Both the position numbers and the translations under genes were made by a program. From the human T2T-CHM13v2.0 reference genome, Homo sapiens: 64,000 nt of DNA. The notes below the pieces were generated by a model. The model searched no databases. It saw only the letters and a program-made list of their open reading frames with translations, and had not been told where the DNA came from. Positions 1 through 64,000 of this stretch are shown piece after piece; within the stretch, counting starts at the first letter, position 1, and each line of letters opens with the position of its first letter. The stretch lies in the NCBI RefSeq assembly GCF_009914755.1, contig NC_060926.1. One strand, given 5' to 3'.

Positions 1-69
1 GCAATAGCTTAATAGCAACCCTATAAAGGAAATCCTATTATCATAGATATTTTACAAATAATCATAATA

Positions 70-300
70 ATAGATAATACACATGAGATCATTCTAAGCA
101 CTTTACACGTATTAGCTCATTTGGTCTTCACAATAAACCTATGAGGTAGATAATATTATCCCCATCTACGAATAAGGAAATTGAGGCACACTGAATTAAA
201 ATGACTTGCTCAAGGTCATCCAGCCGGTAAGTGTGGAGAGGAATCCAACGTGGGTGGTCCCATGCCAGAGTTTATACTCATATTATCTCACCATACTGCT
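70..300 (-). mobile_element. MIR SINE fragment
   Basis: Reverse complement of the MIR core (..ccccatct..aggaaattgaggcac..tgacttgctcaaggtca..). Confidence 0.8.
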
Positions 301-479
301 TCCACTTCTGGTGTTTTCCAGAAACGTGGGAAGTGAGATTCAAAGGGAAAAAGACAGACACTGGGTGGGTGGGAGGAAGAGGCATATTAACACAAAGCGA
401 CTGTGATACAGTTGGCTATGGCCATAAAACAATGACCAAATTACCCTTTTGGTGTTTAGGATTGCTAACAGTCATGGGC

Positions 480-941
480 CTAATACTCCTGAAGCCTGAG
501 GTCACCTGAAAGTTCCTGAACCTCTTCCCAGATTTTGCAGCATGGCAAAACAGGTTTTGCTGCAGGATGGGTTATGGGAGCGGGGGGAGAAGAAGAGGGA
601 AAATGTATGAGGCAAAGATGGTCTTGCTAAACAGATGAAACTTCACAGGTAGCAGTCCTGCTCTCAAGGAGGAAAAATATAGACGGTAGTCTGAGGAAAA
701 TGTTTCTCTGTCAGACCTTGAAAGGTGTCAAGCTCTCAGCTAATCTTTCGTAGATGCAGACCAGGAGGGTTGTGGGGTGGCATAAGAGAAATCCTGTTTG
801 CACCGGCTGTTTACTTCACTTTACTTCCTCCGCAGGTGCAAATATCCCCCACAAAAGACAGCTTTTCAGGAGTTTTCTTGTGTCTGCAGGGTATGTCAGA
901 GAAGTATATTTTGGGGTGAAATATTTTTGGCTTCCTTTACA
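480..941 (-). mobile_element. ERV1 solo LTR, MER34-group
   Basis: Minus strand begins TGTAAAGGAAGCCAAAAATATTTCACCCCAAAATATACTTCTCTGACAT, typical of the MER34-group LTR 5' end; left boundary approximate. Confidence 0.65.
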
Positions 942-1146
942 TGTTATATAGATAATAGCTGAGAAGGGGAAATGGCCAGGCAAACACTTGTAATAGACGG
1001 TGTTGCTACAGTCTAACCTATGGGCCTGGTGGGCACACAAGAAGCTGTCAATTTGACTGTGGTGGAAGGAGGGCAGGAAGAGGATGGGTAACATCTGGCA
1101 TGTGTTGGGATGAAGTTAATTCTGCCCTGACTGTGAATGCCATCAG

Positions 1147-1226
1147 GTCTCCTGACGCGGGGGCTCCTCTAGCAGCTGTGTTACCTGCACCAAACAAAAA
1201 GGCTCATAACCCTGAATTTACCCCAG
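1147..1226 (+). pseudogene. Candidate decayed exon (LLTRGLL*QLCYLHQTKRLITLNLPQ)
   Basis: ccctgac branch-like motif, catcag acceptor, one in-frame TAG; would end phase 0 at CAG but the donor is non-canonical (cag|tgtataag). Confidence 0.3.
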
Positions 1227-1593
1227 TGTATAAGACATGGGACCAGGGCATGGCCCCTTTCAGATCAAATTGGTTGATATTTGGGTCTGAGTTTATATAC
1301 CATCATGAAAATTCTATAATAGAGCAAGTGACAAATAGTGCTACAGGAATAAATACATTTTGTTTTATCCTGATGGGCTTTGGCCTTGAAGACAGGTTCT
1401 CCTGCAGTGCAACGCTGTCCCCAGAGCTTCCCCTGTGTTTCTAGCCTGAGGTGCTCTGTTCCTTCCCTCCCTGTCCTTCAGGGCTCTGCGGACCCTAATC
1501 CTAGACTGCAGTTATGCAGACTGTCTCCCTCAGAGTTGGGGGACCCACCCGTGCCTCCCACAATTGCTCTCCCTTCTCTGAACCCGTCTTCAG

Positions 1594-1658
1594 TTTGCTA
1601 ACCAGTTTTTGTACCTTGCAAACCACCCAGTTACAGTTCAGCCAGTATCGGTGTCCAG
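1594..1658 (+). pseudogene. Exon of decayed gene (FANQFLYLANHPVTVQPVSVS-R)
   Basis: Pyrimidine-rich acceptor ..ctcccttctctgaacccgtcttcag, strong donor CAG|gtaaga, 65 bp open, phase 0 to 2. Confidence 0.6.
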
Positions 1659-1789
1659 GTAAGAACACTGACAAGAACCGGCCTTCATTTTCTCTTTATA
1701 ATACCCAGACTTTTTTTCTTTTTTTAAAGACGCTTCATTGAAATACCATCCACATAGCGTCCAACCTGCCCACTTAAAGGCATAATTCA

Positions 1790-2030
1790 GTACAGCATGG
1801 TGACTACAGTTAACAACAGTGTATTATATTCTCGAAAATCACTGAGAGAGTGGACTTTGAGTGCTCTCACCACACAAAAAAAGATAAATAGGTAATGCAT
1901 ACGTTAATTAGCTCAATTTAGCCATCCCACAATGTATACATATTTCAAAACATCATGCTGTATACAACAAACACATACTATTCTTATCTGCCAACTAAAA
2001 AAATCAAATAAATTAATTTTAAAAATAAAG
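1790..2030 (+). mobile_element. L1MA 3' end fragment inserted in the older L1
   Basis: tacagcatggtgactacagttaacaac..gttaattagctcaatttagccat..catcatgctgtatac followed by an A-rich tail. Confidence 0.75.
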
Positions 2031-2879
2031 CATAAAGTTCAATGTTTTTCGGTGTATTCACATACTTGCACAACTATTATTACAATCTAATGTTTGAGCA
2101 TTTCTGTCACGTCAAAAAGAAGCCTCACTCTCATTAGTGGTCACTCCCTGTTCCTCTTTTGTTTATCCATTTCTCAGTTGTTTCTATGTTTTGGCTATTA
2201 TGAATAATGATACGATGGACATTTGCATACTACTTCTTCTGAAAATATATGTTTTCTTTGCTTTTTGGGTATTGTTAAATTTGGCCTATAGCTGCCTTCT
2301 TACACATTTTAAGTTCAGCCTAAAATTTCTCCATAGGTAGTGAATTGTATAGGGGGCATGAGAAAATTTCCCTTTGTCCTCTGAAGTTTCACTGAAAAAT
2401 CAACTGACAAAATGCATATTAATAGGAGAAATAACACAAATGTATTAACATGCACAGAGGGAGAACCACAGAGTAATCATGCCATATCCTATCAGGGCCC
2501 AGATACATATATAACTTCATTTCAGAGGGGTGGGGAGTGGGGGACTAAAGGTAATTCTGTTGAAGGGCAATAAATAATTTCTAGGCAGAATAAATGGATC
2601 AGGGAACAGAGATTAACCTGTAAATGGTTCTCTTTGGAATTTGAATGAGCCTGAGAGACAGACATCATCTTGAGAAAGGGTCTGTTTGGGCATAGTTGCA
2701 TTCTTGGTCTTCTTTTCTGCAATAGATAATGAGTTAACAAGGAGGGGAAGGAAAAATAAAAAGTGTTCTCCTCTTTGGTGGGTCCATCTCGTCTTTATGT
2801 AGATAGAGGGGAAGTCTCTTCAAGTGTCTCTTTGATCTCTAAGGGCTTTTAATTTTAAAATGCTCACTATACCAGGGAG

Positions 2880-3027
2880 ATATATATATATATAAATATA
2901 TATATATAAAATATATATAAAAAATATATATATATAAAATATATATAAAAATATATATATAAAATATATATAAATATATATATAAAATATATATATAAAT
3001 ATATATATATAAAATATATATATATAT
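2880..3027. repeat. (TA)n / TATAAAA microsatellite
   Basis: Directly visible, about 148 bp of pure A/T. Confidence 0.95.
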
Positions 3028-3050
3028 TTCTGTTTGATAAGTTTTGACAA

Positions 3051-3391
3051 TTTTTTTTTATACTTTAAGTTCTGTGTTACATGTGCAGAATGTGCAGGTT
3101 TGTTACATAGGTATACACATGCCGTGGTGGTTTGCTGCACCCATTAACCCGTCACCTACATTAGGTATTTCTCTTAATGCTCTCCCTCCCCTAGCCCTCT
3201 ACCCCCAGACAGGCCCCCGTGTGGTGTGCGATGTCCCCCTCCCTGTGTCCATGTGTTCTCATTGTTCAACTCCCACATATGAATGAGTACATGCGGTGTT
3301 TGGTTTCTGATCTTGTTATAGTTTGCTAAGAATTATGGTTTCCAGCTTCATCCATGTCCCTGCAAAGGACACGAACTCATCCTTTTTTTAT
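3051..3391 (-). mobile_element. 5'-truncated L1PA 3' end
   Basis: ttatactttaagttct..acatgtgcagaatgtgcaggtttgttacataggtatac..tccatgtccctgcaaaggac. Confidence 0.9.
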
Positions 3392-6300
3392 GGGAGCCAT
3401 ATTTTAAGAGTGAAGTTCCCTGTGCTCCTTCAACTGTAACCTCACTTGATGTGTAAATAGACTGTGACGTACTCTTGTAACAAGTACCTGAATCTCAGCC
3501 AATCACAGCAGCCGGCTTTTGACCAGTCACAGGTGGCTAACTGTTCAGCGTGTTGTCAAATAAAGCAAACTGAGCTGTAACCATTCCAGCTGCTTCTGTA
3601 CCTCCCTTCTGTTTTCTATACATCATTTTCCTTTCTCTATCCATAAATGTTTTCCAGGCAAGTGGCAGTCCCAAAGTGGCTTTGAACTTGTTCTGGTTTG
3701 GGGGCCTGCCTGAGTAGTGAATTGTTCTTTGCTCAGTTGAACTCTGTTAAATTTAATCTGTCCAACTCTTTTTATGGTATATACATAGGAGTGAACTTCC
3801 TGGGTTATATGTTAACACTTTAACATTTTGAGGAACTGCTAACATGTTTTCCACCGTAAAAATTTGTCTATTTTTTCCTTTGTTTGTTGTGTTTTAATAT
3901 CATATCAGAGAAATTATTGCCCAGTCCAGGGTCATGAAAATTTGGATCAATATTTTCTTCTAAGAGTTTAGTTTTATACTTTTAGTTCTCACATTAAGGT
4001 CTTTGATCCATTTTGAGTTATCTTTGTATATGATATGAGGTAGAGATGCAAATTCATCTTTTTGCATGTGAGTATCCAGTTGTACCAGATTTATCTGATT
4101 GAAAAGACTTCTTTCTCCCATTGATTAGTCTTGGCCCTACTGTAAAATATCAATTGACCATATATGTGCAAATTTATTTCTGGAATCTAAATGAGATTTC
4201 ATTGACTAATACATCTATCCTTCTGCCAATACTTTTCTATCCTCATTATTGTAATTATGTAGTAATTTTTAAAATTTAGAAGTACAAGTCATACAATTTT
4301 GTTCTACTTTTTCAGGATTGTTTTGAATATTCCGGGTCTCTTCCATTTCTATATTAATTTTAGGATAAACTCATCAATTTCTGCCAAAAAATTTAAATTT
4401 TGAAAGATATTTTATTGAATCTATAGATAAATTTGAATAGTATTGTCATCTTAATATTAAATCTTCTAATTCATAAAAACAAAATATATTTCCATTAATA
4501 TAGACTTTCTTTAATTTCTTCCATCAATAATTTGTTCTTTTCTGTGTATAAATCTTGCACTTCTTTGGTTAAATGGATTACTATGTTTCTTGAATTTTTG
4601 ATGCAATTATAAATCAAATAGTTTCCTTGATTTTATTTCAGATTTTCATTGCTCCTTCATAGAAGTACAACTAGGTTTTGTATACTAATCCTGTTTTTTA
4701 CACTCCTTCTGACTCTAACAGTTGTTTTTGTTTGTTTGTTTTTTTGTAGATGCTATAGTGTTTTTGATACATAAGATCACATTACCTACAAACAGAGATT
4801 GGTTTACTGCTTTTTTTAATCTGGAAGAGTTTTATTTATTTTCCTTGACTAATTATCCTGATTAGAACCTCTGACACAATGTCTAATAGAAGTGGTGAGG
4901 GCAGTTTCTTTGTCTTCTTCCTCATTTTAGGAAGAAAGCTTTTAGTCATTCACCGTGAAGTATGATGTTAGTTATGGATTTTCATTAAAGCCTTTATTTG
5001 GCTGAAGAATTTCCCTTCTATTACAAGTTTGTTGAATTTTTCTTTATCATAAAAGTATTGAAATTTGTAAATGTTTCATCTTAATCTGTTGAGATAATCA
5101 TGTGGTTTTTGTTCTTTATGCTATTTATAGGACTTAAAATATTATGTTAAGTGATTGTTTTCATGTTAAATCAACCTTTAATTCCTAGAATAAGTCTCAT
5201 GGGTATAATTATTTTCATTTTCTATTGAATTCAGTTGGCTAGTTTTTTCTAAGGATTTTTACGTCTATATTCATAAGGGGCATCAGTCTGTAGTTTACTT
5301 TTCATGTGATGTCTTTGTCTGGTTTTGATATTGGGGAAAAATGGCTATATAGAATAACTTTGGAAGTATTCCCTCCTCTTCTATTCTTCAAAAGAGTTAA
5401 TGAAGGATTTGTCTTAATTTTTAAGTATTTGATAGAATTTAGCAGTGAAACTATCTGGTTCTAGATTTTTCTTAGGGAATATTTTTGATCACTGAGTATC
5501 TCTACTTGTTATAGGTCTCTTCAGGTTTTTCTTTTACTTCTTTTTGAGTCAGTTTTGGTAGTTTGTATCTTTCCAAAACTCTTTATAATTCATCTACATT
5601 TTATTATTTATTGACATAAAAGTGTTATAGTATTCCCTCGTAATCCTTTTTGCTTACATAAAACCAGTAATAACGTCCTTCTTTCATTCCTCATTTTAGT
5701 AATTTGAGTCTCCTTGCATTGTTTTCTTCGCAGGTCTAGCAAAAATTTTGTGAATTTTGTTGATACTTTGCAAATCTGTTGGCATACTGACTTTCCCCTC
5801 TTGGTTTTCTATTCTCCATTTTCTGTGTTTATCCTCACTCTAATCTTTCTTATTTTCTTCTTTCTGCTTGTTCTGGGTTTAGTTTGGTCTTTTTTTTTTA
5901 ACCTTTTTTTAAGTGGAAAATTAGTATTGATTTGAGGTCTTTTTTCTTCTATACTGGAAGTTTTTATAGCTATAAATTTATCCCTGAATACTTATTTGGT
6001 TGTATCCCATAAATTTTGGTATGTTATCTTTTCATTTTATCTTGAAGTATTTCCTAATTTTTTTCTTTGACCCATTGATTGATTATTTAAAGGCACGTTC
6101 TTTAATTTCCAAGTACTTATACATTTCCTAGTTTTTCTCTTTTTTTGTACTTTTTTCCATTGTGGTTTAGAGAGATATTTTGTATGACTGCAATCATTTT
6201 AAATATAATGAGGCTTCTTTTTTAGCCTAATGTATTGTCTACCCTGAATGATGTTCCATTTACACTTCAGAAAAATGAGTACTCTGTTGTTGAGTAGAGT

Positions 6301-6777
6301 GTTCTGTATATGTTTGTTAGGTCTAGTTGATTAGTAATATTGTTCAAATAGTCCATTTTCCTGGTGGTCTTTTTTTTAGTGGTGATCTTTTGTAAAGTAG
6401 GTTATTAAAGTCTCTACTATTGTATAGTTATCTTTCTTTCTTCATTTCTGTGTGTTTTTGTTTCATTTATTTTAGGGCTCTGTTGTGAAATAAATATCTG
6501 TTTATGTTTGATATGTCTTTCTGAAAGATTGACCTTTGTGTCATTATAAAATGTTCTTCTTTGTCAACATTAACAAATTGTTTCCTGAAAGTTGGTTTTG
6601 TCTAATATTAGTAGAAACACTCCATCTCTCTTTTGATTACTGCTTGCTTATATATCTTTCTCAATCCTTTTACTTTCAACCAATTTGTTTCTAAATATCA
6701 AGTGAATCTCTTGTAGATAGATAGCATATAGTTGAATCATGATTTAAAAAAGAGGTCTATTCTGCCCATTTAAGCTT

Positions 6778-7076
6778 TATTTATTTATTTATTTATTTAT
6801 TTATTTTTTGAGACTGAGTTTCACTCACCCAGGCTGGAGTGCAGTGGTGCGATCTCGGCTCACTGCAGCTTCCCCTTCCTGGGTTCAAGTGATTCTCTTG
6901 CCAAGTAGCTGGGACTACAGGTGTACACCACCACGCCCAGCTGATTTTTGTATTTTTAGTAGAGACAGGGTTTCACCATGTTGGCCAGGCTGGTCTCAGA
7001 CTCCTGACGTCAAGTGATCTATCCCCTTTGGCCTCCCAAATGCTGAGATTACAGGTGTGAGCCACCGCACCTGGCC
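6778..7076 (-). mobile_element. AluS with (TTTA)n tail
   Basis: Full dimeric Alu, reverse orientation. Confidence 0.95.
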
Positions 7077-8971
7077 CCATCTCACCTTTTAATCTTTCTA
7101 TATGTAGTTACTCATAAGTTAGCATCTCACTGCGCCCGGCCCCATCTCACCATTTTGATCTTTCTATATGTAGTTACTCATAAGTTAGCATTCTGTTCTA
7201 CCATTTTTCTATTGTTTTCTATGTGTCTTAGGTGTCTTTTTACCTCTATTCCCCCATTACCCCTTTCTTTTGAGTTAAATAAATATTTCCTTGTATAGCA
7301 TTTTAATTCCCTTTTCATTTCTTTTACTATATATCTTAAGCCATTTTCTTGATGAGTGTCCTGAATATTATAATTATTATATTAATGTATAACAGATTAC
7401 CACCAATTAAATTTCAATTGTATGCAAAAACTTTGCTCTACCCTTTACCCTTGCCTTTATGCTGCTATTGTCACAAATTGCCTTATATATTTTATGTGCA
7501 TCAATATAGATTTATCGTTATTGCTTTATGAAGCTGTTGTTTAAAATCAGTTAAAAAAAGGTGCTACAGACGAAAAATAAGATAAATTCAAAATACAGCA
7601 TAAACTTATTTTTTGTTTGCTCCTATATAGCTCCCTTCACCCACTTATTTTTTACCAGTCCTTATTTCTTCATGTTGATTTGAGTTACTCTCTAGTCTCC
7701 TTCCATTTTCGTATTTCTTATAGGGCAGGTCTGGTAGTGACAAACTCTCTCCATTTTTTTTTTTTTCAGAATGTCTCAATTTCTATTTTCTTCTTTAGAA
7801 TAGTTTTGCTGGATGTGGGATTCTTGTGTGACATGTTTTTCTTTCAGCACTGTGGTTATGTTATTCTCCTGACCATTGGGCTCCATGGTTTCAGATGATA
7901 AGTCAGCTGATTCTCTTATTAAGGATCCATGTATGTAAGTTGCTTCTCTCTTGCTTCTTTCAAGATTCTTTCTTTGGCTTTCCACGCTTTGATTATAATA
8001 CCATATTTAAGTATGAATCTCTTTTAGTTTATTATACTTGGAGTTTATTGAGCTTCTTGGATGTTTAGATTAATAGTCTTCATTAAATTTGGAAAATTTT
8101 CAGACATCAGTTCTTCAAGTGTGTTTCTGTATGTTTCTCTCCTTTCTCCTTCTAGTTGCTTGATTATCCCATATATTGGTATACTTTATGGTGTCCCATG
8201 TGTGTCTTAGAATCTATTTTTATTTGTCCTTATTTAAAAAAATTAATCAGCCTGGGTTATCTCAATTGACCTCACTTCAAATTTGCTGCTTCTCTTTTCT
8301 GTTTGAATTTGTTGTTTAGCTTCTGTAGTGATTTTTTCACTTCAACAATTGTATTATTCAATTATATAATTTCTCTTTAGTGATATTTCCTACTAGAGAG
8401 AAATTGTTCTCATGCTTTAAAAAAATTTCTTTAGACGTGCTTTCCTTTAGGGCCTTGAACATATTTAAAACAGTTGATTTAAACTCTTTGTCTGGTAAGT
8501 CCAACGCTTGAGCTTCCTCAGGAACTGTTTGTATTAACTGCTTTGCCTGTGTATTGACTATACTTTTAAAATTCTTTTTCATGTCTTGCAATTTTTTTTA
8601 AATGTGGGCATTTAAAATTATATAATATGGTAATCTGGAAATAAGCTTCTTCTCTCCTTCCAGAGTTTGTTTTTGCTGCTCATCATTGCAGTTGTTGGTT
8701 TTTGTGTAATGGCTTTTCTGAACTAAGTATTTGTAGAATGCATCTTTTATTGTGTATGCCGAAGTTTCTACCTGGTTATCTTAGTGATCAGCTAATAATG
8801 CACCAGGATTTTCTTAAATGCCTGGAACAAATAAATCTCAAATTTCCCAGGAGTTGTTTTATTCATGTTGGAGTGTACTTTTAACACTCAAACAGGCAGT
8901 TGAAAACTCTGCCTTACCATTTACTTCCTGCTTTTTCAGAGACTGAAGGTCAGCCAGAGGTGAGAGCTTAG

Positions 8972-9291
<320 letters not shown>

Positions 9292-10133
9292 AGAATTTTC
9301 TTGATCATATGAACAGCCCTACATGTGTGCCTGCTGTGTTTCCAGGAATATGTAGGAGCTTTCAAAACCCTTGTAGACATCTTCTTAGCTTTTCCCTTTA
9401 AGGTTTTGGTTGCTATATTGTTTGTGCCACCTTTTATCTATTGCCTCATTTAGTCATATCTTTAAAACATTTACCAATAAAGACGTCAACAAACATTTCT
9501 GTCATTGGGGAAGTGCTTTCAATACTGGATGACCAATAAACACAGGCATTTCTAGTCAGGTCTTCCAGAAAACCACTAGACAGGTAAAATAATAAAAACG
9601 CTTTGGGAATTATCTTCTTTCTGTTCCCTCCAGTACTAGTAATAAAAGCCATTGTTTTCAAGGCTATCACTGAAGCTAAGAAGTTATTACAGGACTAGAG
9701 TAGTTTAAAATGCCACAAAGCTCGACACCATGCAGATGTTTTTCTTGAATAAAAACATCCTGGGTTGTTGCAAGCCATCGTTGGATTTACAGAGTTCTGA
9801 AAAAGTTGGTTTTGACACTAAAAAATATATACATATAAATTGTTTTAATAGAGGTGCAAATTTTCAGAGGTCCTTAATCTTCTCTTTTCAAGCATTTCTC
9901 TATTTTTATGTATTTAAGTGGTTATAAATTTTGCAGCAATTAACACCTACATGTATATATATTGTTGTTCTCATTATTTTCTATAATATAATCTTATAAC
10001 TGGAATAACTAAGTTACAAGGTAAACAATCATACTCTGAGAAATACTGCCCTAAGTCAACAAGTAGATTTGGTAATGGAAAGCAAAATTAATCCTACAGT
10101 GAATATTTGTTAATACTTCTTAATTTTCTTTAG

Positions 10134-10215
10134 ATATGGAATAATTTTGGCTTGAGACTTTGAACATCCAACTTTTTATCATAAATGATTTCATTATCAT
10201 TTATTGGTGGAGTTT
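10134..10215 (+). pseudogene. Exon of decayed gene (R-YGIILA*DFEHPTFYHK*FHYHLLVEF)
   Basis: Acceptor ttcttaattttctttag, donor TTT|gtgaga; 82 bp, phase 2 to 0, completes the AG|A codon from exon 1594-1658; two TGA stops. Confidence 0.5.
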
Positions 10216-10324
10216 GTGAGAAATTGAGTGCATTGGGCACTGCAAAGGCTGTAATCCAGGGCTTATCTCACCCCAGTAGATTTGTGACCTGTCACTAATT
10301 GCCTTGTGCTTTCCTTTTCCATAG

Positions 10325-10588
10325 GAATATAGAAAAAAAGTTTCCTTCCTATAATGAAGTTTTAATTTTTAGACAAATGAAATGCAAAATCTATCTTTCC
10401 CTTGGCTTGAGTTGAGCAGGATCATAGATATCACAAATCTATCGTAGATGAACTTTGAAAGCTTAAGGGATTTATAATAGCTGCAAATTTTATTAACAAA
10501 GCACTTCTTGCTGCTGCGTGAATGCAAAAGTAGCTGAAGTGTCCTTATTGGAGAACTTTTCTCTCGCTCTGTGCAGAGCACTAACAGA
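10325..10588 (+). pseudogene. Exon of decayed gene (EYRKKVSFL**SFNF*TNEMQNLSFPWLELSRIIDITNLS*...LQILLTKHFLLLRECK...SVQSTNR)
   Basis: Branch cactaat plus ctttccttttccatag acceptor; donor AGA|gtaagt; 264 bp = 88 codons, phase 0 to 0; seven stops in this frame, so heavily decayed. Confidence 0.55.
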
Positions 10589-11406
10589 GTAAGTCAGGCA
10601 AAGATTACTCAGCTAATTGACTAGAAGCTGAGAATCGCTAATCAGACCAAATGATCCTTCATGGTGTAACCCCAGCACATGAATAATTGTGGGAGTCTGT
10701 GTTGAATGATGATTATCTTGTGGTGCTTATATGTGTATAAATGGTAATGTTTAGGAAACCATCTTTGGACATTAACAACAACAAAACATCTAAAAGAGTA
10801 ATGATCAAGCAGCATGGAGCTTCAACAAGCAGTCAGGGATGCAAACATTTAGGCTCAGCAGTGCCTTCTCCAGATTTCATTTTTAATTTGCAAATTCTTA
10901 GGGGATGTATATAAAGTTCTTAATATTTTGAAATGAATGAAATGACATGACTAGTGGAAGAGGAGGCCTATAGGAATTAGAGCGACCTGCACTTGTTTCC
11001 ATTTCCTTAATTTCTGTGTGTAGCTGGGTGACATGGTTCTAAACCCTCCTGGATGGGTGAAAATCCATCAGATCTGTAGCCAGAGCATCAAGATCCAGGG
11101 TGAGTGTAACTTGCATGCAGGCTGTATCCAGAGTCCTGCCCCATGACCCTTGTCCCTGCCCAGATCTTTCATAGGTCACAGAGATCTGACACCTGCTTCC
11201 CTTCAAATTCCCACAGTCTCTGTTAACCCACCCTCATCCAGGGTGAAGCTTAGATTTCTTTTCTAATAGTAGAAATAACATTCCAGATACCATGTTCTGT
11301 CTGGTTATCCCTGCCATGGGCTGCAAAGCCCCGTGAATGCTGGGGAGCGGGGGTGGTCAAGGAGTTGATGTTACGGACCCTGCTCTGCCCTGTTTCCCTC
11401 CTACAG

Positions 11407-11484
11407 AAAGCAGCACAGTGTAAGGGGGAACTGCTGAACCGAATGCTCCCCGCAGCAGCTCTGCAGGAGATATATTGTGATATG
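11407..11484 (+). pseudogene. Candidate exon (KAAQCKGELLNRMLPAAALQEIYCDM)
   Basis: Strong acceptor ccctgtttccctcctacag; 78 bp open, phase 0 to 0; donor gtagaa is weak and overlaps a MIR-like start. Confidence 0.4.
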
Positions 11485-11592
11485 GTAGAAACATCATGGG
11501 CTTAGGACTTTTCAACTTTCTGGGTTACCTTGGGCAACATTCCTGCTCTGAACCTGAGTTTTCTTATAGGTAAAATAGATGTTGGGTAATTT
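11480..11592 (+). mobile_element. MIR-like fragment
   Basis: gttaccttgggcaa..ctctgaacctgagttttctta..gtaaaat core. Confidence 0.6.
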
Positions 11593-12554
11593 ATTAAGAC
11601 TTCTTATCTAAGAGCCTTAGGTTCAGCCTGACCCTCCAATGTTGAACTTGGCTCACACTTGTGTTTTTGGAGAAGTCTTCCACAGCATTCTGTACTTCCC
11701 TGGCTTGAAGCTTACCACAGCACATGGGAATCCCATGGTCAGTTTCCCCAGCACAAGTTCCGTGTTTGTCTAGTCCATAAGCACATTGGCACATATCTAG
11801 CACACATATTAGCTTCTTGGGCACTTCTGGGGTGAGAGAGTGAATGAGTGAAAGTGATTATATCTCCTAAATTGCTGTGGGTCTCAGAAGCAATTGATCC
11901 TACGCTTGTTTTTTTAGCCATATCAACTAGTAAAAGAATTTGGAGCTTGGTCCATTTTAACTGTTTTGCTAAATATTTTGCATTTATCAGGAGCACATAA
12001 TTTAATAATTTTTTTTTGCATGAAACCGTTATGAAACCATGCCCAGTGCCCAATTTTCTCCTGCAGGAAAGGCATAGAGAGGAGCCCTGAACTTTTTGTG
12101 TCTGGGAGGATGTGAGCAGCAGGTCAAGGTCAGGCAGGGATCAAGCTCAAATCAGGATTATCTGTTGAGTGGCCAGGAGCAAGGCACAGCCAAAACACCA
12201 GAGTCCCAAGAGCAGAGGGGTGGAACTGGGAAAGGGAAGGACAAGGGGATAGTTTTAGGATGCAGGGCAGGTGCCTGTTTCTGCTGTGTGCATTGTCCTG
12301 GTGTGTTGGCGTGCATCCATGGAGCAGACCCAGCTATGGCAAACAGCAGCTTGACCCCTTTTCCCATCTGCCTCCTGTTTTCCTGCCCTAGGCCTCCAAA
12401 CCTAGTCTTCCCCGGGCTAAGGTTTCTTTCCAGTCAATCATATCTTATTCTCCAGATTTCCTACATTGACCTTCATCTACCTTTAGTTTATATAAAATCT
12501 CTTTAAAGTTCAAGGATCAGACACCAGACACCCACATCCCCTACCCCCAAAATA

Positions 12555-12742
12555 ATCCTCAACCACGGCTGCATTCAAACATCATTCCCAGAGACTTTTT
12601 AAAATACCTATCCCTGAGTGTTAGGCCAGGCCAACTAAATCACAGTCCCTTAGGCATAGAACACGAGATTCAGTTTTGTTTTGTTTTTTATCTTGAGCTC
12701 CCCAGGTATTTCTAATTTGTAACCAGCGTTAAGAACTGCAGC
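12555..12742. mobile_element. MER5A-like hAT-Charlie MITE
   Basis: ctcaacc..ggctgcatt..aaatcac..ctccccaggtatttctaat..agcgttaagaactgc. Confidence 0.65.
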
Positions 12743-12901
12743 CTTAGAAACCAGCACTTGTGTGGGAGAAGGGCTGGTTTTGCCTCATCATTGCTTTGAA
12801 TTGATCTCTGCTGGCTGCTGCAAATTCTACACCCATTTTGCTTTATTTCTCATTAACTCCACTATTTTTTTCTTCTCTGCTGTACTCTGATCATAACAAA
12901 G

Positions 12902-12946
12902 AACAGGATCCTCAGAGACTGGGAAAAAGATGAACATTTCTGACGG
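12902..12946 (+). pseudogene. Candidate exon (NRILRDWEKDEHF*R); may instead extend to the donor at 13057|gtaagg
   Basis: Long upstream pyrimidine tract, aag acceptor, donor CGG|gtatgt, 45 bp phase 0 to 0. Confidence 0.35.
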
Positions 12947-13129
12947 GTATGTGTGTCCACCCAGCACCCAGTCTTCTTCTGCTCCCGTGTCTATGTCATG
13001 CATCAGCACCCAGGACGGACAGCGTCAAGTTCCAGAGAGTGTTTAACAAGGGTTAGGGTAAGGGTTACCAATTGTCAACTGCTGCTGATTTGATTTTGTT
13101 TATACTTATTTTTGAATTTTTGGTTCCAA

Positions 13130-13703
13130 TGATAGTTTTCTATCATTGTTATAACCAATTATCACAAATGTAGTGGCTTAAAACAACACAAATTTATTAT
13201 CTTACAGTTCTGTTGGCTAGGAGTCCAACATTGTTCTCGCCAGGCTACCATGCTGATATCAGCAGGGCTCCATTCCTTCCTGGAGGCCCTAGGGGAGGAT
13301 CCCTTTCCCCGCTCATGTGGGTGGCTGACCACATTCATTTCTTTGGGGTTATAGAACTGAGCTGCATTTTCTTGCTGGCTGTGAGCTGAGGACCATTCCA
13401 GCTTCTGGAAGTCGCCACTTTCTGTGGCTTGTGGCTCCTTCCTCCATCCTCCAAGCCATCAAGGGAAAGTTGAATCTTTGGCATATTCCATGTTTCTGGT
13501 TACAGCCAAGGAAGGTCCTCAGCTTTCAAGGACTCATTTTATTAAACTGTGCCCAACTGGGCAATCCAGGATAATCTGCCCATCCTAAGGTCCATAACAG
13601 TATCACATCTGCAAAGTCTCTTTTGCCATGTAAAGCAGCATATTCACATGTTTTGGGGATTACAGCATGGGCATCTCTGGAGGGGCATGATTCTGCCTGC
13701 CAC
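13130..13703 (-). mobile_element. MLT1 (D/E-type) MaLR LTR
   Basis: gtggcttaaaacaacacaaatttattatcttacagttct..cacatctgcaaagtctcttttgccatgtaa..attctgcctgccac. Confidence 0.85.
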
Positions 13704-14464
13704 CTTCAACTTCTATTTCAGCTTTTACTTTGTCAGAATTTGCAGCCCACATGCACTAACTGCCGAGCATGGGCCTGGTACTTAGGAGGTGCTTAGTAAG
13801 TGCTTGTGGGGTGCATGCATGGATGTTGAGGCGTGAGAGTGCTGCCCCAGAACTTGAACCTGAGCTCTGGCAACAGACTTTCCTTCCTTCATCCTTCCTG
13901 CTCTGACAGCTGGAGCATTTACATTCTTATCCCAGCTCCTGGGAACCCAGCCCCACACCCAGGCCCTCATCTGAGATGGGTGCATGTTTCTCGCCATCTT
14001 CTCCAGTCCAGAGTTGCTGAGGGCTGAGGTCTCACGGGGTGGCAGCCTGAAGACACTGGATTTACTTACTCTTGTTTGGCTTATTTCTTAAAGCATGAAA
14101 GCAAAAATTCATAGCACAGGCTACACAGTTTAGAAATCCCTGCATAGAGTTCACAATATTCTCCTTAGATCCATTGGGGGTGTCGATGAAGAAAAATTAT
14201 AGGCTACGTGATTCAGTAAACAAGAGAGTGAATGGGGTATTGGCTTTTTCAGGCAATTAGTCAAATGCTGTGATTCCAATGGCCTGTGGTGGGGTAGAGG
14301 TTTGGTTTCTCAGAACAGTGAGGGTTCGGAGGGCCTGACAGTGACAGCATTCAAGGAGGATGTGTTTACATGATCTAAACGGGAAGAACACAACCTCCCC
14401 TCAGCTTCTCTTTCTTTCTCTTTTTAATCCTTTTCTCAATACGTATTGATTTTTCCCTCCAGGC

Positions 14465-14930
14465 AGCCATTCATTCATTTAGCAAACACTTACTGAGCAG
14501 GTGCCTAATCCCTGGCACTGAGAATACATCAGCAAACCACAGACAGTGATCCCTGCCCACGGCATTTTCATTCTCTAGGCTGCCCTACTGGGGGCCTTTC
14601 CAGTCTGTCCCAGGTGGTGGACGCTGTTAGGTACCAGGTGGTGCAAGGACATCAGACCCAGCCACTGCCTCACTGAGTTTACATGCAGTGGTGGAGGCAC
14701 AGGCTAATAGGCAGTCAGAACACATAATAACACATGGTATTATTCCACGGCCAGTCCCTGAGGGCCTGAGCACGGTGGCCTGAAACAAGCACAGGGTGAC
14801 CTGCACCTTGCTCAGCCCAAGGGCAGAATCTCGAAAGATCCATGATGTCCTAAACAAGGAAGAGGTGGAGAGTTTTCAGAAGGAAGGTCTGGTGTGTGCC
14901 TAATGCAGATGTGAGGTCAGGAACAACTGT
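14465..14930 (-). mobile_element. L2 3' fragment
   Basis: cattcattcatttagcaaacacttactgagc..ggcactgagaatac. Confidence 0.65.
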
Positions 14931-15664
14931 GATGCCTAACTTGTGCTGTCTGTCTGGGAGGCTGGGGTTGACATGAGTGGCTTGGTTAACGGTTGACTGA
15001 CAGGCAGCTGAGGTGAGATCAGTGACACTGCCTTGTCAAATCGCAGGGCAGCTGAGTGGGGTGGAGGCTCGGTTTGCTACTGGAATACCTGGGCTCAGGA
15101 GTGTGAGCAGCTGTCCTGTGTGCCATGAGGGTTCAGGGCAGTGACACTGTCTCCATCTCTGGTCACGTGGTGAATTGTGGAGACCGGACAGGAGTGAAGG
15201 GGATGAACGAAGCCGCTGCCATGAGCCCTTCCCTGGCTGTCCCACCCCTGTGTGGGGCGTGGCTCCTGCAGCCCATCTTCTTCTGTCTCCTTTCCCTTGC
15301 CAACCCCGCCTTCTCCAAGAGTCTTCAATCTGGCATCCAGCTACCTCCCAGTACTCTCTAACCAGGCAATCGTCCTATTTTTAATCTGAAATCCTTCAAG
15401 CATTTATATATCTCATTTATTTGACAGATTTGCTCTGTGTTGGATTTTACTGTCACTAAATGATTTCTCTGTTTCCTCTACATATTTATATTGTGTCTTC
15501 CTACCAAAGCAGTAAAATTCATTAAGTACAGGAGCATGTGCTGGCTTCATATAACCCAGGCTACAGAATTGAATGGCAGGCGCAGAACAGACACTTCACA
15601 CATGGTTAAAGGAGGAAGAAGCATATTCCCAGACATCAGATTGACTGATAGAAAACTGTGAGGA

Positions 15665-16100
15665 GGCCACGCCTCCTCCTCTAGGCTTATGCCTGTAATC
15701 TCAGCACTTTGGGAGGCCAAAGTGGGCAGATCACCTGAGGTCAGGAGGTTGAGACTAGCCTGGGTAACATGGTGAGACCTGGTCTCTACTAAAAATACAA
15801 AAATTAGCTGGGCATGGTGGATGACGCCTGTAATTGCAGCAACTTGGGAGGCTAAGGCAGGAGAATCACTTTAACCCGAGAGGTGGAGGTTGCAGTGAGC
15901 TGAGATCGCATCACTGCACTCCAGCTTGGGCAACAGAGAGAGACTCCATCTCAAGAAAAAAAAAAAAGAGAAGAAGAAGAAGAGGAGGAGGAAGAGGAAG
16001 AGGAAGAGAAGAAGGAAGAAGGAGAAGGAAGAAAGAAGGAAGAAGGAAGAAGAAGGAGAAGGAGAAGAAGAAGAAGAAAGAAGAAGAAGAAGAAAAGAAA
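15665..16100 (+). mobile_element. AluS/J with expanded GAA/GGA tail
   Basis: Alu body to ~15955; TSD gaaaactgtgagga at 15651 and 16101. Confidence 0.95.
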
Positions 16101-16647
16101 GAAAACTGTGAGGAGAAGAAAATTGCTTCTCCTTAAGTCCCTAGGCCTGTGCTTTCCCACAGATGAGAGGCAAGGTGCCCCGCAAGTGCAGAGCCACAGG
16201 TGAGGTGTGAGGCTCATCTCTCGTGAGTGTCTTACTCAAAGAAATGTGAGAAGTGCATTATTTTTATATTAAGACCATCTGAGATATATACTGGAGTAAA
16301 ATGCACAATTCAGATAAGTAGCTTTTTAAAAGGATAAAACTGCCACTTTACTGTCAGGAGAACCTTGAGGAGAAAATTCTGAGATGAGGTCCCTGCACAC
16401 ACCTAGGAATGCCTCCACCAGTCATGAGCCACGGCTCTCAGGCTCCTCTATGCCACAATATGTCCCTGGGAAACACATCAGCTATCTGGTGCCATTAGTG
16501 GTTTGCATTCACTTCATATTGTATTTTATGGCATTATTTTTTAAAAGAAATTTTTGATTTGACCTCAAACTTTACTCAGGGAGAGGAAATGTGTCCGAAT
16601 TTTTGCGTTTTTATGTTAATAACTCCAAGGTCTTCACAAAACTGTAA

Positions 16648-16879
<232 letters not shown>

Positions 16880-16941
16880 AAAGGTAGTTTTTAAAACAAT
16901 TTGTGAATAGATTTGAGGGGCTTTGTGGGGGAAAACCGACA

Positions 16942-17494
16942 CCGTAAATCCCCCTTATCTGTGGTTTCTGCAGTTTTGCTTCCCATGGTTTCAGTTAACC
17001 CACAGTTCACCATGATCTGAAAATATTCAATGGAAAATTTCAAAAATAAACAATTCATAATTTTTAAATTGTGCACCATTCTGAGTAGTGTAATTACATA
17101 TTAAATAGTTTCCCTCCGTTCGCCCTAAACATGACTCATCCCTTTGTCAGGCTACCTGTGCTGTAGGTACTGCCCACCTGTCATTCACCAAGTAGTGCTT
17201 TTTGTTATCAGATCCACTATTGTGGTATCGTGGTGCTTGTGTTCAAGTCACCCTTATTTTACTTAATAGTGGCCCCAATGTGCAACATTAGTGATGTTGG
17301 CATGTGGTTATAATTGTTCTATTTTATCATTAGCTACTGTTAATCTCTTATCATGCCCAATTTATAAATTGAACTTTATCATAGGTATGTTTATAAAAGA
17401 AAAAATATATACAGGATTTAGCACTACCTGTAGTTTCTGGCATCCACCAAGGGTCTTGAAAGGTATCTCCTGCAGATGGTGGGGGGGACTCCTG
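16942..17494 (+). mobile_element. MER44-type (Tigger7 derivative) DNA transposon
   Basis: TIR-like ends tcccccttatctgtgg / gggggggactcctg; internal aaaatattcaatggaaaattt..aaacaattcataa. Confidence 0.8.
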
Positions 17495-17638
17495 CACTAA
17501 GCTGCTTTTTACTAAGCATGCCCAGCACTGGAACTGCATCAGTGAACAAAACAGACCACAATCCCTGCCTCCATGGGGTTTTCAGACCGTAGGCTGACAT
17601 TGACTGAGGGCTTTAACTGTGCCTCCTGTTAACCACAG

Positions 17639-18187
17639 GCCAGCAAAACATGGTAGAAAATGATCATGACACTAATTGTATTACGTGAAATACTACAACA
17701 TAATTGTTCGAAGTCAATAATATAGGATATTGACCATTTCACCCGGCTGAACTCAGTGACTGTCATGAGGAGCATCTTTAATGTGTCTGAACCCAGGTGA
17801 AGCGCGGCTCCATTTTACAGGTGGTGAAAGACTGGGTGGGGAGGGGCAAAGAGACATGAATGGCTTGTTTATGGAAGGGTGGCTGGATGTGACACCTGGG
17901 CTGAAATATGGAATAACAACTATGAAAGGAGACAGGAAGTCAGTTCAGACCAACTTCTTTGCTTTGTTTTGGTGGCCGTGCATTAATTCAGTCACTTATT
18001 TGCTCATTTTCCACCATGTCACAAACGAGATTTGAGCCACTCCTCAGGTCAGGTACTCTTCTGAGTACTCACTAAAAGGCCTCTGAGTCTCTGCCACTCT
18101 GAAGGCGCTACAGGCAATCCATCACTGCTGCTCAGGAGGCCAATCTGCATCACACAGATGAAAAAGCCATGGTCCCTGCCTCCACAG
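17639..18187 (+). pseudogene. One or two candidate decayed exons (about 17639-17796/17820 and about 17990-18187)
   Basis: Acceptor gcctcctgttaaccacag; donors CAG|gtgaag, CAG|gtggtg and CAG|gtgcag; peptide pieces DIDHFTRLNSVTVMRSIFNV and QSITAAQEANLHHTDEKAMVP; frameshifts required. Confidence 0.3.
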
Positions 18188-18414
18188 GTGCAGGGTTAGG
18201 ATTCTCCGAAGGACCCTCTCTCCCACCTCCCTTACTTAGCCCCTTAGCTGGAGAATTCATTTCCATATCATGTAATTCACTGTATTAACAACGGCTGCCC
18301 ACATAAGTTTCTCCTTGGAAATCTGAGGAATTCTTTCTTCCCTTCCTTCTGTGCTCCTCCAAGATAGCTATGGGCTCCTAGGGCCCTCAGAAAGGTCTTT
18401 ATCATTTTCTCCAG

Positions 18415-18646
18415 GCATGTCTGAAAGACGAGTGGGGGTGAAACAATTCCTCGAGGTGTTCCCACCGGTTAGCATCCCAAAGGAGTCACTCTGGAGGCCT
18501 TTCGAGGTGTCCTGCTTCATGCAGCCATCCCACCCAGGGAGTGGGAGCTAGGCCACAGCGCGGGAGTTCACCAGCTCTAGCGGGCTCTGCACACAGGCTG
18601 GGTGCCCACTGGTCCAGCAAGATAAAATGGCACTTCAAGCAATCTG
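18415..18646 (+). pseudogene. Candidate exon (G-MSERRVGVKQFLEVFPP...QQDKMALQAI)
   Basis: Acceptor ctttatcattttctccag, donor CTG|gtattt, 232 bp with a single TAG, CpG-retaining; starts phase 1, matching the donor at 18187. Confidence 0.45.
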
Positions 18647-18841
18647 GTATTTGTACTTGTGAAGAAATAATGTGTTCAATCCCAGGACGAACTCTGCTGT
18701 GATTTTATTTTTAGGTTAAAAAAAATTGTTTCTTAAGACTAAGCATGTAGTACTATTTAAAGTATATGCAAGTTTACTTGTAATTACAGAGTGATAAAAG
18801 TCAGTCTTCTTTTTTGGAATATTTTCGTTTTTGTGGAGGTA

Positions 18842-19835
18842 CAGGCATAACTTGGAGCTATTGCGGGCATTCCAGACCACCACAATAAAGACAATATCAC
18901 ATTAAAGCAAGTCACATAAAGTTATTGGCTTCCTAGTGCATATAAAAGTTTTATTTACACCATTCTGTAGTCTATTAAATGTGCGGTAGCCTTATACCTA
19001 AAATACCAATGCACCTAGCTTGACTAAAGTTATTTTATTGCTCAAAAATGCTAACGATCATCTGGGCCTTCGGCAAGTCGTAATCTTTTTGCCGGTGGAA
19101 GGTCTTGGCTTGACATTGAAGGTCTTGCTGTGGATTACACTTTGGCTTAACGGAATGTTGTGGCTGGGTCAGTCCTCTATCCAGACCACTCAAACTTTCT
19201 TCCTCTCAGCAATAGGGTTGTTTCACTTTCTTATCATTCCTGGTGTTCACTGGAGGAGCACTTTTAATTTCCTTCAAGAACTTTTCCTTTACATTCATAA
19301 CTTGGCTAATTTTGGCACGAGAGGCCTCTCTTTCAGTCTGTCTCGGCTTTTGACACGATCTGCTCACTGAGCTAAATCACTTCTAGCTTTTGATTTAAAG
19401 TGAGAGACCTGCGACTTCCTTCCCCTTGAACATGTAGAGGCCATTGTAGGGTTATAGGTTAGTAAGCCTAATTGCCACATGGTTGTGCTTCAGGGAATAG
19501 GAAAGCCCTAGGAGAGAGAAAGGAACAGAGGATCGGATGGTTGGTGAAGTAGTCATCAACTAAGTTTACCACCTTATATGGGCATGATTTGTGGCGCCCC
19601 AAAACAATGACAGCAGTAACATCAGAGATCACTGATCACAGATCACCATAACAGATATAATAATAATGAAAATGTTAGAAATATTGATAGAATTACCAAA
19701 ATGTGACACTGAGACACCAGATGAGCTCATGGTATTGGAAAAATGGTGCCCATAGCCTTGCTCCACTGAGTTGCCGCACACCTTTAATTTGGAAAGCATG
19801 ATGTCTAGGAAACATAATAAAATAGGGTATGCCTA
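18842..19835 (-). mobile_element. Tigger1, internally deleted
   Basis: ta|caggcata..attgcggg..ttccagaccaccacaataaag at the left end and ..gggtatgcct at the right end. Confidence 0.85.
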
Positions 19836-19947
19836 TGTGCTACAGAGAGATGTTAGCATTTAAAGTGCATAGTTTTATGTATTTTGACAAATGCATATAC
19901 CTCTATAATCCACAACTGATTACGAAGCTATTACAATTAAAAAGTTT

Positions 19948-20271
<324 letters not shown>

Positions 20272-20575
20272 TTATTTTAATTACACAGAACGTTCCCTCA
20301 TGGTACCCCCTTACCATTCAATCTCAGCCACCTCCTATAGGGCAACTACCAGTCTGGTTTCTATTCCCAAAGATGGTTCTGCCTTTTTTTTAGCTTTAGA
20401 CAAATGTATTCAAAGAGAATGTGATCTTTCCTTTCTGTCTTCCTGCACTCAATGGGATACTCTTGCAGTTCATCTATGTTGTTACAGATATCAATAATTC
20501 GTACTTTTAATTGATGAATAGTATTCTATTGTATGGATAGACATACTACAATTTGTTTCTATATTCAGGAAGTGA

Positions 20576-20934
<359 letters not shown>

Positions 20935-21072
20935 ATGAATAAACTTCTTAATAAATGTTTGCATAGAGGTCTTTAATCGACACATGTTTTTTGGTCTCTA
21001 GGTTAAATATCTGGGAGGGAGATATTTTGAACATATGATAAGTGTAAGTTTTAACTTTATTTTAAAAAATTT

Positions 21073-21436
<364 letters not shown>

Positions 21437-21807
21437 TCATCAGCAACACATAAGAATTACAGTTTCCATGAATCCTCAGTAATATTTGATATTGTTCATC
21501 TTTTAAAATTTAGTCATCTAGGAGGCTTGTAGTGGTATGTTGTGTTATATGCTATTTTAATTTACATTTCCCTGACAAATAGTAACTTTGAGACTCATTT
21601 CATGTTATTATTTGCTATCTATATGTCTTTTCCTTAACTTTCTATCCAAATCTTTGCTAACATTTTTATCGAACAATTGTAATTTTCCAACTGAATTGTA
21701 AGAGTTCTTTATATGTTCTGAACATGAATCTTTATCAGCTGTGTGTTTTTGCAAATATTTTCTATAAAACTAACTTATCTTTAATGTTCTTAACAGTGCC
21801 TTTCACA

Positions 21808-22455
<648 letters not shown>

Positions 22456-22491
22456 TCCTTCAAATAAGCTTTTAATTTGCTGAAAGGCAAT

Positions 22492-22832
22492 TGTCTTGTT
22501 CTATTTAGGGTATTACAACAAAAATACCATAAATAGAGTGGCTTATAAACAACATAAATGTATTGCTCACAATTGAAGAGCTGGGCAGTCCAAGACCGAG
22601 GCACCGGCAGATTTGGTGTCTGGGGAGGGCTCTCAGGTTCATAAATGGTGCCTTCCCGTTGCGTCCTCCCAGGGTGGCCTGAGGCAAGATGGCTCCTGGG
22701 ACCTCTTTCATAAGAACAGTGCCATTATCGAGGGCTCACCCACAGGATTTCATCACCTCCCAGAGGTTTCTCCTACTAACACTATCACATTGGGAATTAG
22801 GTTTCAATGTGCAAACTTTACGGGGACACAAA
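22492..22832 (-). mobile_element. MLT1A-type LTR
   Basis: aaataccataaa..gtggcttataaacaac..atcacattgggaattaggtttcaa. Confidence 0.8.
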
Positions 22833-23584
22833 TAGCACCCAAATTTTGTTATTGTTCATGTGTTTGTGCAATTCAATCATTTGCCCAAACCAATGCTAGG
22901 GATATGTTCCTATGCTTTCTTTTAGAAATATTTTGTTTTTGGGATTTACACTTAGGTTCATGATTCATTTCAAGTTAATGTTTGTGTATGATGTAAGGTA
23001 AGGGTCACGGTGGGTTGGTTGGTTTGTTTAATCTTATGGATGATCAGCCCCACTTACTGAAAAGACTATCCTTTTGAATTGCCTTGGTACCTTCACCAAA
23101 AATCAGTTGCCCATGTATCTGTGAGTCTATTTCTAGACTTTCAGTTTAATCCTTTTATCTCTGTCTCTATCCTTAGGTAAATACTACCATGTTTTGGTTT
23201 TCAATTTTTTTGAGATGTTTTTCTTACTGACTTCTAAAAATTATTTATATATTCTGGGTACAAGCCCCTTATCAAATATGTCATTTACAAATATTCTACC
23301 ATCTTGTGAACTATCTTTTTACTCTTTTTGTGATGTCATTTGTAGTGTAGTTTTTTTATGAAGTCCAAATTTATCTTTTTTATTTTATTTTATTTGGTCA
23401 CGTCCAAGATTCCATTGCCTAATTCAAGATCATGAATATTTACTCCTATGTTTTTTCCTAAGAGATTTATAGCTTTAGTTTTTACCTTTAGATCTATGGT
23501 CCATTTTGAGTTAATTTTTTTGTATGCTATCAGGAAGGGGCATAAATTAATTATCTTGCATGTAGATATTAGATAATAGATCTA

Positions 23585-23705
23585 CAAGTAGACTTTCAAT
23601 CATCTCTAGATTACTTGTAATACCTAATACAATGTAAATGCTATGTAAATAGTTGTTACACTGTATTGTTTTTGTTTGTATTATTTATGATTGTTGTGTT
23701 GTTTA
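23585..23705 (+). mobile_element. MER2 internal fragment
   Basis: aatcatctctagattacttgtaatacctaatacaatgtaaatgctatgtaaatagttgttacactgtatt. Confidence 0.8.
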
Positions 23706-23738
23706 TAAACAGTATTTGTTTATTATAAGTATCATTTA

Positions 23739-24080
<342 letters not shown>

Positions 24081-25002
24081 TTATAAACAATACAACATGA
24101 GCATCATTTATTGAACGGACCATTTTTTCCCATTGCACTGTGTTGGCGCATTTATTAAAAAAATTGACCATAAACAAAGAGTTTATTTCCACACTCTTAA
24201 TAGTATTCTACTGATCTACATGTTCCTCCCTTACCAGCACCACAGTCTTTATTACCGTGGCTTTAGAGTAAGTTTTGAAATTGCGAAGTGCGAATTTTCC
24301 CAAGTTTGTTTCTATTTTTCAGTATTGGTTTGACTATTCTGGTGCCTTTTCAAGTCTATATTGGTATTAGAAACAGTCAGTTTTTGTTAAAAAAAAAATC
24401 CAGATGGCACCCTATTAAGCATTGTATTTTTTATAAATAGCTTTGGAAAGTATTGATATTTACTTTTCTCAATAATACGTTGTGCATTTTTTTTTAAGGC
24501 AACTAACTTGCTTCAACTTGAACTTCAAGCTTTCTCCTGGAAAGTGGTGAAATTTCACTGGTGTTCCTTAATCCTTAGTTGCTGTCTGCCTCTTGCCTGT
24601 ATGATCCCGGAGTGAGCTAGAGATTTGGTGGAGTTTATGCACAGAATTTGAGTCTCCTTCACTCTTGCTATCTTTTTCTGTTTCTGCCTCACTTTCCAGC
24701 AATTACGGTTGTTGTGACCTCTGTCTTCTCTTTTGTGTGGAAATTTTGCGTTTTGTTTGTTTTTAATCAAAGATTTAGCTGCCAAACATGGTGTTGATTT
24801 CAGTTTACTTTTGGACCAAAAGCTATGAAAACAGCATAATTAATTGCTCCGTGTGGTTCCATTTTTCCATACGACAGCTTTCTTCCACAACCAGTCTGCT
24901 TTTCTCACTCTCCGGTCCCTTTAAGTGATTTTTGGGGGACATTTTCAACTTTTAAAACTTTCTCTCAAAGATGTTTTGGTTCCAGTGGGAACTACCCATC
25001 TA

Positions 25003-25680
<678 letters not shown>

Positions 25681-25962
25681 TAACTGAAAGTTTATGTTCT
25701 CTCTTAGTGAATGCTCTTGAAAAGAATGTACAATCTTAAATTGTTGGTTTTAGAGTTCTATAAACAGACTATGCTGTTTGTTAAGTGTTATTCAAATCTA
25801 TTTTCTTAGTAATTTTTTTCTCCTTATTCAATCAATCCTGGCGGAAAGAGTATTAAGTATCTTCAACTATAATTATAGATTTGTCCATTTATCCTTTTAA
25901 TTATGTTATTTTATATTCCATAGTTTTAAAAATAACTAACAGACATTTTAAAGAAATTTTGA

Positions 25963-26312
<350 letters not shown>

Positions 26313-26409
26313 TCACCAACCCCCAACTTGTGAGGGGTTTGTAACTGAAGTCTATTTTGTGTGATATTAATATAGTTGCTCTAGTTTTCTTATAATTGAT
26401 GTTTGTGTA

Positions 26410-27022
26410 TTACTTTTCTTTTGCTACTTAATACAGTACTACAAAATTAGTGGGTTAAAACAACAATCATTATTTCAGTTTATGTAGATCAAAGTCCAGT
26501 CATAGGGTATCTGGGTTCTCTTGTCAGAGTCGTACAAAGCTAAAATCAAGATGTTAGCCAGGAATACAGTCTCATCCTCAGTTTGGGTGCCCTTCCAGGT
26601 TCATTCAAGTTGTATACAGAATTCAGTTTCTTGTGTTGTTTGACTGAGGTTCCTATTTACTTGATGGCTGTCAACTGAAGGTTGTTCTCAGCTCTTAGAG
26701 GCCACCCTCAGACCCCAGATATGCCATTCCCTATTTGGCTCTGTTTTCTTCCAGGATAGAAGGAGAAAGTCAGCTATTTTTTCTTGTATTGTTTCCTATG
26801 GTTAGGTTTTCAGGTTAGAATTACTAACCTAAAATCTATTTTTTCATCAATGCAAAATTGACTGACTAGGGATCTTAATTCTTTTGTCATGTAATGTAAC
26901 GTAATCATGGGGATGATGGCTCATCGGATTCATAGGTTCTGCCCGCAATCAATGGGAGAAGATTACGTAGGGCAGGTACAGAAGGAGTTTGGAATCTTGG
27001 GGTGGGGTCGGGGGCTTCCCTG
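26410..27022 (-). mobile_element. MLT1 LTR
   Basis: actacaaaattagtgggttaaaacaacaat..cagaattcagtttcttg..actgaggttcc. Confidence 0.7.
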
Positions 27023-28626
27023 TACTGTTTTTCACTCTCTTTTTTTCTCTTTTCCTGCTTTCTTTTGTATTAATCTAGCAATTTTAATATTCCTTTTTAT
27101 CTCCTCCACTGGTTTTTAGTGACGAGTCTTTCTTCATTTTTTTTTCAGGTTGCTCTGGAGATTGCACTATATATCTTTAAATGATCACAGCCTACTTTGA
27201 ATTAATGTTATACCATTTCATTATATAATGTGAAAATTTTAGAGCAATATAATTCAATTTCCCTCATTCTTCCCTTTCACTATTATTCATATTCCTTTTA
27301 CTTCTACATATATTATAAATCTCAAATACATTATTATCTTTTACCCAATCACCTTTTTAAAGAGATTTAAAAATGAAAAAAAAGTCACTTTTTTTTCTTT
27401 GTATCCGTAGAAGTTCTGTGTTGGGCCAAATTAGAACCTGAGGCAAAAAGAAAAAACAATAATCCTGATCCTATTTAAAATTGTAATATTTTGCTCATTG
27501 ATTTTTTGCATTAATTTTGAATTAAGACATTTATTTTTCTCTTTAGTGCTCAGTATTTCTGGCCGCCCATTAAACATGTACCTGAGACTAGTGCCTCCCT
27601 TGCTTGGCCCTGATTCCAGCCTTAGTAAACATTTTCTTATTTGGGTGACGGGTATTACAGATGATATATTTTGAGTCTCTATTATATAGTCTCCCATGAA
27701 AGAGTGCTGAGTTTTTTCGGACAGGCAGTTCATTTCATGGAGGCTCACCCTGATCCTGCTGAGGTTTGTTCAGGCTGTGTTAGGGTGGTTCTGGGCAGCT
27801 CCTTCCTGCTAAGGCACTCTCTGGGGTCTAGCCCGGATGCTTGGCATGTTCAGCGAGGCCTGGCTACTCTGCTGGGTATGGATTCCAGCATCTCCCATTC
27901 CTGGAAACCTCAAGTATTTTCATTCATCCCTTGGCCTCTTAGGCCTCAATCTGCTCATTCACAGTTTTGTACTCAGCAAAGAGCTGAGGGGCCCCCTTCC
28001 TAGATTTCTGTGGCTCTTTTTCTATGTAACTTCCATCCCACTTGCACTCTGTCTCATAAATTCCATCCATTATAGTTAGCCTCAAGGTCATTCCCTTAAC
28101 CAGCTCCTGTTCTCTGTGCCAGGAAACACACAAGAACATTTTAGAAAGTTTCCCAGGCAGAAAGCTGGGTGAAAATATGAAGCTCACTACATGATTTTTT
28201 TCTATCTCAAGAATAACATCCCTGCCCTGCCTGTCATATATTGCTGCAGTTAATCCATTTATTTTGCCAGTTTAGTAGCCATTTAGGAGAAATATAACTG
28301 TGCTATTTGTATTTTGCCAGAGCTGGATTGCCTCTTGAACTTCTCAAAGCGAAAGAGCACACTAGAAAGCCATGGTTCCTTTAACTAGAAAATGTGCAAG
28401 TGTTGACCAGGGTCCTAGGTGTCGTGTCAATTATATGAGGACTGATAGCCCAGGAAGGTAGTGAGAGGCCCTTCCCCTCACACCAAGTCCTGGGTAGATT
28501 AAGCAAGAGGCAGGTAGAAGGGCTGATCTCTCTTCTATGACTCCCATCAACACTCAAAAAGAGGCCAACCTCCTAAAAGATGAGTGCAAAGACTTCTTCT
28601 GTTTTTTTTTTTTTCCATTCACCCAG

Positions 28627-28805
28627 CTCAGGTCTGGATGTCCTGCTGGTTCCTGGGAAGGAGTTATGGATCCTCTTCTGGAATACTCCCATTGCATCTG
28701 AGTAAAAGCCAACTTGTCCCCATACCTGCAATCACATATGGATACCATGCCCTGAGGTCCCTTCTTGCTGCATTCCAGCTGAGTTCAGCAGGGTGCTGAA
28801 CACAG
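28627..28805 (+). pseudogene. Candidate exon (QVWMSCWFLGR...YHALRSLLAAFQLSSAGC*TQ); may start further upstream (~28550)
   Basis: Acceptor tttttttttccattcacccag, donor CAG|gtcagc, 179 bp with one TGA; lies in a unique island. Confidence 0.4.
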
Positions 28806-29059
28806 GTCAGCCAGGCCTGTCCCCATGGAGACAGATTAACACCCAGACATTCTTGGGGAATCCCCCAAATGTGCACTTCTCCCTTCCTTTTTCTCTAGTA
28901 TAGTTTAACCCTTCTCTTCTTTCCTCTTTTGCTATAATTGTTTTCTTTCCTTTTTTCTTCCTACATAGCTGGTTCAATTCATTATTCCTAATATAATGTG
29001 TTTACTCTGTCCTCTGTCCTGGACTTCCCTGGGTAATACAAGACATAGGAAATACATTA

Positions 29060-29270
29060 TAATAATAGTTTCTATATTTGTATAATACTTGATACTTAGC
29101 AAAATGCATATACCTTGTCTAATTGAACTTCTCACACGTAGGGCAAATATTATTATTCACTTTAACAGACAGGGCTCAGAGACATAAAATAGTTCATAAA
29201 GCTATTTCATGATGCCAGTAGGTGTTCAAAACTGGGAATTAATTTATGTATCCTGGTTAAAACTTTGACG
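29060..29270 (-). mobile_element. MIR fragment
   Basis: attattattcactttaacagacag..ggctcagag. Confidence 0.55.
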
Positions 29271-30119
29271 CGAATTCAACTGTATTCCATGACATTGTTA
29301 ATGCCATTATATCAATTTTGTTATATTTGTGAAGTTTGGTATATTTCTCAAACACATTAAATTTTTAACATTTTTTCTAAATTTTAATAGCTTTAAGGAT
29401 ACAAATGGTCTTTGATGACATGGATGAATTGGATAGTGGTGAAGTCTACGATTTTAGTGCACCCATCTCCTTAGTAGTATACATTGTACCCTATTAATTT
29501 TGTAGCATTTATTCCCCTTCAATCTTCCCACTTCTGAGACTCCAATGTCCAGTATACCACCCTGTATGCCTTTGCATACTCTTAGCTTAGCTCCCATTTG
29601 TAAGTGAGAACATGTGGTATTTGGTTGTTGATTCCTGAGTTAATTCATTTAGAATAATGGCCTCCATCAAGTTTCATCAAGTTGCTGCAAAAAACATGAT
29701 TTCATTCTTTTTTATGGTTAAGTAGTATTCCATGGAATATATATACCTCATTTTCATTAGTCATCAGTTGATGGGCACTTAGGTTGATTCCATATATTTA
29801 CAATTTTAAATTGTGCTGTGATAAACATATGTGTGCAGTTGCCTTGTTGATATAATGACTTCTTTTCTTTCCCACCAGGAGTGGGATTGCTGGATTGAAT
29901 GGTAGATTTAATTTGGTTCTTTGAGAAATCTCCATACTGTTTTCCATAGAGGTTGTACTAATTTACGTTCCTACTAGCAGTGTCTAAGCATTCTTTTTTC
30001 ACCATATCCCTGCCAACTTCTGTTGTTTATTGACTTTTTATTAATGTCCATTCTGGCCAGGGTAAGGTGGTGTCTCATTGTAGTTTTAATTTGCGTTTCC
30101 CTGATAAGGGATGTTGAGC

Positions 30120-30436
30120 TTTTTTGTTTGTTTGTTTTTGTTTTGTTTTGTTTTGAGACAGAGTCTCACTCTGTTGCCCTGGCTGGAGTGCAGTGGCGCG
30201 ATCCTGGCTCACTCCAAGCTCTGCCTCCCTGGTTCACGCCATTCTCCTGCCTCAGCCTTCTGAGTAGCTGGGACTACAGGCGCCCGCCACCATGCCTGGC
30301 TAATTTTTTTGTATTTTTAGTAGAGACAGGGTTTCACCGTGTTAGCCAGGATGGTCTCGAGCTCCTGACCTCGTGATCTGCCTGCCTCAGCCTCCCAAAG
30401 TGCTGGGATTACAGGCGTGAGCCACCACACCCGGCT
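30120..30436 (-). mobile_element. AluY
   Basis: ggttcacgccattctcc, ccgtgttagccaggatggtctcga. Confidence 0.95.
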
Positions 30437-30951
30437 GGCCATTTTTTCATATGTTTGTTGGCCACGTGTTTATCTTCTTTGAGAAATGTCTCTTCATGCC
30501 CTTTGCCCACTTTTTAATGACGTCATTTTTTTCTTGCTGAGTTCTTTGAGTTCCTTGTAGATTCTTGGTATTAGTCCTTTGTTAGACGCATAATTTGCAA
30601 ATATTATCTCCCATTCTGTAGGTTGTCTGTTTACTCTGATAATTATTTCTTTTGCTGTGTAGAATATTTTTAGTTTAATTAAGTCTTATTCATTTATTTT
30701 TGTTTTTGTTGCATTTGCTTTTGGAGTCTTAGTCATAAATTCTTTGCCTAGGCCAATGTCCAGAAGAGGTTTTTCTAGGTTTTTCTTCTAGAATTTTTAA
30801 GGTTTCAGGTCTTAGATTTAAGTCTTTAATTCATCTGAAGTCAATTTTTTTATATTGTGAGGGATAGGTATCTAGTTTCATTCTTCTACATGTGGCTATC
30901 CAATTTTCCCCCACACCATTTATTGAATAGCAGTTCTTTCCCCAATTTATG

Positions 30952-31092
30952 TTTTTTGTTTGTTTGTTTGTTTTTGAGTGTTTGTTTGTTTTTGAGTTTT
31001 TGTTTGTTTGTTTTTTCATTTTGAGACTGAGTCTTGCTCTATTGCCCAGGCTGGAGTGCAGTGGCACGATCTCAGCTCACAGCAACCTCCGC
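30952..31092 (-). mobile_element. Severely 5'-truncated Alu with (TTTG)n tail
   Basis: About 70 bp of Alu 3' end ending at gcaacctccgc. Confidence 0.9.
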
Positions 31093-34000
31093 GTCTATGT
31101 TCATAAGGGGTATTGTTTTCGAGTTTTATTTTTTTGTTATGTCCTTTCCTGATTTTGGGGTTAGGGTGATACTGGTTTCATAGAATAATTTAAAGAGGAT
31201 TCCCTCTTTCTCTATCTTTTGGAACAGTGTCAATAGAATTGGTACCAATTCTTCTTTGAATGTCTGATAGCATTCAGCTGTGAATCTGTCTGGTCTTAAA
31301 CTTTTTTGTTGCTGTTGTTGGTAACTTTTTATTACCATCCCAATATCGCTGCTTGTTATTGGTCTATTCAGAGTTTCTATTTCTTCCTGTTCTCATCTAG
31401 GAGGGTTGTATACTTCCAGGAATTTATCCATCTTCTCTAGTTTTTCTAATTCATGGAAGTAAAGGTGCTTATAGTAGCCTTGAATGATCCTTTGTATTTC
31501 TGTGGTATTGGTTGTAACATCTGTTGTTTCACGTCTAATTGAATTTATTTGGATCTTCTTTCTTCTTTTCTTGGTTAATCTCACTAATAGTCTATCACTT
31601 GTATCTTTTCAAAGAACCAGCTTTTTGTTTCATTTATCTTTTGTATTTTTGTTTCTTTGTTTCAATTTTATTTAGTTCTGCTCTGATCTTGGTTATTTCT
31701 TTTCTTCTGCTGGATTTGGATTTGGTTTGTTCTTGTTTCTCTAGCTCCTTGAGGTGTTACCTGAGATTATCCGTTTGTGCTCTTTCAGACTTCTTGATGT
31801 AGGCATTTAATACTATGAACTTTCCTCTTAGAACTGCCTTTGCTGTATCCCAGAAGTTTTGATGGGTTGTATCACTATTATTGTCCAGTTCAAAAAAATT
31901 TTTAATTTCCATCTTGATTTCATTGTTAAACAAATGATCATTCAGGAGCAGTTATTTAATTTCCATATATATGCATGGCTTTGAGGGTTCCTTTTTGAAT
32001 TGATTTCCAATTTTATTCCACTATGGTCTGAGAGAGTATTTGTTATAATTTTGATTTTCTTAAATTTGTTGAGACTTGTTTTGTTGCCTATTATATGGTC
32101 TACCTTGGAGAATGTTCCACGTGCTGATAAATAGAATGTATATTCTGCAGTTGTTGAGTAGAATGTTCTGTAAATATCCGTTAAGTCCATTTATTCCAAG
32201 GTATAGTTTAAGTCCATTGTTTCTTTGTTGAATTTCTGTCTTGATGACCTGTCTAGTGCTGTCAATGGAGTATTGAAGTCCCCCACTATTATTGTGTTGC
32301 TGTCTATCTCATTTCTTAGGTCTAGTAGTAATTGTTTTTGTAAATCTGGGAGCTTCAGTGTTAGGTGCATAGGATTGTGATATTTTCCTGTGGGACTAGC
32401 CCTTTTATCATTATGTAATGTCCCTCTTTGTCTTTTTTAACGCTGTTGCTTTAAAGTTTGTTTTGTCTGATATAAGAATAACTACTCCTGCTTGCTTTTG
32501 GTATCCATTTGCATGGAAAATCTTTTTCCACCCTTTACCTTAAGTTTATGTGAGTCTTTATGTGTCAGGTGAGTCTCTTGAAGACAGCAGCTACTTGGTT
32601 GCTGAATTCTTATCCATTCTGCCATTCTGTATCTTTTAACTGGAGCATTTAGGCCATTTACATTCAATGTTAGTATTGAGATGTGAGGCACTAGTGTATT
32701 CATTGTGCTATTTGTTGCTTGATACCTTTTTTTTCCATTGTGTTGTCATTTTATAGGTGTTGTGAGATTTATGTTTTAAGAAGATTCTATTTTGGTGTAA
32801 TTTCAAGGATTTGTTTCAAGATTTAGAGCTCCTTTTAGCAGTTCTTGTAGTGCTGGCTTGGTAGTGGAAAATTCTCTCAGCATTTGTCTGAAAAACACTG
32901 TATCTTTCCTCATTTTGAAGCTTAGTTTCACTGAATACAAAATTATTGGTTGATAATTGTTTTGTTTAAGGAGGCTAAAAATAGGACACCAGTCTTTTCT
33001 AGCTTGTAGGGTTTCTGCTGAGAAATCTGCTGTTAATCTGATAGGTTTTCCTTCATAGGTTACCTGATGCTTTTGCCTCACAGCTCTTAAGGTTCTTTCT
33101 TTTACATTGACTTTAGATAACCTGATGACTATGTGCCTAGGCGATGATCCTTTTGCGATGAATGTCCCAGGTGTTCTCTGAGCTTCTTGTATTTGGATGT
33201 CTAGATCTCTAGCAAGGCTGGGGAAGTTTTCCTCAATTATTCCCTCAAATTTGTTTTCCATCCTTTTAGATTTCTCTCCTTCCTCAGGAACACCAGTTAT
33301 TCTCAGGTTTGGTCATTTAACATAATCCCAAACTTCTTGGAGGCTTTGTTCCTTTTTAAAATTCTTTTTTCTTTGTCTTTGTTAGATTGGATTAAATCAA
33401 AAGCCTTGTTTTCAAGCTCTGAAATTCTTTCTTCTACTTGTTCAATTCTCTTGCTGAGACTTTCTAGTGCATTTTGCAATTCTGTAAGTGTGTGTGTCCT
33501 TCATTTCCAGACGTTGTGATTGTTTTTTATTTACGCTATGTATTTCACAGGAGATTTTTCCATTCATATCCTGTATCTTTTTTTTTTTTATAATTTCTTT
33601 AAGTTGGATTTCACTTTTCTCTTACCTCCTTGATTCACTTACTAGTTGACTTTCTGAATTCTTTTTCTGGCAATTCAGAGATTTTGTCTTGGTTTGGATC
33701 CATTACTGGCAAGCTAGTGTGATCTTTTGGAGAGTGTTAAAGAACCTTGTTTTGTCATATTACCAGAATCACTTTTCTAGTTCCTTCTCATTTGGGTAGA
33801 CTATTTCAGAAGGAAGATCTGGGACTCAAGGGCTGCTGTTCAGATTCATTTGCCCTTCGGGAGGCTCCCATGATGTCTTTTTCTGTCCTTTCCCTTAGGG
33901 ATGGGGCTTCCTGACAGCTGAACAGTAATGAGTATTATTTCTCTTCTGGGTCTAGCCACCCAGCAGAGCTACCGGGCCCTGGGCTGGTACTAGTGAGTGT

Positions 34001-34414
34001 GTGCAAAGAGTCCTGTGATGTGATCCATCTTCAGGTCTCTCAGGCATGGATAACAGCATCTGCTCCAGTGGAGGTAGCAGGGAAGTGATATGGACTCTGT
34101 GAAGTTTCTTGGTTGTATTTTTGTTAAGTGCACTGGGTTTTTTGTGTGTGTGTTGGTTGGCCTCCAGGGAGGAGGTGGTGCTTTCAAGAGCACATCAGTT
34201 GCACTAGTATAGGGAGGATCAGGTGATGGGCAGGGCCATGGAGCACCCAAGAGATTATGTCCTTTGTCTTTGGAGTTCCTTGGTTGTCCCACAGAGCCTG
34301 CAGCAGCAATCCAACTCCTTGAAAGGGTCTGTGGATTATCTTGCTGTTGTTGCCTTATATATAATATATATATATTTTATTTTATATAAAAATAGCTGTT
34401 TTATTTTATATAAA

Positions 34415-36110
34415 AATAGCTACTCCTATCACTTGTGGTTTCCATTTGTGTAAAATATTTTTCCACCCCTTTACCTTGAGTCTATAAGAATCCTTACATG
34501 TTAGATATGCCTCCTGAATACAGCATATATTTTGTTTCTGATGTTTCATCCATTATGCCAATCTATGTCTTTTAAGTGGAGCATTTAGACCAGTTTCAAT
34601 GTTAATATTGATGCATGAGGTACTATTCCAGTCTTCATGTTGATTGTTGCTTAGTGAGTTTATTTTCTTCATTGTGTTACCATTTTTATAAGTCCTGTGA
34701 ATTTTGTGCTTTCAGGAGTTTCTATTCTGATACACATCAACCTCTTGTTTAAAGATTTATAACTCCTTTTAAGATGTCTTGTAGGGCTGGGATAGTATTG
34801 ACAAATTCCCTCTGCAGGAGCTTGCCTGATAAATACTTTGTTTATTCACTTTTTAGGAAACTTAGTTTTGGTAGGTACAAAATTCTTGGCTGAAAGTTTT
34901 TCTGTTTAAGGAGAATAAAGATAGGAACCCAATCCCTTCTGTCTTGTAAGTTTTCTGCTGAGAAGCCTGTTGTTAGTCTGATAGGTTTTCCTTTAGGAGC
35001 TACCTCTTGCTTTTGTCTCACTGCTCTTAGAATTCTTTCCTTTACATTGACTTTAGATAGCATGATAATTATATGACTTGGTGATGTCTTTTTTGCAATA
35101 AGTCTCCAAGGAGTTCTTTTTGCTTCTTGCATTTTGATATTTAAATCTCGAACAAGACCAGGGATGTTTTCCTCAATTATTCCTCCAAGTAGACTTTCCA
35201 AAGTTTTAATTTTTCTCCTCCTACAGAAGAAGAAACACCTATAAATCTTAGGTCTGGCCATTTTATATAACCGCATATTTCTTGGTGACTTTGTTCATTT
35301 ATTTTAATTCCTTTTTCTTCATTTTTGTCTGATTGGGTTAATTCAAAGCCTTGTATTCAAGCTATGAAGTTGTTTCCTCTACTTGGACAAGTCTGTTAAA
35401 ACTTTCCACTGCACTGAGTAGTTTCCTAAATGTATCTTTCATTTCCAGAAGTTCTCATTGTTTTTTCTTTAAAATACGTATATTTTAGAACATTTTTTAT
35501 TCATATTCTAAATCATTTAAAAATTTCTTTATGTTGGCTTTCATCTTTATCTTGTATCTTCTTGAGTAACTTAGTAATCAATCTTTTGAATTATTTATTT
35601 GGTATTTCAATGATTTTATCTTGGTTTGGATCCACTGCTTGAGTTAGTGTGATCTTTTGGGGGTATCATAAAACCCTGCTTTTTCATATTGCCAGAATTA
35701 TTTTTCTGGTTCCTTCTCATTTAGATAGACTATTTCTTCTAATTATTTTTAAATTTATTTTTTATTCAATTGGATTTTCTTGATTTTTCTTTTTTCCTTC
35801 TTGAGGATAGTTTATTGTCACCTAGCCTTGGCTCGGGATGCTTTCAGTTGCAAAGACTCCATATGAGTTCCTTAGATATAGAGAATGTTTGTGCAGCAGC
35901 TTTCTCAGATGCTGTTTGTAGGAGTGATGTGCTGGGTGTGTGAGCTGGTTCAATGTCTCCTGTCGGGAGTTTTCCGTCTTGTTCACAGTTTAGGATGCTG
36001 CCCGACACTTTCATCAAAAGGTCTGTGGTTTCATTCAGCTTTTCTGTTATGTTTCTGTGTTGTTTCTTGGACAAGAGTTTACTGTATGGATCTCTACACA
36101 CTATTTTGTC
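34415..36110 (-). mobile_element. Second L1 5' half (ORF2 start, ORF1, 5'UTR)
   Basis: Minus ORF 34842-35276 IIEENIPGLVRD..IRLTTGFSAENLQDRRDW is ORF1p-like. Confidence 0.88.
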
Positions 36111-36374
36111 TTTGTAAGTGGGAGATGCAGGCTAACAATGCCACCAGTCTTCCATCTTGACACATGAAAGTTTATAAAATACTTTCACATGTTCTCAAAT
36201 CTATTTATATTTATTTCAGTTGCACTGTGTTAATTAATGTGTTTATTTCCCATCCAGGCCCCTTAACAACCTATTTTATCACTCTGTCTTCAGTTTTCGT
36301 ATGTGAATGTGTGTGCAAACACACACACACACACGCGCGCCTACTCATCAAAATAATGTAGTCTTCTCATCGCT

Positions 36375-37650
36375 GTCTTTTGAAAAGAGCTAGAAGCAAT
36401 AACACCAGAGCAACAGTGCATAGCCTGAGCAGCCTTAGCAGCCAGCTAGCTTGGTTTCTAAACCCAATATTGTATTAAGAGGAAACAGGGCTCTTGGAAG
36501 AAATGGCTCTTCGAACATCTTGGACAAGGAAAGTGCAAAGAAGTTTGAGAGACCCTGTGCAAGAAAACAAGGAAATATTCAAAGACTAATAGGTACATGT
36601 CAACAGGACAATAAGGGCCAGATTGAAGAGGCTTCCATTTGCCAAATTTGAAATAATTTGAGTTTTTAAAAAATCTACAACTTTTGCAAAAATCTCTCTT
36701 AAAAGATAACATATTAACTAGAAATTGTTAATCCATAATGACATTCAAAAATAAAGACAGAAGAAAAACAGATTTTCTACCATTGCAAGTACTTATAATT
36801 CTTTACTCCTAAAATTGATAATTAAAGGGAAAACAGTAACAACTTATGTGATCCTTTTTTGAGCAGATAAAATTTATTTTCAGTTGATGTAGGAAGGCTC
36901 TTCTTTATAGAAAAATACTGGCTAACAACTATAGATAGAATGATAAAAGTTTTAAAAAGTATGTTTTCAACATCAGGCTAGGATTATTAATAAATGCCAA
37001 AACAATTTATTTAAATATTAGTAAAGTAATGTATATTTGTATAATATCAACGTATATATTTTCAATAAAAGAAGATCTAATTGTCACCATATTAACCAAA
37101 TAATAAACCAAGCATCACTTACAGTGGGAAAAACTAAGGTAACACTGATACTAATGTGATGCAATATGAAGGTCACAACATCAACTATAAAAAATGTGCC
37201 AAAAATATGTAACCTGAATAGAACCAAGCCTCTAAGCTTTTTCTGTAAATACAGGGGATAGTGGAAGAAGAGGTAGGTTACATCACTAATACAATCAGAA
37301 AAATATAAAATGTGTGCAGTCTACAATAAATGGTCCAGTTTTATTAAAAAGGGCAGACATGAATAAAAAGAGAAAAAAACTTACTACTACATATTAAATG
37401 AGATTAAAGATACAAGACATTAAAATGCAATGTACAAGTCTTGATTGGATCCTGGTTTGAAAGCAAACAATTATAAAAGGATGTATTTGGAAAACTGAAA
37501 AAATTTGGATAAGGAGTAGTTATTAGTTTATATTAGAGAATGATGGCTGCTTTTTAAAGGTATGATAATGGTATTTTGATGATATAAGAGAATGTCCTTA
37601 TTTGCAGGAAAAGCCTAATTTAGGGGTAAAGTGTGATGATATAGTCACAC
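36375..37650 (+). mobile_element. L1MC/ME 3' region
   Basis: gaaatggct..aatgcaatgt..ttgattggatcctgg..ggtatgataatggtatt..gaatgtcctta. Confidence 0.65.
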
Positions 37651-37699
37651 AACCATTGCACTTGAGCCTTTGAACAATCTAGATCCATACCAGGCTGGA

Positions 37700-38068
37700 T
37701 TACTTCCTCATCTCTGTACACACCATCGTCTTCCCTTTTCACAGTGTCTTCTATGTATATGGATGGCCAGGGTGTCCTCATTCTTCTGGAAGATGCCTGA
37801 CTATCTTTGAAGACCCTCAGCAAACCCTCTCCTATGAAGTTAGTCCTGCCTTCCTCAGGGAATGCTGATTGCTTTTTCCCATGTGATCCCAAAACATATT
37901 GAACATATTTCTGTTGTAGGATTTACTACACTGGGAACTCCTTCAAGATATGAGCTGTGTTTTATTTAACTTATTTACCTTGATAGTCTAGCCCCTTGCA
38001 GAGTGCTCAGCACTATGTGCATGGTAAGTGTAAAATGGTGAAATGCATCAAAAAATAAATGAATGACA
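37700..38068 (+). mobile_element. L2 fragment
   Basis: ctgtgttttattt..cagagtgctcagcac..aaatgaatga 3' end. Confidence 0.6.
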
Positions 38069-38141
38069 AAATTGGAGCTTCGGATGTTTGTGTGACTTAT
38101 CAATAGTAATTATAGCAGATAGTATAGTTAACAGTGAAACT

Positions 38142-38446
<305 letters not shown>

Positions 38447-38925
38447 TGAAACTGACCCAATTGTCCCATAGAGCTGATGTCTTTGAATAAACATAGAAAT
38501 TGGTCGTCCCAGTCTTAAAACTTGAGAAAGTTACTTCTGTTTTTATCTGAGTTCTTTCCTCAGGAAACCAACCATCAGGCCTCCCAGATAGTATCAAGAA
38601 GCTGAAACTCACCACATCACTGCATTTAGCCAGAACCTTCACCCATCATGACTAACTGACAACCTGCTTTCTGTTGACCAACTCCTCTTCCTTTCTCCTT
38701 CCTAACTCCTGTTTTTCCATGCATGGTTCCACTTCTTCCCTGCTATATAAACTCCTAATTTTAGTCAGTCAGGGAGATTGGTTTGAGACTGATTTCCCAT
38801 TTCCTTAGCTGCATCACCCAACTAAAGCCTTCTTCCTTGGCCATACTTGTCATCTCCATTGTTGACTTTCTGTGTGGCAAGCAGCAGGACCTAAACCAAA
38901 TCCCTGGTGTTTCAGTCACAGATTT

Positions 38926-38943
38926 TGGTTTTCTGACTGGGAA
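38926..38943 (+). promoter_or_regulatory. Primer binding site, tRNA-Glu type
   Basis: tggttttctgactgggaa vs TGGTTCCCTGACCGGGAA (complement of the tRNA-Glu 3' end), 3 mismatches, just after the 5' LTR. Confidence 0.75.
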
Positions 38944-41900
38944 TGCATTGCTTCTGGCTCAGCTACAGGGTGCTGGAAGCCTCAGAAGTTTCCTAAGCAG
39001 CTGCCTACCCAATTTTGATTGCAGATGTGTTTTAGGCTCTCTGGCCCCACTGCTGCTGGTCCCAACTCTGTTCCTGATTGCCCAGGAAGAACAGCCTTTG
39101 AAATCTGACATCTGCATTCATATAGGTGAGCGTTCTTTGTGGGCCCAGACAGCAGTATCTGCTCCTCTCAATTTGGGAATTTTTAAAGGCATTGTCATTT
39201 GCAGGTTGAACAAACCCAACTTACTGAGAGGAAAGCATACTGAGTGTTTCAGTTTGGATAATCTTGGGGGCTTGTTTGTTGTGTGTTGTGTGTATGTCTG
39301 GTCAAATCAATGTCTTTTGTGGGTACCAGACATCAGGATTAGCACCTCTTAACTTGGGAAATTCCAAGGGAATTTTTGTTTGCAGGTTGATTAAGCCCAG
39401 CTACGGAGAGTGGAAGGAAGCCCCCAGGCTGTTTCAGTTTGGACACTTGGGGCTTGTTTGTTGCTGCAGCAGTTGGAGTGTGTTCTCGTGAATGTTTGTG
39501 TGTTGATATGGTCACGGGAAATTAGAATTCAATAAACTGTTATTCTTTTGTAATACTGTTTGGCCCCAGATTCAGTGGAATCTGGAGTTTGCTGTTGAAT
39601 GGGAAAGTTGGATGGAGTTTTATGTACACAGGCTGTTATGCTGTTATTCTAAGCAAGATGAGGCCTGTGTAGTATGTAATGTTCTTCTGTAGTACTGTTT
39701 AGCCCTGGGGTGGTTTGGCCTTTAAAAATAAAACCGCCCTGGAAACTGCTTTACCCAAAATTTTCGTTCACAGCCTTCACTGTATTTTACCTATCAAGGC
39801 AAACAAAGTATAGCCCTGTGAACATGTTCATAGACTGATGAGTTTGTGTTGCTATCTCATGGCTAGAGTTCCATGGTAAAAGCTATTAGATCTTTATGTG
39901 TGTGAATACATAGATATGTTTATGTATATGTACATTTATTATGTTATATGTTGCACTTACCAAATTGGCTTATAAATAAGAGTGCCCATAAATTAAGTCC
40001 AAAATAGTTTTCAAGTTCACATGACTTAAGTAAATATTTAATAAACAAGCTGGCTTTAAAATTATTGGTAAAATAAAAGTAGAAATGTCTCCAGAATTGT
40101 CAGCATACATTTTTATCTAGGTTTTGTATTTGTTTCTGATAGATATTTTGAGGTGTCAGGGTTTGGCTCAGAAGGTTATAAAACTATAAACCCAGCCAAA
40201 ACAGAACGGTCTTTGTCTGTGAAAACTTTTTGATAAATAAGACTAATTTAATATTGTTGGTTTAATGAAAACAGCTGAATCTTCTGAGTTATTGGCGCAA
40301 ATACCTGTACAGTTAACTTTAAGTTTCTTACTTAGGTGAACATTTGATATTCACAGGTTAGAAAGTGGTTAACAAGAAAATGATGCATAAGTAATATAAA
40401 CTGCTAAAAATAAATAAAATGTAACTAGGTAGGTAAGTGCTGGGTGAACTTTATATTTCATTTAAAATCTTAAAATCATTTTTGATGCTCACTGGATGTC
40501 TGAGTCATTTCCAATTAAGAAAAGGCTATGATATGGGGAAACATGTTTCTAAAAATTTTGGAATGGTTCTCATCTATAAAATGCTAATATCTCATAGGCA
40601 GCTCAGGATTTCTTGCATCCTAGGTTTTCACCAAAATTTAAGGTTACTAGGGATAAAAATTCTAGTTAATATCTAATTCTCTATTAAAAATGTGCCAAAG
40701 AAGATGTGTTTTTATTGAGAAAAAGAATATTTTCTAATTCAGAAGTTATCTGAAGGTTAACTCCAATTATAAACTTGAAAAGGTTACTTATGAAACAAGG
40801 CAGACAGGAACCAGCAAGTAGAGGAGGGAGATGTGAAGAAAGTTATGGATATGAAGATGTATCTTTGGTAATGAAGGCTCTAAAGAAAAGAGAATAATTT
40901 TGTATAAGAATGGATCTTGTATGTATTTTTGTCCTAAAGTAAAATGACTGGTTAGTTTTAAAAAATTTAGGGCAAAGCAAAATCCAAGTCATAAACGGTC
41001 TGTGTAAGTCAAATGTAGTTTTATTTCCTGCTTCTCTATGTGTCATATTCATGCACATACAGAGAAAATAGAACACTGAAAAAGTTTAAGTAATAAAATA
41101 TTCTTTACAACCTGATAGAAAATTTGAGAAATTTGACTAATTAACACTGCTCATTGCTAAAGTTCTTAGTCTTGATGAAGATAAAATAAGAAATATTGTA
41201 AAGAAATGCATTAGCTGTTTGGCAGTTCTTGTTTAATATAGTTAAGCATGAAGCCAGATTTAGCATGGGGCCAAATTTTACATCCAAGCTTGCTTTTTTT
41301 TACACCATACTTGTTCTTCTGCATAGATAGTACTAGCATTAAAGCACTTACTGGTCATGTACCTAAGTGAATTTCTCAATTGCACAAAATATATAGTGGT
41401 ATTTGAGGACTTAAAGACCTTAAATTGTATATCAGGAACAAAATATCCATCATGTGTTTTTTTAATATTCTGGGTAACACTGTAGCCTCCAAGGTAAACT
41501 GAGTAGAGAAAAATTTGTTTTCGTTTTTTTTTTTTGTTTTTGCTTCTAACTTGTATTTATTAGCTGTTTGTTCTTTGGGTTTTACTTATATATACATATA
41601 TAACCATTGATGATTTTCGTTTCCAATGGAAGGCTTCTATTTGGTTCTATGAATAGTCATTTTTGTTTCTCATGCATTTCCAACAATTCATCATTTGTTC
41701 TGTTTATCTAAATTTCCTAAGCTACCTTTGTCAAGCTTTCAGAATTGATAATGACACAAGCCATTTAAAATTTGATTGGTTTTGCTTACCTCTGATGATC
41801 TTGAAAGCTATAAGAGCTTGAAGGTTCCTAGTGAAAAATTACATAAAACACTTACATTTAAAAGTTCTGAACAGAAATAGTACATTATATGTTTTGTTAT

Positions 41901-44900
41901 TTGGAAAAGTAGGTGATAGTTAAATGGTGTTTGTTTCCAAGGTAATTCAATTCAATCAATTATTTGAGTTTGTTTCACGTCTTTTCTTGCAGTGAGGAAA
42001 AACTGTAATGTGGGTACAAAGTTTTAGTGTTCAGGAAAGATTGGCTTTGACCTTAAAGAAAGCAGAGGCATTGGGATTTCTCTCAAACTATGTTAGCTGT
42101 GTTGACCATTATTAAAATTAAGTGGCATTCATTTGGATTAAGTAGTAACAAAAATGTGAGACTTTCTAGTGATTTTTGATCCCAGGCTGTCCCACAGTTG
42201 GGCCTTCATGTGTGTACTGGAAAACAAACTATGCACAAGTGTGTTGCACTGGTTTGAAGATTCTAGTGGTGAAAGTTACCTAATCAGTTGTCAGTACTAT
42301 ATCTAGAAACCAATCTTAGAAATATTTTAAAGGATAATACTCTTAAAATAGCTGAAAAGAAATTACTGTGTGCTTACTTTCACTTTGTTCCTGTTTTGCT
42401 ACATAATATTTAAATGAAAGGAGATTATTTATCCTCATACTGAATTTCCAAGAGTGATATTTACTTTTACCAGTTTTTAAATGGTGAAGAAAAAAGTTAA
42501 TTGTCATACTTTCATAAGTTTGGCATAGGGCCTATTACATATTTGATGCTTTTGATCACAGTTCTGTCACTAGAATGCTAGCAATTAGATATATGCAAGG
42601 AGTAACCTAATCACTTTAAAACAGTGATTTGAAGTGCTGCAGATGGTAACTACTGGACACCAAATCACAGTGTTCTAATTTGTGACATGTTAGAGAAAAT
42701 GATAGGACTTTCTGTGGTATAAGTGTCCTAATAACTAATCCTTGTGCTGTTAAGTTACAGGGCTTTGACTCCTGGGTCAGAAAAATGCACCTACTCCTGC
42801 TATATCTTGAGCATTTATCTTTGTGAAAGTCTCATTTTCAGACCCAGGAGAAGGTGACAATCAAAACCAACTGCTTTTATGAGACACAGGGCCAGAAATT
42901 AAAACCACTGAATCCCTCTAGGCCTAGGGACTATCACATAAGAGGTGGGCACAAGATTGTAAGGGCCACTTTTGAGGGATAAAATTAGTTCAAAGTTTTT
43001 CTATAAATTAAACATTAATATCAAAAGCACATTGATGCAAGACCATCATCTGGGCTCTTCTGTTGGAATAACAGGATTTTCTTGAAGTGTTGATCTGCTC
43101 TCTAACAGAAAATTATAAAAGTTTACAAAAGTTTTATGGAAATCATACCTTATGGTCAAACTGATTAAAACTAGATACATTTGTTTATAAGGTTTTATTA
43201 ACACTAGCTTGTAACATTAATCATACACCATACCAATGTAAAATTTGATTTTCTCTTTTGAACAAAATATTTGTGTAATATTAATAAGAGATAAAAGATT
43301 TTTGTTTAGCTTTTGAGTAAACTGCAGGGGAAAAAAGAAGGGCAGAGAGACATTTAGTTGGCCTCATGCTGCCTCTGTTAGGTCTTATTGTTTGGAAAAC
43401 TGAGTCTGCTCTCTATCAAAAGATAAAACTTTTAGTTTTATCATTTTGACTTGGCATGTTAGAATTATGCAGGAAGCATTGTCAAATCTGAGGTGGAGTT
43501 TAACTTCCTTTGGGTTATCTTTATATAGATGTGATGTTAATATGCATTCCAGAATTGCATGAATTCCTAAAATTCTGATGTGTCTTAATATATGTTGTCA
43601 GTAATAATTATGATTATTATGTTAAATTGTTGTATGGCACAGAGATAACCAATTTGCCTTTGTCAACTGTGTCTTTATGGCTGTCTTAAGATGTTTGTTA
43701 TCTGCAATTTTCATCGTTGTTTTGCTTTGATTCTTCTCAAAACATGACTTACAATCAGCTACAGTCCAGGGCTTGCTTCTTTGTTGAAGTCCATGCAAAT
43801 GACTCTTGAACATAGGTTTCCGACAACTTTGGAAATTGTGCCATTGAATCAGAGAGAAAACTTCCAGGACATTAATTGAAAGGCTAGTATGTTCATAAAG
43901 ATTGTTAACCCAATACGAAGCAGACCAGGAGCTGATTGCATGGACTGAACTAATAGAGGAGTAAAATAATTTTATGGCTTTTTAAAAATTTGAAACATTG
44001 CTGCCTTTAATAATTGAGTAGAGTATAGGTTTGCAAACAGAATTTGAGGCACATTTCTCTCTATGCCTAATTTCGCCAGAATTTATAAACTACTTGTGAA
44101 TATTTTTAATTCATGGCAATGTGTTTCTTTGCGTAAGTTCAATAAGAATCTGTTTTCTTGCATAATGGGACGCAGTTGGAGGAACTAGTTATTTTCCCAG
44201 GGCTTTGACTCAAATGACCTTCTGAGAGGTTCCAGCAAAGACAATTTCAGAGAACCTACATGGACAATGATTCTTGCTCCACTTTGTGTGGGTAATCAGG
44301 CCAAGTGTATGGGATTGAAGCTTACTTTGTAGGCAGGTTGCGTCCTGCTATGGTTTGTCTTTAGCGAACTTGGGGGACTGGAGAGAGAAAGACTGTACTT
44401 CAGAAGAAAACTATAGTATTAGATTAACTTTTGATTCCTGGGTGGCCACGTGGTCACCCATGATATGGAGCTGCCCGTAACACCCCTCATCAGCATGAAG
44501 CAGCCAGAAATATTGATACCAGATTCTGCATGATTGAGGAATTTATAAATAGAAAAGCAGGGACTGAAACTGATCCAATTGTCCCATAGAGCTGATGTTT
44601 ATGGTTTCTTTGAATAAACATAGAAATTGATCCTCCCAGTCTTAAAACTTGAGAAAGTTACATTTATCTTATCTGACTTCCTGTCTCAGGAACAAACTAT
44701 CAGGCCTCCCAGATAGTATAATGGAGCCGAAACTCACCATATCACTGCATTTGGACAATGAAACACCAGACCCCTCACCCACTAAGACTGGGTAACTGGC
44801 CACTTGCTTCCTGTTAACCAACTCCTCTTCCTTACCCCTCCCTAATTTCTATTTTCCCACATGTGGTTACATTTCTTCCCTGCTATATAAGCCCCTAATT

Positions 44901-45094
44901 TTAGTCAGTCAGGAAGATGGATATGAGACTGATCTCCTGTATTTTTGGTTGTAGCACATAATCAAAGCCTTCTTCCTTGGCAATACTGAAAAAAAAAAAA
45001 GATTAGCTTTCTGTGTGGTGAGCAGCAGCATCTGACTGAACCCCTGTCGTTTTGGTAGCAATAGTAGAAAGTCAAACTCCAGGCTTCTGTCTAC

Positions 45095-45430
45095 TGTGGC
45101 TGATACAATGTAGTTTTGAACATATGCTCACATCTTCCTAGGCACAAGCAGGTATACATTTCCCAGCCTCACTGTAGCTATGCTGGGCTTATGTCATTGG
45201 ACTGAACTGATAAGTCACTTCTAGGCTTAATTACTGAAACTATCTCTTGTGATCCTCAGTTCTTTCTGTTCTTACTGCAGTGATCTTGGAGGGTGTGTTT
45301 CAAAGGGAAAAATAGTTTCAAGACAGAATAGGGTACCCTACATAAGACCGACTTGAATAACAAACCTTGTTAAGCCACTGACACTTGGAAATTGGTTTGT
45401 CACTGTAGCGTTACATGTTATATCCTGATT
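45095..45430 (+). mobile_element. MLT1J/H-type LTR
   Basis: tacatttcccagcctc..aaaccttgttaagccactgac..gtttgtcactgtagc. Confidence 0.7.
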
Positions 45431-45455
45431 AATAACCATCTCATTTTCCTTTTAG

Positions 45456-45540
45456 TGCAGCAATTAGGAGACACTATCAAACACCACCTGCCAAAATGAG
45501 GAAATGCACCCAACTTCCCGTGTGGACACTTGCAGGATGG
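45456..45540 (+). pseudogene. Candidate exon (AAIRRHYQTPPAKMRKCTQLPVWTLAGW in the open frame)
   Basis: Acceptor ctcattttccttttag, donor TGG|gtgaat, 85 bp; reading frame uncertain. Confidence 0.4.
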
Positions 45541-46079
45541 GTGAATTGGGAAAAGAGGAACTGGTACAGACAAGATGGTGGGGCTCCATTGCAACTGGAC
45601 AGAGAGGTATAGGAAGCCTGGAGAGTGCTGAAGACAAAAGATCATGGGAACCAGAGGTCTTAGAACATTTAGCCAACCTTCCCTTTTTATCGCTGTAGTA
45701 AATTGAATATTTTTGTGTGATAAGCGTAGGCAGTTTTAGGCATGGCACATAGGATCAGGGTGCTGTGAGAAAGTTTCTTTCTTTCTTTCCTGGGGACTTT
45801 TTAGATCACAGTGTCCAGTATTTGCCAGACAACTCAGAGACTCCTCACTACTCACCATGTGTCAAATGTAAGTCCAAGAATTGAGCTAACCCAAAGTGAA
45901 GAATTTATAGGATAAAAAGGAATTAAAAGTCAACTCAGATAATTTAGAAAAGGAAATGTAGTTACCCTTTATAATACAGAAAATTTTAAAAATTATTTGT
46001 AAAGGACAAGAACATACAAATATAGCTAGAATTAATGCCCACTATCTGTCCATGTAGTACATATTTAGCATTTAGAAAT

Positions 46080-46440
46080 TAGTAAAAATTAAGTAAATGG
46101 AAGGCAGATGGTGAGAGCCAGGTGGTATCTCTCCATTGGAGTGGGAGGTTACAGATCAACAAGCAGAGAGGCCTGGAGTGACCCATGTGGTAATGGGTTA
46201 GAGTCAAAGACATCAGTATGAACCTATGCTCTGCTTAACTCAGACATAGATGGGTAACGCTAGACATATGTAGGCACATGTGTGTATACAGAAATTGGTA
46301 TACACACATTCATTTCCTTGCTCTGTCAGCTGAGAGTGCCTAGAAGCACTGAAACGCTGGTAGCAGTGAGCACAGCTAGTGTTCAGACCTTGGTTTCTAA
46401 TACCATTCTGAAATAGGGACTCAGACTTTTCCAACAGATA
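46080..46440 (+). mobile_element. L1MC/MD 3' fragment
   Basis: gatggtgagagccagg..cttggtttctaataccattct. Confidence 0.6.
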
Positions 46441-46444
46441 CAAC

Positions 46445-49400
46445 TTTTATTTCTTTTTTCTTTTCTTTAGTTTTATTAAATAAGAGTGGTAAGAGAGGAC
46501 ATCTTTGTCTCATTCACAATCAGAGGGGCAAAGCTTCCATTTTCTTACCCATAAGTACCAGGTTAAGATTAGATTTGTGTAGATATTCTTAATCAAGTTG
46601 ATGAAGTTCCTCCTCAACTTGTTCTGATCCTAGCTTGCTGGGAGTTTTCATCAAGAAGAGGTATTGGGTTGTGTCAAATATTTTTTCTGCATCAATTGAT
46701 CTGATCATATGATTTTTCATATTTACTCTATTGGGGTGGTGGATTACAATGCTTGATTTTCAAAAGCCAGTGCAGCCCTGCATACTTGGAATAAACCTCA
46801 TTTATTTGTGGTACATATTTATTTTTATACTTTATTGATTCTGTTTGCTAATATTTTGTTGTGGGTTTTTGCATATATGTTCAAGAGAGATATTAGTCTG
46901 TAGTTTTCTTTTCCTGTAATATCTTACCTGGTTTTGATATTAGGGTAATGCTGGCCTAGCTAGGAACTATTCTTTTTTGCTTATATTTTCTGGAAGATGT
47001 TAGATAAAGTTTGAATTAATTGTTTCTTAAATATTTGATAGAATTCAGCAGTGAGATCATATGCAATTAGTTCATTTTTGGGGGGAAGGTTTTAAGTTAT
47101 TGATTAAATTTTTAATAGATACAGGCCTTTTCAGATTATTTATTTCTCTCAGTGTTTTTGTTTTAAGTAATTGATACATTTTATCTAATTTATCAGATTT
47201 GTGGGTGTAGTTCTTCTTTATCTTTCTTTTATTATCCTTTCACCTTTCATGGAATCAGTACTGATGATCTCTCATTCATCTCTAATACTGGTAATTGGTT
47301 TTCTCCTCATTTTTCTCAGTAAGCCTGGTTATTGGTTAATCAATTTTATTGATCTTTTCAAATAACCAACTTTGTTTCATTGATTTTCTGTATTGTTTTC
47401 ATGTTTTCAATTTCATTTATTTCTGCTTTGATTTTTTTCTTCTTGCTATATGCTTAAATTTCTCTTATTTCTCTACTTTTCTAAAAAGGAAGGCTTAATG
47501 ACTGATTTTCAATCTTTACTCTTTTATAATATATGCATTTAATGCCATATTTTTCATCTAAGCACTGCTTTTGCTACATCCTGCAAATTTTGGTAAGTTG
47601 TATTTTCATTTTAACTTAATTCAAAATATTGTATTTTTAAAATTTATCTTGAGACTTGTTTTATCCATGTGCTAAATTATAAATTCAAAGTATTTAGGGG
47701 TGTTCTTGCTATCTTTCTGTTACTGATTTCTAGCTTAATTCCTGTAATCAGAGAAGGTGTATTGTATTCCATTCTCTTAAATTTCTTAAAATGTACTTTA
47801 GGGCCCAGAATATGAGCATGAGAAGAATACGTATTCTGATGCTGTTGGATGGATTTTTTGTGAATGTTCTTAGATCAGGTTGATTGATACTGCTTTTTAG
47901 GTCAACCATTTTCATACTAATTTTTTTGACCATTTATCTATTACTAAAAGTGGGAGATTGAAGTCTCTAACTGTAATAGTAATTTTGCCTACTTTATCTT
48001 GTAGTTCTGTAAGTTTGGGCTTGCATATTTGATATACCTTGCAAGAGAGTACATCCAGTTGTTAGGTATGTCCTCATTAAATTGTGTTTTGTCTTCTTGG
48101 AGAAGAGACTACATTATCATAATGTAATGCTGCTCTTTATGCCTAAATTCCCTCATTCTGAAGTCTATTTTGTCTGAAATTAAAATAGCTACTCCAGCTA
48201 TTTTGATTAGTCTTAGCATGGTATATATTTACCATCCCTTTATTTTACACTACCTGAATCATTATATTTAATATGGGTTTTTGTAGACAACATATAGTTA
48301 ATGTTTTTAAATCTATTCTAAATGATTATTGGTAGAAATGGATTAATATATGTCATATTTATAACTTTATTCTGTGCATTGCATTTGGGTTTTTGTTTGT
48401 TTCTTTCCTCTTTCCTTGCTTTCTCTGCTTTTTATTTCAATACTTTATATAATTTTATTTTACCTCATTACTTAGCATATCAATTATACAATTATACTTT
48501 AAAAATTTAGTAGTTGCTCCAGAGATTTAAGTAACCTACATTCTTCAAATAACACAGTGCAACTTCCCATGTACAGTTGTAACATTACAACAGACTATTT
48601 CCTACTCTTCTTCTTCATCCTTATATTGCAATTATTTTCATCTATATATATGTTGTAAATACCCAGTACATTGTTACTGTGATTACTTTAGCAGTTATAT
48701 TTTAGATTAGTAAAAAATAATAAGAAAAAAATAAAGATTTTATTTTTATTTCTCCTCCAATGCTATACATTTTAATATGCAGATCTGAGTTTCTTACCTA
48801 TATTACTTTCCTTCTCCTTAAAGAACTTCTTTGAACATTTCTTGTAAGGTAGATTTACTGGCAATAAATTCCATCAATTTTTGTCTGGAAAAAGTCCTTA
48901 TTTTCCCTTCATATTTAAATGATTTTTCTTCTCAATATAGAATTTTAGGCTGGGAAGTTATTTTTTCAGTAACTTAAATGTTTTCCTTCACTTTGTTCTC
49001 ACTTTCATAGTTTCTGACAAGAAGTCCATGATAATTTTTATTTTTGTCTCCTACAGATAAGTTGTTATTTTCCTCCTCTTGCTTCTTTAAATAATTTGTC
49101 TGTGTCTTTGTTTTTCTGCACTTTGAATCCCTTGGTGTAGCTTTTCTATAGAATTTATCCTGCTTGGTATTTATCCGATCTTCCCGTATATGTAGTTTGA
49201 TGTCTGTCATTAGTATTTGGAAACTTATTGACCCTTCTTTCTTCAAATATTTCTTCTGCTTCATTGTCTCTTTTCGTATTTCTATTAATTCAATTACATG
49301 TATGCCACACAGAGATGTCAAAGTCCTTCAGCTTCCTTGAGTTTGACTCCTTTTTGATTTTGGGTTTCCCTATGTGTTCCTCCTCACTAAGTCTGCAGCT

Positions 49401-50095
49401 CTTAGTTCCTACATCTGTAACCCGCTACTACCACACTGAAGCCCAGTTGGTGTGAGTGAACTGAAGCATTCTATACTATTATAGCTAAATGTCAGCCTAT
49501 TATTGGGCATGTGTCTTTAGGCTGTTCATGTTCAGAAGTGTTTTTCTAGTTGTGTGGTTTATTTCTCCCCCTCTGATGAGACAGGCAGGCTAGAGGGGGT
49601 TGGAGTGGGAGCAAAGCTCTTTCCCTAGCTAAGATAGCACTCTGGTAAAGTCATTTCTCCTGGATAGTAGGTCTTTGTTATAAAGAAACTTTGGGTATAT
49701 TTCACAATGATTATTCTTTCTCTCCTCTCTAGTCGGGTTCCTGGAGATAAAACCCAAGAAAAGTGGGGATATTCCTAATACTGCATGCCCAGGAATCTCT
49801 CACTCTCAAGTTAGCTCATGCTCAGCCTTCAGGTATTTGTCAAAATTGCTGTTTAAATGTCCCTACTGGTTTATGGCTGCAGTGGCTTTTCCTCTTGGCT
49901 ATTGAGCTCTTGGCTGTGACTCTGGGTTTTCCGGTCTCTCAGGATTTTGTAGTCATAGTTTGTCTTGCAACCTTAGTTTTATGATGAGTCCAAGAAAAGT
50001 CATTAAGTTTCAGTTTGCTCAGCTTTTTCTTGGTGTAAAAACATAAGTAATAACTTTCAAGGCCTTTCCATGTATGATCTAAAACTGAAAACAAC
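46445..50095 (-). mobile_element. Old L1M (ORF2 5' part, ORF1, 5' region)
   Basis: ttttctgcatcaattg..ttttgatattagggtaatgctggcct; ORF1-like peptide in 48974-49321. Confidence 0.8.
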
Positions 50096-51149
50096 AAAAA
50101 AAAATGAGTGTAAAAGCCATTTTGGGAAATGTTAAAATGTACAAAATGCAAATAAAAGCCATCCAGTCACATCACCCAGATTAAGCTATTATACTATTAT
50201 AAAAATTTTGGCATATTTTTCCAGACTTTTTTACCCTCACATCCTCAAAATTTACTATTATTTTTTCCAAAATAATACATCCTAATTTTAAATAATTAAA
50301 ATAGTGCAAAAAGTTATAAACAAAAAGGCAATGTCACTTGTAATCCTATCAGCCACACATAATATTAATATTAGGTATTTTAGACATTTTTAGTCATATA
50401 CATAATAATAGATTGACAAATAAAATGCTCTTCTATAAGTAAAATCATGTTATTATGGACATGAAGGGGACAAATGAAGGCTGCATTGTTTGCAACTTCT
50501 TGGTCTCTGCTTTGTCTTGAGAGACTTTTGCATTTACTGTACTAGTATTTGCTTCACTTAAGTGTGCAATGTACCCCATTCCCATGGAAAGACCCTCTGG
50601 CTGTGCATCTTACCTCCAAGTCGCCATGTGGTTCTAGGAACTTTGCCCTTTTACCTCATCTAACTACATTGGATTTCTTTATTATTATTATTATTATATT
50701 TGAAGCAATATAAGAAAAAAAAGGGCACAACAAGTAAGATTGCTTCTCTGCAGGACACTTGTGAGGAAATGAGGTTTTTTTCCTAGTTTGTCTTGATGGT
50801 TGCTTGAAGGGTTGAAGTCAAGTCGGGCTTAGCAGACAAAGTATGGTCACGCCAGAACCTTCTGTTCTTGCCACCAGCCCCAGGTTTTACAGGTGGTTGC
50901 TTTAAGCTGTTTTCCATTTTATTTGTTTTATTGTTAATGGTAAATCACTGGTGCCCCTGTGGTACTTTTATCTGATTTTATTAGTTATTAGAAGAGGAAA
51001 ATTCTCTGAAAATGTTTCAATTCATCATGTTAAACTCAAGTCCAATTTTTCCCCATTATAGTTAGCAGTTTGATTAGTAAAATGTTTTTCAAATTTGTTT
51101 GCTCACCATTGGTTTCTGCTCTTAGCTTTTCCATATGTGTTCACTTTTT

Positions 51150-51860
51150 GCTGACACTGTGGTTGATTTTAATCTTTTTAAATTTATTGAGACTGGTTTT
51201 GCGGCCTTAGCTGTGATCTATCTTGAGGAATGCTCTATGTGTACTAGGGAAGAATGTACATTCGCTATTGTTGAGTGGAGTCTGTGTATGTCTGTTAGGC
51301 CTAATTGATTTGTAGGGTGTTCAAATCTTGTATTTCTTTACTGAATTTCTGTCCAGTTGTTCTGTCTGTTATTGTAAATGAGATATTAAAATTCACAACT
51401 ATTATTGTAGAACTATTTTTTTCAATTCTATCCATGCTTGCATCATGTATTTTTGGGCTCCATTATTTGTTGCATATATATATATAATTGCTTTATCTTC
51501 TTTCATTAATATATGACCTTCTTTTTCCTTGCAACAATTTTTTATGTAAAAGTCTATTGTGTCCGACGTTAATATATTAATTAACCCCAGCTCTCTTTTG
51601 GTTATAATTGTTATGAACTATCTTATTTCCATCCTTTAACTTTCAACTTATTTATGTACTGGGGTCCAAAGTATGTCTTTTTAAAGCAGCATATAGCTAG
51701 ATCATGTTTCTTTTTTTAATTTTCTGCCAATAACTGTTCTTTGGTTGGAAAGTTTAATATATTTATACTTAAAAATTGCCAATTAGTGATGACTTATTTC
51801 TACCATTTTATTACTTATATTCCTTACATCTTGTATCTTTTGTGTTCCTCATTTCCATCA
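51150..51860 (-). mobile_element. L1M ORF2 fragment
   Basis: aaatttattgagact..gaagaatgtac..ccagctctcttttggtt. Confidence 0.75.
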
Positions 51861-51865
51861 TTACT

Positions 51866-52235
<370 letters not shown>

Positions 52236-52734
52236 AGTTATGAAATTCAACCTCTATTTTCCTTCCTGGAGCATGCCTTTCTCAATTCTGAGATCCCTGA
52301 TTGTCTCCGTCAGAAAACAAACAAACAAGGAAACAGAACTTGTAGGGAGGTTGATACTAGCAGAGTGTTCTGTGTGGTGCCTGGGGCTGGGGGTGATGCA
52401 GTGGAGGTGCACAGTCTGTCTTGTCAGTGTGGGAAGATGAAGCAGACGCCAGCAGGATCCAGCAGCCAAGGCTCCTGCAGCATCAGTGCTAAGCCAGGGG
52501 CCTGGTGAAGCATTGCAGCAGGGCGAGGAAGGAGAGAACACTGCACTGCCAGCTTCTGCAAAGTTGATCAGTTGCTTCAAAACTCCTCAGGTTTCTTCAT
52601 TCTCCTGCGTTTTGTGCCTCAGAGAAGAGGTCTATGGCCAATGAAATTTGAGTATAGTTGTGATTTGTCTGTCTCTGGATGCTTATAAAATGTTTGACGC
52701 TCATAATTGCAATGCAAAAATGTAGGCAGATATC

Positions 52735-53220
52735 ACTGTCTTCTGATTTCTCGGCTCTCACTCCCGTACAATCCACTTTTTAAATATTAGCCTGGTGAAT
52801 CTCTTTCAAATATAAATTTTATTGTTACCTTCATGTTTAGAAACGTGCAATGTCTTTCATGGCCTTTAGAATAGAACTGGGCTCCTCTCCCTGGCCAGGA
52901 GGATGGGTGTGGCTTGGCTTCTGATGGCCTCTCTGACCCCCTTTCCTGGATCCCCCTGCAAACCTCCTCTGACTCCAGCAGAGCCAAGTCCTGCCTGGTT
53001 GTGCTGCTGGATCATTACCACCTTAGAGACCGGCACTGCTGTTCCCTCTGCTGACATGTTCCACCTCAAGATACTTGGCAGGCCAGATCCAAGCTCCAAG
53101 CTCCTCTCCAAAGAGACATTCTCTGCACAGCCTGCTCCACTCCACTCCCACCGTGTCTGCTGCCTCACAATTTTTCATGTTTCTTCCTATCACCAATCAC
53201 CAGCACTTATATTCTGCCTG
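52735..53220 (+). mobile_element. L2 fragment
   Basis: tcatggcctttagaatagaac..ttctgatggcc..gctgttccctctgct. Confidence 0.6.
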
Positions 53221-54140
53221 TATATACTAAAACTAATGAACTAAAAGTTTTTTGATATCCGTTGTAATTGGTCACAACTTTTCACTCTCACTGGTTATGT
53301 GTATTTGTACTGGATGCCAAGCATTTACATTACTCTAGCTTACCAGTAACTGTGGCTATCTTGTTCTTTTACACGCTTGTGGTCTGTCTCTCCCCACTGC
53401 CCATGAGCTGCCTGGGAGCAGGAAACAGCCTGGCAGCATGTCAGAGACTGCTGGGCATGAACAGCACGGGCCCTCACTAGAGATGTCCCTGGAAAAATGA
53501 ATGACTTCTTCCAGGAGCAGTGTGCCAAGCCCTGCATCTGTAGACTCTCAGAGCTTTTTAAAAAATTAGGAAACACATTTTCTTCCATTATGTCCCCAAT
53601 TGTTGCTTCTGTTATTCCTAACCCTACATTTCTTAGGTTGAATCTCCCTTTTCAGTTCTCAATTTTTAGCATCTTTTTCTTGCATTATTTTTATCTTCAC
53701 TATTTTGATTTTTCATATACTCAACTGTGTATTCTTCTGCCTCTAATGCATCTTTTAATTCTGTTATTTAATGTTGAGTGTCCTCAACTTCTTCCACTAT
53801 CTGTTTCCTTTCCAACTCAGCTTGTCCCTGGACACTTACCTTTTTGTTACATTTTTAAACAAGTTGTGCACTTGCATCCTGTTGAAGACACCAAATGATA
53901 ATGTCTAAATTTCAATTTATTGAAGAAAATCATTTCTTCCTTGTACTTCAACTAAAGCTTTGGGTTAATTTCATTTATTTATTACGTGGGATTTTTTTTA
54001 AAGCTTTGTAAATTTTTTTTTTCTTCACCTTTTACCTAAGGGAAGACCTACTCAGCCTCAATGGGCAGTGCTCTCCACCCAGGTGTTGTTAGTGCCCTCT
54101 TTATCAGAGCTGGAGGAGAAGGGAGCCCGAGGCGTGCAAC

Positions 54141-55115
54141 TGTGTCCAGAATTGGTGGGTTCTTGGTCTCACTGACTTCAAGAATGAAGCCATGGACCCT
54201 TGCGGGGAGTGTTACAGTTCTTAAAGATGGTGTGTCTGGAGTTTGTTGCTTCTGATGTTCAGACGTGTTCAGAGTTTCTTCCTTCTGGTGGGTTCGTGGT
54301 CTCACTGGCCTCAGGAGTGAAGCTGCAGACCTTCGGGGTGAATGTTACAGTTCACAAAGATGGGGCATCTGGAGTTGTTCCTCCCTCCCGGAGTGAAGCT
54401 ACAGACCTTTGCAGGTAGTGTTACAGCTCATTAATGCAGCACAGACCCAAAGAGGGAGCAGCAGCACGATTTACTGCTAAGAGAGAAAACACAAACCTTC
54501 CACAGAGTGGAAGGTGACACAAGCAGGTTGCTGCTGCTGGCCCGGGTGGCCTGCTTTTATTCCCTTATTCGGCCCCGCCCACATCCTGCTGATTGGTCCA
54601 TTTTGCAGAGCATTGATTGGTCCATTTTACAGAGCGGTGATTGGTCCGTTTTGACAGAGTGCTGATTGGTGCCTTTACAAATCTTTAGCTAGAGGGAAAA
54701 GTTCTCCGAGTCCCCACCTGTCCCAGAAGCCCAGCCGGCTACACCTCTCAATGGCACTCGCGGGGGACTTGGCGGCACCTAACCTGGGCACTCAGGCAGC
54801 CCAGAGGGAGCTCATCCCCGGATCAAGCCCAGCAGGCGCGGCCGGCTGCGCCTAGTGCAGGCCCGCGGAGCCCGCGCCCACCCGGAACTGCGCAGGCCCG
54901 CGAGCGCCAGGCGCAGCACCGGCTCCAGCCGGCACCTCTCCCTCCACACCTCCCCGCTAGCAGAGGGAGCCAACTCCGGCCTCGGCCAGCCCCAGAGAGG
55001 GGTCCCCACAGCGCAGCGGCGGGCTGAAGGGCTCCTCAAGCACGGCCAGGGCGGACGCCTAGGCCGAGGAGGCGCCAAGAGCGATCGAGGGCTGCTAGCA
55101 CGTTGTCACCGCTCA
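54141..55115 (-). mobile_element. LTR12 (HERV9) solo LTR
   Basis: Minus strand TGAGCGGTGACAACGTGCTAGCAGCCCTC...GAACCCACCAATTCTGGACACA; perfect 4-bp TSD caac (54137-54140, 55116-55119). Confidence 0.95.
54554..54670 (-). promoter_or_regulatory. LTR12 core promoter: four CCAAT (NF-Y) boxes, GC box, AATAAAAG TATA-like box
   Basis: gattgg at ~54591, 54615, 54639 and 54664; ccccgccc at ~54573; cttttatt at 54554. Confidence 0.75.
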
Positions 55116-55454
55116 CAACTACTGGAAAACATTCAGGTAGGACCTTACTTCTGAATGTAAGTGGACTCTCTGCCTTACTCCATGGCCTGACTCTAAGCTG
55201 GTGAAAAGTATAAAACCTTTGAACACTCAGTGTGCATCGCCCCAGAATGCATCTAAAGGCCTCATCCTCCAGGTATGCAAGCTGTACCTCCTAGGATGCA
55301 GTGCCCTGAACCCCACCCCTACCTGCTGTCTGCAGTCCATATCTGGAGTTTCTAATCAATTTTCATGGACAGGGGTGATGGGGGGGATACAAAGATCAGT
55401 TCTCAGTGTTTTAGGTTCCACATGGTTCTTTCTTTTATGTGTTTATTCATTCAT

Positions 55455-56670
55455 CTTCATTGAAGTATAATTGACAAATAAAAATTGTGTATATTTAACG
55501 TGTACAATGTGATGTTTTGATATACATGTACATTGTGAAGTGATCACAATCAAGCTGATTAACATATCCATCACCTTATAGGAGATAGTTGTTATTTTCT
55601 TTTTGCATATGTGTGGTGAGAACATTAATGTAAGACCTACACTCCTGGCAAATGTTGAGCAGACAACACATTATTATTAACTATAGTTACCATGCTGGAA
55701 CTTAGCTCTCCACAACTTATTCATCTTACATTACTGAAACTTTGTACCCTTTTTCCATCTTCCTATCTTTCCCTCCCACAGTCCCTGGTAACCACTGTTC
55801 TACTGTTTGCTTCTATGAATTTGACATTTTTAGAACCTATGTTTGAGATCCTGCAGTATTTGTCTTTCTGTGCCTGGCTTATTTCATTAAGCATAATGTT
55901 CTCTAGGTTCACCCATGTTGTTAAAAATGGTAGGATTTCCTTCTTTTTGTGACTGAATAGTATTCTGTTGTATATTATATCACATTTTCTTTATCCATTC
56001 ATCCACCAATGGACATTTGAATTGTTTCTGTATCCTGGCTACTGTGAATAATATTTCAGTGAATATGAGTGCAGATATTTCTTCAAGACACTGATTTTGT
56101 TTGCATTTGATATATACTCAGAAGAGGGATTGCTAGATCATATGGGAGTTCTATTTTTAATTTTTTGAGGAACCTCCATACTGTTTTTCATAATGACTGT
56201 ACCAGTTACATTCCACCAACAGTGTACAAAGGTTCCTTTTTCTCTACATACTAAACAACACTTGTAATCTTTGGACTTTTTGATAATAGCCATTTTAACA
56301 GGAGTGAGCTGATATCTCCTTGGTGTTTTGATTTACATTTTCCTGATGATAATCAGTGATGTTGAGCACCTTTTCATCTACCTGTTGGCCATTTGAAGGT
56401 TTTCTTTTGAGAACTGTCTATTCAAGACCTTTGTCTATTTTTAAAATTGGAATATTTATTTATTTATTTATTTATTGCTATTGTGTTGTATGAGTTCCTT
56501 ATATATTTTGGATACTAATACCATAGAGTTTGCATATCTGTAAGTTGCCTCTTCACTCAGTTGATTGTTTTCTTTGCTATCTAGAAACTTTTTAGTTTGA
56601 TGCAATTCCACTTGTCTATTTTTGCTTTCTTTGCCTGTCCTCTTGAGATTGTATTAAAAAACGTCCAGAC
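55455..56670 (-). mobile_element. L1MA (older) 3' portion
   Basis: ttgaagtataattgacaaataaaaattgt..atcaagctgattaacatatccatcacc. Confidence 0.85.
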
Positions 56671-56680
56671 TAGTTCTTAC

Positions 56681-64000
<7,320 letters not shown>

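What the first reader, a model, noticed from the sequence alone, without database searches (positions are those of the whole stretch)
54041..55136. LTR12 solo LTR inserted inside an exon
Seen: removing 54141-55119 (LTR plus one caac TSD) fuses 100 bp and 17 bp into a 117-bp exon with strong acceptor and donor and an open phase-0 frame. Known: LTR12/HERV9 insertions are primate-specific and comparatively young. Inference: the insertion either killed the gene or was tolerated because the gene was already dead, and so gives a dated marker.
Basis: partly seen in the sequence, partly recalled or inferred. Interest (0 to 1): 0.75.

Follow-up and report, generated by a model that had tools for sequence, protein, structure and literature searches.

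The report
Old ERV9 solo LTR, chance pseudo-exon
This is an ordinary, roughly 30-million-year-old retroviral solo LTR sitting in unique DNA of a gene desert, and the "exon" it seems to split is most likely a chance look-alike rather than the remains of a gene.

Summary
The LTR half of the finding is confirmed. Window 54141-55115 is a 975-bp ERV9/LTR12-type solo LTR with TG...CA ends and a perfect 4-bp CAAC target duplication. Relatives in the same genome share these ends and carry their own 4-bp duplications. Its sense strand is the window's minus strand, so it lies antisense to the proposed exon. It belongs to a star-like group of copies with end branches of about 0.12-0.13 changes per site, 0.05 at non-CpG sites. 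That places it in the oldest ERV9 layer, about 25-45 Myr, not a young one.

The exon half is not supported. The arithmetic is right: 100 + 17 = 117 nt with frame 0 open. However, frame 2 is open too, the acceptor is AAG, and a second donor lies 20 nt further on. The gene-free window holds about six other open AG...GT intervals at least as good, and about 1% of sites fall inside one. The peptide has no paralogue, Pfam, PDB or protein-library match, and no gene is annotated there. Orthologous empty sites could not be examined with these tools.

The parts
54137..54140 (.). left copy of the 4-bp target-site duplication (CAAC)
   Evidence: 5 of 7 relatives with both ends read have their own perfect 4-bp duplication
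54141..55115 (-). ERV9/LTR12-type solo LTR, 975 bp; its sense strand is the window's minus strand
   Evidence: 5174 first-look candidates in the own genome, full-length relatives 75-79% identical over 1-975. Shared termini. Promoter layout read on the minus strand matches the description in PMC11853044 section 5
55116..55119 (.). right copy of the target-site duplication (CAAC)
54701..55115 (-). 5' part of U3, G+C-rich (72% GC, 37 CpG, observed/expected 0.70)
54588..54670 (-). U3 tandem array, 3.4 units of 24 nt, carrying 4 CCAAT boxes (read as GATTGG on the + strand at 54591, 54615, 54639, 54664)
54711..54717 (-). GTGGGGA motif (G-rich, MZF1-like motif named in the review)
   Evidence: read; motif as given in PMC11853044
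54572..54580 (-). GC box (GGGCGGGGC) between the last CCAAT box and the AATAAAA motif
54555..54561 (-). AATAAAA, the TATA-like motif of LTR12
   Evidence: exact in 8 of 12 copies compared, the window's included
54530..54541 (-). start-site motif, 2 mismatches to GCCAGCAGTGGC; the inverted repeat GCCANNNNTGGC is broken
   Evidence: motif from PMC11853044
54470..54475 (-). AGTAAA where 5 of the 11 relatives have AATAAA (likely the R-region poly(A) signal, weakened here)
54153..54434 (-). U5-side direct repeats (91-nt pair 79% alike; a third partial 44-nt copy)
   Evidence: U5 'B elements' described in PMC11853044
54041..54140 (+). left 100 nt of the proposed exon; judged a chance pseudo-exon in unique intergenic DNA
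55120..55136 (+). right 17 nt of the proposed exon, followed by donor-like GTAGGA; a second donor-like site lies 20 nt further on

Best explanation
An ERV9 retrovirus integrated into unique intergenic DNA of a gene desert, in the orientation of the window's minus strand, and its integrase duplicated 4 bp (CAAC). Recombination between the two LTRs later removed the provirus body and left a solo LTR. This happened in the earliest ERV9 wave, about 25-45 Myr ago. Since then the LTR has decayed. Four CCAAT boxes, the GC box and the AATAAAA motif survive. The start-site inverted repeat is broken, the GATA motif is not detectable, and the poly(A) hexamer reads AGTAAA. The 117-nt 'exon' that appears when the LTR is taken out is a pseudo-exon: a pyrimidine run plus AG, a GT with a fair consensus, and no stop codon in between. 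This arises by chance at about 1% of positions in this window. No gene was killed.

Shown: element boundaries, duplication, orientation, relative age, and the chance rate of such intervals.
Inferred: the integration and recombination history, the absolute age, and the absence of a gene.
For: LTR identity and boundaries:
- 5174 first-look candidates in the genome; full-length relatives cover 1-975 at 75-79% identity.
- Relatives have identical termini; of 7 with both ends read, 5 have a perfect 4-bp duplication of their own.

Orientation:
- On the minus strand the order is CCAAT x4, GC box, AATAAAA, then about 20 nt to GCCAGCAGCAGC, then AGTAAA about 65 nt further.
- The 11 relatives show the same order.
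- This is the layout described for LTR12 in PMC11853044 section 5.

Age:
- The tree is star-like. End branch of the window's copy is 0.13, median 0.12, and inner branches are at most 0.01.
- Three-point K2P end branch is 0.098 at all sites, 0.051 at non-CpG sites and 0.233 at CpG columns.
- PMC8767690 passages place the earliest LTR12/ERV9 integrants at the human-macaque ancestor, about 30 Mya.

Against an exon:
- 2 of 3 frames are open, and the open frames overrun both junctions.
- The acceptor ranks 154th of 3754 AG sites and the donor 17th of 3694 GT sites.
- 7 open intervals in the window, candidate included, are at least as good at both sites; plain consensus counts give 8.
- 0.97% of sites lie inside one.
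- The 33-aa peptide finds only itself in the genome, the next match having E = 3.5.
- It finds 0 Pfam families, 0 PDB chains at E <= 10 and 0 of 1.84 billion representatives at E <= 0.001.
- The 46-aa read-through finds 0 longer proteins at E <= 10.
- The left flank 52600-54140 and the right flank to about 55440 are single-copy.
- The hub annotation lists no gene.
- Pseudo-exons are reported to outnumber real exons tenfold (PMC1935003, one passage).
Against: - Only about 1% of positions lie in a pseudo-exon this good, so for one pre-chosen insertion the coincidence would be mildly unusual. It is unremarkable only because the pattern was looked for after the fact, among many insertions and windows.
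- The donor is in the top 0.5% of GT sites and the pyrimidine tract is very good.
- The 100-nt left part is richer in G+C (58%) than the 500 nt before it (31%), as exons often are.
- The protein searches have little power for 33-46 residues, and I do not know how well those libraries cover vertebrates.
- Cross-species conservation and RNA evidence, the decisive tests, could not be run.
- My splice-site matrices are recalled approximations.
Confidence: 0.88

Rival explanations
1. One reading: the 117 nt are a real coding exon of an ancestral gene (a unitary pseudogene in humans), and the ERV9 insertion either inactivated it or landed in it after it had died.
For: AG with a 16 of 18 pyrimidine tract, a donor matching 7 of 9 positions, an open frame of 39 codons, and a length that is a multiple of three. 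Local G+C is higher than upstream. Both flanks are single-copy, not repeat-derived.
Against: - No annotated gene in the window or within 100 kb upstream (hub table).
- No paralogue, domain, solved-structure or library match.
- The second frame is equally open and both frames overrun the junctions.
- The acceptor has A at -3, and there is a competing donor 20 nt on.
- About six comparable intervals occur in the same gene-free window.
- None of the 55 translated frames sent to Pfam (54 of the 64 listed stop-to-stop frames of 90 aa or more, plus P0001) matched anything but L1 ORF1 domains, apart from one chance hit.
Confidence: 0.04
2. The interval is, or was, an exon of an unannotated non-coding or rarely spliced transcript. 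The LTR sits in it without consequence for any protein.
For: Splice-like signals of fair quality. lncRNA genes exist about 100 kb downstream (hub table), so the desert is not transcriptionally silent.
Against: No RefSeq model overlaps it (hub table). Nothing in the sequence separates it from the other pseudo-exons of the window. No RNA data were available here.
Confidence: 0.06
3. The LTR still works as a promoter or enhancer, and the nearby splice-like sites belong to an LTR-driven transcript.
For: Four intact CCAAT boxes, a GC box and AATAAAA survive. LTR12 elements are known NF-Y-dependent promoters and enhancers (PMC11853044). 48 CpG are retained.
Against: - The LTR's sense strand is the minus strand, so its transcripts would run towards 54141 and lower coordinates.
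- The proposed acceptor and donor are on the + strand, and the donor lies upstream of U3.
- The start-site inverted repeat is broken.
- No GATA motif at up to 3 mismatches: none of the 30 window matches lies in the LTR.
- No gene within 100 kb on the low-coordinate side (hub table).
Confidence: 0.05

Closest known systems
LTR12 (ERV9) solo LTRs of catarrhine primates, short forms without the long 5' extension of LTR12C/D/E
   Same: - TG...CA ends and a 4-bp target duplication.
- A U3 tandem array with CCAAT boxes, a GTGGGGA motif and a GC box.
- AATAAAA about 20 nt before a GCCAGCAG... start-site motif, and CpG-rich U3.
- Thousands of genomic relatives.
(PMC11853044)
   Different: - Only 3.4 short (24-nt) repeat units, against the 5-17 units of about 41 nt described for LTR12.
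- No recognisable GATA motif.
- Broken start-site inverted repeat and a weakened poly(A) hexamer.
- The subfamily (LTR12, LTR12_, LTR12B and so on) could not be assigned, because no repeat library is on hand.
Pseudo-exons (intronic or intergenic intervals with splice-site-like ends that are not spliced)
   Same: AG with a pyrimidine tract, a GT donor, exon-like length, no transcript evidence, and similar intervals elsewhere in the same window. Reported to outnumber real exons about tenfold (PMC1935003).
   Different: It happens to be the target of an LTR insertion, which drew attention to it. Its donor score is in the top 0.5% of GT sites.
Unitary pseudogenes disrupted by a transposable-element insertion (recalled as a class; no specific case checked here)
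   Same: This would be the pattern if the exon were real: an insertion with a target duplication inside an otherwise open, splice-bounded interval.
   Different: Such cases are recognised by intact orthologues in other species and by the remaining exons nearby. Neither was found or could be tested here, and the peptide has no relatives.

Membership tests
LTR12 / ERV9 long terminal repeat | TG...CA termini, shared with other copies | tested here: met
   TGTG...CTCA in the window. The same ends appear in 8 relatives at the left end and 8 at the right end as displayed; L008 begins CG, not TG.
LTR12 / ERV9 long terminal repeat | 4-bp target-site duplication (recalled as typical of class I ERVs) | tested here: met
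   CAAC/CAAC in the window. Of 7 relatives with both ends read, 5 are perfect, 1 has 3 of 4, and 1 has none.
LTR12 / ERV9 long terminal repeat | U3 tandem repeats carrying CCAAT (NF-Y) boxes | tested here: met
   TRF array 54588-54670, period 24, 3.4 copies. Four GATTGG at 24-25-nt spacing, out of 23 in the whole window. Feature as described in PMC11853044. The unit is shorter and the copy number lower than the 5-17 units of about 41 nt described.
LTR12 / ERV9 long terminal repeat | GATA-site motif TCTGTATCTAGCT in the repeats | tested here: not met
   None of the 30 window matches at up to 3 mismatches lies in 54141-55115. This is a common feature, not a strictly defining one, and may be lost by decay.
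LTR12 / ERV9 long terminal repeat | G-rich GTGGGGA motif | tested here: met
   Present at 54717-54711 on the minus strand.
LTR12 / ERV9 long terminal repeat | AATAAAA upstream of the start-site motif GCCAGCAGTGGC, with an Sp1/GC box before it | tested here: inconclusive
   The GC box (54580-54572) and AATAAAA (54561-54555) are present. The start-site motif at 54541-54530 has 2 mismatches that break the inverted repeat. The spacing is about 20 nt against 'about 30' in the review. The same layout occurs in the relatives.
LTR12 / ERV9 long terminal repeat | sequence similarity to the several thousand genomic LTR12 copies | tested here: met
   5174 first-look candidates, 40 scored, 103 matched pieces. 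The review gives 4,000-6,000 LTR12 elements. That the relatives are themselves named LTR12 rests on the motif layout, not on a repeat library.
LTR12 / ERV9 long terminal repeat | assignment to a named subfamily by a curated repeat model (Dfam/Repbase) | not testable with these tools
   No repeat library is available. The length of 975 bp fits the short forms, by comparison with the lengths in PMC11853044.
internal protein-coding exon | acceptor: pyrimidine tract + YAG | tested here: inconclusive
   16 of 18 pyrimidines but AAG, with A at -3 (rare in real acceptors, recalled). Matrix score is 154th of 3754 AG sites.
internal protein-coding exon | donor: MAG|GTRAGT | tested here: met
   7 of 9 positions; 17th of 3694 GT sites. 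A competing 8 of 9 site lies 20 nt downstream.
internal protein-coding exon | one open frame, more than chance | tested here: not met
   Frames 0 and 2 are both open. They extend 39 nt or 1 nt before the acceptor and 15 nt or 65 nt past the donor. Comparable open intervals: 7 by matrix and 8 by consensus counts, candidate included.
internal protein-coding exon | encoded peptide has relatives (paralogue, domain or orthologue) | tested here: not met
   Own genome: self only, next match E = 3.5. Pfam 0. PDB 0 at E <= 10. 1.84 billion representatives: 0 at E <= 0.001. Longer proteins: 0 at E <= 10. Power is low for 33-46 residues, and vertebrate coverage of the libraries is unknown.
internal protein-coding exon | conservation of boundaries and frame in species with the empty site; spliced RNA | not testable with these tools
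   No primate or mammalian genomes other than this assembly, and no RNA data, are reachable here.

The most novel reading that the evidence does not exclude
The 117 nt are the last recognisable exon of a gene that existed in early anthropoids and was inactivated, or already dead, when one of the very first ERV9 integrations hit it about 30-45 Myr ago. That would give a dated gene loss at the base of the catarrhines in what is now a gene desert.
Probability: 0.04. Interest if true: 0.45.

Novelty: already known. Interest (0 to 1): 0.08.

Why it matters
As it stands it matters little. It is one of several thousand ERV9 solo LTRs and is certainly picked up by standard repeat annotation. Three points are useful:
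- The insertion is old, so it is no marker for recent primate branches.
- It lies antisense to the proposed exon.
- An 'exon' found by deleting a repeat needs a chance control, because this window yields about one such interval per 10 kb of sequence (both strands scanned).

Had the exon been real, it would have been a dated gene loss in the catarrhine stem.

Tried and rejected
- Paralogue or parent-gene search with the 33-aa peptide in the own genome found only itself.
- Pfam on 55 translated frames (54 of the 64 listed stop-to-stop frames of 90 aa or more, plus P0001) gave only L1 ORF1 domains in two frames and one weak Biopterin_H hit. That hit is chance: no hydroxylase appears in the PDB search, and the frame is a high-copy repeat with 6142 candidates.
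- Rfam over the whole window found nothing at gathering scores.
- Protein-library searches were empty. These searches are of low power.
- My first assumption, from memory, was that the LTR is in sense on the + strand, so that the donor at 55137 might serve an LTR-driven transcript. I rejected this after reading the review's promoter description and the minus strand.
- No consensus of the LTR copies was made. Dating used only a tree and pairwise distances.

Full report
**What is in the sequence**

Window 54141-55115 is a 975-bp element that begins TGTG and ends CTCA. The four bases CAAC stand directly before it (54137-54140) and directly after it (55116-55119). It contains several internal features:
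- a 91-nt direct repeat pair (54153-54243 and 54286-54376, 79% alike) with a third partial copy;
- a tandem array of 3.4 units of 24 nt at 54588-54670;
- a very G+C-rich stretch at 54701-55115 (72% GC, 37 CpG).

**Is it a repeat, and are the ends right?**

A DNA search of the window's own assembly gave 5174 first-look candidates. Forty were scored, giving 103 matched pieces. Several relatives are collinear with the whole query, bases 1-975, at 75-79% identity.

I cut out 11 relatives and read their ends. They share the window copy's termini. Of the 7 with both ends read, 5 are flanked by a perfect 4-bp duplication of their own (CTTC, TTGC, TTAC, GTAT, TTAA), one has 3 of 4 bases, and one has none. 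So the boundaries, the solo state and the 4-bp duplication are confirmed.

**Which family, and which strand?**

I first took the + strand to be the sense strand, from memory. That was wrong.

The review PMC11853044 (passages, section 5 read whole) describes the LTR12 layout:
- U3 tandem repeats with CCAAT boxes and a GTGGGGA motif;
- an Sp1 site just before an AATAAAA motif;
- the start site in GCCAGCAGTGGC, about 30 nt after that motif.

Read on the minus strand, the window's element has these in the same order:
- GTGGGGA at 54717-54711;
- four CCAAT boxes within 54669-54591;
- GGGCGGGGC at 54580-54572;
- AATAAAA at 54561-54555;
- GCCAGCAGCAGC at 54541-54530, two mismatches that break the inverted repeat;
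- AGTAAA at 54475-54470.

The 11 relatives show the same order on the same strand. Counting all 12 copies, the window's included:
- exact AATAAAA is present in 8;
- a start-site motif with at most 2 mismatches at the expected place is present in 7; L013's only match lies elsewhere;
- among the 11 relatives alone, AATAAA about 85 nt after the TATA-like motif is present in 5 and AGTAAA in 2, the window's own copy also reading AGTAAA.

The GATA motif given in the review is not found in the element at up to 3 mismatches.

The element is therefore an ERV9/LTR12-type LTR whose sense strand is the window's minus strand. It lies antisense to the proposed exon. The donor-like site at 55137 lies upstream of U3, so it cannot belong to an LTR-driven transcript. 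The subfamily cannot be named without a repeat library. At 975 bp it is one of the short forms; the review gives about 500 bp for LTR12F and over 1,300 bp for LTR12E.

**Age**

A maximum-likelihood tree of the 12 copies is star-like. Inner branches are at most 0.01, end branches run from 0.09 to 0.14 (median 0.12), and the window's copy has 0.13.

Pairwise K2P distances with a three-point estimate give end branches for the window's copy of 0.098 at all columns, 0.051 at columns never part of a CpG, and 0.233 at CpG columns. The relatives look alike.

With recalled neutral rates of about 1.2 to 2.2 x 10^-9 per site per year, the non-CpG value gives roughly 23-43 Myr. This is an upper-leaning estimate, because the end branch also holds differences that arose before integration.

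PMC8767690 (passages) traces the earliest LTR12/ERV9 integrants to the human-macaque ancestor, about 30 Mya. It places the expansion of the 5'-extended LTR12C/D/E forms in hominoids about 10 Myr later. PMC11853044 also gives about 30 Myr for the first invasion.

The window's copy thus belongs to the oldest layer. I expect it in all catarrhines, so the empty site should be sought in New World monkeys and beyond. This is an inference and was not tested.

**The 'exon'**

Leaving out 54141-55119 joins 100 nt (54041-54140) and 17 nt (55120-55136) into 117 nt with AG before and GT after, and frame 0 is open. Several points count against it:
- Frame 2 is open too; only frame 1 has a stop.
- In the joined sequence, frame 0 is open for 171 nt and frame 2 for 183 nt, both running past the supposed junctions.
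- The acceptor has 16 of 18 pyrimidines but A at -3.
- The donor matches 7 of 9 consensus positions.
- A second donor-like site 20 nt further on matches 8 of 9 and gives an open 137-nt interval.

**Chance control**

I scored sites with position matrices recalled from the classical splice-site tables. These are approximate.
- The acceptor ranks 154th of 3754 AG sites on the + strand.
- The donor ranks 17th of 3694 GT sites.
- Open intervals of 50-300 nt at least as good at both ends number 4 on the + strand and 3 on the - strand, candidate included.
- Plain consensus counts, with no matrix, give 5 and 3.
- Such intervals cover 0.97% of positions, rising to 3.3% with somewhat looser thresholds.

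The window has no annotated gene (hub table), so all of these are pseudo-exons. A 1-in-100 coincidence, found after the fact among the many insertions of many windows, is expected. Pseudo-exons are reported to outnumber real exons about tenfold (PMC1935003, one passage).

**Coding evidence**

The 33-residue peptide read from the window (P0001) gave these results:
- own genome in six frames: only itself, next match E = 3.5;
- Pfam: no family;
- PDB: no chain at E <= 10;
- 1.84 billion representative proteins: none at E <= 0.001.

These searches have little power at this length, and I do not know how well the libraries cover vertebrates, so they are weak negatives.

The flanks are single-copy: 52600-54140 on the left, and 55116 to about 55440 on the right. 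So the interval is neither repeat-derived nor part of a duplicated gene.

Fifty-four of the 64 listed stop-to-stop frames of 90 aa or more were sent to Pfam. None showed a cellular domain.

I cannot dismiss these points:
- the donor is good;
- the pyrimidine tract is very good;
- the length is a multiple of three;
- the 100-nt left part is 58% G+C against 31% in the 500 nt before it.

The decisive tests are conservation of boundaries and frame at empty-site orthologues, and spliced RNA. Neither can be run with these tools.

**Verdict**

It is an LTR12-type solo LTR, but the exon is most likely a chance pseudo-exon, the element is old rather than young, and it lies antisense. My odds are:
- chance pseudo-exon in intergenic DNA: about 0.88;
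- unannotated non-coding exon: about 0.06;
- relic coding exon: about 0.04.

The separate question of whether the LTR is still an active promoter or enhancer gets about 0.05. It concerns the LTR rather than the exon, so it is not part of that split. Interest is low.

Noticed in passing
window 55443-56660 (+): About 325 bp to the right of the LTR begins a high-copy old repeat: 19,681 first-look candidates, relatives 70-77% identical, 11 of the 48 non-self matched pieces on contig C23. It is probably an old L1 3' region (inference; not named by any tool).
   Followed up: partly
window 62471-62767 (-): A 99-aa open frame gave a weak Pfam Biopterin_H hit (E = 0.0015, 18 bits, below the cut-off). 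This is a chance hit: no hydroxylase appears in the PDB search, and the frame is a high-copy repeat ORF with 6142 candidates in the genome. From memory it looks like the coiled-coil part of L1 ORF1.
   Followed up: yes
window 32806-33312 (-) and 34845-35294 (-): Two open frames carry the L1 ORF1 RBD-like and dsRBD-like domains (E = 2.6e-31 and 1.4e-21 for Transposase_22). Two L1 ORF1 pieces lie 2 kb apart on the same strand.
   Followed up: no
window 53461-53898 (+): A 145-codon stop-free frame just upstream of the LTR in 31-35% G+C DNA. The strand is strongly pyrimidine-rich (AT skew -0.28 to -0.45), which alone suppresses stop codons. No Pfam family, and the stretch is single-copy.
   Followed up: partly
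L009 (G000:C14:25908793-25909938): This relative of the LTR has the family's termini but no matching 4-bp duplication (AAAA versus CCAG). It may be one end of a rearranged or recombined element.
   Followed up: no
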